This document shows, one piece after another, positions 1 to 64,000 of a stretch of DNA of 64,000 nt. Under the pieces are notes generated by a model that saw nothing but the letters and a program-made list of their open reading frames with translations, did no database searches and was not told the DNA's origin. Position 1 is the stretch's first letter. Each line of letters begins with the position of its first letter. The DNA lies in the NCBI RefSeq assembly GCF_006345805.1, contig NC_042998.1, forward strand, positions 74,772,001 through 74,836,000. Direction: 5' to 3'. The position numbers were made by a program, and so were the translations under genes. The stretch is from Octopus sinensis. Its lineage: Eukaryota.

Positions 1-539
1 AGTTGAATTAAAGATTCACTTTATGCGAGAGGACAACTACCTAAAAAATAATACTAGAGGTATTTTATTTAAATATAAACATAGCGATCTTTCATGTTTC
101 CAAATGATACTCCTTAAAAAACATTAATTTCGTATCACCTCTTAAAATCACTTAATCTACGCCTCTGTTTTGTTTCTTTAGGAAATATTTGAACATAGAA
201 TATTTATGAAAATATAATTTTTAGACTTTCTTGAGTCACAAAATATTTATTTTTAGTCAAATTTACACTCAATTTAACACATTATTACATTGCAAACTTA
301 TAAGGTTTACTCTTGACAACTTTGCGAGATTTTTTAGCAGGAAGCCGTAGTAATGTGAAATGTACATGGGAAATTCTTTGCAATTTAGGAATATATGTAT
401 CTATATTTGTCTTCATCTCTCTCTCTCTCCTTTTCTATGTATTTATGATTGTAAATGTATGTATGGCATATTGGTGTATATGTAAATATGCATGTACTCA
501 TCTATTTCTCTCACTTCTTTCATATTATGCATATTGCAC

Positions 540-810
540 ACACACGCGCGCATATATAGACACACATATATATATATAAATACATATATATATATATACT
601 TATATAAATACATATATATATATATGTACATACACACATATTAACATATATATATACTTATATACATGTATATATACCTACATATATATATATATACACG
701 TATACGTAAATACGTACATGCATATATATATGTACATATTTATAGATACATGCATATATGTATACACACATATACTCATATATTTGTGTGTGCGTGTATG
801 TGTGAGTGTC
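540..810. repeat. Compound (CA)n/(TA)n/(TACA)n microsatellite
   Basis: Direct reading; it accounts for the YI/HT-rich spurious ORFs here. Confidence 0.9.
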
Positions 811-1424
811 TCTCAGAAACTGTAGGAGTTGAACGTCTCTCTGAACTCACCTGACATCAATAATGATGTGTCAAGAATTATTGGCATAAACTATTTTATG
901 CTCAGTCGGGGTGACGAACTACATAACTTTCTAACTTATTTTGCTTCAAGGATATTCACAGTCGTGTGAAAATATTAAAGCTATTCCATTGTTGCTAAAT
1001 ACCATTCTACTTCCTGATCGAAGTAACTTTCAGCGCCCTTGTAAAATGTTCATCGATTTTTTTTCCGTTCGTGTGTTCAAGTTGTATTTTATACTTTATA
1101 CTTTTGATAGCTCCTAGATAAATAACTACAGCTTAGGAGTGATTTTCATATTTCGCTTTTGTTGTCGCAATTCTATTATTTAACTGTCTGCAGTTGATAT
1201 TCAACCCCCTTATTTTCATTCGTACATGGTACTTCAGTAGCTCTCCTTAGCTTTATATAGTCACAAAGATATGAAATTCATCCATAGCTGCCTGTGTTAA
1301 CTCACTATCGATTTAAGATGTGTGTTTAATGTCTCAGTTTTAGAATACATTAATATGCTAATTACTGATGCAACTTTGTTCTTTGAAACATTTAAAAACA
1401 AGACAGTCTCACATGCATATTTAC

Positions 1425-1630
1425 AAATATACATACATGCATGCATTCATACATATATACATGCGAAGACGTACATAAGATAAACCAAAATTCAGCACAT
1501 ATACATACATGCATACGAAACCACCCTGTTGTTGCTGTTGGAATTCCAGTGAAGGAGCCTTGGATCTAGAATAGAAACCGACTTTTCCTCTATTGGCGAG
1601 ATATCTAGAAATAAAACTGAATAATGCCAT
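1425..1630 (+). mobile_element. 3' end (UTR) of an R4/Dong-type LINE
   Basis: ccctgttgttgctgttggaattcc...ccttggatctag...ctattggcgagatatctagaaataaaactgaataatgcc is a diverged copy of the 3' end of the LINE at 3405-3510. Confidence 0.8.
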
Positions 1631-1710
1631 ACGTACGTACGTAGTACATACTTAGTGTTTGCTTCTTTCATGGGTATGAGTAAGTATTTCATTTATTTCT
1701 TTGCCACATT

Positions 1711-1763
1711 TATCACTGACGAAAGGAGGGTTCTTATGAACTAACCCTGAAATCGGTCCGATA
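1711..1763 (+). ncRNA. Type I hammerhead ribozyme motif (Penelope-type)
   Basis: tatca-CTGACGA-a-agg..ggttc ttat gaact..cct-GAA-ATCGGT-C-cgata. Core intact, GUC site at 1756-1758. Stem I has one A.C mismatch; the paralog at 34446 reads tatcg. Confidence 0.7.
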
Positions 1764-1796
1764 TGGTAATAATGGAATTGTTTAGAAAATTCTCCA

Positions 1797-1972
1797 TACG
1801 TACGTATGTACGTACATACATACATACATACGTACATACATACTACATACATACGTACATACATACGTACATACATACATACGTACATACATACGTACAT
1901 ACATACATACGTACATACATACGTACATACATACATACATACCTACGTACATACACACATACGTACATACAT
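1797..1972. repeat. (TACA)n/(TACG)n microsatellite
   Basis: Direct reading. Confidence 0.95.
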
Positions 1973-3510
1973 CTGACGAGAAATGTTACAAGTATCTAGG
2001 GGTGGATGAAAATATATCTTACAATGCCACCTGTAACATAACATAAGTGTCACTAAAGAACAATACAGCCGAATAAAGAAAATTTGGATCTCAGAACTCT
2101 CTGCATTCAATAAAACAGTGGCCCACAATGTGTTTGCAGTGCCAGTACTCATACCAACATTTGGGCTGCTTGATTGGACGCTTGATGAGATTCGAGCCAT
2201 TGATGTGAAACTCGAAAAATACTAACAAGCACACATAATTTCCACATAAGCAGTGACATAGGCCGCCTCTACCTAAAACATAAACAAGGCGGCAGATGCT
2301 TAACATCAATACAAAATGCCTTTGAATGTCGCATCATATTCCTTCGGCAATATCTTAAAACCATCAAGCGTCGAAGTCCATCTCTTGACCAAGTTTGCAT
2401 ACATGAGACTGATAACATCATAAAACTTGGAAAGCAACTCCTTGAGCAATACTCTTTATCTGATAACCTAGAATACATGCCCAAAGAAGTTGCACGACCC
2501 TACCGCAGCATATCATCAGATGAAAGGATGAGCCTAGTAGAAAGCTCCGTGATAATAGTAACAACAAAGCAGTTTATCATGGACCAATAGCCGGATTACT
2601 ACCACCCACTTTGAAAGGTATGCGTTTGCAATCCAGGAACAGGAAATATCAACCAAGTACCAGCTGCACAAATGGGATAGAGATGCGGGAAAAGCCGTAA
2701 AGTGTGACAACCGATGGAGAATTTGTGGAGTCCACACTGAAAATGTCACCCACACCATTAGCAGTTGTCCGAAAATGTCATCACGGTATTATCTACCGAT
2801 GAGACATGACGTTGTAGCTAGTTCACTCTATACTGAAATCTGTCGGAAGGATAATCCCTAAAACAAAGAAATAAAAACTCAGAATATGGTAGAAGCCATA
2901 GCCACTCAAAATGAAAATGAATATTGGTGGAATGTACCAATGAAGACCTCAAAATGTTAGCACAACACACCTGATATAATGATTTGGGATAGAGAAGAGA
3001 AATTGTATACAATTGTGGAAAGTAGTTGCCCAGCGGATGTTAACATAAAGCTAAAGATCAGTGAAAAAGAGAACACCTATGCTGAACTACTGAGAAATCT
3101 GCAGTTACTCTATTCAGATTACAAGTTCAGATTATACTTGTAATTATCAGGGCCCTGTGATATGTAACACACTACCTAAGTACCAATCTTGAGAATTTAG
3201 GCATCTCAAAACCAGAAAGGAGAACGCTAATTCGAAGACTACAGATCCAGTCCATTATTGGAACTGTAAAAATCTCTAAAACTTTCCAGACGTTTATCAT
3301 TTGAATATATAAGAGCAAGTCTAGTTATGTAACTATATGCATGAGAATACATAGATAAAACATACAAATTTTCACATACATACACACATACATACAAACA
3401 AAAATACCCTGTTGCTGATGTTGAAATTCCAATAAAAGAACCTTGGATTTAGGTTAGGTGCTGATTCTTTATCTATTGGCAAGAGATCTTGAAATAAACT
3501 GAATAATGAC
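1973..3510 (+). mobile_element. 5'-truncated, frameshifted R4/Dong-clade non-LTR retrotransposon (RT C-terminus, CCHC finger, restriction-like endonuclease)
   Basis: Plus-strand peptides: KCYKYLGVDEN; NKTVAHNVFAVPVLIPTFGLLDW; RLYLKHKQGGRCL; degenerate CCHC knuckle (WRICGVHTENVTHTISSC); MRHDVVA; PDIMIWDREEKLYTIVESSCP..KISEKENTY (PD-(D/E)xK). The 3' UTR ends gaaataaactgaataatgac. Confidence 0.9.
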
Positions 3511-3611
3511 ACACACACATGTATATATACGAAAAAGAAATTTCATCATAGTTCTATTTTAAGAAGAATGTGCAACTTACCAACACGCACAACGCAGCTA
3601 GCTCTCTATGT

Positions 3612-3736
3612 TCTTATTTGAAAAGACGAAAAAAGCACGCCAGTCTATGAGAAAACACAAGAAAGGACGAGAAGAAAGTGAATGCATGTCTTTTCTCGTA
3701 TTTTCTCAGCGTCCTTTCTCTTTTTCTCAAATAAGA
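3612..3736. repeat. Imperfect inverted repeat (decayed foldback or MITE)
   Basis: tcttatttgaaaaga..tgagaaaacacaagaaaggacg pairs imperfectly with tgtcttttctcgtattttctca..ttctcaaataaga. Confidence 0.55.
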
Positions 3737-4811
3737 CCGGCCACGATGTGTATTTGAACTTTAAATAATGCTTGGAGGTACAAGATATGATACGTAAATC
3801 TATAAATCTGCTAATTTATTGTGTTTCTACAGCATTAATACAATAGTAGTTCGTATTTAAATTCGGTGTATATTAAATGAAATTTATCTCTCATTCGATG
3901 GAATACCTTTTTGTTGATCCTATGAATAATGGAACACTAAACTTTGTCTAGGATTTCAGATATACGTAGTTCAATTCGTCTGCTATTTTGCTGATACTTA
4001 AAAGTTACTTTTTGCTTATAACCCTTTATAAAATTTCTTTTGGTTTATTATCCTTTATTCCCAGCTTTTGAATTGGCATTGTACGGGTTTTCTAAAGCAC
4101 ATTGTGTGTATGTGTGTCTCAGTGCGTGTGTCCGCGTGACGCATGATCAGTAGAAACAAGGTTACCTTATTGACTTTCTTATGATAGGCAAACATGGCGT
4201 TATTGATCACGTGGGGCGAACGGATCACCTGAGCTCGGAAGAAGCTTGCAATAAATAACACGAAGATTCCGAAACGCTCGATGTTTAACAATCTACGAGA
4301 TTTTATAACATCTGGGCTTTTTACTAAGGTTTTGGAAAAACTTAACGCCCGATAGTTTACAGCGAGATTTTAAACAAGATGTTAATCTCAACTTTGCCAA
4401 TATGTTTAGATCATGCAATCACAGATGTTGCTTTAACGACTCTAAAGCAAAGTACAACTTTTAAAATAAAAACAAAACTAATAACTCCTTATTTATCCTG
4501 TTTGCATGAACGGAAAGGTCCACATGTAATATCTTAATGTATATGTTTTTCTAATGAAATTATGCTCATAAGACATAAATGCAAATTTAAAGCATAAATT
4601 TGTAATTTACCTATTGAGCACTAATGGAAACGACTGTAAGAAGTAAAAATCATCAGTTTTTTAATAATAAATAATTATTACTATTTTAACTCGGCATTTT
4701 CTCTCCCTCAATTAACTGAGCATGAAGTTTATTCTTAATATATACCTATTGAATTTATGAAATTTCATTTCCCAAAAATACTTGGTATAAAACCAGTATT
4801 CCCCTTGGATG

Positions 4812-4846
<35 letters not shown>

Positions 4847-5774
4847 GTATATATGCATGAATGTATGTTGTGTGTATGTGTGAGTCTCTGTGTGTGTCTA
4901 TGTATTGTCATATATTTTACATTCAGTTTGTACTGTAGCTCTCTCCTTTCATCAGTTTTATGAATACTTGCTTGTATATTGTACTATCTGTATTTTTGAA
5001 AAATAGAGGTTTTTGATATAAAATCGCTGAATTATCAATGTTGTGATGGCTGTCGAAGAAATGGATGAAAGTAACTGATAAGTATATGCCGATATACTAA
5101 GACTCTCCCTGGCTGAAAACCACAATACATAAAGAGCCATAACAAAATGCCACAAGGCATTTTGTCAATGCTCCAATGATTCTGTCAATCAAATAATAAT
5201 AATAATATTAATAATATGATAATAATAATGACTGTTGAAAAAAAAAGTCATTTTAAAAAAATAATTCCTTTCCTAAATTTGAATGCTGATGAGGTTGATG
5301 ATGATGGTTGTTTCTTGTATAGGTGTCAGTGAAAGCAGTTACAATTTTTTATACAAGCACGTAGTTTAGTAAACCTTTCTGAACATAATTATATGAAACC
5401 ACCACCAAACTGCTTCCTTGAGAAGGCGCACTCATCTCTGGAGTATCTTTGAGCATTTCTAGCGGCCAAATTAGAGAAAGAAAGGTTTTATTTTTTTTTT
5501 GTCGGGTTCGCATTTTTTAAGAAACTGTAACCATAACGATTATCCAAGATAAACAATTGCTTACGCTCAGCAATTTCTATTTCTTGCTGACCGTTGACCA
5601 TCCCTCTTGATTTTTAAGGTCTATGTATGGTGTTTGATAGTTGTGGTTAATAGTTCTCTTTCAGACTGTTTATGATTGTAATAATGTAGTGAAATTATTT
5701 TTTAAGTCGGAAAAATATCTCCTTTTAATCACAAAGGTTAAACGATCTACAAACCTTCTACTAGCTTCTTATAG

Positions 5775-5860
5775 AAAATATTTAAAATTAGACAAAAAAT
5801 ATTTAAAATTAGACAAAAGACTTTTTGAATTAGACAAAAGATACTTAAAATTCGAGACAA
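5775..5860. repeat. 21-bp tandem repeat, about 4 degenerate units
   Basis: Unit aaaatatttaaaattagacaa, read as KYLKLDK in ORF 5641-5922. Confidence 0.8.
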
Positions 5861-6779
5861 GTCCTCGAGAAAATATTGCTTACGCACAGTTGGAAATAAA
5901 ATCGAAGTATTTCAATAATTGAAAGGAAAGAAGCGCGATGGATATTAATGATTGAAAATTGAAACTAAAGATATTTTATAAATTTAAAGATTATTGTGAC
6001 CATGGTAACTAAGGTAACTAAATTATAACAAAAGGCTATAATTCCTACAGCAATGTTTTTGATTCTTTTGAACAGAATCAAGAATAGAACACCTGCAATT
6101 TTCGCAGGTGTTCCGTTTTTTAACACACACACACATATACATAGACGCACACACATATGCATACACACATACAATCACACTCAAATATAATGAAGAATGG
6201 ACTTCCATGTTAATATTTGTTTTTGTGTTACTTAATAAACAAAACACTTTCCAATGATAATTAACAAATGAATTAATTTTCTGTTGCGAATATCTCAAGT
6301 GTACTCAACGTCACTAAAAACGGATACAAATGCCATAAAGAGATAACGTATACCTTATTCTACCAAACAACTAATCACATCAAAATAGTCATAAGTTCCT
6401 TCTCATTTTCTGTTCACAGTAAAATGCCATGTAAGAACAATCCATTAGTTACATCTTAGGTTTATGTTAATATTCATATCAGTCGCGAAAGCGTTGCCAA
6501 AACTTATTACAGAAACACGTTTAAAGCTACAGAATATAAAGAATACACACTAACATATACGAGTACTTACAAATACCGCTACATACGCAATATGCACTCA
6601 TACACAAAGACTGTCAAAGAACAACATTATAGAAATAAATGGATCGATGATCACTTAAGCATAGAATGGTCAACAATACAAACATCGAAATGTCTTCAAT
6701 ACAAAAAGTTAGTTCGTCAAACAGCTGTCAGCAACTAAAAAAGTTTGGAGTTATGTTCGTGTGTTCAATCGCTTTCTTA

Positions 6780-6990
6780 CATTGTTTAGCTATAAGTTAG
6801 CCCTAATGAGGTTATGGCTAACTTATGGTCACGGGGTTTCTAGTTATAGCAACTGCGAGCTTTAGAAAATTTGCCTGTGACAACATTATCTAAGGCGGCC
6901 ATCTTCAGAAAGTAGGGTGTAATTTAGGAGCGTATTTGGCTGTTCTTTTAGAGCGACCACCAACGCAGAGTATTGTTCATTGGCTTGTTT
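6780..6990 (+). mobile_element. Old dispersed SINE-like repeat; related copies near 9310-9495 (-), 32080-32185 (+) and 53285-53475 (+)
   Basis: Shared degenerate blocks ttgtttagc..gccct.atc/g.. and gg.g.atttggctgctatttcta...gaccac..agag. Confidence 0.5.
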
Positions 6991-8789
6991 GTAGTGGGTC
7001 ATATGCATATTCATGCACACACACATAATTACCATACATACATATGTCCATATATGTAAATATATATATACACACAGACGCGCACACAGATACGCAATAT
7101 ATATATATGTGCGTGTGTGTGTGTATGTATGCCTACACGCACATGCTCACTCACTCATACAGTAGATGAACCTGGAGAAATAGGGTCAAAGCAGTGTAAA
7201 GATAGGTTTTGCGTTAAGTGGACGCCTTGTTTGTTCTGGGAACAGATGAGAAATAAATGAGAGGAACGAATGCACGATACGTTCAAGAAGACAACTTCTT
7301 TTACAGCCAACAAAGAATAACTAGAATTATCATGGTGTGCATACATAGCTGAACATAGTGCATGAGAAATAGGTATTTAATAGAGAAATTCTTCAAATGG
7401 TTTGCGTGTTAGCTGGCGGTGGAGTGCAGATGGTATTATTTGTCAAGTATAGAAGCGAAGGAAGGTTGTTTGCCCCAAGGATTAAATATTGTCGTATAAA
7501 ACATTGTTAGTTAATCGATTAACTGTTGATAAGTTTCGTAGACAATGTTCAAATAATGAAATTCAATATCAATTACTACTGACTTAGCTTTGATTTTTAT
7601 AATCTGACATGATATAGTATGCTGTAAACAATATGTTCTTTGAAGGAAACGAATATTTTATCTTTAAGTAAATGCTGACACCTTAAAAATCTTACATTAG
7701 TCAAACATAATTCAATTCTAAAGATAGTAGACGGCTACTTTCGTAAGATAAATGAAAACTTCTTTATCCGTCAGAAGTTACGTCAAAGATCATAAAATTA
7801 CTTTCCAGTATACTTTGATGGCAGCTGTAGTAGGTATTTCTCAATTTCATAGCCGCTCTTTCTTTATCAACAGACTCACATACACGCACACACATAAACA
7901 TACACAAACACATTCACGGACAAACAAACAAACAAATATAAAATATATTTTAATATGAACAAGATGGCCGCTATATCTGTTGTGAATGTTACTTGATTGG
8001 AGGATCGAAATGACAATAAATGAGGAAGCTAGCTCCGACAGTTGTGTGAATCGTATTTTGTTTCAACAAATATAAAATATGAAGATATGATATCTCTTGA
8101 AACAGAATTGTCATTACTGATTTTGAAAATAAAGCAGTGAATCTCAAACTGTTACTCTTGGTTTGACAAGAGAAACCAAAATGCCAAGTTGTATCGATTT
8201 TGAGTAGATAAAAGCACTTAGAGAAAGAAGGGAAGGACAAATCAGTGAAGTGCATTTCACTATCTCTGTGTTTGTAATTGTTTGTCTGCGTTAATGTATG
8301 GCAATTTGGTAGGTAATGCCACCAAGGGAAATCACTGTTAAAACATATTTGGCTTTCAGTTGAAAGAAAAACTAAGCGTAGTGTTCGTAAGAGATTTGTT
8401 GCTCTAGTGAACATCACTGAATGATAAAGTCTATTAATAATAACGACATTTCAAATGTTGGCAAAGTAAAAACATTGCTCTCCATATTGGAACCTCTATT
8501 AATCAAAGTTTAGTAATCTGTATTATTAGGAAATTTCATGGCTGAATACATTAATTTCAACACGTAATGCCGTTTCATTAAAGCTTATCTTATCACTGAA
8601 GATTCCATATCACTATACAAACCATTCGATAAAGTAATGCAGCTAATTAGGTTACAAATCTTATAAAAAGTAAGAGATCATCTCTTCACAAATAAGGAGG
8701 ACCTCGATACTCCGTCCTATTCAGATGGATTATGCTCGTAATTTGAAGGTACAGTCATGTTACATATGGTATCATGTTTGTTTTATATG

Positions 8790-8900
8790 AGGATTACGCT
8801 AAATGTACACGTATCTGTCGAATACTCAGTCATATTAAAGAGCAGACAGGACAGTTGACTGACCAACTGAATATTCGTCGCCGAAGCATACGAAGATCCA
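8790..8900 (+). mobile_element. Decayed 3' part of the SINE family at 44768-45127
   Basis: gtacacgtatctgtcgaatactcagtca..gagcagac..gttgactgaccaactg aligns with the reverse complement of 44775-44880. Confidence 0.55.
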
Positions 8901-10829
8901 TTTACACAAAACTTACAAGTATTTGGTAATTCAAACATAATAATTTAAAGTATCGTCTAAAAGCTTGGCTTTATTTTAATTTTTTACTTTGGTTATCTGG
9001 CACGAACTACAACAGAGTCACTTGAAATCCAAGTGATAGCAAACCCCCATTTAACAAGAAGCGCACATAAGCTGTGTTGCAATCTGCTCTGTTCAAAGTA
9101 GCAACAACTTCATTTGATGATATAATATAGATCAATTTAGTGTAACGACTCCTTACATTTCAGGTTTGGTGCCAAATTATATCAGAAAAAATCATGTCAT
9201 ATTTCCAGCATATTTCTAACGATCATGCGAACACTACTTTAGTGAACTGGGTGCAAGAAAAAATCTCCGATTTTGCAGTGTGCGCAAATCAAAGAAAACT
9301 CTTCCAACCAGTACATTGGCATACTAGTAATCGTAGCTAAATTCTCCTCGACTCACACCAATAACTTTTTAAAAGGAACAACATATTAGATAATATGATC
9401 CCACAGACACTAGAAAAATGCAATGAGATAGTAATGGTTGGAACAACTTTGAAAAGAAGTTTCCTTGATCAGGGTTGATGCTAGCTTAAACAATACTAAC
9501 AATAACTGCAGTTAGTAATTAATTATACGACACAAAACGTGTCACTAGAGAACTGAATATGCAGACCTGGTAATGTTAACACGCATATATACACTAATGC
9601 AAGGTATGTTAAAACACCAGAGGTGATTCTAGAATTTCTTAAACTATAAAAAAGTCTCATCTGACAATTTCAGGTCTCCTCCTGGACCACTGGATAGACA
9701 TTCCAACTGCGGACACAGAAGAACTTTTGATGATACATGAATGAATTAAGTTGCAAGAAATGCTAAATTATTTAGTGGAGTGACGATAGAAAGATTTTAG
9801 TACCAAAGGGACGTGTTAAACAGAATATTTACGTGTTTAGAAAAGTGCAAGCTTGGCATCTAGCGAACATATAATTCCAATGAAAAGGAAACTGCTAAAT
9901 AAAAGAGAGATAAAAACCGAGAAAGAAGCGTAACGAGGCCAAGCTTACTTTATGAATGAATTCTCATTGCAGTACTCTCATTGACAGAAATTCAATGCAA
10001 CGTTTGTTGTTTTATGATTATAGCTAAAGCGTGGGACTTACTCTTTAAATTATGAAAACAAAATTACTTAACAGCTTGATGTAATTCACAAGACAACCTG
10101 TCATCAGTCCTCGACGATTGCCACTATCTGAAAATATATTACTACTTTACATAAACTAAACTTCTATCAGTACGTGCAGCGGCAGTTTTAGCATTTATTA
10201 GCATTTATTAGTATGACTAACGGATAACTGATTAAACAATTTTAGTTGATTTTATTAAATATGTTAGTATTGATTCAACCATTAGCATTAATCACCTTAA
10301 TGTTTTATAAAGTTTCACTTTTTGTGAAGAACTACGACCATAGGACTGTAAAGGTTATGTATACTGAATTTTGATTATAGAAGCTATTCTACATATTCAG
10401 AATTTGAACATAGGCATATGTAGCATTTTATATCTAATGGAGAAACTAGAATTGTCGCATGTATATGTAATACAGTTTAGTTAGTCTCAATTTAGATCTG
10501 CTATTTCAGTCGTTTGTAGAGTGATTTCAAACACATGTAGCTGAGTGCCATAACATGCAGTTTCCAGGTCCAAAGGATTAGGATTGGCAATAAATTCAGA
10601 TCACCTATAGGGAAAAGCATTGCTGACACATCTTAATAAAGATGTATGAACGAATAATTATTTCGTGCAATAACACATAAAGCTGTTAAATTCACTTACA
10701 AAATTTTGATTTAAACTTTAAATTAAAGTTTATTACATTAGGTGTACTACTTCGTCGAATGTATGAATAATTTTCTGTGAATGAAAACCACAACCTAACT
10801 GGAATGGTTATTTTTTATTCACTTTTTAG

Positions 10830-11160
10830 TTTTTGTGTAAAAGTTATATTGCATTTGTTCAGATGAACTTTTACTGGTACATAAGTTGAAAGAGGTCTCA
10901 CTAAAACTTTGATATTGATTTTCTTCGTTGCAGATATTCCTTTGGATGTGTGTTGCAAGTTGACAACGTTCACATATTTCTGTATAATCTAATTTTCCAG
11001 GTGCTAATTTATTTATGAAGGGGTTATGTGCCGTTTCATATATTCCGATTGTATAGCGTGTCCTTTGTTTCAATATTGATAAATATGCTAGCATTTCTAA
11101 TAATCTGTTTGAAGTTTTGTGTATTTCATATTGTGCTATGGTATCAGTTACCGTTTATTT
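10830..11160 (-). pseudogene. Possible highly decayed Penelope GIY-YIG C-terminal fragment
   Basis: Frameshifted minus-strand peptide traces (FKQ, IIQK, ICNEE) resemble WKII..CNLCxEEK of Penelope endonucleases. Weak. Confidence 0.3.
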
Positions 11161-12619
11161 TCTTGTGAATGCTCGCACGAAGAACTGAAGACAATGGAAC
11201 AGCCTCATTATTCATGCAACTGAATACAACATAAGGGGATAACACAGACATACAACGGTTGATGCATATAATTCCCTCATTAAACTGAAATAATAAATTA
11301 GTGTGGATTGTAAATGATGACATGATCTAAAGGTGTACATAACTTGAAATATAAGGTTAGTTTTTCAAAGACTATCTAACAAGACTGAAACAATTTATTG
11401 ATCTTTGATGACCAGTAATATCTATCAATGGGTGACTGGAACATTGCACTCATCACATTTACAAAAGAACCTGAACTAGAAATTACAAGATAATGAATGG
11501 ACGAATAAACGATCTTAAACCAACTTCTTTCCTTACATGGTAAGGACGATAGTTTTGTATATCTATTTATAGCTAAAAGTATTTAGTCGTTTACAGTCAG
11601 ATGTCTTTGTTTTCACACAAGGATATATGAAAACAACAGAGCACAAGAATCAGCGGTGTAATCTTGGCGCGCTTACAAGTGTAACAGTATTCTCCTTTTC
11701 TCTTTCCACCATACTTGGTTAACTCAGCTATAACTTTTCATCTTATAGTAATTTATTTTGGTTTCAGTGTAGCTCAAAAGTAAACAGACACACAGAAGAA
11801 ACATCCACACACGTACCCCCACATACACACATTCAAGAGTTTGTCTTTAAGGAAGATCATTCCAAGAATATACATTATTTAGCATTAGCTTGTCACTCCG
11901 TCATATGACTTAACACGCGAAAACCTCTCATTATACCATGTTCACTTTACGTATTCTTTTTTGCCTTTTATTTTGTCAGAGACATCGCATATATACACAC
12001 TTTCATGCAAACAGCTATTCACATGCACACAAAAAGATGTACGTTTATATATGGAAAGAAAGTTTAATTATCTTTATGAAAACAAGGTTTCAATAATTTT
12101 GCTTTTACGACTACAGCATGTCAAATTCATTTAACTTTTCCAGTAGTAAAACAATACTAACTCCTCCTACTCCGAGCTACTCGTAACTGTTGCTTTCTAG
12201 TATAATGTTTTAGTCATAATCACTCGATTCTTCATTAGAGCACGCATTTTTCTAATTATTTTATAGTTATAAAAGTGTCACCCACCAAAATGTCTCCCGC
12301 ATTGGAGAGTCCTTCTTTAGCACCTTTTCTAAAGAATGATGGCCCCATATGTAGTACCCTTATGGAGAAAGCGTTCACCTCTGCTACCTTGTTTTCATAC
12401 TGCTCCACACAACATACCCTTAGCCAATCCTCTCAAATTCTATTCCGTACCATTCCACTAGGCTCCTCAACACGCACACACACACACACACACGCACGCA
12501 CACACAGATACCAGGTTCTTCAAGCACGGCCACTCTCTCTGACTATGTCTCTTGTATTATGCACAGAAACTGCACCCAGGAACTACTGAATATACTAACG
12601 AATTTCTGTCATTCTTCAC

Positions 12620-14000
12620 ACAATACGAGAAAATACCCTGACATTTGGAGGCACGCTTTATTGTTTCTCATCCCAGAAAAAGGCAATCTCCCTAACCAAG
12701 GGAATTATTGTTCATTTCTCACGTATTTCTAACCACTCGAGTAAGGTAACCATTAACAGTAGCGATCCACAACAGCCTGAATATTTCTCATTCTTTCTCT
12801 CTGTCTATCACTCACTCTTCAGTGACCACCTGTACGGCTTCTGCAAAGGCTGATCCATTGGAGTCCTCCCTTATGTCAATCACCAGTCAGGTCCCGTTTT
12901 ACAGAAGTTTGGTAGCAGTGATGTTCATATACAAAACCTTCGATAATGTTTGGCATGCAAATGTTCCATCAAAAGTTCCACCAATCTCTCATGTCTTGGG
13001 TTGGCAGCTTCGTGTCAGGTCACGTCATCTCGGCATTTGTTTAAAAGCATTTTCCTGTTCCGATTTTACTAAACTCTGACGTTTCCCAGGATTAGGTTTC
13101 CTTCCTCACATCACTTCTAGCAATATTTACAAAATAGCATCACCTCCCACTCTTTAAATTTATCCAACCATGCACCAACTACACGCAATCTATACACCAC
13201 AGACATAGACGAACCCTGAGACTAACAGTCTATGATGCCATCTCAACCTCACTTTCAAGAGATAAAAAGTATCTGAAACATTATTAATTAACAAGTAAAC
13301 ACCACGCACTACCTTAGCAAAAGGTGCACTCGCAATTCTTCTAAATGCTGTGCTTCACTTTCATAAAGGACTTCTTTTTATGAAAGTATGCCTTTAGCCT
13401 AGCTAGGACCGTATTCCAGTGGTTGGTTCTTCTCTGCAGAGTCAGAAAATTAGTTTTGACTCCAGCACCAACTGAAACTTTACAACACTCAACTGTGGTT
13501 CACAACACTCAAGTGAGGCTTTCAACTCTCAAATGAAGCTCATTCAAGTAAAAAATCGCATATCTGGATATCCTATTTCGCATCTAGATAATGGCCACTC
13601 AGTTGACTGACATTCAAACGCATACACATACACTCACACACATACACACACGCACGCACACATAACTCACACACGAGCGGATGAGACGGCTGGGCGATAG
13701 GCGTGCTATCTCTTGTCTGCCTTTTCTATTTAATGTCCGCTGTTCCTCAGAGATGGCTGATCTCGTGCCGCGTCATTCAGACATTTTCGAGTTACTCGAC
13801 TTTACCTCTCATTGCATTTAACATTCCAATCTCTTGGTTGTATCCACATTCCAATCCGAACCCGTGTTATCACTATAAACATTCCTTCATCTTCAGAACA
13901 TCGGTTCTATGCAATTTTCTTTCCCTTCATGTTTTTATGCAGGTGTTGACCTTTAACAGTCTAAAAGGAACATCAATAGTTTCAAGCTCACTGGTTATGG
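12620..14000 (+). mobile_element. Decayed L2/CR1-group LINE (RT and 3' end)
   Basis: NYCSFL (NYRPISL-like); KTFDNVWH (KAFDxVWH); DVSQ (GVPQG-like); terminal HSFIFRTSVLCNFL (SFIPRTxxLWNxL). Confidence 0.65.
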
Positions 14001-14391
14001 ATATCTAAAATGTCATAGATGCTGCCCCTACCGCCAGACTCAGCTACAAAATTAAAAAAAGAACAGTCCTCTTGGTGGGCTACTATTTAATTTTTGTATA
14101 CTAAGTTCAGTTACAAGACCCAGCTTGTTACAACACTCTACTTGATGACAAGGTCCGACTTGATGACAAAACTCGACTTAATACAAAGCTATAAAAAAGG
14201 TACATGTCCAAGATGTTACGCAATGGGTTTCAAATTCGAGGCCTTGTCATTGCTGAACGAAGTACTCAGCTACTCATTCGTTTGAAGGATGGGAGACTGA
14301 CGAAAACAAAATTAGAATGACAATCATTGTAGTTAATACATCAAGTCATTATCAATGTCCATTGGCTTATTGTGTATACGAGTAGTTAAAC

Positions 14392-14666
14392 CAGTAGGTC
14401 CCAAAGTGTGAGGTACTGCTCCCCTGAGGGTGGAGGGAATCCATGGGAGTTGAACAAAAGTGGGGCGATAATTGGGTAGCTAAAACTGGTCAACTGATGT
14501 AAAAAAATAATGGATTAATTAGTGTACGTTTTATTTGGGAAATACTGTTGTTTTGATTTTGCTACAGATAGCAGCCTACGTTTGTGGTGTGAGCGGGGGG
14601 TGGGGGTAAAGGAATGATACCTGTGTATCAAAGGGGTGACAACCTGAAAACATTTGGGGACTACTG
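14392..14666. mobile_element. hAT (Charlie-like) MITE
   Basis: TIRs cagtaggtcccaaa / tttggggactactg. Flanks agttaaac and aataaaac match at 6 of 8 positions, consistent with a decayed 8-bp TSD. Confidence 0.75.
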
Positions 14667-15341
14667 AATAAAACAAGCAAAATGTACCCACATTAGGTTA
14701 TCAGATTGTGTGTGTATAACGTATACACGATGTATTTTTAAAATGTCTTTCCCTCTGGGAATTAGGTATATAGGGTATCAATGAATGAAAGTACGGTAGA
14801 ATCCGTGAAGTAGTAATGCATTATGTTTAAAAAAGCGGATATTTTAGTGATGAAATAATTCTAGTGACATAAGTCGCTCCATAATACTGATAGGTTGCTG
14901 TTAGCTAAGAGAAATATAAAACAGTGTTTTACTGGTAATATAGCGGTTTAGTAGGAGGAGGGTAATACCAAGCAACGTATAAAAATAAAATAAGAGAAGT
15001 AAAAATAAGTAAACAAAACAAATAAATTAAATCAAAATAAAACGGAATTAGAATATGAAGTCTAATGGAATTAAGCATAAAACGAAGAATAGAAATGGTA
15101 CGAAGAAAGATGAGAGAGATCTCGCCATAGATTATACTGGAAGTTCTGAATAAAAGATATATGTAAGATATATAAAGATAAAATTAGCAGAGAAGAGGAA
15201 TATTTAATAAGGTCTAGAATAAAATTAACACACGGAAATACTTATACTTTACACACACGCATACACATACACACATATGTATGTACGTATAGATTGTTTG
15301 AAGCGGTATACAGGTTTATATATTAAGAAGAAAAAAACAGG

Positions 15342-15455
15342 TAGTCAGAATTTTGGATGATTATTTATTTAGCACTTTCATTTCGTTTCAGAGATTCACG
15401 AATCTCTAAAATGAGATGAAAGCGCTAAATAAATAATGAACCAGAATTCTGACTA
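15342..15455. repeat. Foldback hairpin whose arms are 3' halves of a hammerhead
   Basis: About 56-bp arms around a 2-nt centre (gagattc-ac-gaatctc). The right arm reads atctc-taaaat-gagat-GAA-AGCGCT-A-aata; CUGANGA is absent. Confidence 0.75.
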
Positions 15456-15473
15456 TTTCCCATTCCTTAGTAC

Positions 15474-15514
<41 letters not shown>

Positions 15515-16387
15515 ACACACACACACACACACACACCACACACACACACACACAATCATATATATATATATATATCAAACGGCATTTTAAGTTAAAATGA
15601 ACATGAGGATCAGTAGAAGGCTATTAAAAGATAGAGAAATGTAAATTTAAATCTATTAATAAGTAACTAATGAATCGTTTAATGGTTTATTGAAAGAGGG
15701 AATTCGATGAAATGCAAAAGTATTAATGCTGAAAATAATGATGGATTAAAATAAGTCATAATTTATGAAGGCTGTGGTTTTGAAATCGAATGATCAAAAC
15801 ATGTTACTCTCACTAATAGAAACCCAGTAGATCATTAGAAACTTAAAAATAACGATGCTGTCCTTCACAAATGCATGAAATAAAAGAAATACCATGACTT
15901 TCCTTTTGATCATATCAGTACAGATGTTAAACCATTCTATTCGCACAAATTTTAACCCTTCAAACTCCTAGGTATCAAAGATTTGTAAATATACACGAAG
16001 AAAGAAAAATCTGACGAACAACAAAAAAAAAAAAAAACAACAATGTTCTAATACAATTGACATCCCAAAATCCAAGTTACCCAATATCGAAACTAAATGC
16101 GTCCTTTAGTATTTTCATTGTTGATAAACACATCCTTTTAAATACTACGTCGGTTTTTGAAGTGCCTCCCAAAAAAGCAGGAAAGAACAGCATTAAGATT
16201 AAAGCATGTTCACAGTCACGGTCAAGAGCTCATGATCACAGTATCGTTTTACGAATAGTCAACATATCAAACATATCACATACACACTTCTCACACATAT
16301 AATAAATGGCATGACTCGATAAACGTATGAGATACTACTAGATCACCATAACGATGGTTACAATATACATAAACACATTATACATAA

Positions 16388-16432
<45 letters not shown>

Positions 16433-17292
16433 ATACATACACCACACACTCTCAAGCGAGAACACACATATATAATTGAAAACCAAAAGGATAGTGAAGA
16501 TTTATTCACGTCTGAGACTTTTATTAAAACGTTTTCTACAGCATATATAACAATGACCAACATATGTTTCTACTGCAGCAACTACACATTGTTCTGCGAG
16601 CAATTATGCAGCCTAGTTGCTACAGTTTCATCAAAGGTCCATCACTTACGACGTTTTCATAGTGAGCTAATTGAAACAAGACTCTCGCGTTGGTATTTAA
16701 TTGAAGGTGATACCGTTACTTTTTAAATCGAATTGAATTCTGGTCTTATAATCTCTTCTACTGGTATTGCAGTAGAATTGTGGTTTTACATTTTTTAATA
16801 TATATTACAATTAATTGGAGCAGTTTTCTTCACATTTTACTGTATAAAGGGAGATAAGGAGAGAAAAGAGAATAAGGAATGTATTGAAAGGAGAAATCAA
16901 AAACGGTTAAGAAGGTCATTAAGGCTTTTCACGATTAGAAAATTTAGCCGGAATGAGCAGCTTGAGAGAGGTGTGCTGATAAAGGGATATGAGGGAAACG
17001 GACAAGTAAAGAAAAAAACAAAAACAAAAACAAAAACAAATGGCCATAAGAACCTGGAATATGTTTATTTAAATTCATTGAGAGACATATAAAGACATAC
17101 ACATTCATGTATATACGTATAGATACACATATGCATGTACGCATATACATACGTAAAAACATACATACATGCATAGATGCGTACATACATACATACATAC
17201 TTACATACTAAAAACATTCATAGATATATAAAAAGAAGCTCACTCTAAGTTATACAGCAGTTTATAATATAAAGTTAGATAGGGACAGTTAA

Positions 17293-17355
17293 TAGGATTA
17301 TCCTGGGTTTCACGTCCATAAAGCGCTTAGTTTTATGGCCTATCATCAGATCCCA
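17293..17355 (-). ncRNA. Type I hammerhead motif (left arm)
   Basis: Reverse complement: tgggat-CTGATGA-t-aggccataaa..tttatggacgt-GAA-ACCCAGGAT-A-atccta. Confidence 0.65.
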
Positions 17356-17373
17356 AAATCTGCTTGCTTGTTT

Positions 17374-17436
17374 TGGGATCTGATGATATGGCGTAAATCT
17401 AAGCGCTTCATGGACGTGAAACCCAGTGTTATCCCA
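17374..17436 (+). ncRNA. Type I hammerhead motif (right arm)
   Basis: tgggat-CTGATGA-t-atg...cgt-GAA-ACCCAGTGT-T-atccca; perfect 6-bp stem I, GUU site. Confidence 0.7.
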
Positions 17437-17721
17437 TAAACTGGGCTTATCTAACTTTATTCACACACACACATATATATATATATATATGTAGATATAT
17501 ATATATACGGTAAAATTATACTTAAGGGCACAGAAGCTATAATTGTACCATATACAATTTTATATTTCTATATATGTATTTTACCTAAAAGATTTTACAT
17601 ATGCTGGTCTCTCATAAAATTCGTTGATTTTAATTTTTTATCCTTCAGTTATGCTTATATATATATACAAGCAGAGATACACGGCGTTCCTCGGGATTAA
17701 AATGGCATAGTTTATTTTATT

Positions 17722-17916
17722 GTTTTACTTGTTTCGGTCATGTGACTGCGGCCATGCCGGAGTACAGCCTTTAGTCGAAGAATCGACCCCAGGCTTTATT
17801 CTTTGTAAGCCTAGTACTTATTCTATCGGTGCGTTTTGCCAAACGGCTAAAGTACGCGGATGTAAACACAGCAACTTCGGTTGTCAAGTGATGGTGGAAG
17901 TAAAAACACACACACA
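17722..17916 (-). mobile_element. 3' half of the tRNA-derived SINE family at 22067 and 43001
   Basis: ttttacttgtttcggtcatgtgactgcggccatgc...gtaagcctagtacttattctatcgg closely matches 22067-22260. Confidence 0.85.
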
Positions 17917-17918
17917 AA

Positions 17919-18110
17919 TCTATTATATAAAATCCTTTCTGTCTGTGTGGGTGTCTTCTAAAGATCTCAAGTATCCTCCATCAGATTGCACTCAAATTTA
18001 ATATGTAGATACCGACGGTATCAGAGCGTGTATAAGTCTTGAAAAAATTGCAAAAATCGATTCCAGGTGAGTATGCGACCGATAAAGCCGTGGGAACGTG
18101 CATTTACACG
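17919..18110 (+). mobile_element. 5' end of a non-autonomous Helitron-like element inserted in the SINE (CA)n
   Basis: a|TCtattatataaaatc..ctgtctgtgtg has the same 5' layout as the elements at 31579 and 43826. Confidence 0.5.
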
Positions 18111-18270
18111 CGCAAGTACATCCGTCTTTTGCTGATGTCTCAAATTTAGGTTAAATCAGTGTTTCTCAAAGGAGAGGCCTATGGGACGGTCGGACAAGTT
18201 GTTTTGAGAAAATTTGGTTTAAATGTTTGACAACTCAGCACCGTCCATTGGACGGGAGGCGCTTTGCTCG

Positions 18271-18302
<32 letters not shown>

Positions 18303-18338
18303 ATCCGTTCAAGATTTACTTTACATTCTGCATAATAT

Positions 18339-18441
18339 AAGGTTAGGGTTTAGTGTTAGGGTTAAGGTTTAGGGTTAAGGTCTAGGGTTAGGGTTAAGGT
18401 TAGGGTTCGGCTTAGGGTTAGGATTTAGGATTAAGGTTAGA
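18339..18441 (+). repeat. Degenerate interstitial (TTAGGG)n-like array
   Basis: ggttagggtttagtgttagggttaaggtttagggttaagg...ttagggttaggatttagg. Confidence 0.85.
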
Positions 18442-18464
18442 GTTTCTGTTACGCCGAAAATGGG

Positions 18465-18862
18465 TTGCGTAGGTATTCTTTATCTCCGCCAACGAAACTT
18501 TGGGAATTAATATTAAAACTGCCAGCAAGAAGTGCTACAGTGGAGCGCTCCTTTTCTAACCCAAGGAGAATTCATAATTATACAAGAAATTCGCAAGGAC
18601 AAAAAAGGTTGAGTATGTTAGCTCTAATTGGTATAGAAAAAGTCATTTTAAAAAACGTTAAGAACGACGTTATCAATAATTTCAACAAGAAAGAGAGAGG
18701 ATTGAATTGACATTTAAATAAAATAGGTAAGTTTTAATTGTGATTTATTCTATTTTAAAAATAGTTGTATAATATGAACCTGCCAATTTGATTCAAATAT
18801 CTATGTGACAGAAAATTTTGGTCATTGCTTCCCCAGCCAGAAAAAATTACCGCAGACCCCTG
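18465..18862 (+). mobile_element. 3' end of a hAT transposon (C-terminal dimerisation domain and TIR)
   Basis: LILKLPARSATVERSFSNPRRIHNYTRNSQGQKRLSMLALIGIEK matches the hAT consensus LPxTSAxxERSFSxLxRIKxYLRxxMxQxRLxxLAL. Terminus ccgcagacccctg (CAGGGG TIR). Confidence 0.85.
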
Positions 18863-18867
18863 ATATA

Positions 18868-18908
<41 letters not shown>

Positions 18909-19042
18909 ACATATATATGCACACATATACATACATATTTATTTATGTATAAGTATATATATGTTTATGTATATATACACATATATAAATACACGGGTGT
19001 GTATGATCATGTATAGAAGAATATATTACTCAAAGAATTTCC

Positions 19043-20720
19043 GGTTAAACTAAAGCGTTACACCATTCAAAGAAACAAAAAAATGTGTGTAATAGGTGTA
19101 AAACAACTTCCTCTGAACGAATATGAAAAAAAATGCGCGCACCCGAAAGGGGAGTGGGGAGAGGCCTCGGAAAATTTACAACGGGAATTTCCGATAGCGT
19201 CTGACCCGGGCGCAAAAACAAAAACAAAAATAGCGTAATAGGTGTAAAACAACTTGCTCTAAATGAATATGACAAAAAATGCGCACTCGCGAAAGAGGGG
19301 TGGGGCAGAGGCCTCGGAAAATTTACATCGGGAATTTCCGAAAGCGTCTGACCCGGGCACAAAACCAAAAACAAAAATAGCGCAATAGGTGTAAAACAAC
19401 TTGCTCTAAACGACTATGATGAAAGAAATGCGCGCTCACGAAAGGGGGCGTGGGGGAGAGGCTTCGGAAAGTTCACATCTTCAGGGTCGATAGTATATAG
19501 CGATTCTTGGGCTGCGTATAACTCTCTTGGAAATCTCGGCTATACCCTCTTCCGCATCAACCACAGTGAAAATTTTGTTGATCCTACAAACGCGTCGGTG
19601 CACACACAGGTGATAGAGAGATTGTGGGGGTCAGTTAAGAGATCAGTTGTTCGCCCAGGCATTCTTGCCTGTTACTTAAAGCAATACCTCGCCAAGTTCC
19701 TATTTATGGAAAGCATCAAACCTGCTGCCAAGAGAATACACGTATTCTTATTGGCAGTAGCAAGTCTTCATCCTGGCCCGAGATAATTTTTTCCTCCAAA
19801 CGCAACCCATCTCATTTCTTTATCATCACTGTCGATGGACCACTCAAAGAGGTATGTATACATTATCATTTTCGTAATATAATTTCTGTAAAATTTCAAG
19901 ATGTTTCTGACACGTATTTTGATTCACATGGCGAAGATCCAACATTTCTTCACTTTTTCCAGAATTTCTTCTCTTTATTTTTCTTTTTTGCGAAATATGT
20001 ACAAAAATACGGAGTTTATGATTCATGAGTGAGTGTGTGTTCTTGATAATCGTTTAGAACAAGTAGTTTTACACCAATTACACTATTTTTTCTTAGTTTA
20101 AAGGCCGTGGACTGAAGATGTGAAATTTCCGAAGCCTCTCCCCACCCCCTTTCGTGAGCGCGCATTTTTTTCATCATATTCGTTTAGAGCAAGTTGTTTT
20201 ACACCTATTACGCTATTTTTGTTTTTGTTTTTGTGCCCGGGTCAGACGCTTTCGGAAATTCCCGATGTAAATTTTCCGAGGCCTCTCCCCCACCCCTCTT
20301 TCGCGAGTGCGCATTTTGTTTTTGTCATATTCGTTTAGAGCAAATTGTTTTACACATATTACACTATTTTTTGTTTGTTTTGGTGCCCAGGTCAGCCCCT
20401 CCGACGCTTTAGGAAATTCCCGATGTGAATTTTCCGAGGCCTCTCCCCACCCCTCTTTCGCGAGTGCGCATTTTGTTTTTGTCATATTCGTTTAGAGCAA
20501 ATTGTTTTACACATATTACACTATTTTTTGTTTGTTTTGGTGCCCAGGTCAGCCCCTCCGACGCTTTAGGAAATTCCCGATGTGAATTTTCCGAGGCCTC
20601 TCCTCCACTCCCCTTTCGCGTGCGCGCATTTGTTTTCATATTCGTTCAGAGGAAGTTGTTTTACACCTATTACACACATTTTTTTTGTTTCTTTGAATGG
20701 TGTAGTGCTTTAGTTTAACC
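19043..20720 (+). mobile_element. Internally deleted Merlin (IS1595/IS1016-like) DNA transposon with long compound TIRs
   Basis: Termini GGTTAAACTAAAGC...GCTTTAGTTTAACC. 8-bp TSD gaatttcc / gaaattcc. TIRs at about 19043-19484 and 20111-20720 are built of about 150-bp tandem units. Confidence 0.9.
19481..19786 (+). pseudogene. C-terminal half of a Merlin/IS1595-family DDE transposase
   Basis: Open frame SGSIVYSDSWAAYNSLGNLGYTLFRINHSENFVDPTNASVHTQVIERLWGSVKR, matching IxSDxWxAY..NHS..FVDP..HTQxIExxW. The N-terminus and first catalytic Asp are missing. Confidence 0.9.
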
Positions 20721-20845
20721 GAAATTCCAACTTTGATTTTCACGCTTTATTTACAATCTTATAATAATATAACATAATATAATATAATATAATATAATAT
20801 AATATAATATAATGAAATTGTAGAATATTAAATGTCCATTCTGAT

Positions 20846-20890
20846 TGAACTAGTACTTTCATGCATTAAAGTATGCAATCGTCAGGTTCA
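20846..20890 (-). ncRNA. Minimal type I hammerhead ribozyme motif
   Basis: Reverse complement: tgaac-CTGACGA-t-tgcat acttta atgca-t-GAA-AGTACT-A-gttca. Perfect stems I and II, palindromic stem III, CUA site. Confidence 0.8.
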
Positions 20891-21573
20891 TGTAGTAGTG
20901 GTGACAGTTATGTTTTATAATTTACATCGGTGGCTAGGTGGCTAAACTGTGTGCCTTAAATACATTTGTATAGGCTCCAGAATGTTCATTTTTGCAATCT
21001 GCATTCTGACCCATCAGTGTGTGATTTTACTAAAGTACTCAAGTTGATTGGTGTTTCGTTTAGACGTCACGGTTTGTATATAGATATTTTGTATATATGC
21101 ATACATATATACATAAATATATACATGTACATACACAAATATATATGAATATATAAATATATATAAATATTTATACACACATATATACATATATATATAT
21201 ACATATAATATATATATATATATATATACACACACATCTATACATATATATACATACATATTTTTAAAATGTTAGGGAATAATAAGTATTCCAGGTTATC
21301 AGGACATTTACTATTTTACACTTTACTAATGCAATGTAAACAGTATCATTTATAATATTTTTACAAATTTGGGATTTTACCAATAGTACCGCAACTCATA
21401 TTTCAGGATAACCTTATTTTATGGAATGCACATAGAAAGTTATATCCAATAAAATAATATAAGCATTCAAAACACTTACTATATAAAATACAATAAAATT
21501 ATTTGAAAAATATTTGAAAAATATATATATAACTTACCTGTTATTAGTCAGTGGGGAAAGAAGATATTTGTAA

Positions 21574-21662
21574 TAAACGCTACAAGTGTTTCAGCGCTGC
21601 TGGTGTATTTATCCAGGCTATACATAATGTATAAATCCACCAGTGCGTTCTCAGGCTATTTA
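21574..21662 (-). ncRNA. Hammerhead-like motif with long stem II and an altered core (CUGAGAA)
   Basis: Reverse complement: taaatagc-CTGAGAA-cgcactggtggatttat...ataaatacaccagcagcg-ct-GAA-ACACTTGT-A-gcgttta. Confidence 0.55.
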
Positions 21663-22066
21663 TCTTATTGTTATTATTATTAACGAATCAAAGTTAAGAA
21701 TACATACTATAAGTCATATTAAATAGTAAAATGAGAATACGAGTAAAAACTATAATAAAAATATATAAATTACAAATATATTTTCAAAATTAAAAAAATT
21801 AAAAAAACTTTTAAAATTAAAAAAAATTAAACACCTAAAATTACGTTACCAATATATATATATAGAAAATGCTAAACCTAACGAAATCTTCAACGATTAT
21901 ATTATAAACACATTAAATCCTACAATCTATCTATATAAACATTACGGGAATTAATAATTTAGTTTAAGATTTACCCCTATCTATACAATTGTAAACTAAA
22001 ATTTTTTTATCCCAAACGTATATTAATAGTATTTAGATAGATTATTTAGCAAAAGCCACTATATGC

Positions 22067-22460
22067 TCTTTTACTTGTTTCAGTCACTTGACTGCGGCTA
22101 TGCTGGAGCACCGCCTTTAGTCGAGCAAATCGACCCCGGGACTTATTCTTTGTAAGCCCAGTACGTATTCTATCGGTCTCTTTTGCCGAACCGCTAAGTG
22201 ACGGGGACGTAAACACACCAGCATTGGTTGTCAAGCAATGCTAGGGGGACAAACACAAACATATACACACACACCCATACATATATATACATATATACGA
22301 CAGGCTTCTTTCAGTTTCCGTCTACCAAATCCATTCACAAGGCATTGGTCGGCCCGGGGCTATAGCAGAAGACACTTGCCCAAAATGCCACGCAGTGGGA
22401 CTGAACCCGGAACCATGTGGCTGGTTAGCAAGCTACTTACCACACAGCCACTCCTGCGCC
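22067..22460 (-). mobile_element. Full-length tRNA-derived SINE with internal (CA)/(TA) microsatellite
   Basis: Reverse-complement head ggcgcaggagtggctgtgtggt (A box) ... gggttcagtccc (B box); CORE-like cattttgggcaagtgtcttc; paralog at 43001. Confidence 0.9.
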
Positions 22461-23171
22461 TATGCGTTATAAATTTATTGAATAAAAACTAATAAAAAAA
22501 TCTAGTATAAAAATTAACAAAGGAAGTATACTTATCGACGGTTTACTCCTTATACTTCCTGTGCAAATGGCTGCACCCTCTGTCATGCGCTAAGGATTAT
22601 GGGAGTGACATAAATGAAATAATATATGTGTGTGTATAAATATTTATATATATTTATATATTCATATATATTTGTGTATGTAAATGTATATATTTATGTA
22701 TATATGTATGCATATATACAAAATATCTATATACAAACCGTGACGCCTAATAATATACTCTAATAATATTATACAGGTTGAATTCAAGAGGAGATAATAA
22801 GTAGATACTCTTGAATCTAGCTGTAACTGGATTATTATAGTGTTTAAGGTTTAGAGATTTATGTTAGATTAAATGTGGCCTGTCTATTCCTTTTAAGGTA
22901 ATAGTCTTTAATAAATTCTTGGTTCCTGGTATATCCGTATCTAATACTAGTATTAAGAGACAAAATAAACTCGCAAAAAAATTTGAAGCTACAGGGTGTT
23001 ATCCAGGTAATAGCGGAAACAGTTGTAGGCTAATGATGTTCATAAGATAACCTTTTATTCCCTTATCATATCTTTTTCTTTTTATTGCTCTGTACCCAGC
23101 TACTGATTCGCTCACAAGCATACGCATATTGAGTTCTACACCAGGTCATTAGTAACGTAATGACTAAACAG

Positions 23172-23220
<49 letters not shown>

Positions 23221-23469
23221 GCACACACACACATAGATATATGTATGTATACACACACACAAAGTACAGGGGTTTAGTTCACAGGTGATCTAAACACTTA
23301 GTTACGCTAGGTAAGTGCTGTAACGAATTACTGGGGCTCCAAGGTTATAGCCGAGACGGTAGTAAAGGAGCCATTGAAGATTTCCGATACAGCGGATATA
23401 TGATTGTTAAACAGGACAGCAAACATTAAGGCAAAGCAAACATCTCAAGTCGTATACAATATTATTATT

Positions 23470-24420
23470 ATTATAGGAAGAGATTTATAATCTTACAGCT
23501 GTTTCTGGGCTATCCCCGAGTATGAGATATTCCGTAATCAGAGATAAATAGAGGAAAAAAGAGGGAAAATGAGAATGGTATACATTAATAAGACCACCAC
23601 ATGGAGGAAGGGAGTAAAATAATAAGGAGATGGAGAGAAGCAATCCTGCGTATATCCATGTGGGTTATAGCAGACACCAGAAGAAAAAAAATGGTAGCGG
23701 AGGTGGCTACAAAATGGTAAAAGTAAAGAAAATAAATAGAAAGAGAGGTAGATAGAGTGTGGTGGGGGGATTTTAAGGATTGGCTATATGATAAAGTAAG
23801 GTGCATGGGAAGCTGTAGAGGAAGATAGGGTAAAAAAAAGAGCAAAATGAAAGAAATTTAAAGAGAATAGTAGATGTCTGGTCGTCTCAAAGTCTAAAGT
23901 TGTTGGGGAGTAAATTTAGTAGTAATTGCTTGTGTCGTTTCTGGCTAAAGGTCAGTAGCTCTAGAGTTATTTTTAGCAATGGGTTGCGGGTATGCAGGTA
24001 GTCGAGAATGGAAGAGCTAGTTGAATGTTAAATTATTTATGAGTGGGAGTTAGAGTTAGGGGTTTATATCAGGAGATTTCTTGTTTAAGGTTAAAAAATT
24101 AATGAAGGATGTAATTAACGCCGATGTAATCGGTAGAACTAAGCACGTGTCTGGTTTTATACAGAAAACTAGTGTTTAGTTTTGCAAATTATATTGAATT
24201 TGGAACGATCGTTCAGAGGAATCTACGGACGAAGGATTACGTAAGTAATTTATTCGGTAATAAACGGAACCGGTATACGATTAATTCTTGATTTTTATAT
24301 AATTTTCATCTGTCTTGCCCGCCTATGTTCTGGTGTTCGCTGAATTTTCTCTGGAGAACATTCTTTCTTTGTAGTTAGACCGTACGTAATCTTCTTCTAG
24401 CATATGCCTATCCACCTAGT
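23470..24420 (-). mobile_element. 3' fragment of a Penelope-like element (GIY-YIG relic, purine-skewed UTR, terminal hammerhead)
   Basis: Minus strand gives YGLTTK...RKFSEHQ (YxGxT..R..EH-like), and the element ends in the hammerhead at 23490-23545 next to (ATT)n. Confidence 0.6.
23490..23545 (-). ncRNA. Type I hammerhead motif with a G8U substitution
   Basis: Reverse complement: atct-CTGATTA-c-gg aa tatctc atactc ggggata g cc-ca-GAA-ACAGCTGT-A-agat. Confidence 0.6.
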
Positions 24421-24440
24421 AGTTTTTAGCCCTAAATACG

Positions 24441-24504
<64 letters not shown>

Positions 24505-25321
24505 TATACATATATATCTATATAAACATATATATATATGTGTGTGTATATATATGTATGTATACGTACAGACATACATATATATATGTATACACACACA
24601 AGCATATATATATATATACATATACGTACATACATATATTCATATATGTTAAATATATGTATGTGTTTGTATAAGTTTATATAGGTATGCCTACGAATAA
24701 TCGATTATTGATGAAATATATAATTCTAACTAATCAATCCAGTGATATAGAAATGATTTATCATTATAGAAGATTTTCTCCATTATACTCTCACTTTACT
24801 GCTCTGAATCGCGTTCACTAAAACACAATTTTTTTTAGTATATATGGTTTTGTCGTTGTTCTGAGCATCTATTGTAGACAAATTTAATGCTTAAACCAGC
24901 AAATAAAATGGCGACCACATAGGGCTTCAAGCGCTCTGATGGAAACCTGCTAATGACAGTCGTTATCGCCGAACACTGAGGGAAAAATATTTGCAAATTA
25001 CAGCGCTATTGTGTGATTTCATTTAATGTTCTGTGAGGCACTCAGAAGAGGTGCCAGCTTTGTCTTATTGATTTTCTACATATAATGTATATACATTTAT
25101 CTACATAGGAATAAGTATATAGACATTGAAATAAATAGATACGTCTATTGTCATACATATTTACATTCATACTTTGGATGTTAGTGCGACAATAATTGCT
25201 GTCAGATGTATCAGATAAGGAAACTTCAAGGGTTACATATGTGAGCGTGTGTGAGAGTGAGAGTGTAGTATGTATATATATTTGTCCGTGTGTATATGTA
25301 CATATGCAATTATACAAACAT

Positions 25322-25353
<32 letters not shown>

Positions 25354-25460
25354 ATATATATATAATATAATATAATATAATATAATATAAGTAGACACAT
25401 CACACGCATATATATATATATTATATATATATATATATAATATAATATAAGTAGACACAT

Positions 25461-25517
<57 letters not shown>

Positions 25518-28500
25518 TTTTCACACGCATGAACATACAAGCACTCAATACACCAACATCTTCCCAGACAAATATTATGAACGTAAAACAACGCAAATGA
25601 GGATGGGGTGGTTATGAGGTAGGAATGAATATCACATTGTTTAGTATATCTTACGTCAACTCTTCTAAAGTACATTACTCTAGATAGTGAACAGTTGCAT
25701 ACACACACAGATACATATATAGACACACATACTCCCACCCATATATGCTTATGCCTGTGTGCATGACAGAGAGTGACAGAAATAGATAAATAGATAGATT
25801 GATAGATAGATAGAGAGAGAGAAACAGAGAGAGAAATAGAAAGAGAGAGCACTTTTTTCTGCTTTATAAGATGTTTCTTTTAATTTGGCTTCTTTTTGTT
25901 AAAAAAAGCTAAAAATATATTTTAGGAAGCTGCTACGGAAACTAATAAAGAATATGATTTTTTGTTCAAATCATTTGTTCTGTTCTCTTAATTTATGGCA
26001 TACGAGTTCTTTTAAAATCCTGTTTGGGACGTTGTCTGCAGAATATGAATAAATCTATGAATAAAATGAGAGTAAGCCTATCACCTGATTTCTTCTTATG
26101 ACTTTCAATATTATATCTAACAATGTTCTTTATTCTTTTCTAAGAGGTGTGTTAATAAAAGTTATACTTCTATATTATAACATCATCAATTTCTTTTGGT
26201 AATATCATTTGTAACTATCTTCGTTGATTCAACTTATAGCTATCTCAAGCTATCTCACATAGAAATATATAATGTAAAGCCTGTCCTAATCAATAAATTA
26301 GGCAACAATCTAATAGATTTTATCACGGCGCATATTAAACACGGAACTAATAGCAGTATCTCTTCACACCAAAATCTCTACAACGTACATGTATTCAATA
26401 CAAACAAGAGTAAAAAGCTTGAGTATACGCAAATACAAAATACATGAAAAGAAAAATGAACAGAATATATTTTTCATTAATATGAATGATAGATACAGAA
26501 TCATATAATATATTCGAGCAACGAAAAATTAGGACAACTAACAATGTCCAGTAGATTTCCCAAAAATCATCCTCTATGGAATTGTAGTAGGGACGTCACG
26601 AGGGTGGCTCTAGGAATCAGGAAGAAAGTGAAAGGTCAAGGTAAAGCAATAGAAAGTGATAATGCTGATAGTTATACACTAGCGAGTAGTAACACAGCTT
26701 CTTCACAATTACCGATATCACAGGTTATATATGTGGCAGTGATATGCGTATTAATATACAAATCAACATGCTTTTCAGAAAATATGCAAGGTTCTAGTCA
26801 CGAACACAAGAGACCCTTGATGAAGGCATTTGAACGAGTATATCAACTTCTGGAATGGCGCTGTTGGTACGTAGATTGACATATCGGTCTGCATCTGAAG
26901 AAGGCTTGCTCGGTTGATTGATTTTGCATCACTAACAGACACACTTCAACGTAAGATCCACAGGAGTGCTCTCTCTCTTCTCTCTACTTTTTTGATATCG
27001 CTACTATGATGGTTTCTGCTTTCTCAAAGTTTGCTACTCTCATACACCCACCACAAGAGCAATCCGTACTTACTCATACTTACCTCTCATCCTCTTTGTA
27101 CGTCCAACCTCCTTTTTTCTCCGCACTAAACACCATGCTGTATTCTTATTCTTCAGAATATCGGGACTTTGAGCTCTCATTCCCGCTCATGTGTTTCTTG
27201 CAAATATTAACCAACAGGGGTCCATATGAAACAATTAATGGCGTCAAGCGTCAAGATACCCAGCCTTGGAGGACCATCAAGAAGTCCATAGACACAGCCG
27301 GTTTTCCCGGAATCAGTAAGAAAAATAAAAAGAAAAGACAGAAAAACTTGACATAAACTAACGATGAAGTTTTTCTGCAGGCTTTCTAGTTGCTAAAGTG
27401 ACCAGATAATTCATACTTGAATTCAGCTTCCATCAATAGATAGACAACCCAAACTGCTTGGATTACTGAAGCTACACGCAGCAACTTTAACACAGCTACA
27501 GTATTATGTAACTAATGGGCGAGCTGAATCATAAGAAAGTAAGGCAGATAATTAAGAATGCAAAGTCACAGCCCAGGTTCTACATAAAACGAAGCTCTTA
27601 ATGTATTTATCGGTGGATGAAAGATATAGAATGAAGTTGTTTACAAAAGTACGATGTATTCATCAAAGATAAAGTTACATATTTTCCACTTCACGCATTT
27701 TCTAAATAGAAAGTTTGTTCTAAATTTCAGACGTACCTAACCTTACCTTTCAATAAATTTCAATTTGCTAGAATCAGTTAGCAGCAAACACCCACGATTC
27801 TGTCAAGGAAGTTGTTTACCTAAGTTTAGATAGTTGAGTGTGATAAAATGAATGTGAAAAGGTTTGTTGACAATTAATTTATTAAAAAGGAAGATGAAAG
27901 TGATATTTTTATTGTTTAGTAAACAAAAGATGTTAGCGATTATGTGTGTCTCAAGGATTTTTAGAGGTCTGGTATGCAGCACATGCATATGAAAGAGATC
28001 TGAGTTAAAGTCAGATTTTAATCTATACAAGTATTATGCCTGAAGCTCTAACAATTCCTCTAATCTACATCCATAGAAGGTTGTTATTTTATCTACAAAG
28101 GAAAAATGAGAAGCAAAGCTGATTAGTGTAGATTTTGAAGTCAGAGGTCAAAGCCCTGAAATAGATATCACATTATTAATTTTGTGAAAATATAATCTAA
28201 AAAACTAAAGAAAAAAATAACAAGAGTATGCTTATCTATATTTACAAGAGTTTCGAATCTGTCGAAGTATATTAAGACTGAATATACAATTGATTCTAGC
28301 TGTTCACCTTACAGGTGACGATTTATATGTTTGCAGATATCAGCACTCGTTAGAAAATAGTTCTATTCGCTAAGGTTAGAAGCAAGTGCTTCGAGCTTTT
28401 GACTGATTCAATAGTTCGTGTGCATTTGGCTAACGAGACAGCGATGTTGAAACACCGGATGTCCCATATTCAGTTGTGCTTTTGAATCGGGTGTACTATG

Positions 28501-28589
28501 AAAACACAGTCGTCGTAAAGAAATTAATCTCCAGTGAGGAAACACACCGGCGTATAATATATTCACGTTCAAATCTGCCGGAACTCATT

Positions 28590-28915
28590 CAGAATGGATA
28601 CACAAGTTATTGTTGAGGCAGTTACAAAAGGCTATCAAGACCAAACACCCATGACAACTGACGGAAGGGATCTTGTTTCATAAGAACAATGCTTGCTGGG
28701 AACCAGTATTGCAGTAATGATGACGTCATATCTGCTGTTGATAACTTTTTAGAGCATCTGAATGAAAGCTTCTTAACCAATGGGATCGAAGAACTGCAAA
28801 ACCGATGGCAGAAATGCAAGGACCGCAAAGAGGACTATGTTGAAAAGCAAACCCCATTTGGTCATATTCCACGAGAACATCTTGGCCAGCCTAAGCGCTT
28901 TTCATCCGACCCTCG
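28590..28915 (+). mobile_element. Internally deleted mariner 3' fragment
   Basis: LLRQLQKAIKTKHP..GILFH followed by MLAGNQYCSNDDVISAV...GIEELQNRWQKCKDRKEDYVEK. TIR cttttcatccgaccctcg followed by TA. Confidence 0.85.
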
Positions 28916-30004
28916 TATACATTACTAAATACATACAATACAAATGCTGAGACAGGTAACTGAGACAGTTTACATATGAAATCTCAGATTAAATTTCGAA
29001 TATAAAGCATTAAGAGAAAACCAGCCAAGATCAACAAACCGCAAACTATACTTCTAAGCATCAATACAACTAATAAATTACAATGATAACAATGACAACT
29101 TTAAACTTCCATAAACTGTTATATTGGTTATACAAGTAAAATTTTATTCCTTCTTTTGATCATATATTTACAAGGATCCATCTCACAACAAAATCGACAG
29201 ACAGCCAAAAGTTTACAACACTACTATTTAATATAGAATTACACCAAAAAATTAGGAGAGTAACTGAGGCAGGTGTGTCATGAGGTAAATGTAGGCCAAA
29301 ATCAATGCACACATAAAACACACAAAAGAAACAACTAGACTTTGAGAAAATTAACTCATTCTCAAGCTAAAGTCCAAATAAAATTACACCAAAGTGCCAC
29401 ACACAAAAAAGTTTATTTTCTTTCTTCCACTTACACTAGCTCTATACATATATGCGTGGCGTGCGTATATGCACATGTCTATGTATATAGGTAGAGAGAT
29501 ACTAATGTGCATATGTGTATATATAAGTATGAGATTATACAGATAAACATAGGTGTGATTTATTAATATACTTCTATATTAGCACTTGGTCTCGATATTT
29601 GTTATATGCAATACAGTTCATATCTAGTTTAAATGGAAAGAACCTAATATCTATAGAGGTGAGCAACAAGAAGAAAGTACCTAAAATGCCTTATGTTTAT
29701 ACATTGAGAATGGGGTATATATTTACTTAATTTCAACCTCCTGGTAAGTGTGGGAGATAATAATAAAATAGAAGAAAAAATTGAAGATTATAGAGAAAAA
29801 AAACGTAAGTGAAAAAGAGATCTGACAACGAGAATATAAGCTGTAAACGGATAAAAGAACGGAATCTGGAAGCAACTCTCGACAACCAATGTCAACAGGT
29901 CAAACAACATGTATAGAACAGAAGCATATGCCTGAAAGAAGAAAAAAAAGCACCGAGGTCAAAAACAAGTTTTCATTAACTAAATTTCAAACAGTTTCAA
30001 TGGA

Positions 30005-30172
30005 ACTGTTTCAGTGACTAGGTAGCAGCGAAGCGTGATAAAAATTGACACCTTAACAAATAAATGAAAAGTGAATTTTACAGAATTTGTGTGAGTTTAT
30101 AGATAGCCAACATGACTTTTCCACGATGTAATTGTTTCAGTTCCTAGACACGGTCTCAGATCAAGTCACTTG
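30005..30172 (+). mobile_element. Older copy of the short hammerhead-bearing element at 35678-35860
   Basis: tcaGTGACTAggtagc..gc..gataaaaattgaca...ccacgatgtaattgtttc.ttcc..acacggtctcagatcaagtcact aligns with the reverse complement of 35680-35846. Confidence 0.7.
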
Positions 30173-30229
30173 AAAGACAAGTACCTCTCTGAGATGTGTG
30201 CGCGCGTGTGCGTGCATGTAGGTGCGCTC

Positions 30230-30289
30230 AAACATACATATGTATACTCAAAAATATGTGTATATGATATATATATATATATATGATAT

Positions 30290-30322
<33 letters not shown>

Positions 30323-30405
30323 GTATGTATATGTATATATGTATATTATATAGATATATGCATGTATATGTATGTGTATATATGTGTATATATATGTGTG
30401 TATGT

Positions 30406-30457
<52 letters not shown>

Positions 30458-30458
30458 G

Positions 30459-30505
<47 letters not shown>

Positions 30506-30525
30506 GCACATACGGATATATATGC
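30230..30525. repeat. (TA)n-rich compound microsatellite
   Basis: Direct reading; includes a duplicated acaggcacata unit. Confidence 0.95.
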
Positions 30526-31578
30526 ATAGGAATAAAATGTTCTTGTTAGTGTTAGAATGGTATATTACGAATAATAAAAGTGATTGGTGAGAAGCAATGA
30601 GGGGATCATTGCTTAGTTTATATATATATATATATATAGGTGTAAGAAGTTTCCGAATTTTCTCAAAGAAACGAACTGAACTAAACCACTGTCTAAACTT
30701 TTGTATCCATAAATTTAGATTGCTGATATGTAGAAAGAGACATAAGTACGTACAATTTTAAGTAATAATTATTTTTATTTTGCTGAGGAAATATAAGTTT
30801 TTATATAAGTAAATAAAAAAAAATTCTAAATAACTGCACCTTCATAGTGCAGGAAAGGTAATTAGATTTTGAGAATTATATAACATACACTCGTTTCCAC
30901 ATAACAATTGTTACTATTACACAAGCCGTTTGATTTTTTTTTTGTTAGCTGACTGATATACTTTTTCGGTTTTATCAGTAAGAAATACTCTGCAAGTTAT
31001 GAATAAGGTAGCTGGTGCAGCAGAATAGACGTAAGATAGTAGGATGGTGCTAAGAGAGTAGGCATAGGGAAGAAGGAGGGGAAGTAATGTAGGACATCAC
31101 AGGCAGTAACATGTACTAACACTAACGCACCCGTAATAATCCTACACATTGAGAGAAAGGAAGGAAAATAAGAAGGCGTTTGGACAAGGCGATAGTTATT
31201 ATAATAAGGGTGATTACAAGTACAAGAACAACAGCCACTGGTATATATCAAAATGTGAAAGTAAAATTCTATTTTGTCGTTCTCAACATTTTAATGTTAT
31301 TTGGTTAAACTCCTTTCCGGTGCAACAGACATAGCCTTCGATCAGTGTATTGGTAAATAGGTTTGTAAATCAAAGCAATTCACGCATACACACAGGCACA
31401 CACCGGAACAAACACGCACCTACATAAATATCCAGTCTCGCAAATGTGTGTTTGTGTGTGTGCGTGTGTGTTTACATCGGTGTTTGTTATTTATTTGCAA
31501 ACACGATATCAAAATTCTGCTTTAAAACAGGCTGAGTTCGTGTTTGTTATTAATATGTACGATGTGTTTATGATTACA

Positions 31579-31961
31579 CAAGCAGTATCGCCCGGCGTTG
31601 CTCGGGTTTGTAAGGGAAATAACTATAAAGCATTTTTAGAGAGTTATAGCCAAAAAATAGCAAAAAAATGGAAAAAAAATGATGGTAATTTTTTTGGGGA
31701 GAGTAAAAAAGGTCGAGTTGCGTCCCCATGACAGTCTGTGGTTTGTGTCTCTGATTCTCGACCCCATGTCGAATTTATCGATTTTTTTCAGAACTGGGGG
31801 AACTTTTCAAAATTTTCGCTGCGTTAGTTTTGAATTATGACATTGGGCTATGTGTGTGTCAAGTTTCATCAGAATCGGTTGAAAGCTGTGGTCAGGGTGA
31901 GGGTACAACCTAACAGACACACAGAGACACACACAGACAAACTGCCGTTTATATAGAGAGA
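31579..31961 (-). mobile_element. Non-autonomous Helitron-like element
   Basis: The reverse complement starts A|TCtctctatataaac, has a (CTGT)-type microsatellite, and ends with the hairpin cccgagcaacgccggg followed by CTTG|T. No TSD. Confidence 0.75.
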
Positions 31962-32687
31962 TATAATAATCACATGTAGTGTCACTGTAAATTTAGTACC
32001 ATGTTACAATGCACCAGTGCTCTGATTATGAATAAAAAGACAAACTGAAACTATCTACACCCACCGCCAAACTACCTTATATAATATGTCGTCCATCTTG
32101 CTTCTAGACGTTATAATATAGTTTAAGGAATATTTGGCTGCTATTTCTAACAAGGCAAGAGACCACGTAACGGTCTCGTCTTCGCTGCCTTATCCTTGTG
32201 TATGCTGATTTTCATGACAGCAAATAATTACAACTTCCAATATGTCAACAAATTGACGATTTCGATTGACTAAATTTCATAATTTTAACTTCTTATAAAT
32301 TCTATGTAATTCATATGTAGAATGAGAAAACAAATGCAATTTTCATAATCACCACAAAAAAAAAAAAAGAAAAAAAAAAACCTAATCTACAAAATTTTTT
32401 TCAAAAATGATCTGGTGAAAATTAGAAATACTTCAAGTGGTTGGAGGAAATTCAACAAGATCAGTCTCGTTAATAGAATACAATAACCGAAGAAAACATG
32501 AACAAAATTAAAGGTGAAAGAAGTAAAAAATAAATTATGTTCCACCTTCAAGAACAAGAAACTAACAACTAATATTTGAAGATATTAAAATACCTCATTT
32601 ATAAATGAGGAATTTTAATAATTGCACGGTTTCAATATAATTGTCTGCTCATTTTCAAATTGATACGTGTGATAAAGTATGTGTGTA

Positions 32688-32724
<37 letters not shown>

Positions 32725-33021
32725 GGAGGGAGAAAGAAAGGTACCGAGTCACAGAAAGAGAAAGTGAATTTAAAAAGTAAATAAAGAAAATAGAGAAGCT
32801 GTTTGATGATATAAACTGACAATATTTCTGTATCTTACATTAACACTTGTACTCTAAACAATTCCCTTACAGCTATCGGCTTTTCAGCATCTCGTTTATG
32901 GAATAATTATATGAAAATCTTGAATCTGTGATTTTTTTTCTCCTGCGATGCGCTGAGTACGATTTTGGAAAAATTTTGTTGAGAAATGGAAACGTGTTTC
33001 AACATGACATATATACATATC

Positions 33022-33053
<32 letters not shown>

Positions 33054-33206
33054 TGTATGTATGTATGTATGTATGTATAGCAAAAATTGAGATTCAGATG
33101 AATACGGTACTTAAGCTGAGGCACCAGAATTTAGTATGGTATTATCCATACAATTTTAAAATAAGGTGATCAAAATCAACATAAGCAACAACGGTATCCA
33201 GAAGTA

Positions 33207-33294
33207 ATGCAGTACGATCGTTTCATGCAACTACATTTAATTGAACAATGCAACTATTACATCAATTTAAATGCAGAGCAATCCTCAGCTGCAC
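33207..33294 (-). ncRNA. Type I hammerhead with extended stem II (left arm)
   Basis: Reverse complement: gtgcag-CTGAGGA-t-tgc t ctgcattta a attga...tcaat taaatgtag t tgca-t-GAA-ACGATCGT-A-ctgcat. Confidence 0.8.
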
Positions 33295-33347
33295 AGACAT
33301 ATAATTTAATGTTCATCTGTTTTAATTTAATTAAATTCTATGTCTTT

Positions 33348-33435
33348 GTGCAGCTGAGGATTGCTCTGCATTTAAATTGATGTAATGGCTGCATTGTTAA
33401 ATTAAATGGAGTTGCGTGAAACGATCGTACTGCAT
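33348..33435 (+). ncRNA. Type I hammerhead with extended stem II (right arm)
   Basis: gtgcag-CTGAGGA-ttgc...gcgt-GAA-ACGATCGT-A-ctgcat; predicted cleavage after 33429 (GUA). Confidence 0.8.
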
Positions 33436-33513
33436 TACCTCTGGATATCCTTGTATGTATGTATATGTATGTATGTATGTCTGTACGTACGTACGTATGT
33501 GTGTATGTATGTA

Positions 33514-33750
33514 ATTATTCAGTTTTATTTCAAGATTTCTTGCCAATAAAGAGCCGATTTCTAACCTAGATCAACAGGGTATTTTTGCATGTATGTATGC
33601 GTACAGATTCCTATCTTTTGTTTTATGTATGTATTCTCACAGATATAGTTGCATATCTAGACATGCTCATATATGCTTAAATGATAAAATTCTTGAAAAG
33701 TTTAGAGATTTCTACAGTTCAATGATGGACTGGATACGTAGACTTCTAAT
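33514..33750 (-). mobile_element. 3' end of the R4/Dong LINE family of 1973-3510
   Basis: The reverse complement matches 3230-3510 with an internal deletion; (TATG)n lies on both sides. Confidence 0.85.
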
Positions 33751-34197
33751 GTATGTATGTATGTATGTATGTATGTATGTATGTATGTATGTATGTATGT
33801 ACGTACGTATGTATGTATGTATGTATGTATGTATGTATGTATGCATGCATGCATGCATGTATGTACTTACGTACATGTGTATGTATATATGACTGGCTCC
33901 CTTGTCGATTTTGACATGTAAGTGACCGCTTGTTCGTTCAGCTGAAAACAGTCTACTTTACCGAAGTTGCTGAGTATTCTGTAGAGAAGCTTAACCGAAA
34001 TTTCATTCTCAAGTATTATCAGCTCGACAAGCCCGGGGTTTTCAATTAGAGGTACGATACTTTAATATTTCTCCTCTCCTAAAGTTTGACAAATAAATAC
34101 ATTTTTGCTGAAATTCTATTGTCATCTCGTAAGAATATAAATAAATAAAATTGCATATCTGTTTAGCCTTCAACATATGTGTCTGTATATATATTTA

Positions 34198-34413
34198 CGA
34201 GGGGTTGTTGAAAAGTTTCTGCCTTTAAAGCTATCACAAAAGACCTAGTTTGAAGACCAACCTTCCGAGTACTTTTACAGGGCTTAGAAAAACTGTAGGT
34301 CCGCGGCACTAAGTGTGTAAATCTACTAGGGGAATATGTTGAATACAATTATAATTAACTGATCCAGCTGTATTTTCTTTTACCGCTAGGTAGGGGTTTT
34401 TCAACACCCCTCG
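34198..34413 (+). mobile_element. Mariner-derived MITE
   Basis: TA-cgaggggttgttgaaaagttt ... ttttcaacacccctcg; internal KCVNLLGEYVE transposase tail. Confidence 0.8.
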
Positions 34414-34445
34414 CGTATATATATATATGCTTATATACACGTATT

Positions 34446-34560
34446 TATCGCTAAAGAGGGGAAAATTTTTATGAATTAACCCCGAAATTGTGACCAATAC
34501 GGTAATAACTGATTTTTTAGAAATTTCTATCGGTTTGTTTCGAGACGCATAAATTATAAT
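34446..34560 (+). mobile_element. Decayed paralog of the hammerhead element at 1690-1797
   Basis: tatcg-CTAAAGA-gggg..ttatgaattaa-cccc-GAAAttgtgac-caata-cggtaataa; core mutated. Confidence 0.7.
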
Positions 34561-35677
34561 GTTTATTGACAATTTTGTCTTTTTTTCGGCATATTTGGCA
34601 TTAGAATTTTTCTTTTGCCTTATTTTGTAAATTATTTATAAATTTAACCTTTAAAGGTATTTTTTGATATGCTGGCCATTGATAACATTTTTTTCTCGAA
34701 AAAAATTTTATCCTACATTAGTTATATGTATATATATATATATATGTAAGTATGTATGTATGTATATGTATGCATGTATATATGTATGTATATATGTATG
34801 CGTACGTAGTCTAAAGCATTTCTACACTTGCATAAATATTGATGTTTGTAGTGCAGGGTGTAAGGGTCGATGAATATAGATGTGTCTTAATTCTCCATTA
34901 TGTTAATCTATAAAGAAGTATATTATATATCAACGACATAAGAATACGCGAATAAATGGCAAACGAAAGAAGTGGTTACCGGAAACATTTTACCGCTCAC
35001 ATCGTCTACAACTTCCGATTGCATAATCATCTCTTATAAAATCTTTCTCTGTTGATAGTACAGACAGCTTCAATTCAGCGACAAAATATTGCCACTAGAG
35101 TATTTGGAGACCTCTCTAGCATAAATTACGTCTCACATTATACAAATAAATAAACACACACACACACACACATACATACATACATACATACATACATACA
35201 TACATACATACATACATACACACGCACATGCTTTCATACATATGTCCATAAAGGCACACTCACATATAAATCGCAAATTGGGAACTATCATTTTGAAACA
35301 TGGTGCAGCAACCACATGACTACGTTCGAGTTCTAAATTCATTTAAGGATGGTTATATTTCTTTATTCGTTCCTTAATTTTAATCCGGAACATTAGCGCT
35401 CTTCAATCCATTATCCTATTATCGTTTCGAAGCTGTCTCAGCTATATGCTTATAATTGTATGCTGTCGTGTTTTGACCCGTTGTGCGTTGGGTCACAAAC
35501 TCACTGTTAAAATATATTACGAAAACATCAAAATGTAAAACATTCTCATTATCACAAAACCAATCAAGATCAACAAACCACCGAATGTACTTCAAAGCAC
35601 TCTTGCAAATTATAAGTTACATTGCAAATATTACAGCTTTAAACATTAATCAAAATTACGGAGATGTACTTGCATAG

Positions 35678-35860
35678 CTAGTGACTTGATCTGAGATCGT
35701 GTGCTGGAACGAAAACTATTGCAGCGTGGAAGGTGTTTATAAGCCATTTAAGAAACACACAAAACCGTTAGATTCACTTCAACATATAAATTTAATTTGT
35801 CAAAATATTTTCGTCGCTTTGAGACCGCGACCTGTTCACTGACAAAGCTTCGTGCTGCAT
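35678..35860 (-). mobile_element. Short dispersed element (Penelope pLTR-like) carrying a variant hammerhead
   Basis: A second copy lies at 30005-30172; the hammerhead is at the 5' end on the minus strand. Confidence 0.65.
35796..35846 (-). ncRNA. Type I hammerhead with a compensatory G3:C8 core
   Basis: Reverse complement: tttgtca-GTGAACA-g-gtcgc ggtctcaaa gcgac-GAA-AATATT-T-tgacaaa. Perfect 7-bp stem I, 5-bp stem II, palindromic stem III. Confidence 0.75.
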
Positions 35861-37350
35861 CTCTTTGTTGTTGTTGTATTAATCAAAATGTTTTACAAGT
35901 ACAAATTTTTCCTTCGTTTGACCATACACTTGCAAGTGAATCCATCTCACTAAAATGCAGTATATGGAACAAAATGACAGACAATCAATTGTAATCAACA
36001 CTACGGTTTAACATAGAATTCTACAAAATAAAGTTAAGAGAGTATGTATGGAGGATTTGCTAAGAGAAAAATATAAGCCAAAAAATCAACACAAGTAGAA
36101 ACAGGGAAGTAACAATTGGACGTTGAGAAAATTCTAAATCTGGTGTTGGAAAGAATTTTAAAATCACAAACATTCACAAGATCGTTTGTGACCCAACACA
36201 AATGGTGTGACCATGCGAGAATCATTTTATTTAAAAAAGATCTCAGATGATATAGAAATGCCAACGAACTAACGGGTTTCTGAATATTAATGGACAAAAC
36301 TGAACATAATGGACTAAAGGGGAATTTATGCAAGAGAAAAAACGTTCACATTTGAACATAGTTATGCTGTTTTCTTTTAATCCAACACACACATGTGTAC
36401 ATATATACAGGAGCACTTGCATAGTATCTATGCTACCGTTATGTTCTGTATTTAATGAATGAGAAAGTTCAACGTCACCTCCCTTTTCTTCTTTTGTGCA
36501 GACATATAGTTGTCAGGGAGTGTACTTTTTATTGCTTTCGATAGTATTAATAGCATAAATGCGTCTGTGCTTGTGACTATGCTAAAAACGGAGCACAAAT
36601 CTGATACGGCTATTACAAACAATGTAATAAAGACAGCCTCTTGTGGCACCCCACTGTGAATAATTTACTCTTCACTGCTAACACCTGTGGTCTTAACAAC
36701 TCAATTGCTTCTAAGAATCCAATTTTACGGAGGTTACAAAGTTTGCGGCGTATTGTCATGTGATCACATCGATGGGAACATTTGCACAAAATCAGATTGG
36801 TTGAGTAGCCGCTGTAAAATCGCATCTAGACATAATGCTACAGTGACTACGAGACGGCTTCTACTTGAAAGAAAACTAAATTGGTATCAGCAATTATTTT
36901 CTTCTAGGAAAATAATTACGTCCGGGTTATTCTTCATGTGGTTTTGCAGCTATATAGGTTGATATATATGAAGACATATAAAGTTTTAGATCTATGCACC
37001 TCCTCTGCAAATAGTACATATGTCTCAGTTCCGGTATTCGATGACTTTACCATTTTCACAAAAGTCTTGAGAAAACAAATAAAATGATTTAACAAGGGTT
37101 ATATATATGTTAATAGAAGAATTATTGAGATGCCTTTACAGACCTTCCTGAATTTATGCTAATTCTATGGTAAATTTTCATCAATTTCTTGTGTTCTTTC
37201 GTAGCTGATGGTTGAAACCTCTCTGTATTAGGTTGTAGTGCAGAATAATTCTGCTCAGATATATGTTTGTGGACCAGAGATTGGTTTCATAACTTCTGCA
37301 AATCAGGTTTGCATAATTGTACTCTCTGTCTCCCTCCATCTCCCCGGCTG

Positions 37351-37351
<1 letters not shown>

Positions 37352-37445
<94 letters not shown>

Positions 37446-37453
37446 GTCTATCT
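37352..37453. repeat. (TATC)n microsatellite
   Basis: Direct reading. Confidence 0.97.
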
Positions 37454-38458
37454 ACCTTAGCAGTTAGCTTGCTATCTCTCTCTGTATCTCATTTTCAATA
37501 CCTTTGAGCAACAATTTGCAGTTATTTCTTTATTAAATCCCATTTAAACATTTTAAACACTAGAGTCATTTTCCTCTTTTCAAGAGATTTCTCCTCTCTG
37601 TAGGTATGGTATTTCGTTGAACACTAGCCAGTAATTTACTTATGAACTTTGGTTAATACTTACACCTTACATTATTAATGAAATAATGTTTTATGTAATC
37701 GCTCTGCATGCAAAGGATGTAAAAACAGTTTTCCTACAAATTTCTTTTGCAATTGTTGTACATTGAGCCTTATGGAAATTTGGCTTGGAGTGGGTTATTA
37801 TGCCTTTCGTAGGCGCTGAGCTAAATATTTCTTTGGGCCACACTGTTAATTCTGAAATGCTAGGTTCAGAGAAAAATGTGGGAATCATATTTACATTAAG
37901 AATGAAATTTAGATTGTGTGTGAATGGCAGAAGTAGAGCGTTATTGCTATTGGTTGAGTGCCGGATAACTTTGTAAGAGTTGTCTGATTTTTTTCAAACT
38001 TAGCTTGTGTTATTTGTGAAGTGATCTGTTGTTTTTTCTCTTTTTAGCTAAGATGACCCTCTGTGCTGATGCTGGCAAACTTGTCTTCATTGTGACCAGA
38101 TCAGCTGCTGTTCAATCTTCTGATCCAAATGTCGAAAAAGAATATACACAAAAGTTGGCGTAGACACAGATACAGACCTACACAAACACAGACACAGACA
38201 CGCAAACAGACAAGCAAACACACACAGACAAGCGAACACACACACACACACACACACACATAAAAATGCACACACACAATGCATACATACTTAGTTACAA
38301 TGATTAGCTTCGCTCACATTCAGACAGAAAGTTGCTCATTCTTGTTTATATCTATATTACGCACATACGTATAGAACTTACCTATATAGTACAAACATAT
38401 ACGCTTAAGTGTATATAATACATGCATATATAAATTAACATGTAAATATATTCATATA

Positions 38459-38499
<41 letters not shown>

Positions 38500-40194
38500 A
38501 TACGCACACATAAATAAATGCGTGTGTGGATAGACATAAATATGTATGAGTAAGTTTATATTTGATTATAAGGAAGTTTAACTTTCTAAATATTCCTGTG
38601 ACATTCCTCTCATATACTATCATCTGTATTGAATGTATTTCCAAACCAAATATTAAAGTGCTATATTTTAATACAGTGTTGTCATATCAGAAGCCTCACC
38701 GCCATCTTCCATTTGTCCTCTCTCTTACTCAGAATATATCAAACGATTCTGTGTTGGCAATAAATTACTTTTCTCATCAGAATATTTCCTTTATATTTTC
38801 TAACTTAATTATACTGCTTCTACCTGCCATTATTTTGCTTCAGTTAAGTAAGCAATTAAGGCATCACATTCGAAGGTAGCGAGTGAGTACAAAGAAATTC
38901 TTGAATGCATGATCGATCGTAATATATTTATGTTGTTCAACATATCTTTCTCAGGCTGATGCTCCTACATATACATCGAATACATTAAGAGTGGTTCTGC
39001 TGCTGTTATCGAACGTGATTATTTCAGACATGGAATGGAACTATAGCTGATAGAAGAACCTTTATACGCAGCCAGTTCAGTATATTCCTATCGAAGTGAA
39101 TAAATTACGTGAAGAGTTGAAGTTATTAGCTGCTGTTTAGTTGTATCTGGCAGCACTTGTCGAATAAAGGACTGAATATAATAGAAACTTAATACATTGA
39201 CTTTTTCAGAATTTCCATAGTACACATATATTAAAAAATAAACTGCTGTGCATTTACCGTCAAAACACACTTAATAGTTTTAACTGAAAAGTATAAGCAG
39301 TGTCACATTTTTTATTTGCTATCTCTAGAGGAATGGAAGGTAGTCGTACCTTATGTAGGTCCTCCTAGACAGCAGGTGACTGGTAGCGTTAACGTTTCAC
39401 TTTAAGCATTGTGTGTCGACAAGCGAGAAAGACAAATGTAGGGAGAGAATTGCAGAGGGATAATTTTGTAGCGGGGAAGTACTGGGAAGAGTTGTTTTTA
39501 CGGTGCCTGGATCTTGGATACACCGTATTATTTGTTCAATCGACTTATTTCGGTAATCACTAATGACAAGCTCTTTATAAACCTTTTCTTCTCATTAAAA
39601 ATCTTCGTCAATTGATCAAAGCAAAGTTGAATACATGATGAGTTTCAATGAGAGCAAAACTGTCTGTGATTTTCGTCGTACTGGAAAATATATCGGCCGG
39701 CTTCGTACTGCCTCCTCAAACCTCAATGGCTTCCGTGGACTTTACACGGTTGCAAGTATCCTGATCAGGTTTCGGGTTCGAAGATAATTCTCTCCATTCT
39801 TTCCACTAATCTTGATCTCCTTGAAAAAATAAACAATAATGGATGCCATCCTTCCCTTCCAGATTCAACGATGCGAAAGAAAGAAAATGTGTTAGATTTT
39901 CTTATAAACATATATATATTAATTTCGTGAGATTCATTCTCAGTTTCTTCATTCATTCTCAGTCACAGGAACCATTTATTTATTTCTGAAGCAGAAAGCT
40001 TTTGAAGTTAACAATTGATTGAATTATTCGATCTGCACTACCATGCTTTTTCTTCGAGGGGTATTTTATAAGCAAACTTGTTCTCTGAGGATAAGATAAC
40101 TTTCGAATAGCATCACTAATATATATCTCATCAAATTGAGCGCATTTGAATATCTTATACTTGGTAATTACCTAAAAAGGTTGGTTTTGACTAG

Positions 40195-40855
40195 GGTGGT
40201 ATACAGATAAGTTTGGAGAGAGGGGGTACATTTGTTGTCTTGGATAAAGTATTGATTTGCAGAGAAATTTTATTGAGGATGATTTGGAAAGAGGTGGTAA
40301 GCCGGTTGATACAGTTACGGTACACTGGCTGGTGTGCTCGGTGGTAGTTGACAGGTTGGTTTGGATAGAATTTGGTACACAGACGCGTTTGAAAAAATGT
40401 AAATGGGAGATAGTGGTGGCAAATAGGGTGATTTGCGCAGAGGATGTAGACAGATTTGTTTGAACAGTGATAGTGCACCAGATGGCTTTTACAGTGGTGG
40501 GACACAGTTGATTTGTTTAGAAGCAATACACATATTGCTTTGCACAGAAATGACAGACAAGTTGGTTTGGACTGAGCTGATACACAGGTTTGTTTTTACA
40601 GGGATGATGCAGAGTTTGGTTTGTATAGATACGAGCCATAGGGTTAGTTTGAAAAGGTAGTACTCGACGTGTTTTGTAGATTGGTGGCATACATATTGTT
40701 GATTGAGAAAGATGTGATAGACAGGTTGGTTAGGCTAGAGGTGGTACACAATTTAGTTCAGAAATAGGTAGTACGTAGTTTCTTTGGACAGAAAAGCTTT
40801 ACAAATTGTTTTAGGTAAAGGTGGCGTACGTATTGTTTTGGATAGGTGGGTAACT
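40195..40855. repeat. Ancient degenerate 27-bp minisatellite
   Basis: Consensus about gacaggttggtttggacagaggtggta. 9-residue periodicity is visible in ORF 40433 (DKLVWTELI HRFVFTGMM QSLVCIDTS). Confidence 0.7.
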
Positions 40856-41889
40856 TGGTGCAATTCTTCATGGTAGAAACCATTGTAAAAAAAAGCAGAA
40901 CAGTGTGACAAATAACATTAAACATCGAAATGACTACATTTCAGCTACAGTCCTGCTTGATTTGGTGACTAGTCAGCCAGTAAAACCAGAGAATATTGTA
41001 TTGGTGTCTTGCAAATCTATTAAGACATATGTGTTCCACTTCAGCGTGACTAAAATTTACTTATATTTATTTCTATTTCTCATGATATTTGATGGAGATT
41101 TAATGTTGTACTAGATTGCATGCCACATATCATTTTAGTTCTAGACAAACATTGGCACCAAGTAGCTAAACCAACAGAAACTAAATGAAATTGACTTCAA
41201 TTCCTTTGTTGATAAAGTCCTGTGCCATATTGATGTCAATATTCATAGACAAAATTACAACCATGAAATTAATCTAATCGCTAGAAATACTATAACTCAA
41301 TTAGGTATTTTTATGTTTAGCATGCAAGGAACTCCCGCTTGACTATAAAAAGCCGCAGCTCGATTTACTATAACACATCACATGATATGACTAATTCTTC
41401 TAAAAACATTTGCAAGGATTTGCAGCCAAATCTCATTCAAATATCAATGATTTTAGCAGTGAATCGATATATAGTAAATATTTAGAGAGAAATATCGGTA
41501 ATAGTTCATGCGAAAAATGTCTACAATATGTACGGAAAAATAATATCGTGGTGAAAATACTTGAAATTCTATTTCTATAATCGACACTATTCGCTATTCA
41601 CCCAACCTGATGTCTTCTTTTAAATATATTTATATATGTATAGCATGGAGTTCATATTTCAAAAAGAATAATCATGGAAAATTAAAAAAAAATAGAATAT
41701 AGAGTTCCATTAAAATGCATTGAAATAGGAATTTGAATTACGTCTTTTAAATAAATCTAAAGATGGATTACATTTCATGTATGTCAAAATGTGTATTTAC
41801 ATACACACACACACACATATACACATGCACTCACACATATTCATACATGTATGTGGGTGTATATATTTGTGTGTCTATGCATACCTACT

Positions 41890-41940
<51 letters not shown>

Positions 41941-43000
41941 ACAAGAAGGGATGTAAATACTTATATATGAATTATATAGAGAGAGACAAACGAAACAGCA
42001 TAAAACAAAAAGTGGAGAAGTATGATTCATTGGCAGCAGAAACTTCACGAATCGTTACTTGGAGATTCTCGGTTCAAATTTTGGGGCGGCGACTAAAGAT
42101 GGAACATGAAAATAGAAAATAATAGCCATATTGTTATATATGCTTGAATATCATATTACGCACCGTTTTGTTAAATAGCTGAAAAAGATATAACTTGTCG
42201 ATATCATTGAAAAGATGAATTTATATTTAAAAGAATTAAAGAAAAAGGTTATACAAAGTGGTAGAAATATATGTGCATGGCAAAATATGAAAAGATAAGA
42301 AACATTATGTATACATGCGTGAAAATTTTAAAATGTATCTGCCATGCGTGTATACAATCCAATCTAAGTATGAAAAGACATCCCAAAGTCACTTAGAATT
42401 ATGGTTTCAAAAATGGAAACGATAATATGCACGCTCGGAATATCCTTCAAAGTAATCATTGATATTCATTTGACTGTATGAATTTGGTAGATTAAACGAC
42501 GTTGTGAAACGACGAATGCCTTGAAACAAATGAATGACATTCCACTATTGATTTAACTTTAAAATTTTAAACGAAAGCTATCTGATAAGTATGAAAAATA
42601 TTCTACGATTTTACATTAGATTTTAAAAGGTATCAGACTTCTTTAAACATTTACTAAAAATGCCATCGGAAATTTCTTAACACTAGATATGCTTGCTGAG
42701 TAACTTTAATGAATAAAGTTGTTCATAAAAAGTGCTTTAAAAGAATTCTCTCTGAATTGAACATGAATTGTTGTCATACTATCGTTGACTAATTTACACA
42801 TTAGCAGAATATACTAGTGGTTTCAGTAAGCAATACTCATTAAAATAGCAATTATTCAGAGCAATGCAAATAGTAAGAGAAGAAACTGTATTATTGTTCC
42901 AGACGTTTTAAGAGTTGAAATGATTAAATGAGATTGCAAAAGATTTTCATCAAATACAGTTTGCCATAATTGAGTTTTTGCAAATATGTTATAATATATA

Positions 43001-43177
43001 GGCGCTGGTGTGACTGTGTGGCAAGAAGCTTGCTTCCCAACCACATAGTTCCGGGTTCAGTCCCACTGCGTGATTCCTTGGGTAAGTGTCTTCCACTTAT
43101 AGCCTCAGGCCGACCATAGCCTTATGAGTGGATTTGGTAGAAGGAAACTGAAAGAAACCCGTCGTACACACACACAC

Positions 43178-43219
<42 letters not shown>

Positions 43220-43430
43220 CATGTGTGTGGCTGTATCTGTGTGTGGTGTTTGTACCCCCCCATCGCTTGACAACGGATGTTGGTGTGTTCACGTCCTCCT
43301 AACTTAGCGGTTTGGTAAAAGAGACCGATAGAATAAGTACTAAGCTTACAAAGAATAAATCCTGGGGTACTCCAGCATGGCCGCAGCCAAATGACTGAAA
43401 CCAGTAAATGAATAAGAGAATAAAAGAATA
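43001..43430 (+). mobile_element. Full-length tRNA-derived SINE (family of 22067)
   Basis: ggcgctggtgtgactgtgtgg (A box); gggttcagtccc (B box); ccttgggtaagtgtcttc; internal (CA)(TA)n; tail gaataagagaataaaagaata. Confidence 0.9.
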
Positions 43431-43825
43431 TCCATGATTTATCGAAATAATTACGACACTGTTAGCACAAGATAAGGCTTTGAGAATGTAGGTAGTTTAG
43501 AAAGAGTAAACTTTAAAGATAGTATACTGGATACACTGCAGTAATGTTTTTTTAAATACCACTCACTACACGATGAAAGAGAAATTATTTCTTTATAATT
43601 TAGGCTTAATTCAATCTAGTTTACGTTCATTAACAATGCCGAACGAGGTTGAGTGGATAACTCTGCATAATTACCTTATATTACTCGGTGGATATTTTAC
43701 TCAAAATGTCTGCATTCCAGAAAAAATATTAGCTGAATATTTAATTGACGAATATAAAATGTTTAAAAGAATGAGATGACGAACTTTCTTCTTGGGCAAA
43801 GCATTTTTGGAATATATACAGAAGA

Positions 43826-44132
43826 CTAACTATTTTGACCCGTGCTTCGCTCGGGTTTTGGTGTGGTGTTGTTTTGTGCGTGTTGTCTCCTTTTCCCTTT
43901 CTTCTTTTGTTCGTCTTCTTTGCCTTTCCCATGTTCCTCACCATGGCAACTAAACGATAGCCCCGAGCGACTTGCAACCCGCCTCACACCATTGCCCACC
44001 CCATTTTACCCCCACCCACCCCAGTGTAAATTTTGGCGCCAATCCGACCCCATCTACCGTTCCCATCCCAAAATGAGACAAATAACCAAGAAATCAAACA
44101 ACCTTTTCGCATTTCAGCTTTATAGATATTGA
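43826..44132 (-). mobile_element. Non-autonomous Helitron-like element, second family
   Basis: The reverse complement starts A|TCaatatctataaag and ends with the hairpin cccgagcgaagcacggg followed by TTAG|T. Confidence 0.65.
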
Positions 44133-44767
44133 TAGGTTTTATTTTTGAAGAAGGAAAATCTTTCCAACAAAGTCCCATAAGTGTTTGGAACAGACATCTT
44201 CAATTCAGTAGAATGCTTCAAATTCCGTAAAATATATAAAAATTGCTCTGTAAGAAAGACCAAAAACAAAAAAAAAAATAATCACGTTTCTTTAGACACG
44301 ATGAAAAGTCATTATATTGGACTAAATACACATAACTATATTATGTAATATTTGTAGCGTTTGCAAAACTATAGTATCACTACTTGTAACTATATAAAAA
44401 GCGGAGCTAAAGAAATTGACAATGATGTTTAGGTAGAATATTTAATCTCACACAATATTTTTCTTAACGTTGCAAGTCTTTTCTACTAACCCTAAATTCA
44501 GACCAAACAAATTCTCCACATCCCAAAGTCATTTATTTTTACCAGCAGAAGTTTGGGAATATCGAACAGTTTACTGTATCGCCCTGGAATATATGAGAAC
44601 CTTCCTTATTGTTTATTGTGTATACATATTTCTACAAACATTTATTTTTCTTTATTTATTCTTCTCATACCTGGACTAGTGGGGGGAGGTTCTAGTTACG
44701 TTGACGACAGCAGGGATTACACTTCACAAACTTTAAAAATAAAATTGAAAAATTAGATTTTAATATG

Positions 44768-45127
44768 TTGAAGCACTCCGTCGGTTACGACGATGAGGGT
44801 TCCGGTTGATCCGAATCAATGGAACAGCCTGCTCGTGAAATTAACGTGTAAGTGGCTGAGCACCCCACAGACACGTATACCCATAACGTAGTTCTCGGGG
44901 ATATTAAGCGTGACACAGAGAGTGACAAGGCCGGCCCTTTGAAATGCAGGTACAACAGAAACAGGAGGTAAGAGTGAGAGAAAGTTGTAGTGAAAGAGTA
45001 CAGCAGGGATCACGACCATCCCCTGCCGGAGCCTCGTGGAGCTTTAGGTGTTTTCGCTCAATAAACACTCACAACGCCCGGTCTGGGAATCGAAACCTCG
45101 ATCCTATGACCGCGAGTCCGCTGTCCT
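44768..45127 (-). mobile_element. Second tRNA-derived SINE family, head slightly truncated
   Basis: Reverse complement ggacagcggactcgcggtcataggatcgaggtttcgattcccagaccgggcg (tRNA-like, B box). Relics of its 3' part occur near 8790, 11180 and 33900. Confidence 0.8.
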
Positions 45128-46529
45128 ATATAGAAATGGATTTCTCCTTATCCTACGATACTTTACAATATTGGAAATAGGTTTGAATATTAAATCCCTG
45201 AGGGTTGTGAACAGGCTAAATCACTACAGATTCGGACAAAATTACAGCATGTTATTAAGCTACAGCAATTTACTTTCTGATTTCAAATCACACCGATGTC
45301 AACTTTTGATTTTATTCTTCCTTGATTGATATAATACCTATCAGTAAATCAACTGCTGAATAGTTATAATCGGTTTTCCTCTTTCTCAAAAATATGTAGA
45401 ACTGTGCTTAAGACAGAAATCGATATATGTACATCTTTCTTCAAAATCCGTTTTAAGTAAAGTTCTTTTCATTCCATTAAATTTAACGTACACTGCATCA
45501 TTGAACAGATTTATAAAGTGCATAAGAACATCTGATCGAAAAAAATTATTTATAATTCACTGGCCATGTGTACGCTCGAAAGATTATTGTGTTGATCTCC
45601 TGGTTATTTGTTCTTTTCACGGTTTGAACTCAATCTTCCTTCGATGGTTATCAACAAGTGTACATTTTTTTTCAACTTCTCCACCGTGATTGCAAAACTC
45701 TACTAATAAATAGTTCAGTAGCCTAACGGAAATGACATCACTCGTTTGTGGCTTTTATTAAACTAATAAATTATATGATAGGTATTTTAAAAGATTCATT
45801 GGTCTGCTATAGCTGGTATTTATCAAACGATATTTAACTCGTAAGTAAAATCATTTCCTTTTTATTAACACTCTCAAACATAGTTTAGCACGTGGCTCTT
45901 ATTGGCTATTAACGGAAACCAATTTCCTCAGAAATCGTTTATTAACTATCAATTATCTATCAATTCAGAATTTAAAACCCATCAAGTTGCTACAAGCTAT
46001 TACAGATTTTTTTTATTGACTTATCATTAGAATGTAAGTTTATTAGGTATTAATCGGAAGCTATTTAATATTTCCCCACTGACCAAAACATTTGAAGTGT
46101 TTATACTTTTCAAACTAATTATGTTAGCTTAAAAGATCCCAATAGATAGTTTACTTCGGAATAAAACTAATTTTACTATGTATTTTATGTTCTCTGCAAT
46201 ACTTCTTTGTTTTACTTTATATTTTCTCAGATGTGATACAACAAAGACAGATGTGGCCATTTCAAAGTAACAACCAAAGGCTGGTCAGTTTCAGTATATT
46301 TCTAATCAAAAACACTCTTCCACATCCACTCATCAGTTGTACTGAAGTCGTTGCATCTGTTATCTCCTGCCTGTTTTCCGCTTCATAAATGCCAATTTTA
46401 TTAATACAGATTTACATATGCACATAAAATATGCTATACACACACACACACACTCGCATGCACACACACACTGGCATACACGCACACACGCGCAATGTTT
46501 TCAATTAACGATGTAATGCCAATGTATAA

Positions 46530-46702
46530 ATATATATTTGTATATATGAATATATATATGTATATATATATATAATATATATATATATATATACATCTAT
46601 ATATATATATATATATACATCTATATATATATATATGCATGTATATATATATATATGCATGTATATATATATATATATATGCATGTATATATATATATAT
46701 GC

Positions 46703-46745
<43 letters not shown>

Positions 46746-46980
46746 ATATTATATATATATATATATATATACATCTATATATATATATATATATATAACT
46801 ACACACACATATATGCATATATATGCTTGTATATGTATACAGATAGAAGCATACTTGTATGCATGCGTATATGTATGTATATAATATACATATAATATTA
46901 TATATATATATATATATATGCATGTGTATATATATATATATACATGCACGCACACACAGAGACAAACACACTCACACATA
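46530..46980. repeat. (TA)n array with higher-order gcatgt and catct interruptions
   Basis: Direct reading. Confidence 0.95.
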
Positions 46981-49074
46981 TACGCTTATCTACAATATCA
47001 CACATCTAAACAGAGCGTAAAATATCCGAGGTAATCGATACAGTACTCATTATTTGATGAAGTGCTTTAATGAAAACATAGCTACTAACAGATAGTCAGC
47101 TTGATCAATACATACCCACACATACCGATTTATGTAAACACACACGCACATTTATAATGCAATATGAATATATAGACATATTGTATAAGATATATGATAT
47201 AACCTATAAATATGCAGGAATATCAATAAGATGCATTTGTAAGTGTATGAAAACAAATACATAATTGGATATGCGTGTGTGTGTATACATGTATGTATGA
47301 GTTTATACTGATAATTTTGCAGATTGCATTGGATATATATTGTGCGATGTTGTAACTTTCATGCCTGTCTCAAGGGGCTTTACATATAAATATATTCAAT
47401 CGATTACTAGCAAGAGAGAAACGGCACCGTCGATCACTAGCAAAATATATTTCTGTTGTGGCATTAACCCCATATATATCGATTTTTTAGACGAATATCG
47501 ATTTCGTTTAAATACCAGTGTATGCTAAGTGCTTTTAGACATCTCCGTACAGTAACCATACACGTACAGATAAATAAATACACATTTTCACACGTTCGCA
47601 CGCACGTTCAGAGATACGCGTGTTAATTTTATAAGCACCTAAGACATGACAGTATATCACAATAAGCTGAACAGTTTAAACCTATTAATAAGTTACTCTA
47701 ATTTATTCATTATATTTTAATCAACTGATACTTAATTATCTGAAGCACGTGTGAGTTAATCATCGAACGTCTGCATTTTCTGTTTAACTTTCGTTAATTA
47801 GTGATTAGATGATTAGCCCTATTGACTTCAAGGTATTGATATATGGAAATTGAGAAATTCTAGCATTTCCCCAAAGCATTAGTGACATATCGGGTGAGAT
47901 GGTTCCAACCATAAATAGAAAATTCACTTCGCATAATATATTTCGAAACCGTGTACTTAAATATTTTAATGAATAATTTTTATTGAATTTATAATCCGAA
48001 ACGTATTATTTAGAACATTATATATTCAAGTATTTTATGTAATCTCACACACTATTTATTGATAAGGATAATGGATCGTTCCCCAAAGCATATTATTAAT
48101 GAGCAAACCACTTAGACTATAAATAGTCATTGTATTAGTTGTGATACACCGAAATATGAAATTTAATTGCAGAATAGCCAATACATGTCTGGTTAGTTAG
48201 AAATCTTTATTTGCAGCTATACTAGGGTTAGTCTTTCAAATAAAGCTGGTACCGAGGTAAAACGGCAAAGTTGGTGCGGGCGCAAACGGAGGCAACTTTA
48301 GAAAGTAGTACAGTATGCTACCAAATATATATATTTTCGACCTACCGGTTCTTCTTTTTCTTAATGATACACACATACAACTGCTGCTCAGTTTATTCAC
48401 CTGACCCTTTGAATGTGTTCAGCAGTGTTCATCCTGTAACAATTATTCGGAGAATGCCTCCGATTTAAAGATACATTTCTTCCTTCCCTGTATTCACGTA
48501 GACACTGTGAAGTGAGATGGTCATTGCCTTTCCTTCTGAGTAATAGATAAGCAAAGACACACGGCCTCATATCCACACTTATACATGGATGTGTGCTTGC
48601 CCACACAAAGTTAATACCAATGAATTAATCCAGTACTATGGTTTTTCACTAACATTCATCAATTTACACGTAACAATCATCTGCTAGATTTGTTTCGTAG
48701 TTTTTATGGCAAGGGAAAACATGGTGGCTTGTCATGTATTGTGTAAGATCATTGAAGCTTTGTCTGTTGCATTGAAAAGATTGTGTCTACCACGCAAGTT
48801 AACTCTATATCTTTCTCTTCATTATGGATATAGAATGGTTTATGATATGATATTTCTCCGTAAAACATAAACTCATCTGCATACACAATCTTACCATCTC
48901 TATGCTAGATGTTCTAGCGCAAAGCATTTCTTTCTTAATTATTTTTTCTTAATACAATTAAACTATTACCGCTTTCTCATTTTTATCTTCGCTTTTGTTG
49001 TGTGATGCAGGATGCAGTTATTTATGCCCTAGTTATCTAAGGAACATTATTCAGTTTTTCGTCAAGTACAACTA

Positions 49075-50800
49075 TCGCCCCTTTTTTTCTTTTGTTGTTT
49101 GATAGTATCAGGAAAATGTTCTACTACATAACTTGCTACACTTCCGCATTACTGAGGCATGTGCAGCATTGTTTGTTCTTGATTTTTTATGTTGGGGAAA
49201 TACCATCTTTACCCGGTTGTGTTGTGTGTGCAATACAAGCTATGTTCTTCAGTTGGGTATCCTACCTGTACAATACATGTTGCTGGTGTTGTTTATCTTA
49301 TAGGATATTTATGGTATGGTGTGTCTTGTGTCTTGGATTTGTGGATTATTTTATTAGTGTTGTACTATTGAATTGATAGTATCTTGCGTAGGATGTTGGC
49401 TGCTTCTTGTAAGGCTATTTTTGGGATAGAGTGTAGTGTTGAGGGTCCAAGTATAACTTCTATGTTTTAGCTCATACGTTTTTATCAATCATAACCAATG
49501 CCCCAATTATAATTGATATTGTTTTACCTTCATGTCCCACAACTTGAATACTCCAATTTCGAGATCTTTGTATTTAAACAATTTTTCTGCTTCTTTTTGG
49601 ACAATATTTTGGTCAGAAGAGACTACAAGCATCCTTTTTCAATACCTGTTGATTATGTCTGGGTATTTACCTTTGAGTTCTTTGTAAGTTTGAACAGGTA
49701 TTCCTAGATGGTTGTGATGTGGTCATTGTTTGGTACATGTTTGGAACATTTCTTGTTTGTATTTATGTTGTAGTATTGGTATATTTCCCAGTGGATATAA
49801 CTACTTACTCGGTCATGTCTGTTGATATATTCAGATTTGGCTAGGAGCAGAAAGCCAGAGATGATGTGGCCAACTGTCTCATTGAGCTGGCTGTACATTA
49901 CATTGTGCTTATGGCATTTGGATCTGTTTTCATTGTTTTACTGCTGTAGTTGTTTGTGGTCGGACATTGTTCCTGTGCAGCGAAAGTCAGTTCTGTTTCT
50001 GCTTTTAGTTCAGAGCGTTTGAGCCATTGTTGGTTTTTATTTAGGCTTATTCTTCTCTGTCAAGCCTTGCAGGGTATTGGCTATGAAGTAATTCTTCTCT
50101 CTATTTCTTCTTTAGCAAGTTCTGGAGTTCTGTTTTCATGTTGCTTTTTGTCTCTTTCGTTGATAATTTTTGTCGTATCTTAGATCAGTGTTTCAGTGTA
50201 GTTTGTTCTGTTTTGTATTTTGTTCCTTCCTTGAGTATAATGAAAAACGTTTCTTTTTTCGTGTTTCTTTATTATAAGTTAGACGTCAACTTTTTGTTTC
50301 TGAGTAGTTTTCTAGTTGAACTGTTTTTTTATTTTAGAATACTTCTAAATGGGGTTAATATATTTTGTCCGTGTCTGCTTTGGGATGGTGACTTCGGTAT
50401 GCTGTTAATAGTCTTCTGGTGATTCTAAGTTTCACAATTCATTAATCTCTTAGTTTATTGTATTGAAGTTGTAGTTTGTGACTGGTATTGCTGGCATGTT
50501 TATCTCAATTATCTACTTGGCATTTAGTTCAGTGTTTCCTATTGGCCCAAACACCCACCCCTGTAATATTCTCTCCTAATTTTCTCTCTCAATTCTGTAT
50601 GTTGTATTTTAGCTATTTCGTCTATATCTATGTGCAATTTTCGTCTAATTCTCTGATTTCGTTGTCTATGCCTAGTGCAGTGTTTTCATTACTGATTTAT
50701 TTGCGTCTTGTTAATGTTACTTTGGCGTATTTGTCCAATCTCATGCCTATACTTATATCCTTGCTGAAATTATGCACAATTTTTATAACGCTTTTATCAT
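49075..50800 (-). mobile_element. Decayed R4/Dong-type RLE retrotransposon, second family
   Basis: Minus strand: FSKDISMRLDKYAK (RT); ETVGHIISG..LAKSEYINRHDRVSSYIHW (zinc knuckle and RHD); terminal AANILRKILS. Confidence 0.85.
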
Positions 50801-50859
50801 TATTATCATTTTATATGTGCACAACACATGAAACTGTTATAAAATAAAAAATTCCAACA

Positions 50860-51295
50860 TCGAGCTGCAAGTAACTTTAGAAGACAAGAACCTTCCTAAG
50901 TATCTTAGCTATCCATAACAACAATCTTTTCTGGAGCTGCACTAAACTGGGTTTTACGCCTATTCTCTTTATCCATCTGTTCAGGTCTTTAGGAATAGTT
51001 CCTAGTGTACCTGTAGCTACAAGTATACAGTTTACCTGCACTTTCCATAGCCACTGTAACTCAATGTCTAGTTCCTGGTACTTTTCCGTTTTCTCTATAC
51101 CTCTCAAATTGGCTTTCTCATCATTTGAGACTGTAAAGTAAATTACCTGGCCTTTTCTATTCTCTTTGTCTACCACTACTTAATAAGACCTTCTAGCTTT
51201 TATCACATCGTCAGTGTGAATGTTAAAATCTCACAACATGTTATATTACTTTCTAGCTCTTTACTAGGTTCATGTTCATTCCATTTATCTCATTC
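50860..51295 (-). mobile_element. RLE domain fragment of a third R4/Dong-type family
   Basis: ORF 50877-51176 VDKENRKGQVIYFTVSND..EKTEKYQEL..LW..ILVATGTLGTIPKDL..LQKRLLL..KILRKVL. Confidence 0.85.
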
Positions 51296-51613
51296 TTTCT
51301 TCCTCTCATTCTTTCTTCCTACTTCTGCCATAAAGCAGAGGAAACTTGGTGTAACCCACTATGGTGTGGTAAACTTTCAGACTCTAGTCTAGATTGCGAA
51401 TCCTCTGTGCTTCAGGCTGGTTCAGCTCTCTCCACCCGTTAAAAGCCACCGTTTACGGAATGAGGATAATAACGTAGTTTTCGCGCCCGTGCAACCGCCA
51501 GTCTATCGCGTGTGGTGGGTGGATTTTCAAGGTGTCACACGCATTCTTAGTAGCTTAGAGTAGGCTCAAATTAGAGATTATTCTTTGGGGCTAATGGAAT
51601 GAGTCCTGACTGA

Positions 51614-51678
51614 AAGAAGAAGAAGAAGAAGAAGAAGAAGAAGAAAGAAGAAGAAGAAGAAGAAGAAGAAGAAGAAGA
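51614..51678. repeat. (GAA)n microsatellite
   Basis: Direct reading. Confidence 0.97.
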
Positions 51679-53939
51679 CAGCAGCTGTTGTGTCAGTTGT
51701 TGGTGATGCTGTATTGAGTCTTTGAACTGGCTATGGTCAAATGCTGGATTTAAACACTGTGAAATAATGTTTCATTCATAGATACACAATCATTGCATCT
51801 AATAATTGCTTTGCATGTAGAAATGATTATGGAATCCTCAACCATTTGCACAACTAGACAACGCGTATGTAATTCAAACAATTGGAATACTCACCATCGC
51901 AACCAACCGAGGATACATATATTCATTTAAGCATGCATTATGTCATATTACGTTGAATCTGTGTGTGTGTGTGTGTGTGTGTGTGCATAAACGATTTCGT
52001 ATATTTAAAGTTTCTTTGACTCATTCCCTCTTTTTTTCCTCCTCGTTCATTCTCTTTTCTTGCTGGCTGCAGCTTTCTGCCGTCATCTCTAACACCGTTA
52101 TTCGTCTTTTACAATAAGGATAATTCCTTTTATGGAATTATGTGGAACTGATATTTGACGATGTAGACCAGCAGTGGCTCTAGAATTGTTTGGTTTTCAG
52201 AATTGTAGAATAGTATCGTTTTGGAGTCACAGCATTTAGAAATATAAGTAAACTTAGCATCGTAACATTTATTGAATGTTATGTATATCGGTGTATATTT
52301 CTGTGTGTAATTGCGTGTGTGCAAACAAACGTCTCACCAAAGCATTGAATAATATTGTAATAAAGACTTTAGTTTATGTTCATTCCCTCGCCTGTTCTCT
52401 CTATTTTTTTTCATCTGTGATCTCTCTCTCTCACTTTCTACGTCTGCCTTTCATGTACAGTATCATGGGAGTGAAGAGAGTTATATAAACAGATAGATAG
52501 ACAGAGTGGTAAAGCGAGAGCCAAAAAGAGAGATAGATATTGAATAGAAAGTGAATTATTTTACTTTACCAACGCTCGTTTCAGAGAAATTGACTTGATG
52601 AGTTTTATTTCCGTTTGAAGTTTGATCTATATCTTAGAAAACATTTAATTTAGTTTCGATTCCCGTTCTTGTTAATGGGACTAAATTAACAAATTATTTT
52701 GGTTTTGTGCACTTAATGAACTCAATTCTTTTGACATGGCTTCCATTTTTACCTTGCTGACTAATTTTTAAAAATTAGTTTAGAAAATGAATTAGCAGTT
52801 CCTGAATTTAATTTCTTGTACATTTGTTAGCTTTGTGTTTTAATAGGGGCGCAAATATAATTATTTGCCTCGCGTATATGGTGTGTGTGTGTGTGTGTGT
52901 GGTGTGTGTGTGTGTGTGTGGCTTTAAAAGGAGCATATCAGAATAAGAGACCTTTCAAAATATATTCTATGCTGTAATTATTTATACTATATATTCGAGT
53001 TCTTACTCGAATGCATGGTATAAATAATAAAGTATAAATAAAGTATAAAGTATACATAGTATAAATAACAAAGGTGAGAAAATATAGATTAAAGCAACAT
53101 TAATATATTATTGATATTTAATTGAGTAGCTGTGAAAAGAGGAACAATGGTAAAATAGATTCTCATATGATTAAATTCAAAATCACGCTGCAACACGCAC
53201 ATTATTTTTAACTACTGAAAAATATGTCACTTTTCGTATCTGATGGTGATTGCTCTTACGATATTTTTTTGTTTGTTGCATATGGTATTCAGCTTCAGAT
53301 CATCACTGATCTGGTCGACTTTTCATAAAGACTTTATTGGATTTAACCATCTTGTCATTTTGTGTATCTAAAACTATTTTATTGAAAGTGCCCTTACCTT
53401 TGAAAAAATGTTGTGAGTTGAGGAAAATTTTGTTGTTATACCTGACAGAGTGGATAACCACTTAGAGGCTCCACTGAATTTATAATTCGTATAACTACAA
53501 ATAATGTGTTGAAACCAATTATTAAATTCTGTTTCTAATTGCTTTACATATGCAATTCAAAACATTTTATGTGTTAGTAGTCTTTTTTAACCGATTCCAT
53601 CAGGTTTAAACTAAATATGCAGTAAAACTGTGGTCATAGAGTACAATTTTGTTAGGGTTTTATCTGTTTGGGCTTTAATTTGAAATGCGTTAGAAATTAC
53701 AGCTAAACAATTGCTTTCCCTATTTCGTGACATATTTTGAATAAGATCCAATGCAAGTTAAATGGTAACCAGATAGAGCTCCCAAATGTTTCAGTAAATT
53801 GATATTGGTTCTCTATGAGGCTTAGCAGAGACTTTTGAAAATATAATCGATTGTAGCTAACGGGAGAAGCATATAAATATATTTCCCCTTGTGTAGCTGA
53901 TCTTTGAAATATAATTGTTATCATCAGAAGTCATTTCTT

Positions 53940-54880
53940 AAGACTTGTTTCACAGCTGTTCTAGCTTGAGGTAAGAATAAATTTTCACGTAAATATCAAG
54001 AGAATTCTTTGTTGGTTTAATGTTGTTGAGATAGAATGGTTTGCCAAACTACGTGAACAAAGAAATGTTAAGGAAGTATTTTCATTAGTTAAGACATCTA
54101 TATAATCATCTCTACCTTTTACCGTGCTGACTAAACACATTACAGCCACTAATATGGACTCGTCCACAAACACTATAACCGTAATACTGCCACTGCCAAT
54201 ATTATCTTTCTCACTATTTATAAGAGTTTCCCTCAACATAGCAATTACTTCTTAACTAGCAGAACAATGCATACATTTCCCTGCAAATTCCAGTTACACC
54301 AAGTGAGAAGAACATCAAGACCGAATATAAGTTACAAGACATTTTAGAATTAGACTATATTTTAATTCTAAACCTTGCTTGTAGAAGCTATTCTCCTAAT
54401 TTCTGAAGTATTAATTAACCGATGACATCGCTTGTAACATTTTCTCTACGAACTCACGCATACAAGAGCTAAAACTACATTTCATAGACAAACTCTTCCC
54501 TTCAGTACCAGAAAATACTTTGGTTCTTAACTGTTGCAGATTCTGTACAAATATAAAGTGAGACTCAGGAATAAATAAAGCTTCGATGCATTGGTTTGAA
54601 TTACTGTTACAGAATGACTGCAAAAGAAAGTTACGTAACTGATTGGCAGTAAGCCACTCACCAGTACAATTCAGTTATTCTCCTAAATTGACTTTTTTAC
54701 ACGGCTACTACCTCCTCTGCTCTCATAGCAAGATGTATGATACCGCTACAAAAATACCACTGACTGCTATATTCTCCTTTATTTAGTACAAGTCTCCGTG
54801 TCCCGTCCTACATACTACGTTTCCTAGTTTCCTTATCTTTACTCTCTAGATCTGTTAACCTCTGCTATTTCCTCCATAAG
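53940..54880 (-). pseudogene. Possible very old RTE-type LINE RT relic
   Basis: ORF 53985-54239 IGSGSITVIVFVDESILVA...LTFLCS resembles IGGRxIxNLRFADDIVLxA...FxYLGS. Confidence 0.4.
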
Positions 54881-54924
54881 CAAGTTTCTCCAGCAGTCAT
54901 CTACTAAATGCCAATCAGACATAT

Positions 54925-56019
54925 GGCAACGAAAATGTTTTGCAGCTGCGACAATCTCCGCGTTTTTGATTTTGCGTGTCGCACACACGATGCAGGTCTT
55001 CAAACTGTTGACACTCGAATGTGGTGAAGTATTGGTCCTTGCTTGAAGTACGCCCCATAAAAAGTAATCGAGAAGGTTGAGATCTGGGATATTACTGGGC
55101 CAGATTTTAACGCTCACAAAAAATGGTATTTTGACCCATTGCATGGTGCAGAATCCTGGATAAACACCACATTATCAAGCCCAGACTTCTGCTCTATCCG
55201 AGATGACAACGTGCTTCAGGATGTCCAGATACTCATTTGTGACGATCTTCAAGCCAGACGCAATGAAATGTGGATCCATAACACTTGCATCACTCACCAC
55301 GGTTCCAGATACCACCACAGAGGCAGCAATCGTAGTCTCAAACACAGTGGGGGGTGTCAGAAGGGTTGTATGCAATCACAAGAGAATTTCTGCGATTCCC
55401 TTCAGCATCCACTATGAACTGCTTCTCGTCTAAAAGCACGTAGTTTTTCCTGCACCCTGATGCTTGGTGAATGACATAATCTTTGGGTATCTCTTGGCTC
55501 TCTTTGGGTATCTCTTGGCTTTGGCTGTTAGGCAGTGACGGTGTCGTCAAACATAGCTAGTCATGTCAAGGTTCTTGTTCACAGTTGTGGATACCATGGA
55601 AAGGACACATTGCATTTCTTTGCAAGGGTTGTCATGAATGTGTATAGGTTGGCTTCAATCGAGCGTTTGAGGTAAGCGAAAAACTTTGGATTGCGCTTGG
55701 AATCACTTCGAGTCTTGTGTTCTTTTATATTAATCTTTCCCTCTTCTTTAAATTATTTATATACGCGATAAATCGTTGCTTTTGGAAATTTCGTCAACTT
55801 AACAATTCTATTGGAAGTGTGCTCAGCGCCCGCCAAAACAACAATGGCGGACGATTCTGTTATTCCATGACTTTCTGTTATCGAATCAGTTCGCTATTTA
55901 ACTGAAAATAAAGAGGACAATTTGGATTCTCAAGCAAGCGAGGTTTTATAAAAGAATGAAATGTTAAACCCACTAAGTTAACTGCTTAAAATTGGTCTCA
56001 ATTTATCTGCAAGACCCTG
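54925..56019 (-). mobile_element. Decayed Tc1/mariner-superfamily transposon (maT-like)
   Basis: VVVSGTVVSDASVMDPHFIASGLKIVTNEYLDILKHVV; IWPSNIPDLNLLDYFLWGVLQ (WPxxSPDLNPxDY). 5' TIR on the reverse complement is TA-cagggtcttgcagataaattg. Confidence 0.85.
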
Positions 56020-56678
56020 TATGCATACCTAGTTGGCAAATATAATTAACAATTCTAACTTCGACAACATATGCATTTATATGAAATCATCTAGGTGCCA
56101 ATATTGCGTTGAAGATGTAATACGAAACTCGTTTTAACAGATTAAGAATATATATTCTCTTTTTTTTCTACCAGGTAATGTGCACTTTTTATAAAGTTAT
56201 ACTAAAAAGGAAACATCAGAGGTTAACATACTCTAAACTCGTTTTCATCAAGACATTTTTTGGAAAATATTAATTTGTCCTTATACATAGATGTAGTACT
56301 TAAACCTGAATCTGTCATATAGATTATATAAGTAATTTATGTATACATCTTATACATGAACATTTCCCAAAAGGAACTGTTCAAGAGTGATTCTGCATGT
56401 ACTTCTTTGTGTGACGTCATCCTGTCATTACCCATCACGATCGATATTGCAATATACAGTTAAAGAGTTCTATAAAGATGAAAGAAACGACGTCGGTGAA
56501 TTATCAATTAGATTCTTTCGATAAGATATAGACAATATTCTTTATTGATCATATAACTTGAAAGAAATATTTCCCTATCATTATATATATATATATATAT
56601 TAAGCATATAAAATAATATTCGCATATATATACGTATATGTGTGTGTATGCATGTGTGTGCGCGTGTTCATTCATAAC

Positions 56679-56710
<32 letters not shown>

Positions 56711-57299
56711 TATATATATATGAATGCATGTATTTATGTGTAAATCTATTCATATATATAAACATTCGTATATAAATACTTAGCTACATATTGAATATAA
56801 TTATTTATTCATGATATAAATTTTTATGTCATATATATATGTATATATAAATAATATATTTAATATATAATTATTATATATAATATATGTAAATATATAT
56901 ACATATATTATATAAATTTATATTATATATATAACTATAATATATATATAAACATATGAAAAAAATCTACACATATATAATAATAAGTGCGTGTAGTGTA
57001 ATTATATGCACATACAAACACAAAAAACATACACACACACATTGAAATAATGTTTGTTAATGCCTTTATGAAAGCATCTAAATTAGACAACCATTACTTG
57101 TTCTGAATTATAAACCGAGGCTTTGTTCCAGAACATTAGAATCATTTAGGAAATTAATCAACTGCAGGCAATATTTCATCGATCATTTTACAGATGTGTC
57201 ATCGTTATTTTTGAAAGTGAAATATTGCTATCATACATCAGTAATTTCTATTTATTGATTCGTGCAGTAGGATTAAAACCTTAGATTTACAGAAGAGAA

Positions 57300-58900
57300 A
57301 TAACATTTCTGACAAGAGTTGTAGATGTAAGTGAACTAGAGTAGCTCCATGTCACAATGTAAACCAAGTTGCAGAACCAGTTCGCTGCTAATTCACCTCT
57401 CATATACACTATCGTAGATCTAGATGTTTCGTGTGGATAATTACAAAGCCACGACTGTGTTAGAAGCTTATAGCCAAGTTTACCAACCAAGAAGCACTAT
57501 TCTTCATTCTCTTTCTCACTTAAACCAGATAATTGTAACTTCCTTCTCACAATATTAATCTATTTTTCATTTCAAAACCTATGTCACCTTCAAGATCATA
57601 TGTTCACTAACAGAATGTCAATTTTCTTTCCATTGAAAATATTATATAAATGAAGATAGTTCCATGTGGTCTTTAGACCTTTTCACTTCATATCATTCAA
57701 AACAAGTGCCACAAATGTATTATGTATAACATTACCACCAACAATACTTATTTCATTCATATGAAAGAAGCCACTTGGGGAAAAATTGTGAAATCGTATA
57801 CGAACACTGCAGTTCATATTCTTCCGAAGCTTTAATATTGCGTTTAAATAATTCACCAATATGTAATCATATTAAGCTTTCCTCTGTGTAATATTTCAAT
57901 CAAATATATTTCTTGATTTCTGGACTTTGCACATTTAGCATATAACAAATTTGACGGTCCTGTAAATTTGGTAATCTTGAAGATAAAAGGTTCTTATTCA
58001 GAATGTTGTTGACAATGCTCTTATACAATTTATCCTGCCTAAAAAGAAATGCCTATCACCGTTGTCGCATACGTCGTGGCATTTGCACATGTATTATTTA
58101 AATGTTCGTATGCATAAAGAGTAGCATACGGTTACACACATTTCAAATCAGTACGTATATCACTTAGCAGTGTCATAAGTCAATCAGAATAACCAAGGGA
58201 AACTGATTACATCCACTGATCTCCAGGAAATCGCAAAAAACTTTGAACAAAGACGTTTGCCACAGGATAATTGGATAACCTTGGTTAAATTGGTCATAAA
58301 TTTGTTTTTCATTTTATGATATATTTATAATGTTTCTGAGCACCACCCCTCCACATATTTACGTCTCTTTTGACTTCAGACAACCAGTTCTTGTCGTATT
58401 ACTTAGGCTACCCTAAAGCAAAGATAGTGACAGGTGGTACACAGCGACTGTTCTCACTAAACGTGTCTTTTGTTTCCATCTTCCATTTCCTTAAAATTAA
58501 CTATCTTCTTTCTATGAACACACTAGAGATTCTATTCCAACCACTCCATTCTCCTCCATTATGCAATGAAGACACCAACCAACTTTTATTTCTTCCACAG
58601 AGCCTTACCTTAATGTTGAGGTTCTCACAGACAAATATCCCTTTACATCTGGTGCATCTGAGATTTCTCACAATTCTCACAGCTCTAAGAGACACTGTCT
58701 TTCACTCGAAGAAATATTTAACATATTGTAGCCATTCGTACATATCCCAGACATCTCAAGTCTATCATACTCACTGGATGTCCATTACTGAAAACAACCT
58801 TCACAATAAATTGCTGTGTTATTTCTGTCTTTTACTGCTATAGAATCTTTAAAACGCTTTTACACTAGCCAAGTATACAATACACATATGCAAACCCAAG
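57300..58900 (-). pseudogene. Possible very old APE/RT LINE relic (RTE-like)
   Basis: IFVCENLNIKV (GDFNAKV-like) near 58620 and WFCNLV (FxYLG-like) near 57370, in the expected order on the minus strand. Confidence 0.35.
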
Positions 58901-60099
58901 AGATCCGTCTTCTACTTTTGTTCGATACTTCTACTGTGTCTCAGGCTCAAATCCAGTATCTCTCTCACACACACACAAAATCATGCTCGTAACTTCATCA
59001 TCATGTACAGGTCTTCTTACAAATACAGTCACAGAGTAATTTCTTTTGAACGCAAATCCCAATGGAGCCAGTATTCGAAAAGCGCTTTTTAATGGAATAA
59101 CATTCCTGTTTCTTTCTGAAATGAAATATGTCATTTTTCCTCCTGTAGATATCTATCATTGTTCATTCCTTCCAATTTGTGATCTTGAGACTCGTTAAAG
59201 TTTTTCTATGTAGAATATTTTGATATTTTCTCTTTTGAACAATCTTCTTTAAATTTCATTAATCTTTTTATTTGTCCTTTCAGACTTCTTTTCTAGAAAA
59301 CCTCAGCCTCTAATGTTTCCTAATATTTATATAACAATTACTGCCCTTCAACGTTGGTAATCAGAATCACTGTTATTATCAACTTCTATCCTTAATCGTT
59401 CATGCCGACAAAAAAAATCCGTTTTACATTTTCCCTTAAAGGTTTTTTTCTCGTTAACTCTTCTTGATACTTTCTGATTCCTTCCTAATTAATCTCTCTT
59501 CTTCGTCTCATATACTTAATTCACATAAAACTTGTTAACTGTCTTTTATTTTTACGTTTCCTCTCTGTCACAATAGGTTTTCTTACAACTAAAATTTATG
59601 TTTCTCTGAATTGTCATTATTCTTTTATTCTTTTACTTGTTTCAGTCATTTTACCGCAGCCATGGTGGAGTACTGCCTTGAAAATTATTCGAGATTCCTC
59701 AATATTATAACGGTTGTTATATTCTCTGCTTCATCCCTACTCTTTTTTCCAGCTATTTTAACAGCTAAAGGATATTCGGGATGAACTTCACGATTTTTAT
59801 ATCGCATTTGTTCAGGAACAGATTGACGCATTGGTTAAAAGTGAACGGTGTTAGAGAGCATAAATATTTAAGTTGTCGTTGAGAAAATTTATCTGACATG
59901 GAGGATCAGAAGCCATCTCTATATTGGGAAAGAGTTACCTGTATCATGATAGTTCGCCCCGGGTATCCACTTGCCAACTTCATCACTGCTGCTTAATGCT
60001 CTGTAAACAATGTAAAGGCGTGACATGGACAACTGGAAGAGAAACCATAAAACCGAGATCAGCAGAAAGGGACACTGCAGGTATTCTGAGAGCCCTCGC

Positions 60100-60654
60100 A
60101 CGCCGAGATTCATCCCCACAAAATTGCACTGGGCCTTCGGCTTACTTCAGGTGACTATGTGAAACTGCTCGAGACTGTAACTGGTGAGGGTCACTGCTGG
60201 AAGGCCCTATGTGTGGTAGCAGAGTTCGGCTCCATGCCATAACCCGGAAAGAGTCAAAAGTGGTTATCAGAGCATTTCTATGACTTCACCAGCATAAATT
60301 TCGGGCTTCCTGGTTCCCCTGATTGTAATCTCATGGATTACTTTGTGTGGATGTGCGAGGCGCGGTTGAAAATGACACCAACCACTCTACTTGCAAACTA
60401 GGGCTTGGCTGATCATTAAAATTAAGGAGGAGTTCGAAGATCTTGCCAGGTGCATAGTGATAAACGCAAGCGCCAGCTTCTGGAGCCAACTTGAGGACTT
60501 AGTAAAATATTAAGGTGGCTACATTGAATAAACTACTATCTCCAAGCCATAGCCTACTTGATAATTTTCATTTTTTAAAGTATTTTAATTTTTGGATGGG
60601 ATACTGTGATTTCGTTTCCTATTATGCAAACCGCCAAATTTATCTCGAACACTG
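60100..60654 (+). mobile_element. 3' half of a maT-like Tc1/mariner transposon
   Basis: DYVKLLETV..TAGRPYVW*QSSAPCH..QKWLSEHFYDFTS..PGSPDCNLMDYFVW. 3' TIR aaatttatctcgaacactg-TA resembles the TIR at 56000-56019. Confidence 0.85.
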
Positions 60655-60989
60655 TAGATCTAACTGTATTTTCTATGTACCTCCTCGGTTCCAGATTTTA
60701 ATAATTCGTAAATGTTAAAGTCGTCCAATGTACAGCAGATGGTTGTGACACTGCTTACTACACTGGTGTGTAATATTGAGGGGAACATTGCTGCCATACA
60801 TAGTAGGCCCAGCTTTATAATATGTGTGTTATAGATATGTAAATATATGTTGTTGTATTTCTGGATGGTCATTTTCTTTTCTTTTTTGACAAATAAACAC
60901 ACACAAAAAAGAAAAAAAATGACCATCTCGAAATACAACAATATCTGTTTCAAAACACGATTTCACATCAAGAATCTTGCAAAACGAAT

Positions 60990-61315
<326 letters not shown>

Positions 61316-62630
61316 CGTGTTGTGTTATATAGTGTTTTGTGCTGAATTTGTAGTGAAAATGTGTACTGAGTATGAAGAACTATTAAATTGTAAGTGTCGT
61401 TATACGTCGATTGTATGTAGTGCAATCTTCAAAATGTACGCCTGCAAAAATAAAAGTAATTATGTCACGAGAGAGAGAAAGAGAGAGAGGGAGAAATATT
61501 CCTAAATGAGAAATAGTGTAAATAAAAACACCATATGAAGCAGATATTACGCCGGGGCCACGTTATTAACAGATGTTTGGATGATTCGAACTGAGAATCA
61601 TTTGAATGAAATGCATTTAAATATGTGTACGCAAAATATCAATGAAACCACGTTATATTACTTTAGTGGTTATTTCTGATCGAAACTTTCATTGTTCTTT
61701 TCTAAACTTGACACGACACACTAGCTTCCTGTTTATTATTTTAGTGAATAAACTCTTGTTTTTGAGACCAATACCAATCTTCTCTAATTTCAATGATAAT
61801 CTCCAACAAGTGTAACGATTTCTTTCCAAACTATGATACGACAGTGGTTAAGAACTGTATTATCGAATATATATTTTTAAAGAAGTATTTGAAATGTACA
61901 CATGATTGCAAAAGAGTGGATATTTATGAATGTAGAAACTATATCAGTAAAAGAATAATAAATAATTGATAAAAAATATATATATAAAACCCCCCCCAAA
62001 AAAAACAAAATCCAAAATCAAGAGCAACTCGGAAATTTGGCCAATTTTGTTCCGTTGATTATTTTAGAAGATTGTTTATGTCAGAATTTTTCCTTCTGTA
62101 TAGGAATTATCTGCAGAATTCTTTCATCGTTTTTCCTATATAAAAAAAAATGCTATAAAACAGTATATAAAAAAAAAAACAGAAAGAAACTTTTAGAGGC
62201 AATATGAATACAAAAGATTTCGATTGTTTATCTTCAAATCGATAAATCCGTTGAGAAATAATCTTGCGAATAAAAAGAAAACAAGTGAATGACCGCCGTT
62301 ATGAATACACAATGATATAAAAACCAATGGAGAGGAGAAGAGCAGCAATTTTCAGGAAACATATCATTTCGCTGTGAACAATATGCGTATAGACTAACAG
62401 TTCAGAGGAGAAGAGAGTGCTTATATACATTTACTATCAGTGATAATCTATATATTTTTCGATATAATTATTTTTCTATCTATCCCAGTCTGACAGTCTG
62501 CCTGCTCGCTAGTCAAGATTTATATTCACGTCTGTACATTCTGTACATTACGTTTCCTGTTAAATTATTAATATATCGATTTACCAAGCACAAAACGACT
62601 TATATTACTTCATTACACACACACACACAC

Positions 62631-62688
<58 letters not shown>

Positions 62689-62867
62689 CATGCACATGAA
62701 GGAGAGGGATGACAGTAACTCCGAAGTACCATTGCACTAGCCGTTGTCAGACAGTCGAATGAAGTCTAGTAAGGTGAAAATTTCGAAGTTATTCAACCTT
62801 TTCATGTTAAATTAATAAATGTGGTACTCTACTATAACGCTCAAGTATTTTATATGTATATACATAC

Positions 62868-62898
<31 letters not shown>

Positions 62899-63039
62899 AA
62901 TATATATAAATATATATATATACATATATATATATACACACATGTACGTGCATGCGCATTGTTTGTTTTTGATTTTATCGACTACACAGTATAGTAGGAT
63001 CAGTTGGGTACCGTCTGTGAGAAACAACAGCACCATGAT

Positions 63040-63712
63040 GCACTTTGTCAGAAACTTGGAAACGACATGCTGTACTACTTGGCATTCGCGGCGGAAGCTC
63101 CAGTACGAGCATTTCAGAGTATTTGGGAGTCAATCCGAGGAGAGTGCAGAGGATTTGGAAAGAGTTGGATGAATCGAGTTGTGATTACGATGGTACGACA
63201 GCTCGGAAAACTCACTGTGATCGTTCTAGTAACCAAAGAACTCCTGAATATTTTGGTGAGATCCAGGCTATGATTGACAACGGTCCCTCCAAGTCAATCA
63301 GGTCCATCGCCAGGAACATAGAAGTGTCTGTTTCCTATCATACGAGGTGAGACATGGCCAAGTTTTATCCCAAGCCATCAAAGGCAAGAGGAAAGACCGC
63401 GCTAAGAAACTTTTGAACAAAGTTAAGCTTACCCTCCACCTGAACATGCTTTGGTTCTCCCAAGACCAGATGGTGAACACACAGAACAACCGTTGGCCAG
63501 CAGTGTCCGCAAAACATGTACCGATAGTGATAAAAATCAAACATCCAGTGAACATCATGGTGTTTGGAGTGATCACTAGTGATGACGACGTTATACTTCC
63601 ATTCATCTTCCCATATGGCCTCAGACTCAACACGGAGGCCTACATCAAGTACCTGGAGGAGGCAGTGCTGCTTCCTAGCAAGAGGGTGGCTGCCGGAAGA
63701 CCCTATGTCTTT
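63040..63712 (+). mobile_element. Frameshifted maT-like Tc1/mariner transposase pseudogene (N-terminal and central part)
   Basis: HTH-like ISEYLGVNPRRVQRIWK; PSKSIRSIARNIEVS; QNNRW..KHPVNIMVFGVITSDDDVILPFIFPYGLRLNTEAYIKYLE..AAGRPYV. Confidence 0.85.
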
Positions 63713-64000
63713 GGTGACATTTTTGCGATGTCTTTGCAGCTTTAACAATAAAGCATATTACCCTGCCTCCAGTATTCGAGTACTATTTTCCCCACCTTGT
63801 TTCACATTTATGTGCTTACTCTAGTATAGATAGATATACAAATAAATACATACACACATACATACATTCATGCATATATACACACATATACATACACAAA
63901 CATATGTAGGTACTAATTTAGTTTCCCATATAACTATACTATAAGCTTCCTTTTATATCTTCAGACTTCTCCTAGTTGCCTGGCTCAGGAATTTCATTAA

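What the first reader, a model, noticed from the sequence alone, without database searches (positions are those of the whole stretch)
17269..17460. Bidirectional double-hammerhead foldback cassette
Seen: 90-bp inverted arms and a 12-nt spacer. Each arm holds a complete hammerhead reading away from the centre, so transcription from either strand yields one ribozyme plus its antisense. Arm consensus stem III is ACCC-A-GGGT followed by A (GUA site). The cassette lies between (TACA)n and (CA)(TA)n. Established: Penelope insertions often have inverted pLTRs. Inference: minimal head-to-head pLTR insertions in which the long hairpin would compete with ribozyme folding and form a dsRNA substrate for ADAR or Dicer, which is relevant given heavy A-to-I editing in coleoids.
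Basis: partly seen in the sequence, partly recalled or inferred. Interest (0 to 1): 0.75.

Follow-up and report, generated by a model that had tools for sequence, protein, structure and literature searches.

The report
Decayed fold-back Penelope retroelement insertion
The 192-base hairpin is two tail ends of a Penelope-like jumping gene joined head to head in an octopus-type genome, each carrying that family's small hammerhead-ribozyme motif in eroded form that would probably no longer cut; this is a known way for these elements to land, so the feature is ordinary.

Summary
The inverted repeat is real: arms 17269-17358 and 17371-17460, 86% complementary, hairpin -116.9 kcal/mol, z -19.

It is not a free-standing ribozyme cassette. 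Each arm is the 3' untranslated end of a Penelope-like element (PLE). In longer copies the arm starts about 88 nt after the stop of an RT plus GIY-YIG-endonuclease ORF.

Both arms keep CUGAUGA, GAAA and a 6-bp helix I. Helices II and III are eroded, and no Rfam hammerhead model matches. That negative is uninformative, because Rfam also missed all 20 tested motifs in related PLEs.

The family has at least 505 copies of the motif's 3' half. In 79 sampled loci:
- 28 are head-to-head pairs, 22 of them with a gap of 30 nt or less.
- 26 of the 28 pairs carry the 3' "tail" on exactly one arm, as this locus does.
- 60 of 107 5' ends fall within 56 nt at the motif's upstream edge.

This matches the published PLE insertion unit: inverted 5'-truncated copy, one-sided tail, microsatellite target.

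The "spacer" is the last 12 nt of the longer left copy. The insertion is old (arm distance 0.16) and is shared with a run labelled as another organism.

dsRNA editing or dicing is untested. This scan has found the same pattern repeatedly in other genomes.

The parts
17208..17268 (-). 3' 'tail' of the left (minus-strand) PLE copy. It is present on this arm only. The outer limit is uncertain: BLAST support reaches 17230, with weaker alignment to about 17208.
   Evidence: reference positions 390-533 align to window 17369-17230 at 82.6%. (alignment with tail-bearing copies).
17269..17358 (-). Left arm: the 3'UTR end module of the PLE on the minus strand. Its hammerhead-like motif spans 17355-17293. 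Helix I 5' strand is 17355-17350, CUGAUGA 17349-17343, helix II 17342-17312, GAAA 17311-17308, helix III remnant 17308-17300, H17 = A at 17299, and helix I 3' strand 17298-17293.
17359..17370 (-). It is the 5'-most 12 nt of the left copy (element sequence just upstream of helix I), so the two copies abut with no filler.
   Evidence: BLAST of a natural long copy reaches 17369. (family sequence upstream of helix I).
17371..17460 (+). Right arm: a 5'-truncated PLE 3' end on the plus strand, without a tail. Its hammerhead-like motif spans 17374-17436. Helix I 5' strand is 17374-17379, CUGAUGA 17380-17386, helix II 17387-17417, GAAA 17418-17421, helix III remnant 17421-17429, H17 = U at 17430, and helix I 3' strand 17431-17436.
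17145..17207 (.). Left flank: a degenerate (ATAC)n microsatellite, taken to be target DNA. Tandem Repeats Finder extends the array to 17230, overlapping the decayed tail.
   Evidence: 17145-17230, period 4, 68% matches.
17463..17507 (.). Right flank: (CA)5 followed by (TA)n microsatellite, taken to be target DNA. No target-site duplication can be discerned.
   Evidence: 17473-17507, period 2.

Best explanation
The hairpin is a pair of 5'-truncated 3' ends of a Penelope-like retroelement (PLE) lying head to head, most likely left by one old integration event and now inert.

Shown here:
- Each arm is homologous to the 3' untranslated end of a repeat family with at least 505 copies of the motif's 3' half.
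- Longer members of that family carry an RT plus C-terminal GIY-YIG endonuclease ORF that ends about 88 nt before the arm.
- The arm carries the family's PLE-type minimal hammerhead motif.
- About a third of sampled copies are head-to-head pairs, nearly all with the 3' 'tail' on one arm only, as at this locus.

Inferred, following the published in-vitro behaviour of a lizard PLE:
- The element's RT-endonuclease nicked both strands of an AT/CA-rich microsatellite.
- Each nick primed reverse transcription from one of two adjacent internal start sites near the RNA's 3' end, which explains a tail on one side only.
- Both cDNAs stopped just after copying the hammerhead region, at the family's hot spot for 5' ends.
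- Host repair then joined them.

The hammerhead motifs are passengers of this process. At this locus they are eroded and would be locked in the long hairpin in any transcript.
For: Identity:
- The arm is repeated. There were 747 first-look candidates, and 44 matches at 75-100% identity (84-91% apart from three: the query's own copy at 100%, and a partial and a weak match at 85% and 75%).
- Solo copies extend inward by more than 1.1 kb.
- L010 ORF 661-1413 aligns to residues 600-710 of the 713-aa protein P0002, with YIG...CxxC...LNxRxE (34% identity, E 1e-14). The arm starts at 1501.
- An RT fragment (L031:2104-2589, with YRDD and YRKP motifs) hits P0002 at 47% identity over 86% of the query, E 1e-31.
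- P0002's family has 2340 proteins at E<=1e-10. One member, P0003, passes Pfam GIY-YIG (26.2 bits against a cutoff of 22.6).

Motif:
- In related PLE loci, 40 of 62 with at least 80 nt downstream have CUGANGA...GAAA within 500 nt after the ORF.
- Among 34 distinct motifs, helix I is at least 4 bp in 28, against a permuted control mean of 4.0 and maximum of 9.
- Helix III is a near-palindrome AC...GU with 22 different sequences.
- The octopus family fits this architecture. In well-kept copies the hammerhead-constrained fold is within 1.4-2.9 kcal/mol of the MFE.

Architecture:
- 10 of 25 loci in the first sample have a head-to-head partner.
- In an independent sample of 79 loci, 28 are pairs and 22 have a gap of 30 nt or less. 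The tail is on exactly one arm in 26 of 28 pairs, and in 11 of 51 solo copies. 60 of 107 5' ends lie at reference positions 360-415, where helix I starts at 401.
- At this locus the 5' ends are at about 389 and 400, the gap is 0, and only the left arm has the tail.

Literature:
- Dual min-hammerheads 100-700 bp apart on opposite strands (PMC4209133, main text read).
- Inverted 5'-truncated copy, one-sided tail, and microsatellite insertion bias (PMC8557442, passages read).
- A PLE protein that cleaves and extends both strands, with two RT start sites defining the tail (PMC11167929, main text read).

Age:
- The arm-to-arm Jukes-Cantor distance is 0.16.
- A contig from a run labelled with a different organism bridges the junction (17306-17454) with 1 difference.
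Against: - No tool-based family name could be put on the octopus ORF fragments themselves. Pfam returned nothing significant for them or for P0002, and PDB returned none. The RT assignment therefore rests on motifs I recognise, on homology to a large unnamed protein family, and on one GIY-YIG hit in a relative.
- No target-site duplication or empty site was found, so 'one event' is inferred from abutting 5' ends and the one-tail rule. It is not proven.
- The two arms share no private variants that would prove a common template.
- The integration steps are taken from a lizard Poseidon element, not from this family.
- In that in-vitro system the two start sites were used alike on both strands. 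That does not by itself predict the strict one-tail pattern seen here.
Confidence: 0.88

Rival explanations
1. An exapted hairpin RNA locus. When transcribed, for example inside an intron, the 90-bp imperfect duplex is bound by ADAR (hyper-editing) or by Dicer (endo-siRNA). This would give the PLE fold-back a present-day role, or at least a molecular effect. It is compatible with the PLE origin.
For: - The hairpin is long and stable.
- Rfam's only matches are generic long-hairpin miRNA-precursor models, all far below their gathering scores (52.4 against 230 bits for the best).
- Porath et al. 2017 (PMC5625713, passages read) report that Penelope is the one additional massively hyper-edited LINE-class repeat in lizard.
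- The same paper reports that octopus has the strongest hyper-editing signal and an exceptionally high genomic potential for long dsRNA.
Against: - The arms have drifted apart to 86% with no sign of compensatory maintenance: 13 differences, 8 of them transversions.
- The locus lies in AT-rich, repeat-filled DNA with no evident exon nearby.
Confidence: 0.07
2. One reading: a working bidirectional ribozyme cassette in which either transcript self-cleaves at its hammerhead.
For: - Core boxes and a 6-bp helix I are intact in both arms.
- The family majority has a GUA site and a near-palindromic helix III of the kind PLE min-hammerheads use as dimers (PMC4209133).
Against: - Helix III is broken, with 1 pair in the left arm and 2 in the right. 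Helix II is eroded in both arms.
- The hammerhead-constrained folds are 9.6-10.6 kcal/mol worse than each arm's own MFE, and about 100 kcal/mol worse than the hairpin.
- In both transcript directions the antisense arm is made first.
- Even intact metazoan PLE min-hammerheads cleave poorly in vitro and not as monomers (PMC4209133).
- The lizard PLE hammerhead needs the element's protein (PMC11167929).
Confidence: 0.02
3. Two independent PLE insertions that happen to lie in opposite orientation, the second having landed next to the first in a microsatellite hot spot.
For: - PLEs favour microsatellites (PMC8557442).
- The two arms are no closer to each other (86%) than to other copies (85-91%).
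Against: - The two 5' ends abut exactly.
- 22 of 79 sampled loci show the same tight head-to-head form, and 26 of 28 pairs carry the tail on exactly one arm. If the two arms chose independently, exactly one tail could not exceed 50% of pairs.
Confidence: 0.04
4. A miniature inverted-repeat DNA transposon (MITE) or fold-back DNA element, with 90-bp terminal inverted repeats that merely resemble a hammerhead.
For: The shape fits: inverted arms, a short centre, and AT-rich flanks.
Against: - Many copies are solo arms continuous with a 1-kb-plus retroelement body that ends in an endonuclease ORF.
- The inner junctions vary from copy to copy.
- The outer ends are asymmetric, with a tail on one side.
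- No target duplication is visible.
Confidence: 0.01

Closest known systems
Insertion unit of canonical endonuclease-positive Penelope-like elements (pLTR, adjoining inverted 5'-truncated copy, one-sided 'tail'; Evgen'ev & Arkhipova 2005 as cited in, and Craig et al. 2021, PMC8557442)
   Same: - The ORF order is RT then C-terminal GIY-YIG.
- The hammerhead motif lies near the 3' end.
- 5' truncation is heavy.
- Inverted 5'-truncated partners are frequent.
- An extension is present at one end only.
- Insertion is into (TA)n/(CA)n-type microsatellites.
   Different: - Here both copies are truncated to stumps of about 90 and about 165 nt, so no ORF is left.
- The tail in this family is about 50-60 nt, where the published range is 30-40 nt.
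- The PLE clade was not determined.
PLE minimal hammerhead ribozymes (Cervera & de la Pena 2014, PMC4209133)
   Same: - Type I topology with CUGAUGA and GAAA boxes.
- A long helix II.
- An unpaired nucleotide after A9.
- A tiny, near-palindromic helix III suited to dimer formation.
- Occurrence as 'dual motifs on opposite strands' 100-700 bp apart.
   Different: - 10.1/11.1 is A-U (or U.U) and not the G-C that paper lists as highly conserved. Related PLEs sampled here also show U.U in 17 of 34 motifs.
- Helix II is unusually long, at about 12 bp with a bulged A.
- The two motifs at this locus are eroded.
Poseidon element of Anolis carolinensis, in-vitro integration (Frangieh et al. 2024, PMC11167929)
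   Same: It offers a mechanism for both hallmarks seen here: cleavage and extension of both DNA strands, and two adjacent internal RT start sites that delimit the tail. Its targets are also AT-rich.
   Different: - It is a different PLE family and host.
- There the hammerhead overlaps the ORF start, whereas here it lies after the ORF stop.
- The coupling of one tail per pair (26 of 28) is a genomic observation here and was not an in-vitro result there.
Non-LTR retrozymes (Cervera & de la Pena 2020, PMC7229834; Li et al. 2026 preprint, abstracts or listings seen only)
   Same: Short non-autonomous sequences carrying type I hammerheads that derive from PLE pLTRs.
   Different: Retrozymes are head-to-tail tandem repeats that give circular RNAs. 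This locus is a single head-to-head pair, with no tandem unit.

Membership tests
Penelope-like element (EN+), insertion unit | [quoted passage not shown] | tested here: met
   - The endonuclease C-terminus aligns to P0002 residues 600-710, and the Zn-finger-like linker plus GIY...YIG aligns to residues 564-615.
- An RT fragment is 47% identical to P0002.
- A relative, P0003, passes Pfam GIY-YIG.
- Caveat: Pfam does not name the octopus fragments or the RT part. The RT motif reading (YRDD, YRKP) is my own recognition.
Penelope-like element (EN+), insertion unit | Adjoining inverted 5'-truncated copy (head-to-head) | tested here: met
   Present at this locus. Also present in 10 of 25 loci and 28 of 79 loci.
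Penelope-like element (EN+), insertion unit | 'Tail' extension at only one end of the unit | tested here: met
   The left copy has it and the right copy lacks it. 26 of 28 pairs have exactly one tail. The length is about 50-60 nt, where the published range is 30-40 nt.
Penelope-like element (EN+), insertion unit | Direct pLTRs or partial tandem arrangement around full-length copies | tested here: inconclusive
   L031 shows nested tandem and inverted fragments, and one locus has direct copies 293 nt apart.
Penelope-like element (EN+), insertion unit | Insertion bias to microsatellite or AT-rich DNA | tested here: met
   The flanks at this locus are (ATAC)n and (CA)n(TA)n. Many copies end directly in (TA)n or (CA)n. 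This was not quantified against the genome background.
Hammerhead ribozyme (type I, PLE min-HHR variant) | Conserved core boxes CUGANGA and GAAA in the right order and spacing | tested here: met
   Both arms have them. 25 of 31 full-length family arms keep both boxes.
Hammerhead ribozyme (type I, PLE min-HHR variant) | Helix I formed by the sequence 5' of C3 and the sequence 3' of the cleavage site | tested here: met
   Both arms have 6 bp, UGGGAU with AUCCCA on the right and with AUCCUA on the left. In relatives, 28 of 34 motifs have at least 4 bp, against a permuted control mean of 4.0.
Hammerhead ribozyme (type I, PLE min-HHR variant) | Helix II closed by G10.1-C11.1 | tested here: not met
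   The family has an unpaired U followed by A-U, or alternatively U.U. Related PLE motifs show U.U 17, G-C 12, G.U 3 and A-U 2 of 34, so the clade as a whole departs from this rule.
Hammerhead ribozyme (type I, PLE min-HHR variant) | Helix III with A15.1-U16.1 and C15.2-G16.2, followed by H17 | tested here: inconclusive
   Met in the family majority (ACCCAGGGU then A). The right arm keeps A-U and C-G only. The left arm has lost C15.2-G16.2.
Hammerhead ribozyme (type I, PLE min-HHR variant) | Match to curated covariance models (Rfam Hammerhead_1 and others) | tested here: not met
   There was no hammerhead hit in the window at gathering threshold, at E<=10 on 17200-17530, or on a near-majority solo copy. 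As a control, 0 of 20 related PLE 3'UTR motifs were detected at E<=0.01, so this test has little power for PLE min-hammerheads.
Hammerhead ribozyme (type I, PLE min-HHR variant) | Self-cleavage at the predicted site | not testable with these tools
   Needs in-vitro transcription. My genomic sample was anchored on a 26-mer that spans the predicted site, so it cannot show cleavage-derived ends.
MITE / fold-back DNA transposon | Constant terminal inverted repeats flanked by a fixed-length target-site duplication | tested here: not met
   The inner junctions vary, the outer ends are asymmetric, solo arms are continuous with a retroelement body, and no duplication is seen.
Non-LTR retrozyme | Head-to-tail tandem monomers, each with a type I hammerhead | tested here: not met
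   There are only two copies in the window, and they are inverted.
miRNA precursor | Match to a curated family above its gathering score | tested here: not met
   The best match is MIR7533 at 52.4 bits against a gathering score of 230. These are generic hairpin matches only.

The most novel reading that the evidence does not exclude
There are two linked readings.

(1) dsRNA source. In octopus genomes, fold-back stubs of Penelope-like elements number on the order of a hundred tight hairpins from this one family alone. They could be a systematic, built-in source of long intramolecular dsRNA. If so, they would contribute measurably to the exceptional ADAR hyper-editing load of coleoids, as Penelope does in lizard.

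(2) Coordinated priming. The near-absolute rule that exactly one arm of a pair carries the tail (26 of 28, where independent choice could give at most half) suggests coordination. The two strands of a target would be primed at the two different RT start sites by the two halves of a dimeric PLE enzyme.
Probability: 0.25. Interest if true: 0.4.

Novelty: new member of a known kind. Interest (0 to 1): 0.15.

Why it matters
On its own it matters little. It is a decayed example of a documented insertion architecture, and this scan has met the same pattern many times in other genomes.

Its modest value has three parts:
- It documents a cephalopod PLE family whose hammerhead motif departs from the G10.1-C11.1 rule and escapes Rfam. 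Annotation pipelines will therefore miss such motifs.
- It gives numbers for the one-tail rule and for the 5'-end hot spot at the motif's upstream edge. Both constrain models of PLE integration.
- It points to a concrete, countable class of hairpins that could be checked against octopus hyper-editing data.

Tried and rejected
- **Rfam.** The whole window at gathering threshold gave 0 hits. At E<=10 on 17200-17530, and on L003:1420-1720, there was no hammerhead, only sub-threshold generic hairpin or snoRNA models.
- **Pfam.** Eight octopus ORF fragments and P0002 gave nothing significant.
- **PDB sequence search with P0002.** No match.
- **Exact search for the junction** (two 15-mers with a gap of 0-30). 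It found only this locus, because copies are about 85% alike, so it says nothing about frequency.
- **Notes of this scan for this genome.** None exist.
- **Sequencing runs.** No RNA holder was listed.
- **Contigs of four runs guessed to be RNA (X12, X13, X19, X20).** No contig bridges the junction. The short pieces on the arms run on into sequence of other family copies. One low-depth contig covers 16920-17144 only. No conclusion on expression or editing can be drawn.
- **Contigs of four DNA or unlabelled runs at 85% likeness.** These were swamped by high-copy repeats. The only usable piece is X2 record 12. A 'skip 17261-17431' joint in X14 has only 24 letters on one side, and I do not rely on it.
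- **Target-site duplication.** None is discernible in the microsatellite flanks.
- **Shared private variants between the two arms.** None was found.
- **PLE clade** (Neptune/Nematis or Penelope/Poseidon). Not resolved.
- **Print search for this octopus motif.** 'Hammerhead ribozyme' plus 'octopus' returned 5 papers, 4 of them listed. None describes this motif in its title or abstract (listing only).
- **A clean full-length element with its 5' end.** Not recovered, so 'pLTR' in the strict sense was not delimited.
Full report
**1. The observation**

The window holds an inverted repeat with arms at 17269-17358 and 17371-17460. Each arm is 90 nt, they are 86% complementary, and 12 nt lie between them.

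As RNA the 192 nt fold into one long hairpin. The energy is -116.9 kcal/mol, shuffles average -42.3, z is -19.2, and 0 of 200 shuffles fold as well. The other strand gives -114.9 kcal/mol.

CTGATGA...GAAAC occurs once in each arm, at 17380-17422 on the plus strand and 17349-17307 on the minus strand. Both read away from the centre. There are 3 such matches in the window where 0.28 are expected.

So the repeat and the core boxes are real and are not chance.

**2. What the arm is**

The right arm is a dispersed repeat in the window's own genome, which has 2.72 Gb in 13,516 contigs. The search gave 747 first-look candidates and 44 matches at 75-100% identity; all but three are 84-91% (the query's own copy at 100%, and a partial and a weak match at 85% and 75%).

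Many copies are solo arms whose homology runs on inward for more than 1.1 kb. In such a copy (L010) a reading frame at 661-1413 ends 88 nt before the arm.
- Its last 116 residues align to residues 600-710 of a 713-residue protein, P0002, at 34% identity and E 1e-14.
- The alignment carries the YIG...CxxC...LNxRxE pattern of a GIY-YIG endonuclease C-terminus.

Further upstream in the same region (L031):
- A frame with YRDD and YRKP motifs matches P0002 at 47% identity over 86% of its length, E 1e-31. It also matches an Octopus bimaculoides gene model at 64%.
- Another fragment aligns to P0002's cysteine-rich linker and GIY...YIG stretch.

P0002 belongs to a family of 2340 proteins at E<=1e-10. 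One member from a bivalve passes Pfam's GIY-YIG threshold, at 26.2 bits against a cutoff of 22.6.

Pfam gives nothing significant for the octopus fragments or for P0002, and the PDB holds no relative. The reverse-transcriptase call therefore rests on motifs I recognise and on this homology.

**3. The hammerhead motif**

In an alignment of 25 independent loci, the majority reads as follows:
- a 6-bp helix I (UGGGAU with AUCCCA);
- CUGAUGA;
- one unpaired U;
- a helix II of about 12 bp with a bulged A;
- GAAA;
- a near-palindromic helix III (ACCCAGGGU);
- A at position 17, then the helix I return strand.

The motif matches the PLE 'min-hammerhead' described by Cervera and de la Pena (PMC4209133; I read the main text, parts 1-2). 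That description includes a long helix II, an unpaired nucleotide after A9, a tiny palindromic helix III thought to work in dimers, and poor cleavage in vitro. The paper also lists a highly conserved G10.1-C11.1 pair. This family does not have it and shows A-U, or alternatively U.U.

No Rfam hammerhead model matches the window at gathering threshold, at E<=10, or on a near-majority solo copy.

To judge these two negatives I fetched 78 metagenome loci encoding relatives of the ORF.
- Of 62 loci with at least 80 nt downstream, 40 have CUGANGA...GAAA within 500 nt after the ORF.
- Among 34 distinct motifs, helix I is at least 4 bp in 28. When the upstream strands are permuted among loci the mean is 4.0 and the maximum 9.
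- Helix III is AC...GU with internal complementarity in 22 different sequences.
- Position 17 is A in 25 of 34.
- The 10.1/11.1 pair is U.U in 17, G-C in 12, G.U in 3 and A-U in 2.
- Rfam at E<=0.01 detected none of the 20 motifs I gave it. Its only hits were two canonical type I hammerheads on the opposite strand of one contig.

So the Rfam blank has little weight, and the departure from G-C is a trait of this PLE clade.

In well-kept natural octopus copies the hammerhead-constrained fold is close to the unconstrained optimum: -20.5 against -23.4 kcal/mol, and -21.3 against -22.7 kcal/mol.

**4. State of the two motifs at this locus**

Both arms keep the core boxes and a 6-bp helix I. The rest is eroded.
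- In the right arm helix III is ACCCAGTGT followed by T, which leaves two pairs.
- In the left arm it is ACCCAGGAT followed by A. The C15.2-G16.2 pair is lost and one pair is left.
- Helix II folds at only -5.4 kcal/mol in each arm, against -13 to -14 in the best copies.
- The hammerhead-constrained folds are -8.8 and -3.1 kcal/mol, against -19.4 and -12.7 for each arm's own optimum.

In a transcript of either strand the antisense arm is made first, and the hairpin is about 100 kcal/mol more stable. 'A complete hammerhead in each arm' is therefore only partly true. Cleavage here is unlikely, but that is an inference and not a test.

**5. Anatomy refined**

A natural long copy aligns to the window twice, and nowhere else in the 64 kb:
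- reference positions 400-491 on 17370-17461 (plus strand, 88%);
- reference positions 390-533 on 17369-17230 (minus strand, 83%).

Two things follow.
- The '12-nt spacer' is the 5'-most part of the left copy, so the two copies abut with no filler.
- The left copy continues beyond 17269 into a 3' extension that the right copy lacks. It reaches 17230 by BLAST and probably about 17208 by alignment.

The right copy ends at ...CTAACTTTAT, directly against (CA)5(TA)n. The left tail ends against a degenerate (ATAC)n array. No target duplication can be seen.

**6. Is this architecture typical of the family?**

In the first sample of 25 independent loci, 10 have a head-to-head partner within 1.5 kb. 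That sample is 30 loci less five that duplicate another.

For a sample that does not depend on what lies upstream, I searched a 26-mer spanning the GAAA box through the helix I return strand.
- It has 16 exact matches and 505 with 2 mismatches or fewer. The reversed control has none.
- Of the 100 places listed, 18 lay in loci I already held. The other 82 were fetched as 79 stretches.

In these 79 stretches:
- 28 have a head-to-head partner within 600 nt, and 22 of those have a gap of 30 nt or less.
- The 3' extension is on exactly one arm in 26 of 28 pairs, on both in 1 and on neither in 1.
- The extension is present in 11 of 51 solo copies.
- Of 107 5' ends, 60 fall at reference positions 360-415, where helix I begins at 401 and C3 is at 410. 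Only 23 fall in the 360 nt before that.

This locus has 5' ends at about 389 and 400, gap 0, and one tail. It is a typical member.

If each arm chose its end independently, 'exactly one tail' could not exceed half of the pairs. On that basis, 26 of 28 has a probability of about 1.5e-6 (my arithmetic).

A caveat applies: the anchor spans the predicted cleavage site. This sample therefore cannot reveal ends made by ribozyme cleavage, and it cannot test whether fold-backs in general are enriched for hammerheads.

**7. Comparison with what is known**

Each of these traits is already in print for PLEs.
- Cervera and de la Pena report dual min-hammerheads 100-700 bp apart on opposite strands, and mostly solo motifs from truncated PLEs.
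- Craig et al. 2021 (PMC8557442; passages read) describe heavy 5' truncation, an inverted 5'-truncated copy next to the unit, and a 30-40-bp 'tail' often present at one end only. They also describe hammerheads near the 3' end and insertion bias for (TA)n and (CA)n.
- Frangieh et al. 2024 (PMC11167929; main text read) show for a lizard PLE that the protein cleaves and extends both DNA strands. They show that reverse transcription starts at two adjacent internal sites whose interval is the tail, and that targets are AT-rich. They also show that the hammerhead needs the protein and is dispensable for insertion in vitro.

The simplest reading of the present locus has four steps:
- Both strands of a microsatellite were nicked.
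- Each strand was primed at one of the two start sites.
- Both cDNAs were abandoned shortly after the hammerhead region.
- The ends were joined.

These steps are inferred by analogy and were not shown here. A plain snap-back of one cDNA on itself would give arms with equal outer ends. The one-tail rule argues against that.

**8. Age**

The arms differ at 13 of 90 positions, a Jukes-Cantor distance of 0.16.

If the arms were identical at insertion, each has drifted by about 0.08. A recent Octopus vulgaris repeat study equates 0.09 with about 25 million years (PMC13282606; passages read). On that scale the event is of the order of 20 million years old. This is a rough inference.

A 176-nt contig from a run labelled with a different organism covers 17306-17454 with one difference. 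It bridges the junction, so the insertion predates that split or the two labels are very close.

**9. The dsRNA idea**

Porath et al. 2017 (PMC5625713; passages read) found Penelope to be the one additional massively hyper-edited LINE-class repeat in lizard. They found octopus to have the strongest hyper-editing and an exceptional potential for long dsRNA. They did not analyse octopus repeats.

Here it could not be tested.
- No RNA holder of the locus was listed.
- The contigs of four runs guessed to be RNA do not bridge the junction.
- The neighbourhood is AT-rich and repeat-filled, with no evident exon.

**10. Verdict**

This is a real but ordinary relic: a fold-back stub of a Penelope-like element carrying eroded copies of the family's hammerhead motif.

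Notes of this scan record the same pattern in several other genomes. In this genome I checked their main points myself: stubs made of two tail ends, one arm shorter, and arms stopping just before the ribozyme.

Novelty is limited to three things:
- a cephalopod family with a non-G-C 10.1/11.1 pair and an expanded helix II;
- the numbers for the one-tail rule;
- the numbers for the 5'-end hot spot.

Noticed in passing
Own-genome loci L113-L191: In head-to-head pairs of this PLE family, the 50-60-nt 3' 'tail' is on exactly one arm in 26 of 28 pairs. Only 11 of 51 solo copies have it. The coupling is far stronger than independent choice of two RT start sites would allow.
   Followed up: partly
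Own-genome loci L113-L191, reference positions 360-415: 60 of 107 5' ends fall in a 56-nt stretch that runs from about 40 nt upstream of hammerhead helix I to the CUGAUGA box. This is either a stalling or switching hot spot, or a preferred template start.
   Followed up: partly
L059:2636-2682 and L059:2917-2963, minus strand: A marine-metagenome contig encoding a related PLE ORF also carries two canonical Rfam Hammerhead_1 matches (35.9 bits each, gathering score 34). They lie 281 nt apart on the opposite strand, downstream of the ORF. This looks like a retrozyme-type tandem next to a PLE.
   Followed up: no
window 17700-18400: An extremely high-copy repeat. Summed contig word depths reach the millions in four runs, and recurrent loose-end sequences are shared across organisms. 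It is probably one of the abundant octopus SINE-like families.
   Followed up: no
window 19352-19786 (+): A 144-aa open frame with a ...DSWAAYN...HSENFVDP...HTQ.IE..W... pattern. From memory, this recalls IS1595/ISXO2-type DDE transposase domains. It is flanked by inverted low-complexity frames. I did not search it.
   Followed up: no
L010:614-1150, and the corresponding parts of L032 and L033: Several long copies of the PLE carry a low-complexity stretch of about 170 codons, rich in Asn/Ser/Thr or Thr/Ala/Pro depending on the frame. It lies between the RT and endonuclease parts of the ORF and has no counterpart in P0002.
   Followed up: no
Genome-wide pattern hits: Many copies read GGGAAACCC where the majority has GTGAAACCC just before the GAAA box. 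This suggests a distinct subfamily in which the nucleotide that pairs at 11.1 is changed.
   Followed up: no
P0001: An Octopus bimaculoides UniRef entry is named 'PH domain-containing protein' (862 aa). It matches the PLE RT fragment at 64% identity over 85% of the query. The gene model probably fuses a host gene with a PLE remnant.
   Followed up: no

What the first reader, a model, noticed from the sequence alone, without database searches (positions are those of the whole stretch)
33080..33453. Second double-hammerhead foldback, with both cores intact and long stem II
Seen: arms of about 120 bp. Both retain gtgcag-CUGAGGA...GAA-ACGAUCGU-A-cugcau and an extended stem II of about 57 nt. The left arm continues about 110 bp further (to about 33080), and the unit is embedded in (TATG)n next to a Dong 3' end. 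It is unrelated in sequence to the 17.3 kb cassette but has the same architecture, so the arrangement arose repeatedly. Inference: a general integration product of these ribozyme retroelements, or a self-contained non-autonomous unit. Predicted cut sites are after 33429 (+) and after 33213 (-).
Basis: partly seen in the sequence, partly recalled or inferred. Interest (0 to 1): 0.8.

Follow-up and report, generated by a model that had tools for sequence, protein, structure and literature searches.

The report
Head-to-head Penelope retrotransposon insertion
The two mirror-image ribozyme motifs are two truncated end-pieces of one Penelope-like retrotransposon family joined head to head, a known insertion shape and not a mobile unit; across such insertions one arm almost always ends at an early site and the other at a later one, which likely means the enzyme starts two DNA copies, one from each strand of the cut target.

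Summary
In detail: 116-nt arms, 91% complementary, both hammerhead cores intact, cut positions as stated. Each arm is the 5'-truncated end of a multi-copy Penelope-like element (RT plus GIY-YIG, Hydra-clade motifs). The extra 108 bp on the left is the element's 'tail', which in full-length copies is the 5' UTR. The junction is unique in the genome, and 42 of 94 sampled copies carry an inverted piece at varied axes. So this is a general integration product, not a self-contained unit. The shape is published: inverted 5'-truncated copy, tail at one end, opposite-strand hammerheads 100-700 bp apart. The cores lie on opposite strands and cannot form a double hammerhead in cis; read-through RNA is predicted to fold into a long hairpin instead. 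What I add is a count: in four unrelated families, 54 of 55 classifiable foldbacks pair one early end with one late end, against at most 50% by chance, and either arm may carry the tail. This favours two target-primed cDNAs per insertion (inferred). New member of a known kind; modest interest.

The parts
33024..33078 (.). (TATG)n array, left part of the microsatellite target
   Evidence: TRF
33080..33310 (-). Tailed arm: 5'-truncated end (pLTR plus tail) of the Penelope-like family, ending at the late site B, about 133 nt past the hammerhead cut
   Evidence: 90-93% identity to the 39 other top-scored copies, 3233 candidates; mapping
33080..33174 (-). Tail beyond the early site A (about 95 nt); in full-length copies this sequence is the 5' UTR leading to the ORF start
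   Evidence: L169, L175, L191 run from hammerhead through tail into the ATG
33207..33294 (-). Type I hammerhead motif, minus strand; predicted cut after 33213
   Evidence: descriptor scan
33307..33310 (.). Head-to-head junction; 4-nt overlap shared by both arms; unique in the genome
   Evidence: sequence, BLAST junction at 33310, single genome match
33307..33454 (+). Tailless arm: inverted 5'-truncated copy ending 25 nt past the cut, 13 nt short of the modal early site A
33348..33435 (+). Type I hammerhead motif, plus strand; core 33354-33360, stem II region 33361-33417, palindromic stem III 33421-33428, predicted cut after 33429
33452..33513 (.). (TATG)n array, right part of the target, same orientation as the left
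   Evidence: TRF
33514..33748 (-). Separate neighbour, not part of the unit: 3' end of a LINE with restriction-like endonuclease motifs (R4/Dong-like, name recalled)
   Evidence: (73-87% to paralogs, 2045 candidates)

Best explanation
The foldback is a single insertion made of two 5'-truncated end-pieces of a Penelope-like retrotransposon family joined head to head inside a (TATG)n microsatellite, and it likely arose when the element's protein primed two cDNAs, one from each strand of the cut target. Shown: the parent element has the order pLTR with hammerhead, 5' UTR, one ORF (RT, Asn-rich linker, Cys linker, GIY-YIG), long 3' UTR, pLTR with hammerhead, tail; copies end at two preferred sites, A (38 nt past the hammerhead cut) and B (about 121-134 nt past it); foldbacks pair one A end with one B end. 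Inferred: the GIY-YIG domain nicks both strands; one cDNA starts at A and the other at B on element RNA whose hammerhead is uncleaved or re-ligated; both stop early; their 3' ends are joined (here through 4 shared bases) and the gaps filled. The hammerheads are passengers of the copied pLTR and are predicted to be inactive at this locus. Confidence in the identity about 0.95; in the two-cDNA mechanism about 0.6.
For: Family: 3233 candidates, 244 exact 27-mers. Link to a PLE ORF: GIY-YIG exon, 3' UTR and hammerhead collinear in L098, L102, L149, L155, L156, L164; L155 aligns to a full-length RT-GIY-YIG protein at E 1e-67 (RT) and 1e-10 (endonuclease). Tail equals 5' UTR. Varied axes at 33 junctions. 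End pairing: 26 of 27 A+B in this family, binomial p 2e-7 against 0.5; 12 of 12 in the 17.3 kb family, 11 of 11 and 5 of 5 in two more (the last three counted by hand). The tailed arm reaches further 5' in 13 of 26, so neither arm is a simple copy of the other. No clean tail-to-tail pair in 94 loci (two downstream inverted hits: one 77% identical and 1.6 kb away, one compound). Both end types abut simple repeats: 56 of 115 flanks against 8.3% of random positions. Arms share minority alleles 29 times against 11 expected, and agree at 102 of 124 diagnostic cells against 71: same source lineage. In vitro, an anole PLE cleaves and extends both target strands, starts RT at two internal sites that bound the tail, is modelled as a dimer, and does not need hammerhead cleavage (PMC11167929).
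Against: The mechanism rests on genomic patterns only. The in vitro study saw no difference in start site between strands, so it does not itself predict the A+B rule. Junction microhomology is not general: 10 of 33 junctions overlap, 4 are flush, 19 have a gap (BLAST ends). Five of 33 junctions are near-symmetric (within 3 nt), three of them with short inverted arms, which looks like snap-back. 14 of 42 inverted segments were too short to classify and were dropped; two B calls (L203, L235) are soft (24 of 25 without them); class limits were set after seeing the histogram. Diagnostic concordance (82%) is below the 91.5% at other columns, so one RNA molecule is not shown. Pfam gives only a sub-threshold GIY-YIG hit (E 0.01) and no RT hit. 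No tree was built.
Confidence: 0.75

Rival explanations
1. Same element, but the inversion comes from self-priming (snap-back) on an antisense template or on the cDNA, with the endonuclease then trimming one arm at A and leaving the other at B.
For: Proposed in print from palindromes at inverted junctions (PMC3846280); tail ascribed to endonuclease resolution (PMC8557442). Five of 33 junctions here are near-symmetric. Arms share subfamily variants.
Against: Snap-back of a target-anchored cDNA cannot give a tailed arm that is shorter at its 5' end than the tailless arm, seen in 12 of 26 including this locus. 5' lengths differ by a median of about 98 nt and up to 922 nt. The version with a free hairpin cut asymmetrically is not excluded.
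Confidence: 0.2
2. A self-contained non-autonomous foldback unit that moves as a whole.
For: Both cores are intact and the shape recurs.
Against: The junction is unique in the genome; 33 junctions show varied axes; the arms are pieces of a longer element.
Confidence: 0.02
3. A selected, functional pair of ribozymes or a host-used hairpin RNA at this locus.
For: Across related subfamilies the core is kept and stems covary (18 cells changed on both sides against 4.7 shuffled), so the motif was under selection in the source elements. Family-like reads occur in both orientations.
Against: The arms here have diverged from each other by 9% like other copies. Read-through RNA folds at about -196 kcal/mol against -81 with the hammerhead forced, stem I probability 0. 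Isolated arms prefer other folds by 6.1 and 2.9 kcal/mol. No reads cover the unique left flank and few are 99% alike (runs may be of another species).
Confidence: 0.03

Closest known systems
Hydra clade of Penelope-like elements (Craig et al. 2021, PMC8557442; includes Hydra-1_Obim)
   Same: C-terminal GIY-YIG; DKT motif; CxCX5C linker; CxxC and CxH near the C-terminus; hammerhead in the pLTR; (TA)n targets; partial tandem plus inverted 5'-truncated copy.
   Different: About 6 kb rather than under 3 kb: Asn-rich insert and a 3' UTR of roughly 2.3-3 kb net with degenerate ~840-bp repeats. RWK reads RW(I/M) in this family. Not Hydra-1_Obim itself (that resembles the 17.3 kb family, compared by eye). 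57-nt stem II region against 21 nt in the Hydra-1_Obim entry.
Inverted-pLTR insertions with a one-sided tail (Adineta Pen2a, PMC3846280; general scheme in PMC8557442)
   Same: Head-to-head inverted copy at the 5' end, short overlap at the junction, tail on one arm.
   Different: Tail 83-95 nt rather than 30-40 nt; those papers call the tail 'optional' or 'often' one-sided, here it is counted (54 of 55) and is independent of which arm is longer.
PLE hammerheads (Cervera and de la Pena 2014, PMC4209133)
   Same: Type I, short palindromic helix III suited to dimers, long helix II; dual motifs 100-700 bp apart on opposite strands were already reported in Schistosoma mansoni.
   Different: Much longer helix II; closing pair U.U in place of G10.1-C11.1.
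Anole Poseidon PAc in vitro (Frangieh et al. 2024, PMC11167929)
   Same: Two internal RT start sites downstream of the hammerhead bounding the tail; AT-rich targets.
   Different: There the sites lie inside the ORF; here both lie in the 5' UTR (ATG 184 nt past the cut). No strand-to-site pairing was reported.
Non-LTR retrozymes (bioRxiv 10.64898/2026.07.22.740005)
   Same: Type I hammerhead, PLE-derived.
   Different: Retrozymes are head-to-tail tandems of a non-coding unit; this locus is head-to-head and its family has a coding parent.

Membership tests
Penelope-like element (EN+) | Single ORF with RT followed by C-terminal GIY-YIG | tested here: met
   L155 aligns to P0003 over RT (35%, E 1e-67) and endonuclease (E 1e-10); Pfam GIY-YIG E 0.01, below cut-off; no Pfam RT hit for this or for intact homologues. 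All copies read are broken.
Penelope-like element (EN+) | pLTR with hammerhead both before the ORF and at the 3' end | tested here: met
   Before the ORF in L169, L175, L187, L191, L195; after the 3' UTR in L149, L155, L156, L164
Penelope-like element (EN+) | 5' truncation, inverted 5' copy, tail at one end | tested here: met
   42 of 94 loci with an inverted segment; 26 of 27 one-sided tails
Penelope-like element (EN+) | Tail length 30-40 bp | tested here: not met
   About 83-95 nt; a descriptive figure rather than a strict criterion
Hydra clade | DKG modified to DKT | tested here: met
   ADKTG in L155
Hydra clade | CxCX5C linker; CxxC and CxH near conserved E and N; no CCHH in the endonuclease | tested here: met
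   Translations of L031, L098, L102, read by eye against section 11 of PMC8557442
Hydra clade | N-terminal RWK motif | tested here: inconclusive
   RW(I/M) in this family; RWK read by eye in a 68-69% subfamily
Hydra clade | Insertion into (TA)n | tested here: met
   56 of 115 ends flanked by simple repeats, mostly (TA)n, against 8.3% random
Hydra clade | Generally short (under 3 kb) | tested here: not met
   L155 spans about 6.3 kb with one insertion; 'generally' in the source, so not exclusionary
Hydra clade | Placement in the clade by RT phylogeny | not tested
   No named reference proteins were held as sequences
Type I hammerhead ribozyme | Core CUGAnGA / GAAA / UH with stems I-III | tested here: met
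   covariation across 18 arms chosen mostly by RT linkage
Type I hammerhead ribozyme | G10.1-C11.1 closing pair | tested here: not met
   U.U in both window arms; unpaired in 15 of 18 aligned arms
Type I hammerhead ribozyme | Self-cleavage | not testable with these tools
   Needs an assay
Non-LTR retrozyme | Head-to-tail tandem units each with a hammerhead, no coding parent | tested here: not met
   Head-to-head, and linked to an ORF
Mobile foldback unit / MITE | Same inverted unit at many loci | tested here: not met
   Junction unique

The most novel reading that the evidence does not exclude
Penelope-like elements integrate by an asymmetric double priming: one ribonucleoprotein opens both target strands and always assigns the early RT start site to one strand and the late site to the other, perhaps with two RT subunits running on one (possibly circular) RNA. 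The head-to-head foldback with a one-sided tail is then the direct fossil of this step. The 54-of-55 pairing across Hydra-type, Neptune-like and retrozyme-like families would be a clade-wide rule that the existing in vitro system can test directly.
Probability: 0.5. Interest if true: 0.6.

Novelty: new member of a known kind. Interest (0 to 1): 0.3.

Why it matters
The locus itself is ordinary: one of dozens of such insertions per family. It matters as a sample of a pattern. How PLEs form their tandem and inverted structures is named as an open question in PMC8557442. A strict one-early, one-late pairing, independent of which arm is longer, is a sharp constraint that separates double target-priming from snap-back and can be tested in the published in vitro system. 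It also warns that opposite-strand hammerhead pairs in animal genomes are expected transposition by-products rather than ribozyme dimers.

Tried and rejected
Rfam at E up to 1 gave microsatellite-driven miRNA hits and no hammerhead in the 150 rows shown; the long stem II probably escapes the models. Pfam does not recognise the RT of this family or of its intact homologues. Ends scored at +240/+242 are an artefact of the yardstick copy's (TA) flank; true late ends are about +212 to +235. A PLE ORF on the minus strand in L109/L110 first looked linked but is another family. No RNA holder was listed for the stretch; three raw RNA runs and one contig set gave family-level reads in both orientations, no pile of ends and few near-identical reads; a fragmented cDNA library cannot show a ribozyme cut, so this says nothing on cleavage. 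Junction microhomology as a general rule was not supported. One RNA versus two could not be separated. The scan's earlier findings held nothing for this genome. No structure or complex prediction was run, as all ORFs seen are broken.

Full report
Observation. The inverted repeat is real: arms 33188-33303 and 33339-33454, 116 nt, 91% complementary. A descriptor scan finds a type I hammerhead on each strand, with 6-bp stem I, a 57-nt stem II region, an 8-nt palindromic stem III and cuts after 33429 (+) and 33213 (-). The cores point away from each other. (TATG)n flanks both sides in one orientation.

What the arms are. The left arm plus its extension matches a dispersed family at 90-93% (3233 candidates, 40 scored); the core 27-mer has 244 exact matches, the reversed control none. 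Walking upstream through natural copies gave an AT-rich 3' UTR with degenerate ~840-bp repeats, a GIY-YIG region and an RT. L155 holds most of the element and aligns to an intact unnamed RT-GIY-YIG protein at E 1e-67 and 1e-10. In L169, L175, L191 and L195 the hammerhead and the extension run straight into the ATG, 180-184 nt past the cut where measured. The extension is therefore the PLE tail and equals the 5' UTR. Motifs fit the Hydra clade as defined in section 11 of PMC8557442: DKT, CxCX5C, CxxC and CxH, no CCHH, (TA)n targets. Length and the RWK motif deviate, and no tree was built. All ORFs read are broken.

Unit or by-product. I took all 100 listed of the 244 pattern matches (contigs C1-C8; 144 not listed), which give 94 loci. 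42 of 94 have an inverted family segment upstream (a lower bound, as most loci held only 1.5-2 kb of flank). The 33 close junctions have varied axes, and this locus's junction occurs once in the genome. Near-full-length copies show inverted pLTR, direct pLTR, ORF, the arrangement drawn in PMC8557442. The 17.3 kb cassette belongs to a second PLE family whose protein resembles Hydra-1_Obim by eye. The neighbouring LINE end is a separate insertion in the same microsatellite.

The end rule. Outer ends are bimodal: A at 38 nt past the cut and B at about 121-134 nt. Of the 42, 14 had inverted arms too short to classify and one had a truncated main arm; of the remaining 27, 26 are A+B and one A+A (p 2e-7 against 0.5; unpaired copies are 34 A, 26 B, 6 unclear). 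Without two soft calls it is 24 of 25. Hand counts in three other families from this window: 12 of 12 (30 hits, 26 insertions, 13 inverted, one dropped); 11 of 11 (30 hits, 28 insertions); 5 of 5 (28 usable loci, two mis-oriented by my script and dropped, 8 inverted, 3 unclassifiable). Total 54 of 55. Class limits were set after viewing the data. The tailed arm reaches further 5' in 13 of 26, is shorter in 12 and ties in one; this locus is one of the 12. Arms of one locus are slightly more alike than arms of different loci (91.5% against 89.7%, 20 of 25) and agree at diagnostic columns (102 of 124 against 71 expected), which shows a common source lineage but not a common RNA molecule.

Mechanism. 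Two cDNAs primed from the two target strands give exactly this geometry: 3' ends outward against the microsatellite, truncated 5' ends meeting in the middle. PMC11167929 shows both-strand cleavage and extension, two internal start sites bounding the tail, a modelled dimer and no need for hammerhead cleavage, but no strand-to-site pairing. I infer one start at A and one at B, then joining, here through a 4-nt overlap. Snap-back (PMC3846280) fits the five near-symmetric junctions but not the 12 cases with a shorter tailed arm, unless a free hairpin is cut asymmetrically. I put double priming at about 0.6.

The ribozymes. Across 18 arms, 16 of them picked by RT linkage and a fuzzy core pattern, core positions are invariant or nearly so and stems covary (18 double changes against 4.7 shuffled; related sequences inflate this control, and the core pattern biases core conservation). 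A distant subfamily keeps a palindromic stem III through compensating changes. So the motif was selected in source elements, likely as a dimer. At this locus the cores cannot pair in cis, the closing pair is U.U, isolated arms prefer other folds, and read-through RNA forms a long hairpin with stem I probability 0. RNA data are family-level and uninformative on cleavage.

Prior art and what I read. PMC8557442: passages, section 11 whole, supplement look-ups; it describes the inverted copy and a tail often at one end. PMC4209133: parts 1-2 of 4; it reports dual hammerheads 100-700 bp apart on opposite strands. PMC11167929: parts 1-2 of 4. PMC3846280: part 1 of 5 and passages. bioRxiv 10.64898/2026.07.22.740005: part 1 of 5; its supplements are closed. 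PMC13282606: passages, no mention of hammerheads. [quoted passage not shown]

Verdict. Real, correctly described and of a known kind: a head-to-head insertion of a long Hydra-type Penelope-like family that I did not find described. The interest lies in the end-pairing rule, not in the locus. Interest 0.3.

Noticed in passing
window 17270-17460: The first foldback belongs to a second Hydra-type PLE family, protein close to Hydra-1_Obim by eye; it also pairs an early with a late end (12 of 12 two-ended foldbacks).
   Followed up: yes
window 1650-1795 (+); L299-L328: Hammerhead family with 97-98% identical copies; several loci (L313, L324, L327, L328) show head-to-tail permutation of a unit of about 400 bp or more and no ORF was seen, so it looks retrozyme-like; 11 of 11 foldbacks follow the same end rule. 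A 58-bp internal inverted match was also seen.
   Followed up: partly
window 20760-20920 (-); L329-L358: Hammerhead at the end of a PLE with CxxC motifs around the GIY-YIG (Neptune-like, name recalled), tail about 25 nt, variable (ATATT)n stretch downstream of the ribozyme.
   Followed up: partly
L098, L099, L100 (3' UTR of the family): Three to four degenerate repeats at ~840-bp spacing make up the long 3' UTR; origin and role unknown.
   Followed up: no
L155, L159, L162 (ORF linker): Long Asn-rich insert of variable length between RT thumb and endonuclease, as reported for rotifer Penelope elements (PMC3846280).
   Followed up: no
family sites A and B (L169, L190, L191, L195): The two preferred ends fall at equivalent positions of two imperfect copies of a ~12-nt motif 83 nt apart, and both end in AT, matching the (TA)n target; possibly one binding site per subunit.
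   Followed up: partly
window ~2000-3510 (+), 1563-1625 and 33514-33748: Broken LINE with CCHC and restriction-like endonuclease motifs, and two more pieces of its 3' end, each abutting microsatellites.
   Followed up: partly
L031:8895-9437 (+): An open frame whose translation looks like an interleukin-17-type cystine-knot exon (resemblance recalled, not tested) lies about 550 bp from a family copy.
   Followed up: no
window 19089-19479 and 20117-20690: Two arrays of a 147-157 bp unit in opposite orientations.
   Followed up: no

Follow-up and report, generated by a model that had tools for sequence, protein, structure and literature searches.

A short repeat in the genome of Octopus sinensis carries a hammerhead-like fold in which the core residues C3 and G8 have exchanged places, raising the question of whether this is one decayed copy or the inherited state of a retroelement family, and of whether such a core would still cut RNA. 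The window, a stretch of 64,000 nucleotides of contig NC_042998.1, contains the motif exactly as a preliminary description had written it, on the minus strand, which that description left unstated (Table 1). A plus-strand reading was rejected, as it involved no hammerhead and a weaker fold.

Table 1. Features of the insertion, its hammerhead-like fold and the older copy in the window.
Feature	Position	Strand	Basis
5'-truncated copy of pLTR (3' end), Penelope-like family A, 207 bp	35657..35863	-	similarity to L171, mapped ends
Target-site duplication, left copy, 12 bp	35645..35656	.	
Target-site duplication, right copy, 12 bp	35878..35889	.	
14 extra AC-rich bases at 5' junction, likely non-templated	35864..35877	-	absent from other copies
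Penelope-type 'tail' of about 55-60 nt separating the two alternative 3' ends; probable overlap with first ORF codons	35657..35717	-	
Minimal type I hammerhead fold, G3:C8 core	35796..35846	-	sequence reading, descriptor scan, fold
Core positions 3-9, GUGAACA (G3 = 35839, C8 = 35834)	35833..35839	-	sequence and genomic matches
Stem I, 7 bp	35846-35840 paired with 35802-35796	-	
Unpaired G between core and stem II	35832	-	
Stem II, 5 bp, 9-nt loop, G10.1-C11.1 first	35831-35827/35817-35813	-	
G12-A14 (GAA)	35812-35810	-	
Helix III, palindrome AAUAUU; predicted to form between two copies	35804..35809	-	palindromic in 7/8 lineages
U17	35803	-	
Predicted cleavage site after U17, UUU triplet	35802..35803	-	inferred from hammerhead numbering
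Decayed copy of older subfamily, core 30014-30020 G3...U8	30001..30189	+	

The motif was the sole match in the window to a descriptor accepting any Watson-Crick pair at 3:8, which dinucleotide shuffles matched in 0 of 150 cases at the stringency of this fold; under the loosest of the settings, 10 of 150 matched. Its fold z-score was -2.0, the Rfam hammerhead families gave no covariance-model match at E <= 10 in 35600-36000, and the best 150 of 200 Rfam matches were all repeat-driven and included no hammerhead. The features shared with the minimal hammerheads (min-HHR) of Penelope-like elements (PLEs) include a Watson-Crick 3:8 pair (G:C in the window, C:G and U:A in relatives), all of the catalytic positions U4, G5, A6, A9, G12, A13, A14, A15.1-U16.1 and H17, the unpaired base between 9 and 10.1, the G10.1-C11.1 pair, the palindromic helix III and the location in the pLTR of a Penelope-like element. 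The literal min-HHR core, C3-U-G-A-N-G8-A, is replaced by one with G3 and C8 both in the window and in 80 of the first 100 genomic matches listed, and the motif was therefore classed as a variant rather than as a plain min-HHR member. The initial statement that every helix is perfect holds for stems I and II, but not for helix III in the monomer, where the palindrome could pair only between two copies. In energy modelling, closing helix III in the monomer costs energy (-7.0 kcal/mol closed versus -12.4 open), while a double-hammerhead dimer at -25.4 is about equal to two monomers (2 x -12.4) and an alternative dimer at -30.6 is more stable, so that the modelling appears neutral on the double-hammerhead dimer, speaking neither for nor against it.

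The exchanged pair is the state of a whole family, here called family A, and not of one decayed copy. A pattern that specified the sequence on either side of the core, and left the core itself free, found 5,871 exact matches in the genome versus 16 for a reversed control; among the first 100 matches listed, 80 had the exact core and none combined C3 with G8 (by eye). An older subfamily, identified by means of the old copy in the window and approximately 70-80% identical to it, gave 73 matches against 1 for the control, with G3 and C8 together in 40 of the 73 and G at position 8 in none (by eye), G3 and C8 being the commonest letters. The two subfamilies have different residues at position 7, different loops II and palindromes of different length (4 nt in the older copy L240, 6 nt in the young form), and the catalytic positions listed above are intact in family A across both. 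The presence of G3:C8 in the young family as well as the older subfamily indicates that it is old and stable in this lineage. In this genome the proposed consensus check for GTGANCA came out as foreseen, as did the expectation that searches for CUGANGA would overlook the motif: a descriptor tied to the canonical core passes over 5,871 motifs or more. The older copy at 30008-30050, which had been cited for its tca-GTGA start, does have G3, but it reads U8 rather than C8 and its helices are decayed.

The repeat that carries the motif is part of a much larger element. Over 152 nt the window copy matches the 3' end of an ORF-bearing copy (L171) at 91% identity, and copies of the family are 95-98% identical over a 201-bp query. 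The ORF of family A is a 722-aa open frame containing RT and C-terminal GIY-YIG-type endonuclease motifs, read from the frame itself, as in the single ORF of EN+ PLEs; the family A protein matched no Pfam family, and its homologues (E < 1e-120) gave a weak match to RVT_1 and a match to GIY-YIG above the cut-off. The CX2-5CxxC linker and CCHH endonuclease motif of Neptune and Nematis were also present (by eye in translation), suggesting by the linker motif that the element may be of Neptune or Nematis type. The sole named close protein match was a predicted protein of Octopus vulgaris, which falls inside a sister family, family B, on an RT tree of the relatives recovered here, in keeping with the cephalopod host that the preliminary description had in mind.

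In all five family A ORF loci the motif follows the ORF at a distance of about 900 nt (918 nt from the ORF end in L171), and the loop type seen in the window is linked to the ORF in L249 and L244/L275. Two loci, L274 and L275, are direct tandems of motif, ORF and motif, spanning 4.36 and 5.7 kb, in which the motif thus also stands before the ORF, and in L174 the tail continues in frame into the ORF. Copies ended at the distal 3' end in 25 of 47 cases, about 55-60 nt earlier in 17 and elsewhere in 5 (by eye), the 47 copies following genome order through the first 40 places listed for the flank pattern and being sampled with a pattern that required the core. At the 5' side of many copies stands a second, truncated copy in inverted orientation, and such inverted 5' copies and alternative 3' ends are described as Penelope-like hallmarks in the accessible text of PMC8557442 and PMC11167929. 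Partial direct tandems forming pLTRs, an inverted 5'-truncated copy, an optional tail and a target duplication of variable length, as expected of EN+ PLEs, were all found. From the linkage of motif and ORF, the tandems and the tail running into the ORF it follows that the window copy is what is left, after strong 5' truncation, of the pLTR end of an EN+ Penelope-like element that is autonomous. The G3:C8 retroelement family that had been suspected therefore exists, as the terminal repeat of an autonomous element with RT and GIY-YIG domains and not as a stand-alone small element. A MITE or Helitron reading, suggested by 6-bp end complementarity, was dropped, given target duplications of varying length and a unit that is the end of an RT ORF element. 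Full-length copies starting at the cleavage site were likewise rejected, five of six pLTRs that run into the ORF keeping the whole motif.

Several other sequences were recorded at these loci. Just 5' of the motif (L002, L061-L090) is a branch-point-like and acceptor-like stretch with 449 exact matches, which ends where most short copies begin, is preceded by microsatellite-rich sequence and resembles a pLTR intron as in Drosophila virilis Penelope; no spliced junction of this stretch was found in DNA or among the 15 of 54 RNA-read joints listed. Upstream of a family A copy, on the minus strand of the oriented copy L091, is a 493-aa RT-like frame with motifs recalling Naiad-type Penelope RT, which we take to be an unrelated RT. 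In the window, the insertion interrupts one copy of a second dispersed repeat (35547-36133), another copy of which is present in empty form at 29008-29352, and a 43-bp fragment at 10672-10714 (plus strand) is 79% like the middle of the element. The window also includes an ISXO2-like (Merlin/IS1595-type) DDE transposase fragment at 19352-19786 (plus strand; Pfam PF12762, E 1e-11), which sits within inverted and tandem repeats at about 19035-20727, and an open frame at 63278-63745 (plus strand) that by eye is like a decayed Tc1/mariner transposase fragment, with no Pfam match.

Two sister families in the same genome carry the motif with other core pairs. Family B, 55-57% identical to family A in amino acids, has a C3:G8 hammerhead 420-550 nt behind the ORF (for example at oriented position 6394 of L177) and 3,512 matches; among the first 100 listed, 75 had C for A9 and 16 were fully canonical (by eye). 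Family C, at 48-55% amino acid identity, has U3:A8 behind a Penelope-like ORF (for example L252 and L185) and 5,259 matches, of which 78 of the first 100 listed were exact (by eye). Both cores were confirmed with patterns leaving the core free. One scan of metagenome contigs yielded 11 relatives, of which 8 were examined, L271-L273 being left out because their matches ended far before the ORF end. The motif was located just behind the ORF in five of the eight (three by script, two by eye), with C3:G8 in L263, L265 and L269 and U3:A8 in L264 and L266, and was not seen in the other three. The hammerhead-like motifs of L263 (4880-5050) and L269 (2180-2400) lie at loci that both appear to continue into a tandem ORF copy.

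Position 3 and position 8 formed a Watson-Crick pair in all eight lineages (families A, B and C and the five metagenome relatives), with three pair types, and dealing the position-8 letters at random produced all-paired sets in 363 of 100,000 trials of this partner shuffle; both values overstate the case, since one finder required a 3:8 pair and another rewarded one, the choice of L263 and L269 was made by eye, and the eight lineages share ancestry. Across the same lineages 76 of 80 helix cells were paired, involving many compensatory changes, G10.1-C11.1 was present in eight of eight and helix III was palindromic in seven. The Watson-Crick 3:8 pairs and paired helix cells support homology well, and by position and anatomy the window motif is almost certainly homologous to the canonical C3:G8 hammerheads of related elements. 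In a quick RT tree, disregarding L250 (a long branch, with 15 stops read as X), family A grouped with the pair of families B and C at supports of 100 and 99, followed by L265 and L263, both C3:G8, at 91 and 83. On the simplest reading C3:G8 was ancestral, G3:C8 in family A and U3:A8 in family C being derived; the ancestor may instead have had U3:A8, and under either ancestor both positions changed.

Other core changes in the clade are uncompensated, namely C9, which arose independently in most family B copies and in L264, and A5 in L269. The 15.1-16.1 pair is altered as well, being inverted to U15.1-A16.1 in L263 and replaced by G15.1-C16.1 in L269. These uncompensated changes suggest that constraint on catalysis may be loose in the clade, and C9 in family B may represent another core variant not yet described, or else may indicate that activity has been lost.

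Published work bears on what the exchanged pair would do. In the active fold C3 and G8 pair and residue 8 acts through its 2'-OH, and a nearly dead G8C mutant is partly restored by C3G (accessible text of PMC8495972); in a PLE hammerhead the C3G/G8C double mutant partly cleaves while both single mutants are dead (PMC11167929, accessible text). These sources bear out the earlier premise that a 3-8 Watson-Crick pair belongs to the active fold and that swapping it partly rescues cleavage. The G3-C8 variant is more active when residue 17 is not C, according to a statement in PMC3884650 whose data are not shown there, and family A has U17. Minimal PLE hammerheads cleave weakly as dimers and show no cleavage as monomers (PMC4209133), and the element of Anolis could insert in vitro without cleavage, with no read ends falling at the cleavage site (PMC11167929), as far as the available portions of these papers report.

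The evolution of the family A core would have involved two changes, most simply from C3:G8, that turned another Watson-Crick pair into G3:C8 and together kept the 3-8 pair, which would continue to position the 2'-OH of residue 8. A double hammerhead would form when both pLTR copies of one tandem transcript, which in L274 are separated by 4.36 kb, or two separate transcripts pair through the palindromic helix III and swap helix I strands, and the RNA would be cut slowly after U17 in the paired copies. Cleavage would trim the precursor RNA, yet be dispensable for some insertions, since the genomic copies seen came from RNA intact across the site, either uncut or religated, as for the Anolis element. 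We regard it as probable that the fold is a minimal hammerhead with a swapped G3:C8 pair in a PLE terminal repeat, cutting slowly after U17 on helix III pairing; taken by itself, activity of the family A motif is predicted with rather better than even expectation, and any cleavage would probably be weak and dimer-dependent. The broader proposal, that G3:C8 is a naturally selected, active third hammerhead core and that this genome holds a three-way covariation series (G:C, C:G and U:A) in three sister families of thousands of copies each, is offered tentatively, at a little under even expectation. No RNA data set was listed as containing the element. Three raw RNA runs from a related organism covered both element strands equally with no pile-up of ends, in a library type that cannot show cleavage, and the reads mostly continued into unlike sequence, being largely read-through of dispersed copies.

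The strongest alternative is that the fold descends from a hammerhead but no longer cuts usefully, and has been kept as a structural signal for protein binding, template handling or RNA dimerisation, the 3:8 pair persisting for shape or by luck. It would account for the uncompensated core changes in family B, L264, L263 and L269, and for the success of family B, which has spread to 3,512 matches although 75 of the first 100 listed carry C9, and it agrees with reports of PLE insertion in vitro without need of cleavage (accessible text of PMC11167929) and of very low activity in minimal PLE hammerheads (likewise for PMC4209133). Sampled copies also keep both sides of the cleavage site, though the pattern used to sample them required the core. 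A purely structural role fits less well with the integrity of all other catalytic positions in the young and old subfamilies of family A, and with the Watson-Crick 3:8 pair in every lineage that has the motif, and we consider it unlikely.

The boundaries of the short copies invite a different explanation, in which the 207-bp unit would be a non-autonomous element of its own, retrozyme- or SINE-like and perhaps derived from a spliced or internally started RNA, borrowing the PLE protein and passing through a ribozyme-dependent circular intermediate. The starts of most sampled copies cluster within about 10 nt of a single point immediately 5' of helix I, 24 of the 53 copies without the upstream intron-like stretch start with GAG at that point, and the two ends of the unit share 6 bp of complementarity. 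Non-LTR retrozymes are non-coding units in head-to-tail tandems, without an ORF of their own. The present unit is instead the end of an ORF-bearing element, its neighbours are inverted rather than tandem, and the same sequence forms the pLTR of ORF-bearing copies. The ends of the unit do not match the cleavage site, head-to-tail arrays of the short unit were absent from the loci examined, and neither DNA nor the 15 of 54 RNA-read joints listed contained a spliced junction, making this explanation highly improbable. Chance resemblance, in which a hairpin-rich repeat happens to fit a loose hammerhead descriptor, could draw on the missing Rfam match and the z-score of -2.0, but is already refuted by the shuffles (0 of 150) and by related elements that carry canonical hammerheads at this very position, every helix showing compensatory changes, and retains next to no probability.

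The minimal hammerhead with a swapped pair has its closest counterparts in other PLEs. As in the min-HHR of PLEs (Cervera and de la Pena 2014, PMC4209133, in its accessible text), the fold is of type I, lies in the pLTR, and has an unpaired base between 9 and 10.1, a G10.1-C11.1 pair and a palindromic helix III, with U17 allowed and mostly dispersed 5'-truncated copies; the same source describes a U3-A8 variant family in Schistosoma. Unlike these hammerheads, family A has a G3:C8 core, G3 being found in none of the 56 representatives of Fig. S3 of that paper, and a longer helix I (7 bp), and cephalopods are absent from its list as accessible. Poseidon of Anolis carolinensis (PAc; Frangieh et al. 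2024, PMC11167929) also has a hammerhead in the pLTR near the ORF start and two 3' ends with the tail between them inside the ORF start. G3:C8 in that system is a laboratory double mutant, whereas it is the natural family state in family A; the tail is about 55-60 nt in family A versus 30-40 in PAc, and the family A protein has a CX3CxxC linker, which Penelope and Poseidon are without. Neptune and Nematis EN+ PLEs (Craig et al. 2021, PMC8557442, accessible text) share with family A the order of RT and C-terminal GIY-YIG, the CX2-5CxxC linker, partial tandems, inverted 5'-truncated copies and (TA)n-rich targets, but the family A hammerhead is non-canonical and would escape the 'cuganga' descriptor of that study. 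Natural core variants (Perreault et al. 2011, PMC3088659) include 3:8 covariation (U3:A8), with activity retained in a published variant; those described in the accessible text have U3:A8, A6C, insertions or U15.1-A16.1, and G3:C8 is not named there.

The family A core is likely a new natural version of self-cutting RNA, to judge from its thousands of copies and from the C3:G8 or U3:A8 pair that sister elements have at this spot. No hammerhead study of cephalopod elements was found in the literature searched. The broadest survey of PLE hammerhead variants is reportedly that of Lunse et al. 2017. No natural G3:C8 hammerhead was found in the literature searched, which included the accessible text of PMC6765202, PMC6155905 and PMC7151607 and whose scope ended short of Lunse et al. 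2017, Przybilski and Hammann 2007, Arkhipova et al. 2017 and Martick and Scott 2006.

The cleavage of PLE hammerheads is weak, and in vitro it was dispensable, which bears on why PLEs keep them. Two transversions that together restore a tertiary pair of the core would hardly become fixed unless the active fold were under selection, so that family A, next to its C3:G8, U3:A8 and C9 sisters, provides a natural panel for asking whether catalysis is what is conserved. The family also lends support from evolution to the pairing of residues 3 and 8 in the active structure. If G3:C8 is active and selected, searches would have overlooked swapped cores as a rule, and such cores may exist in some of the retroelement families now held to have no ribozyme.
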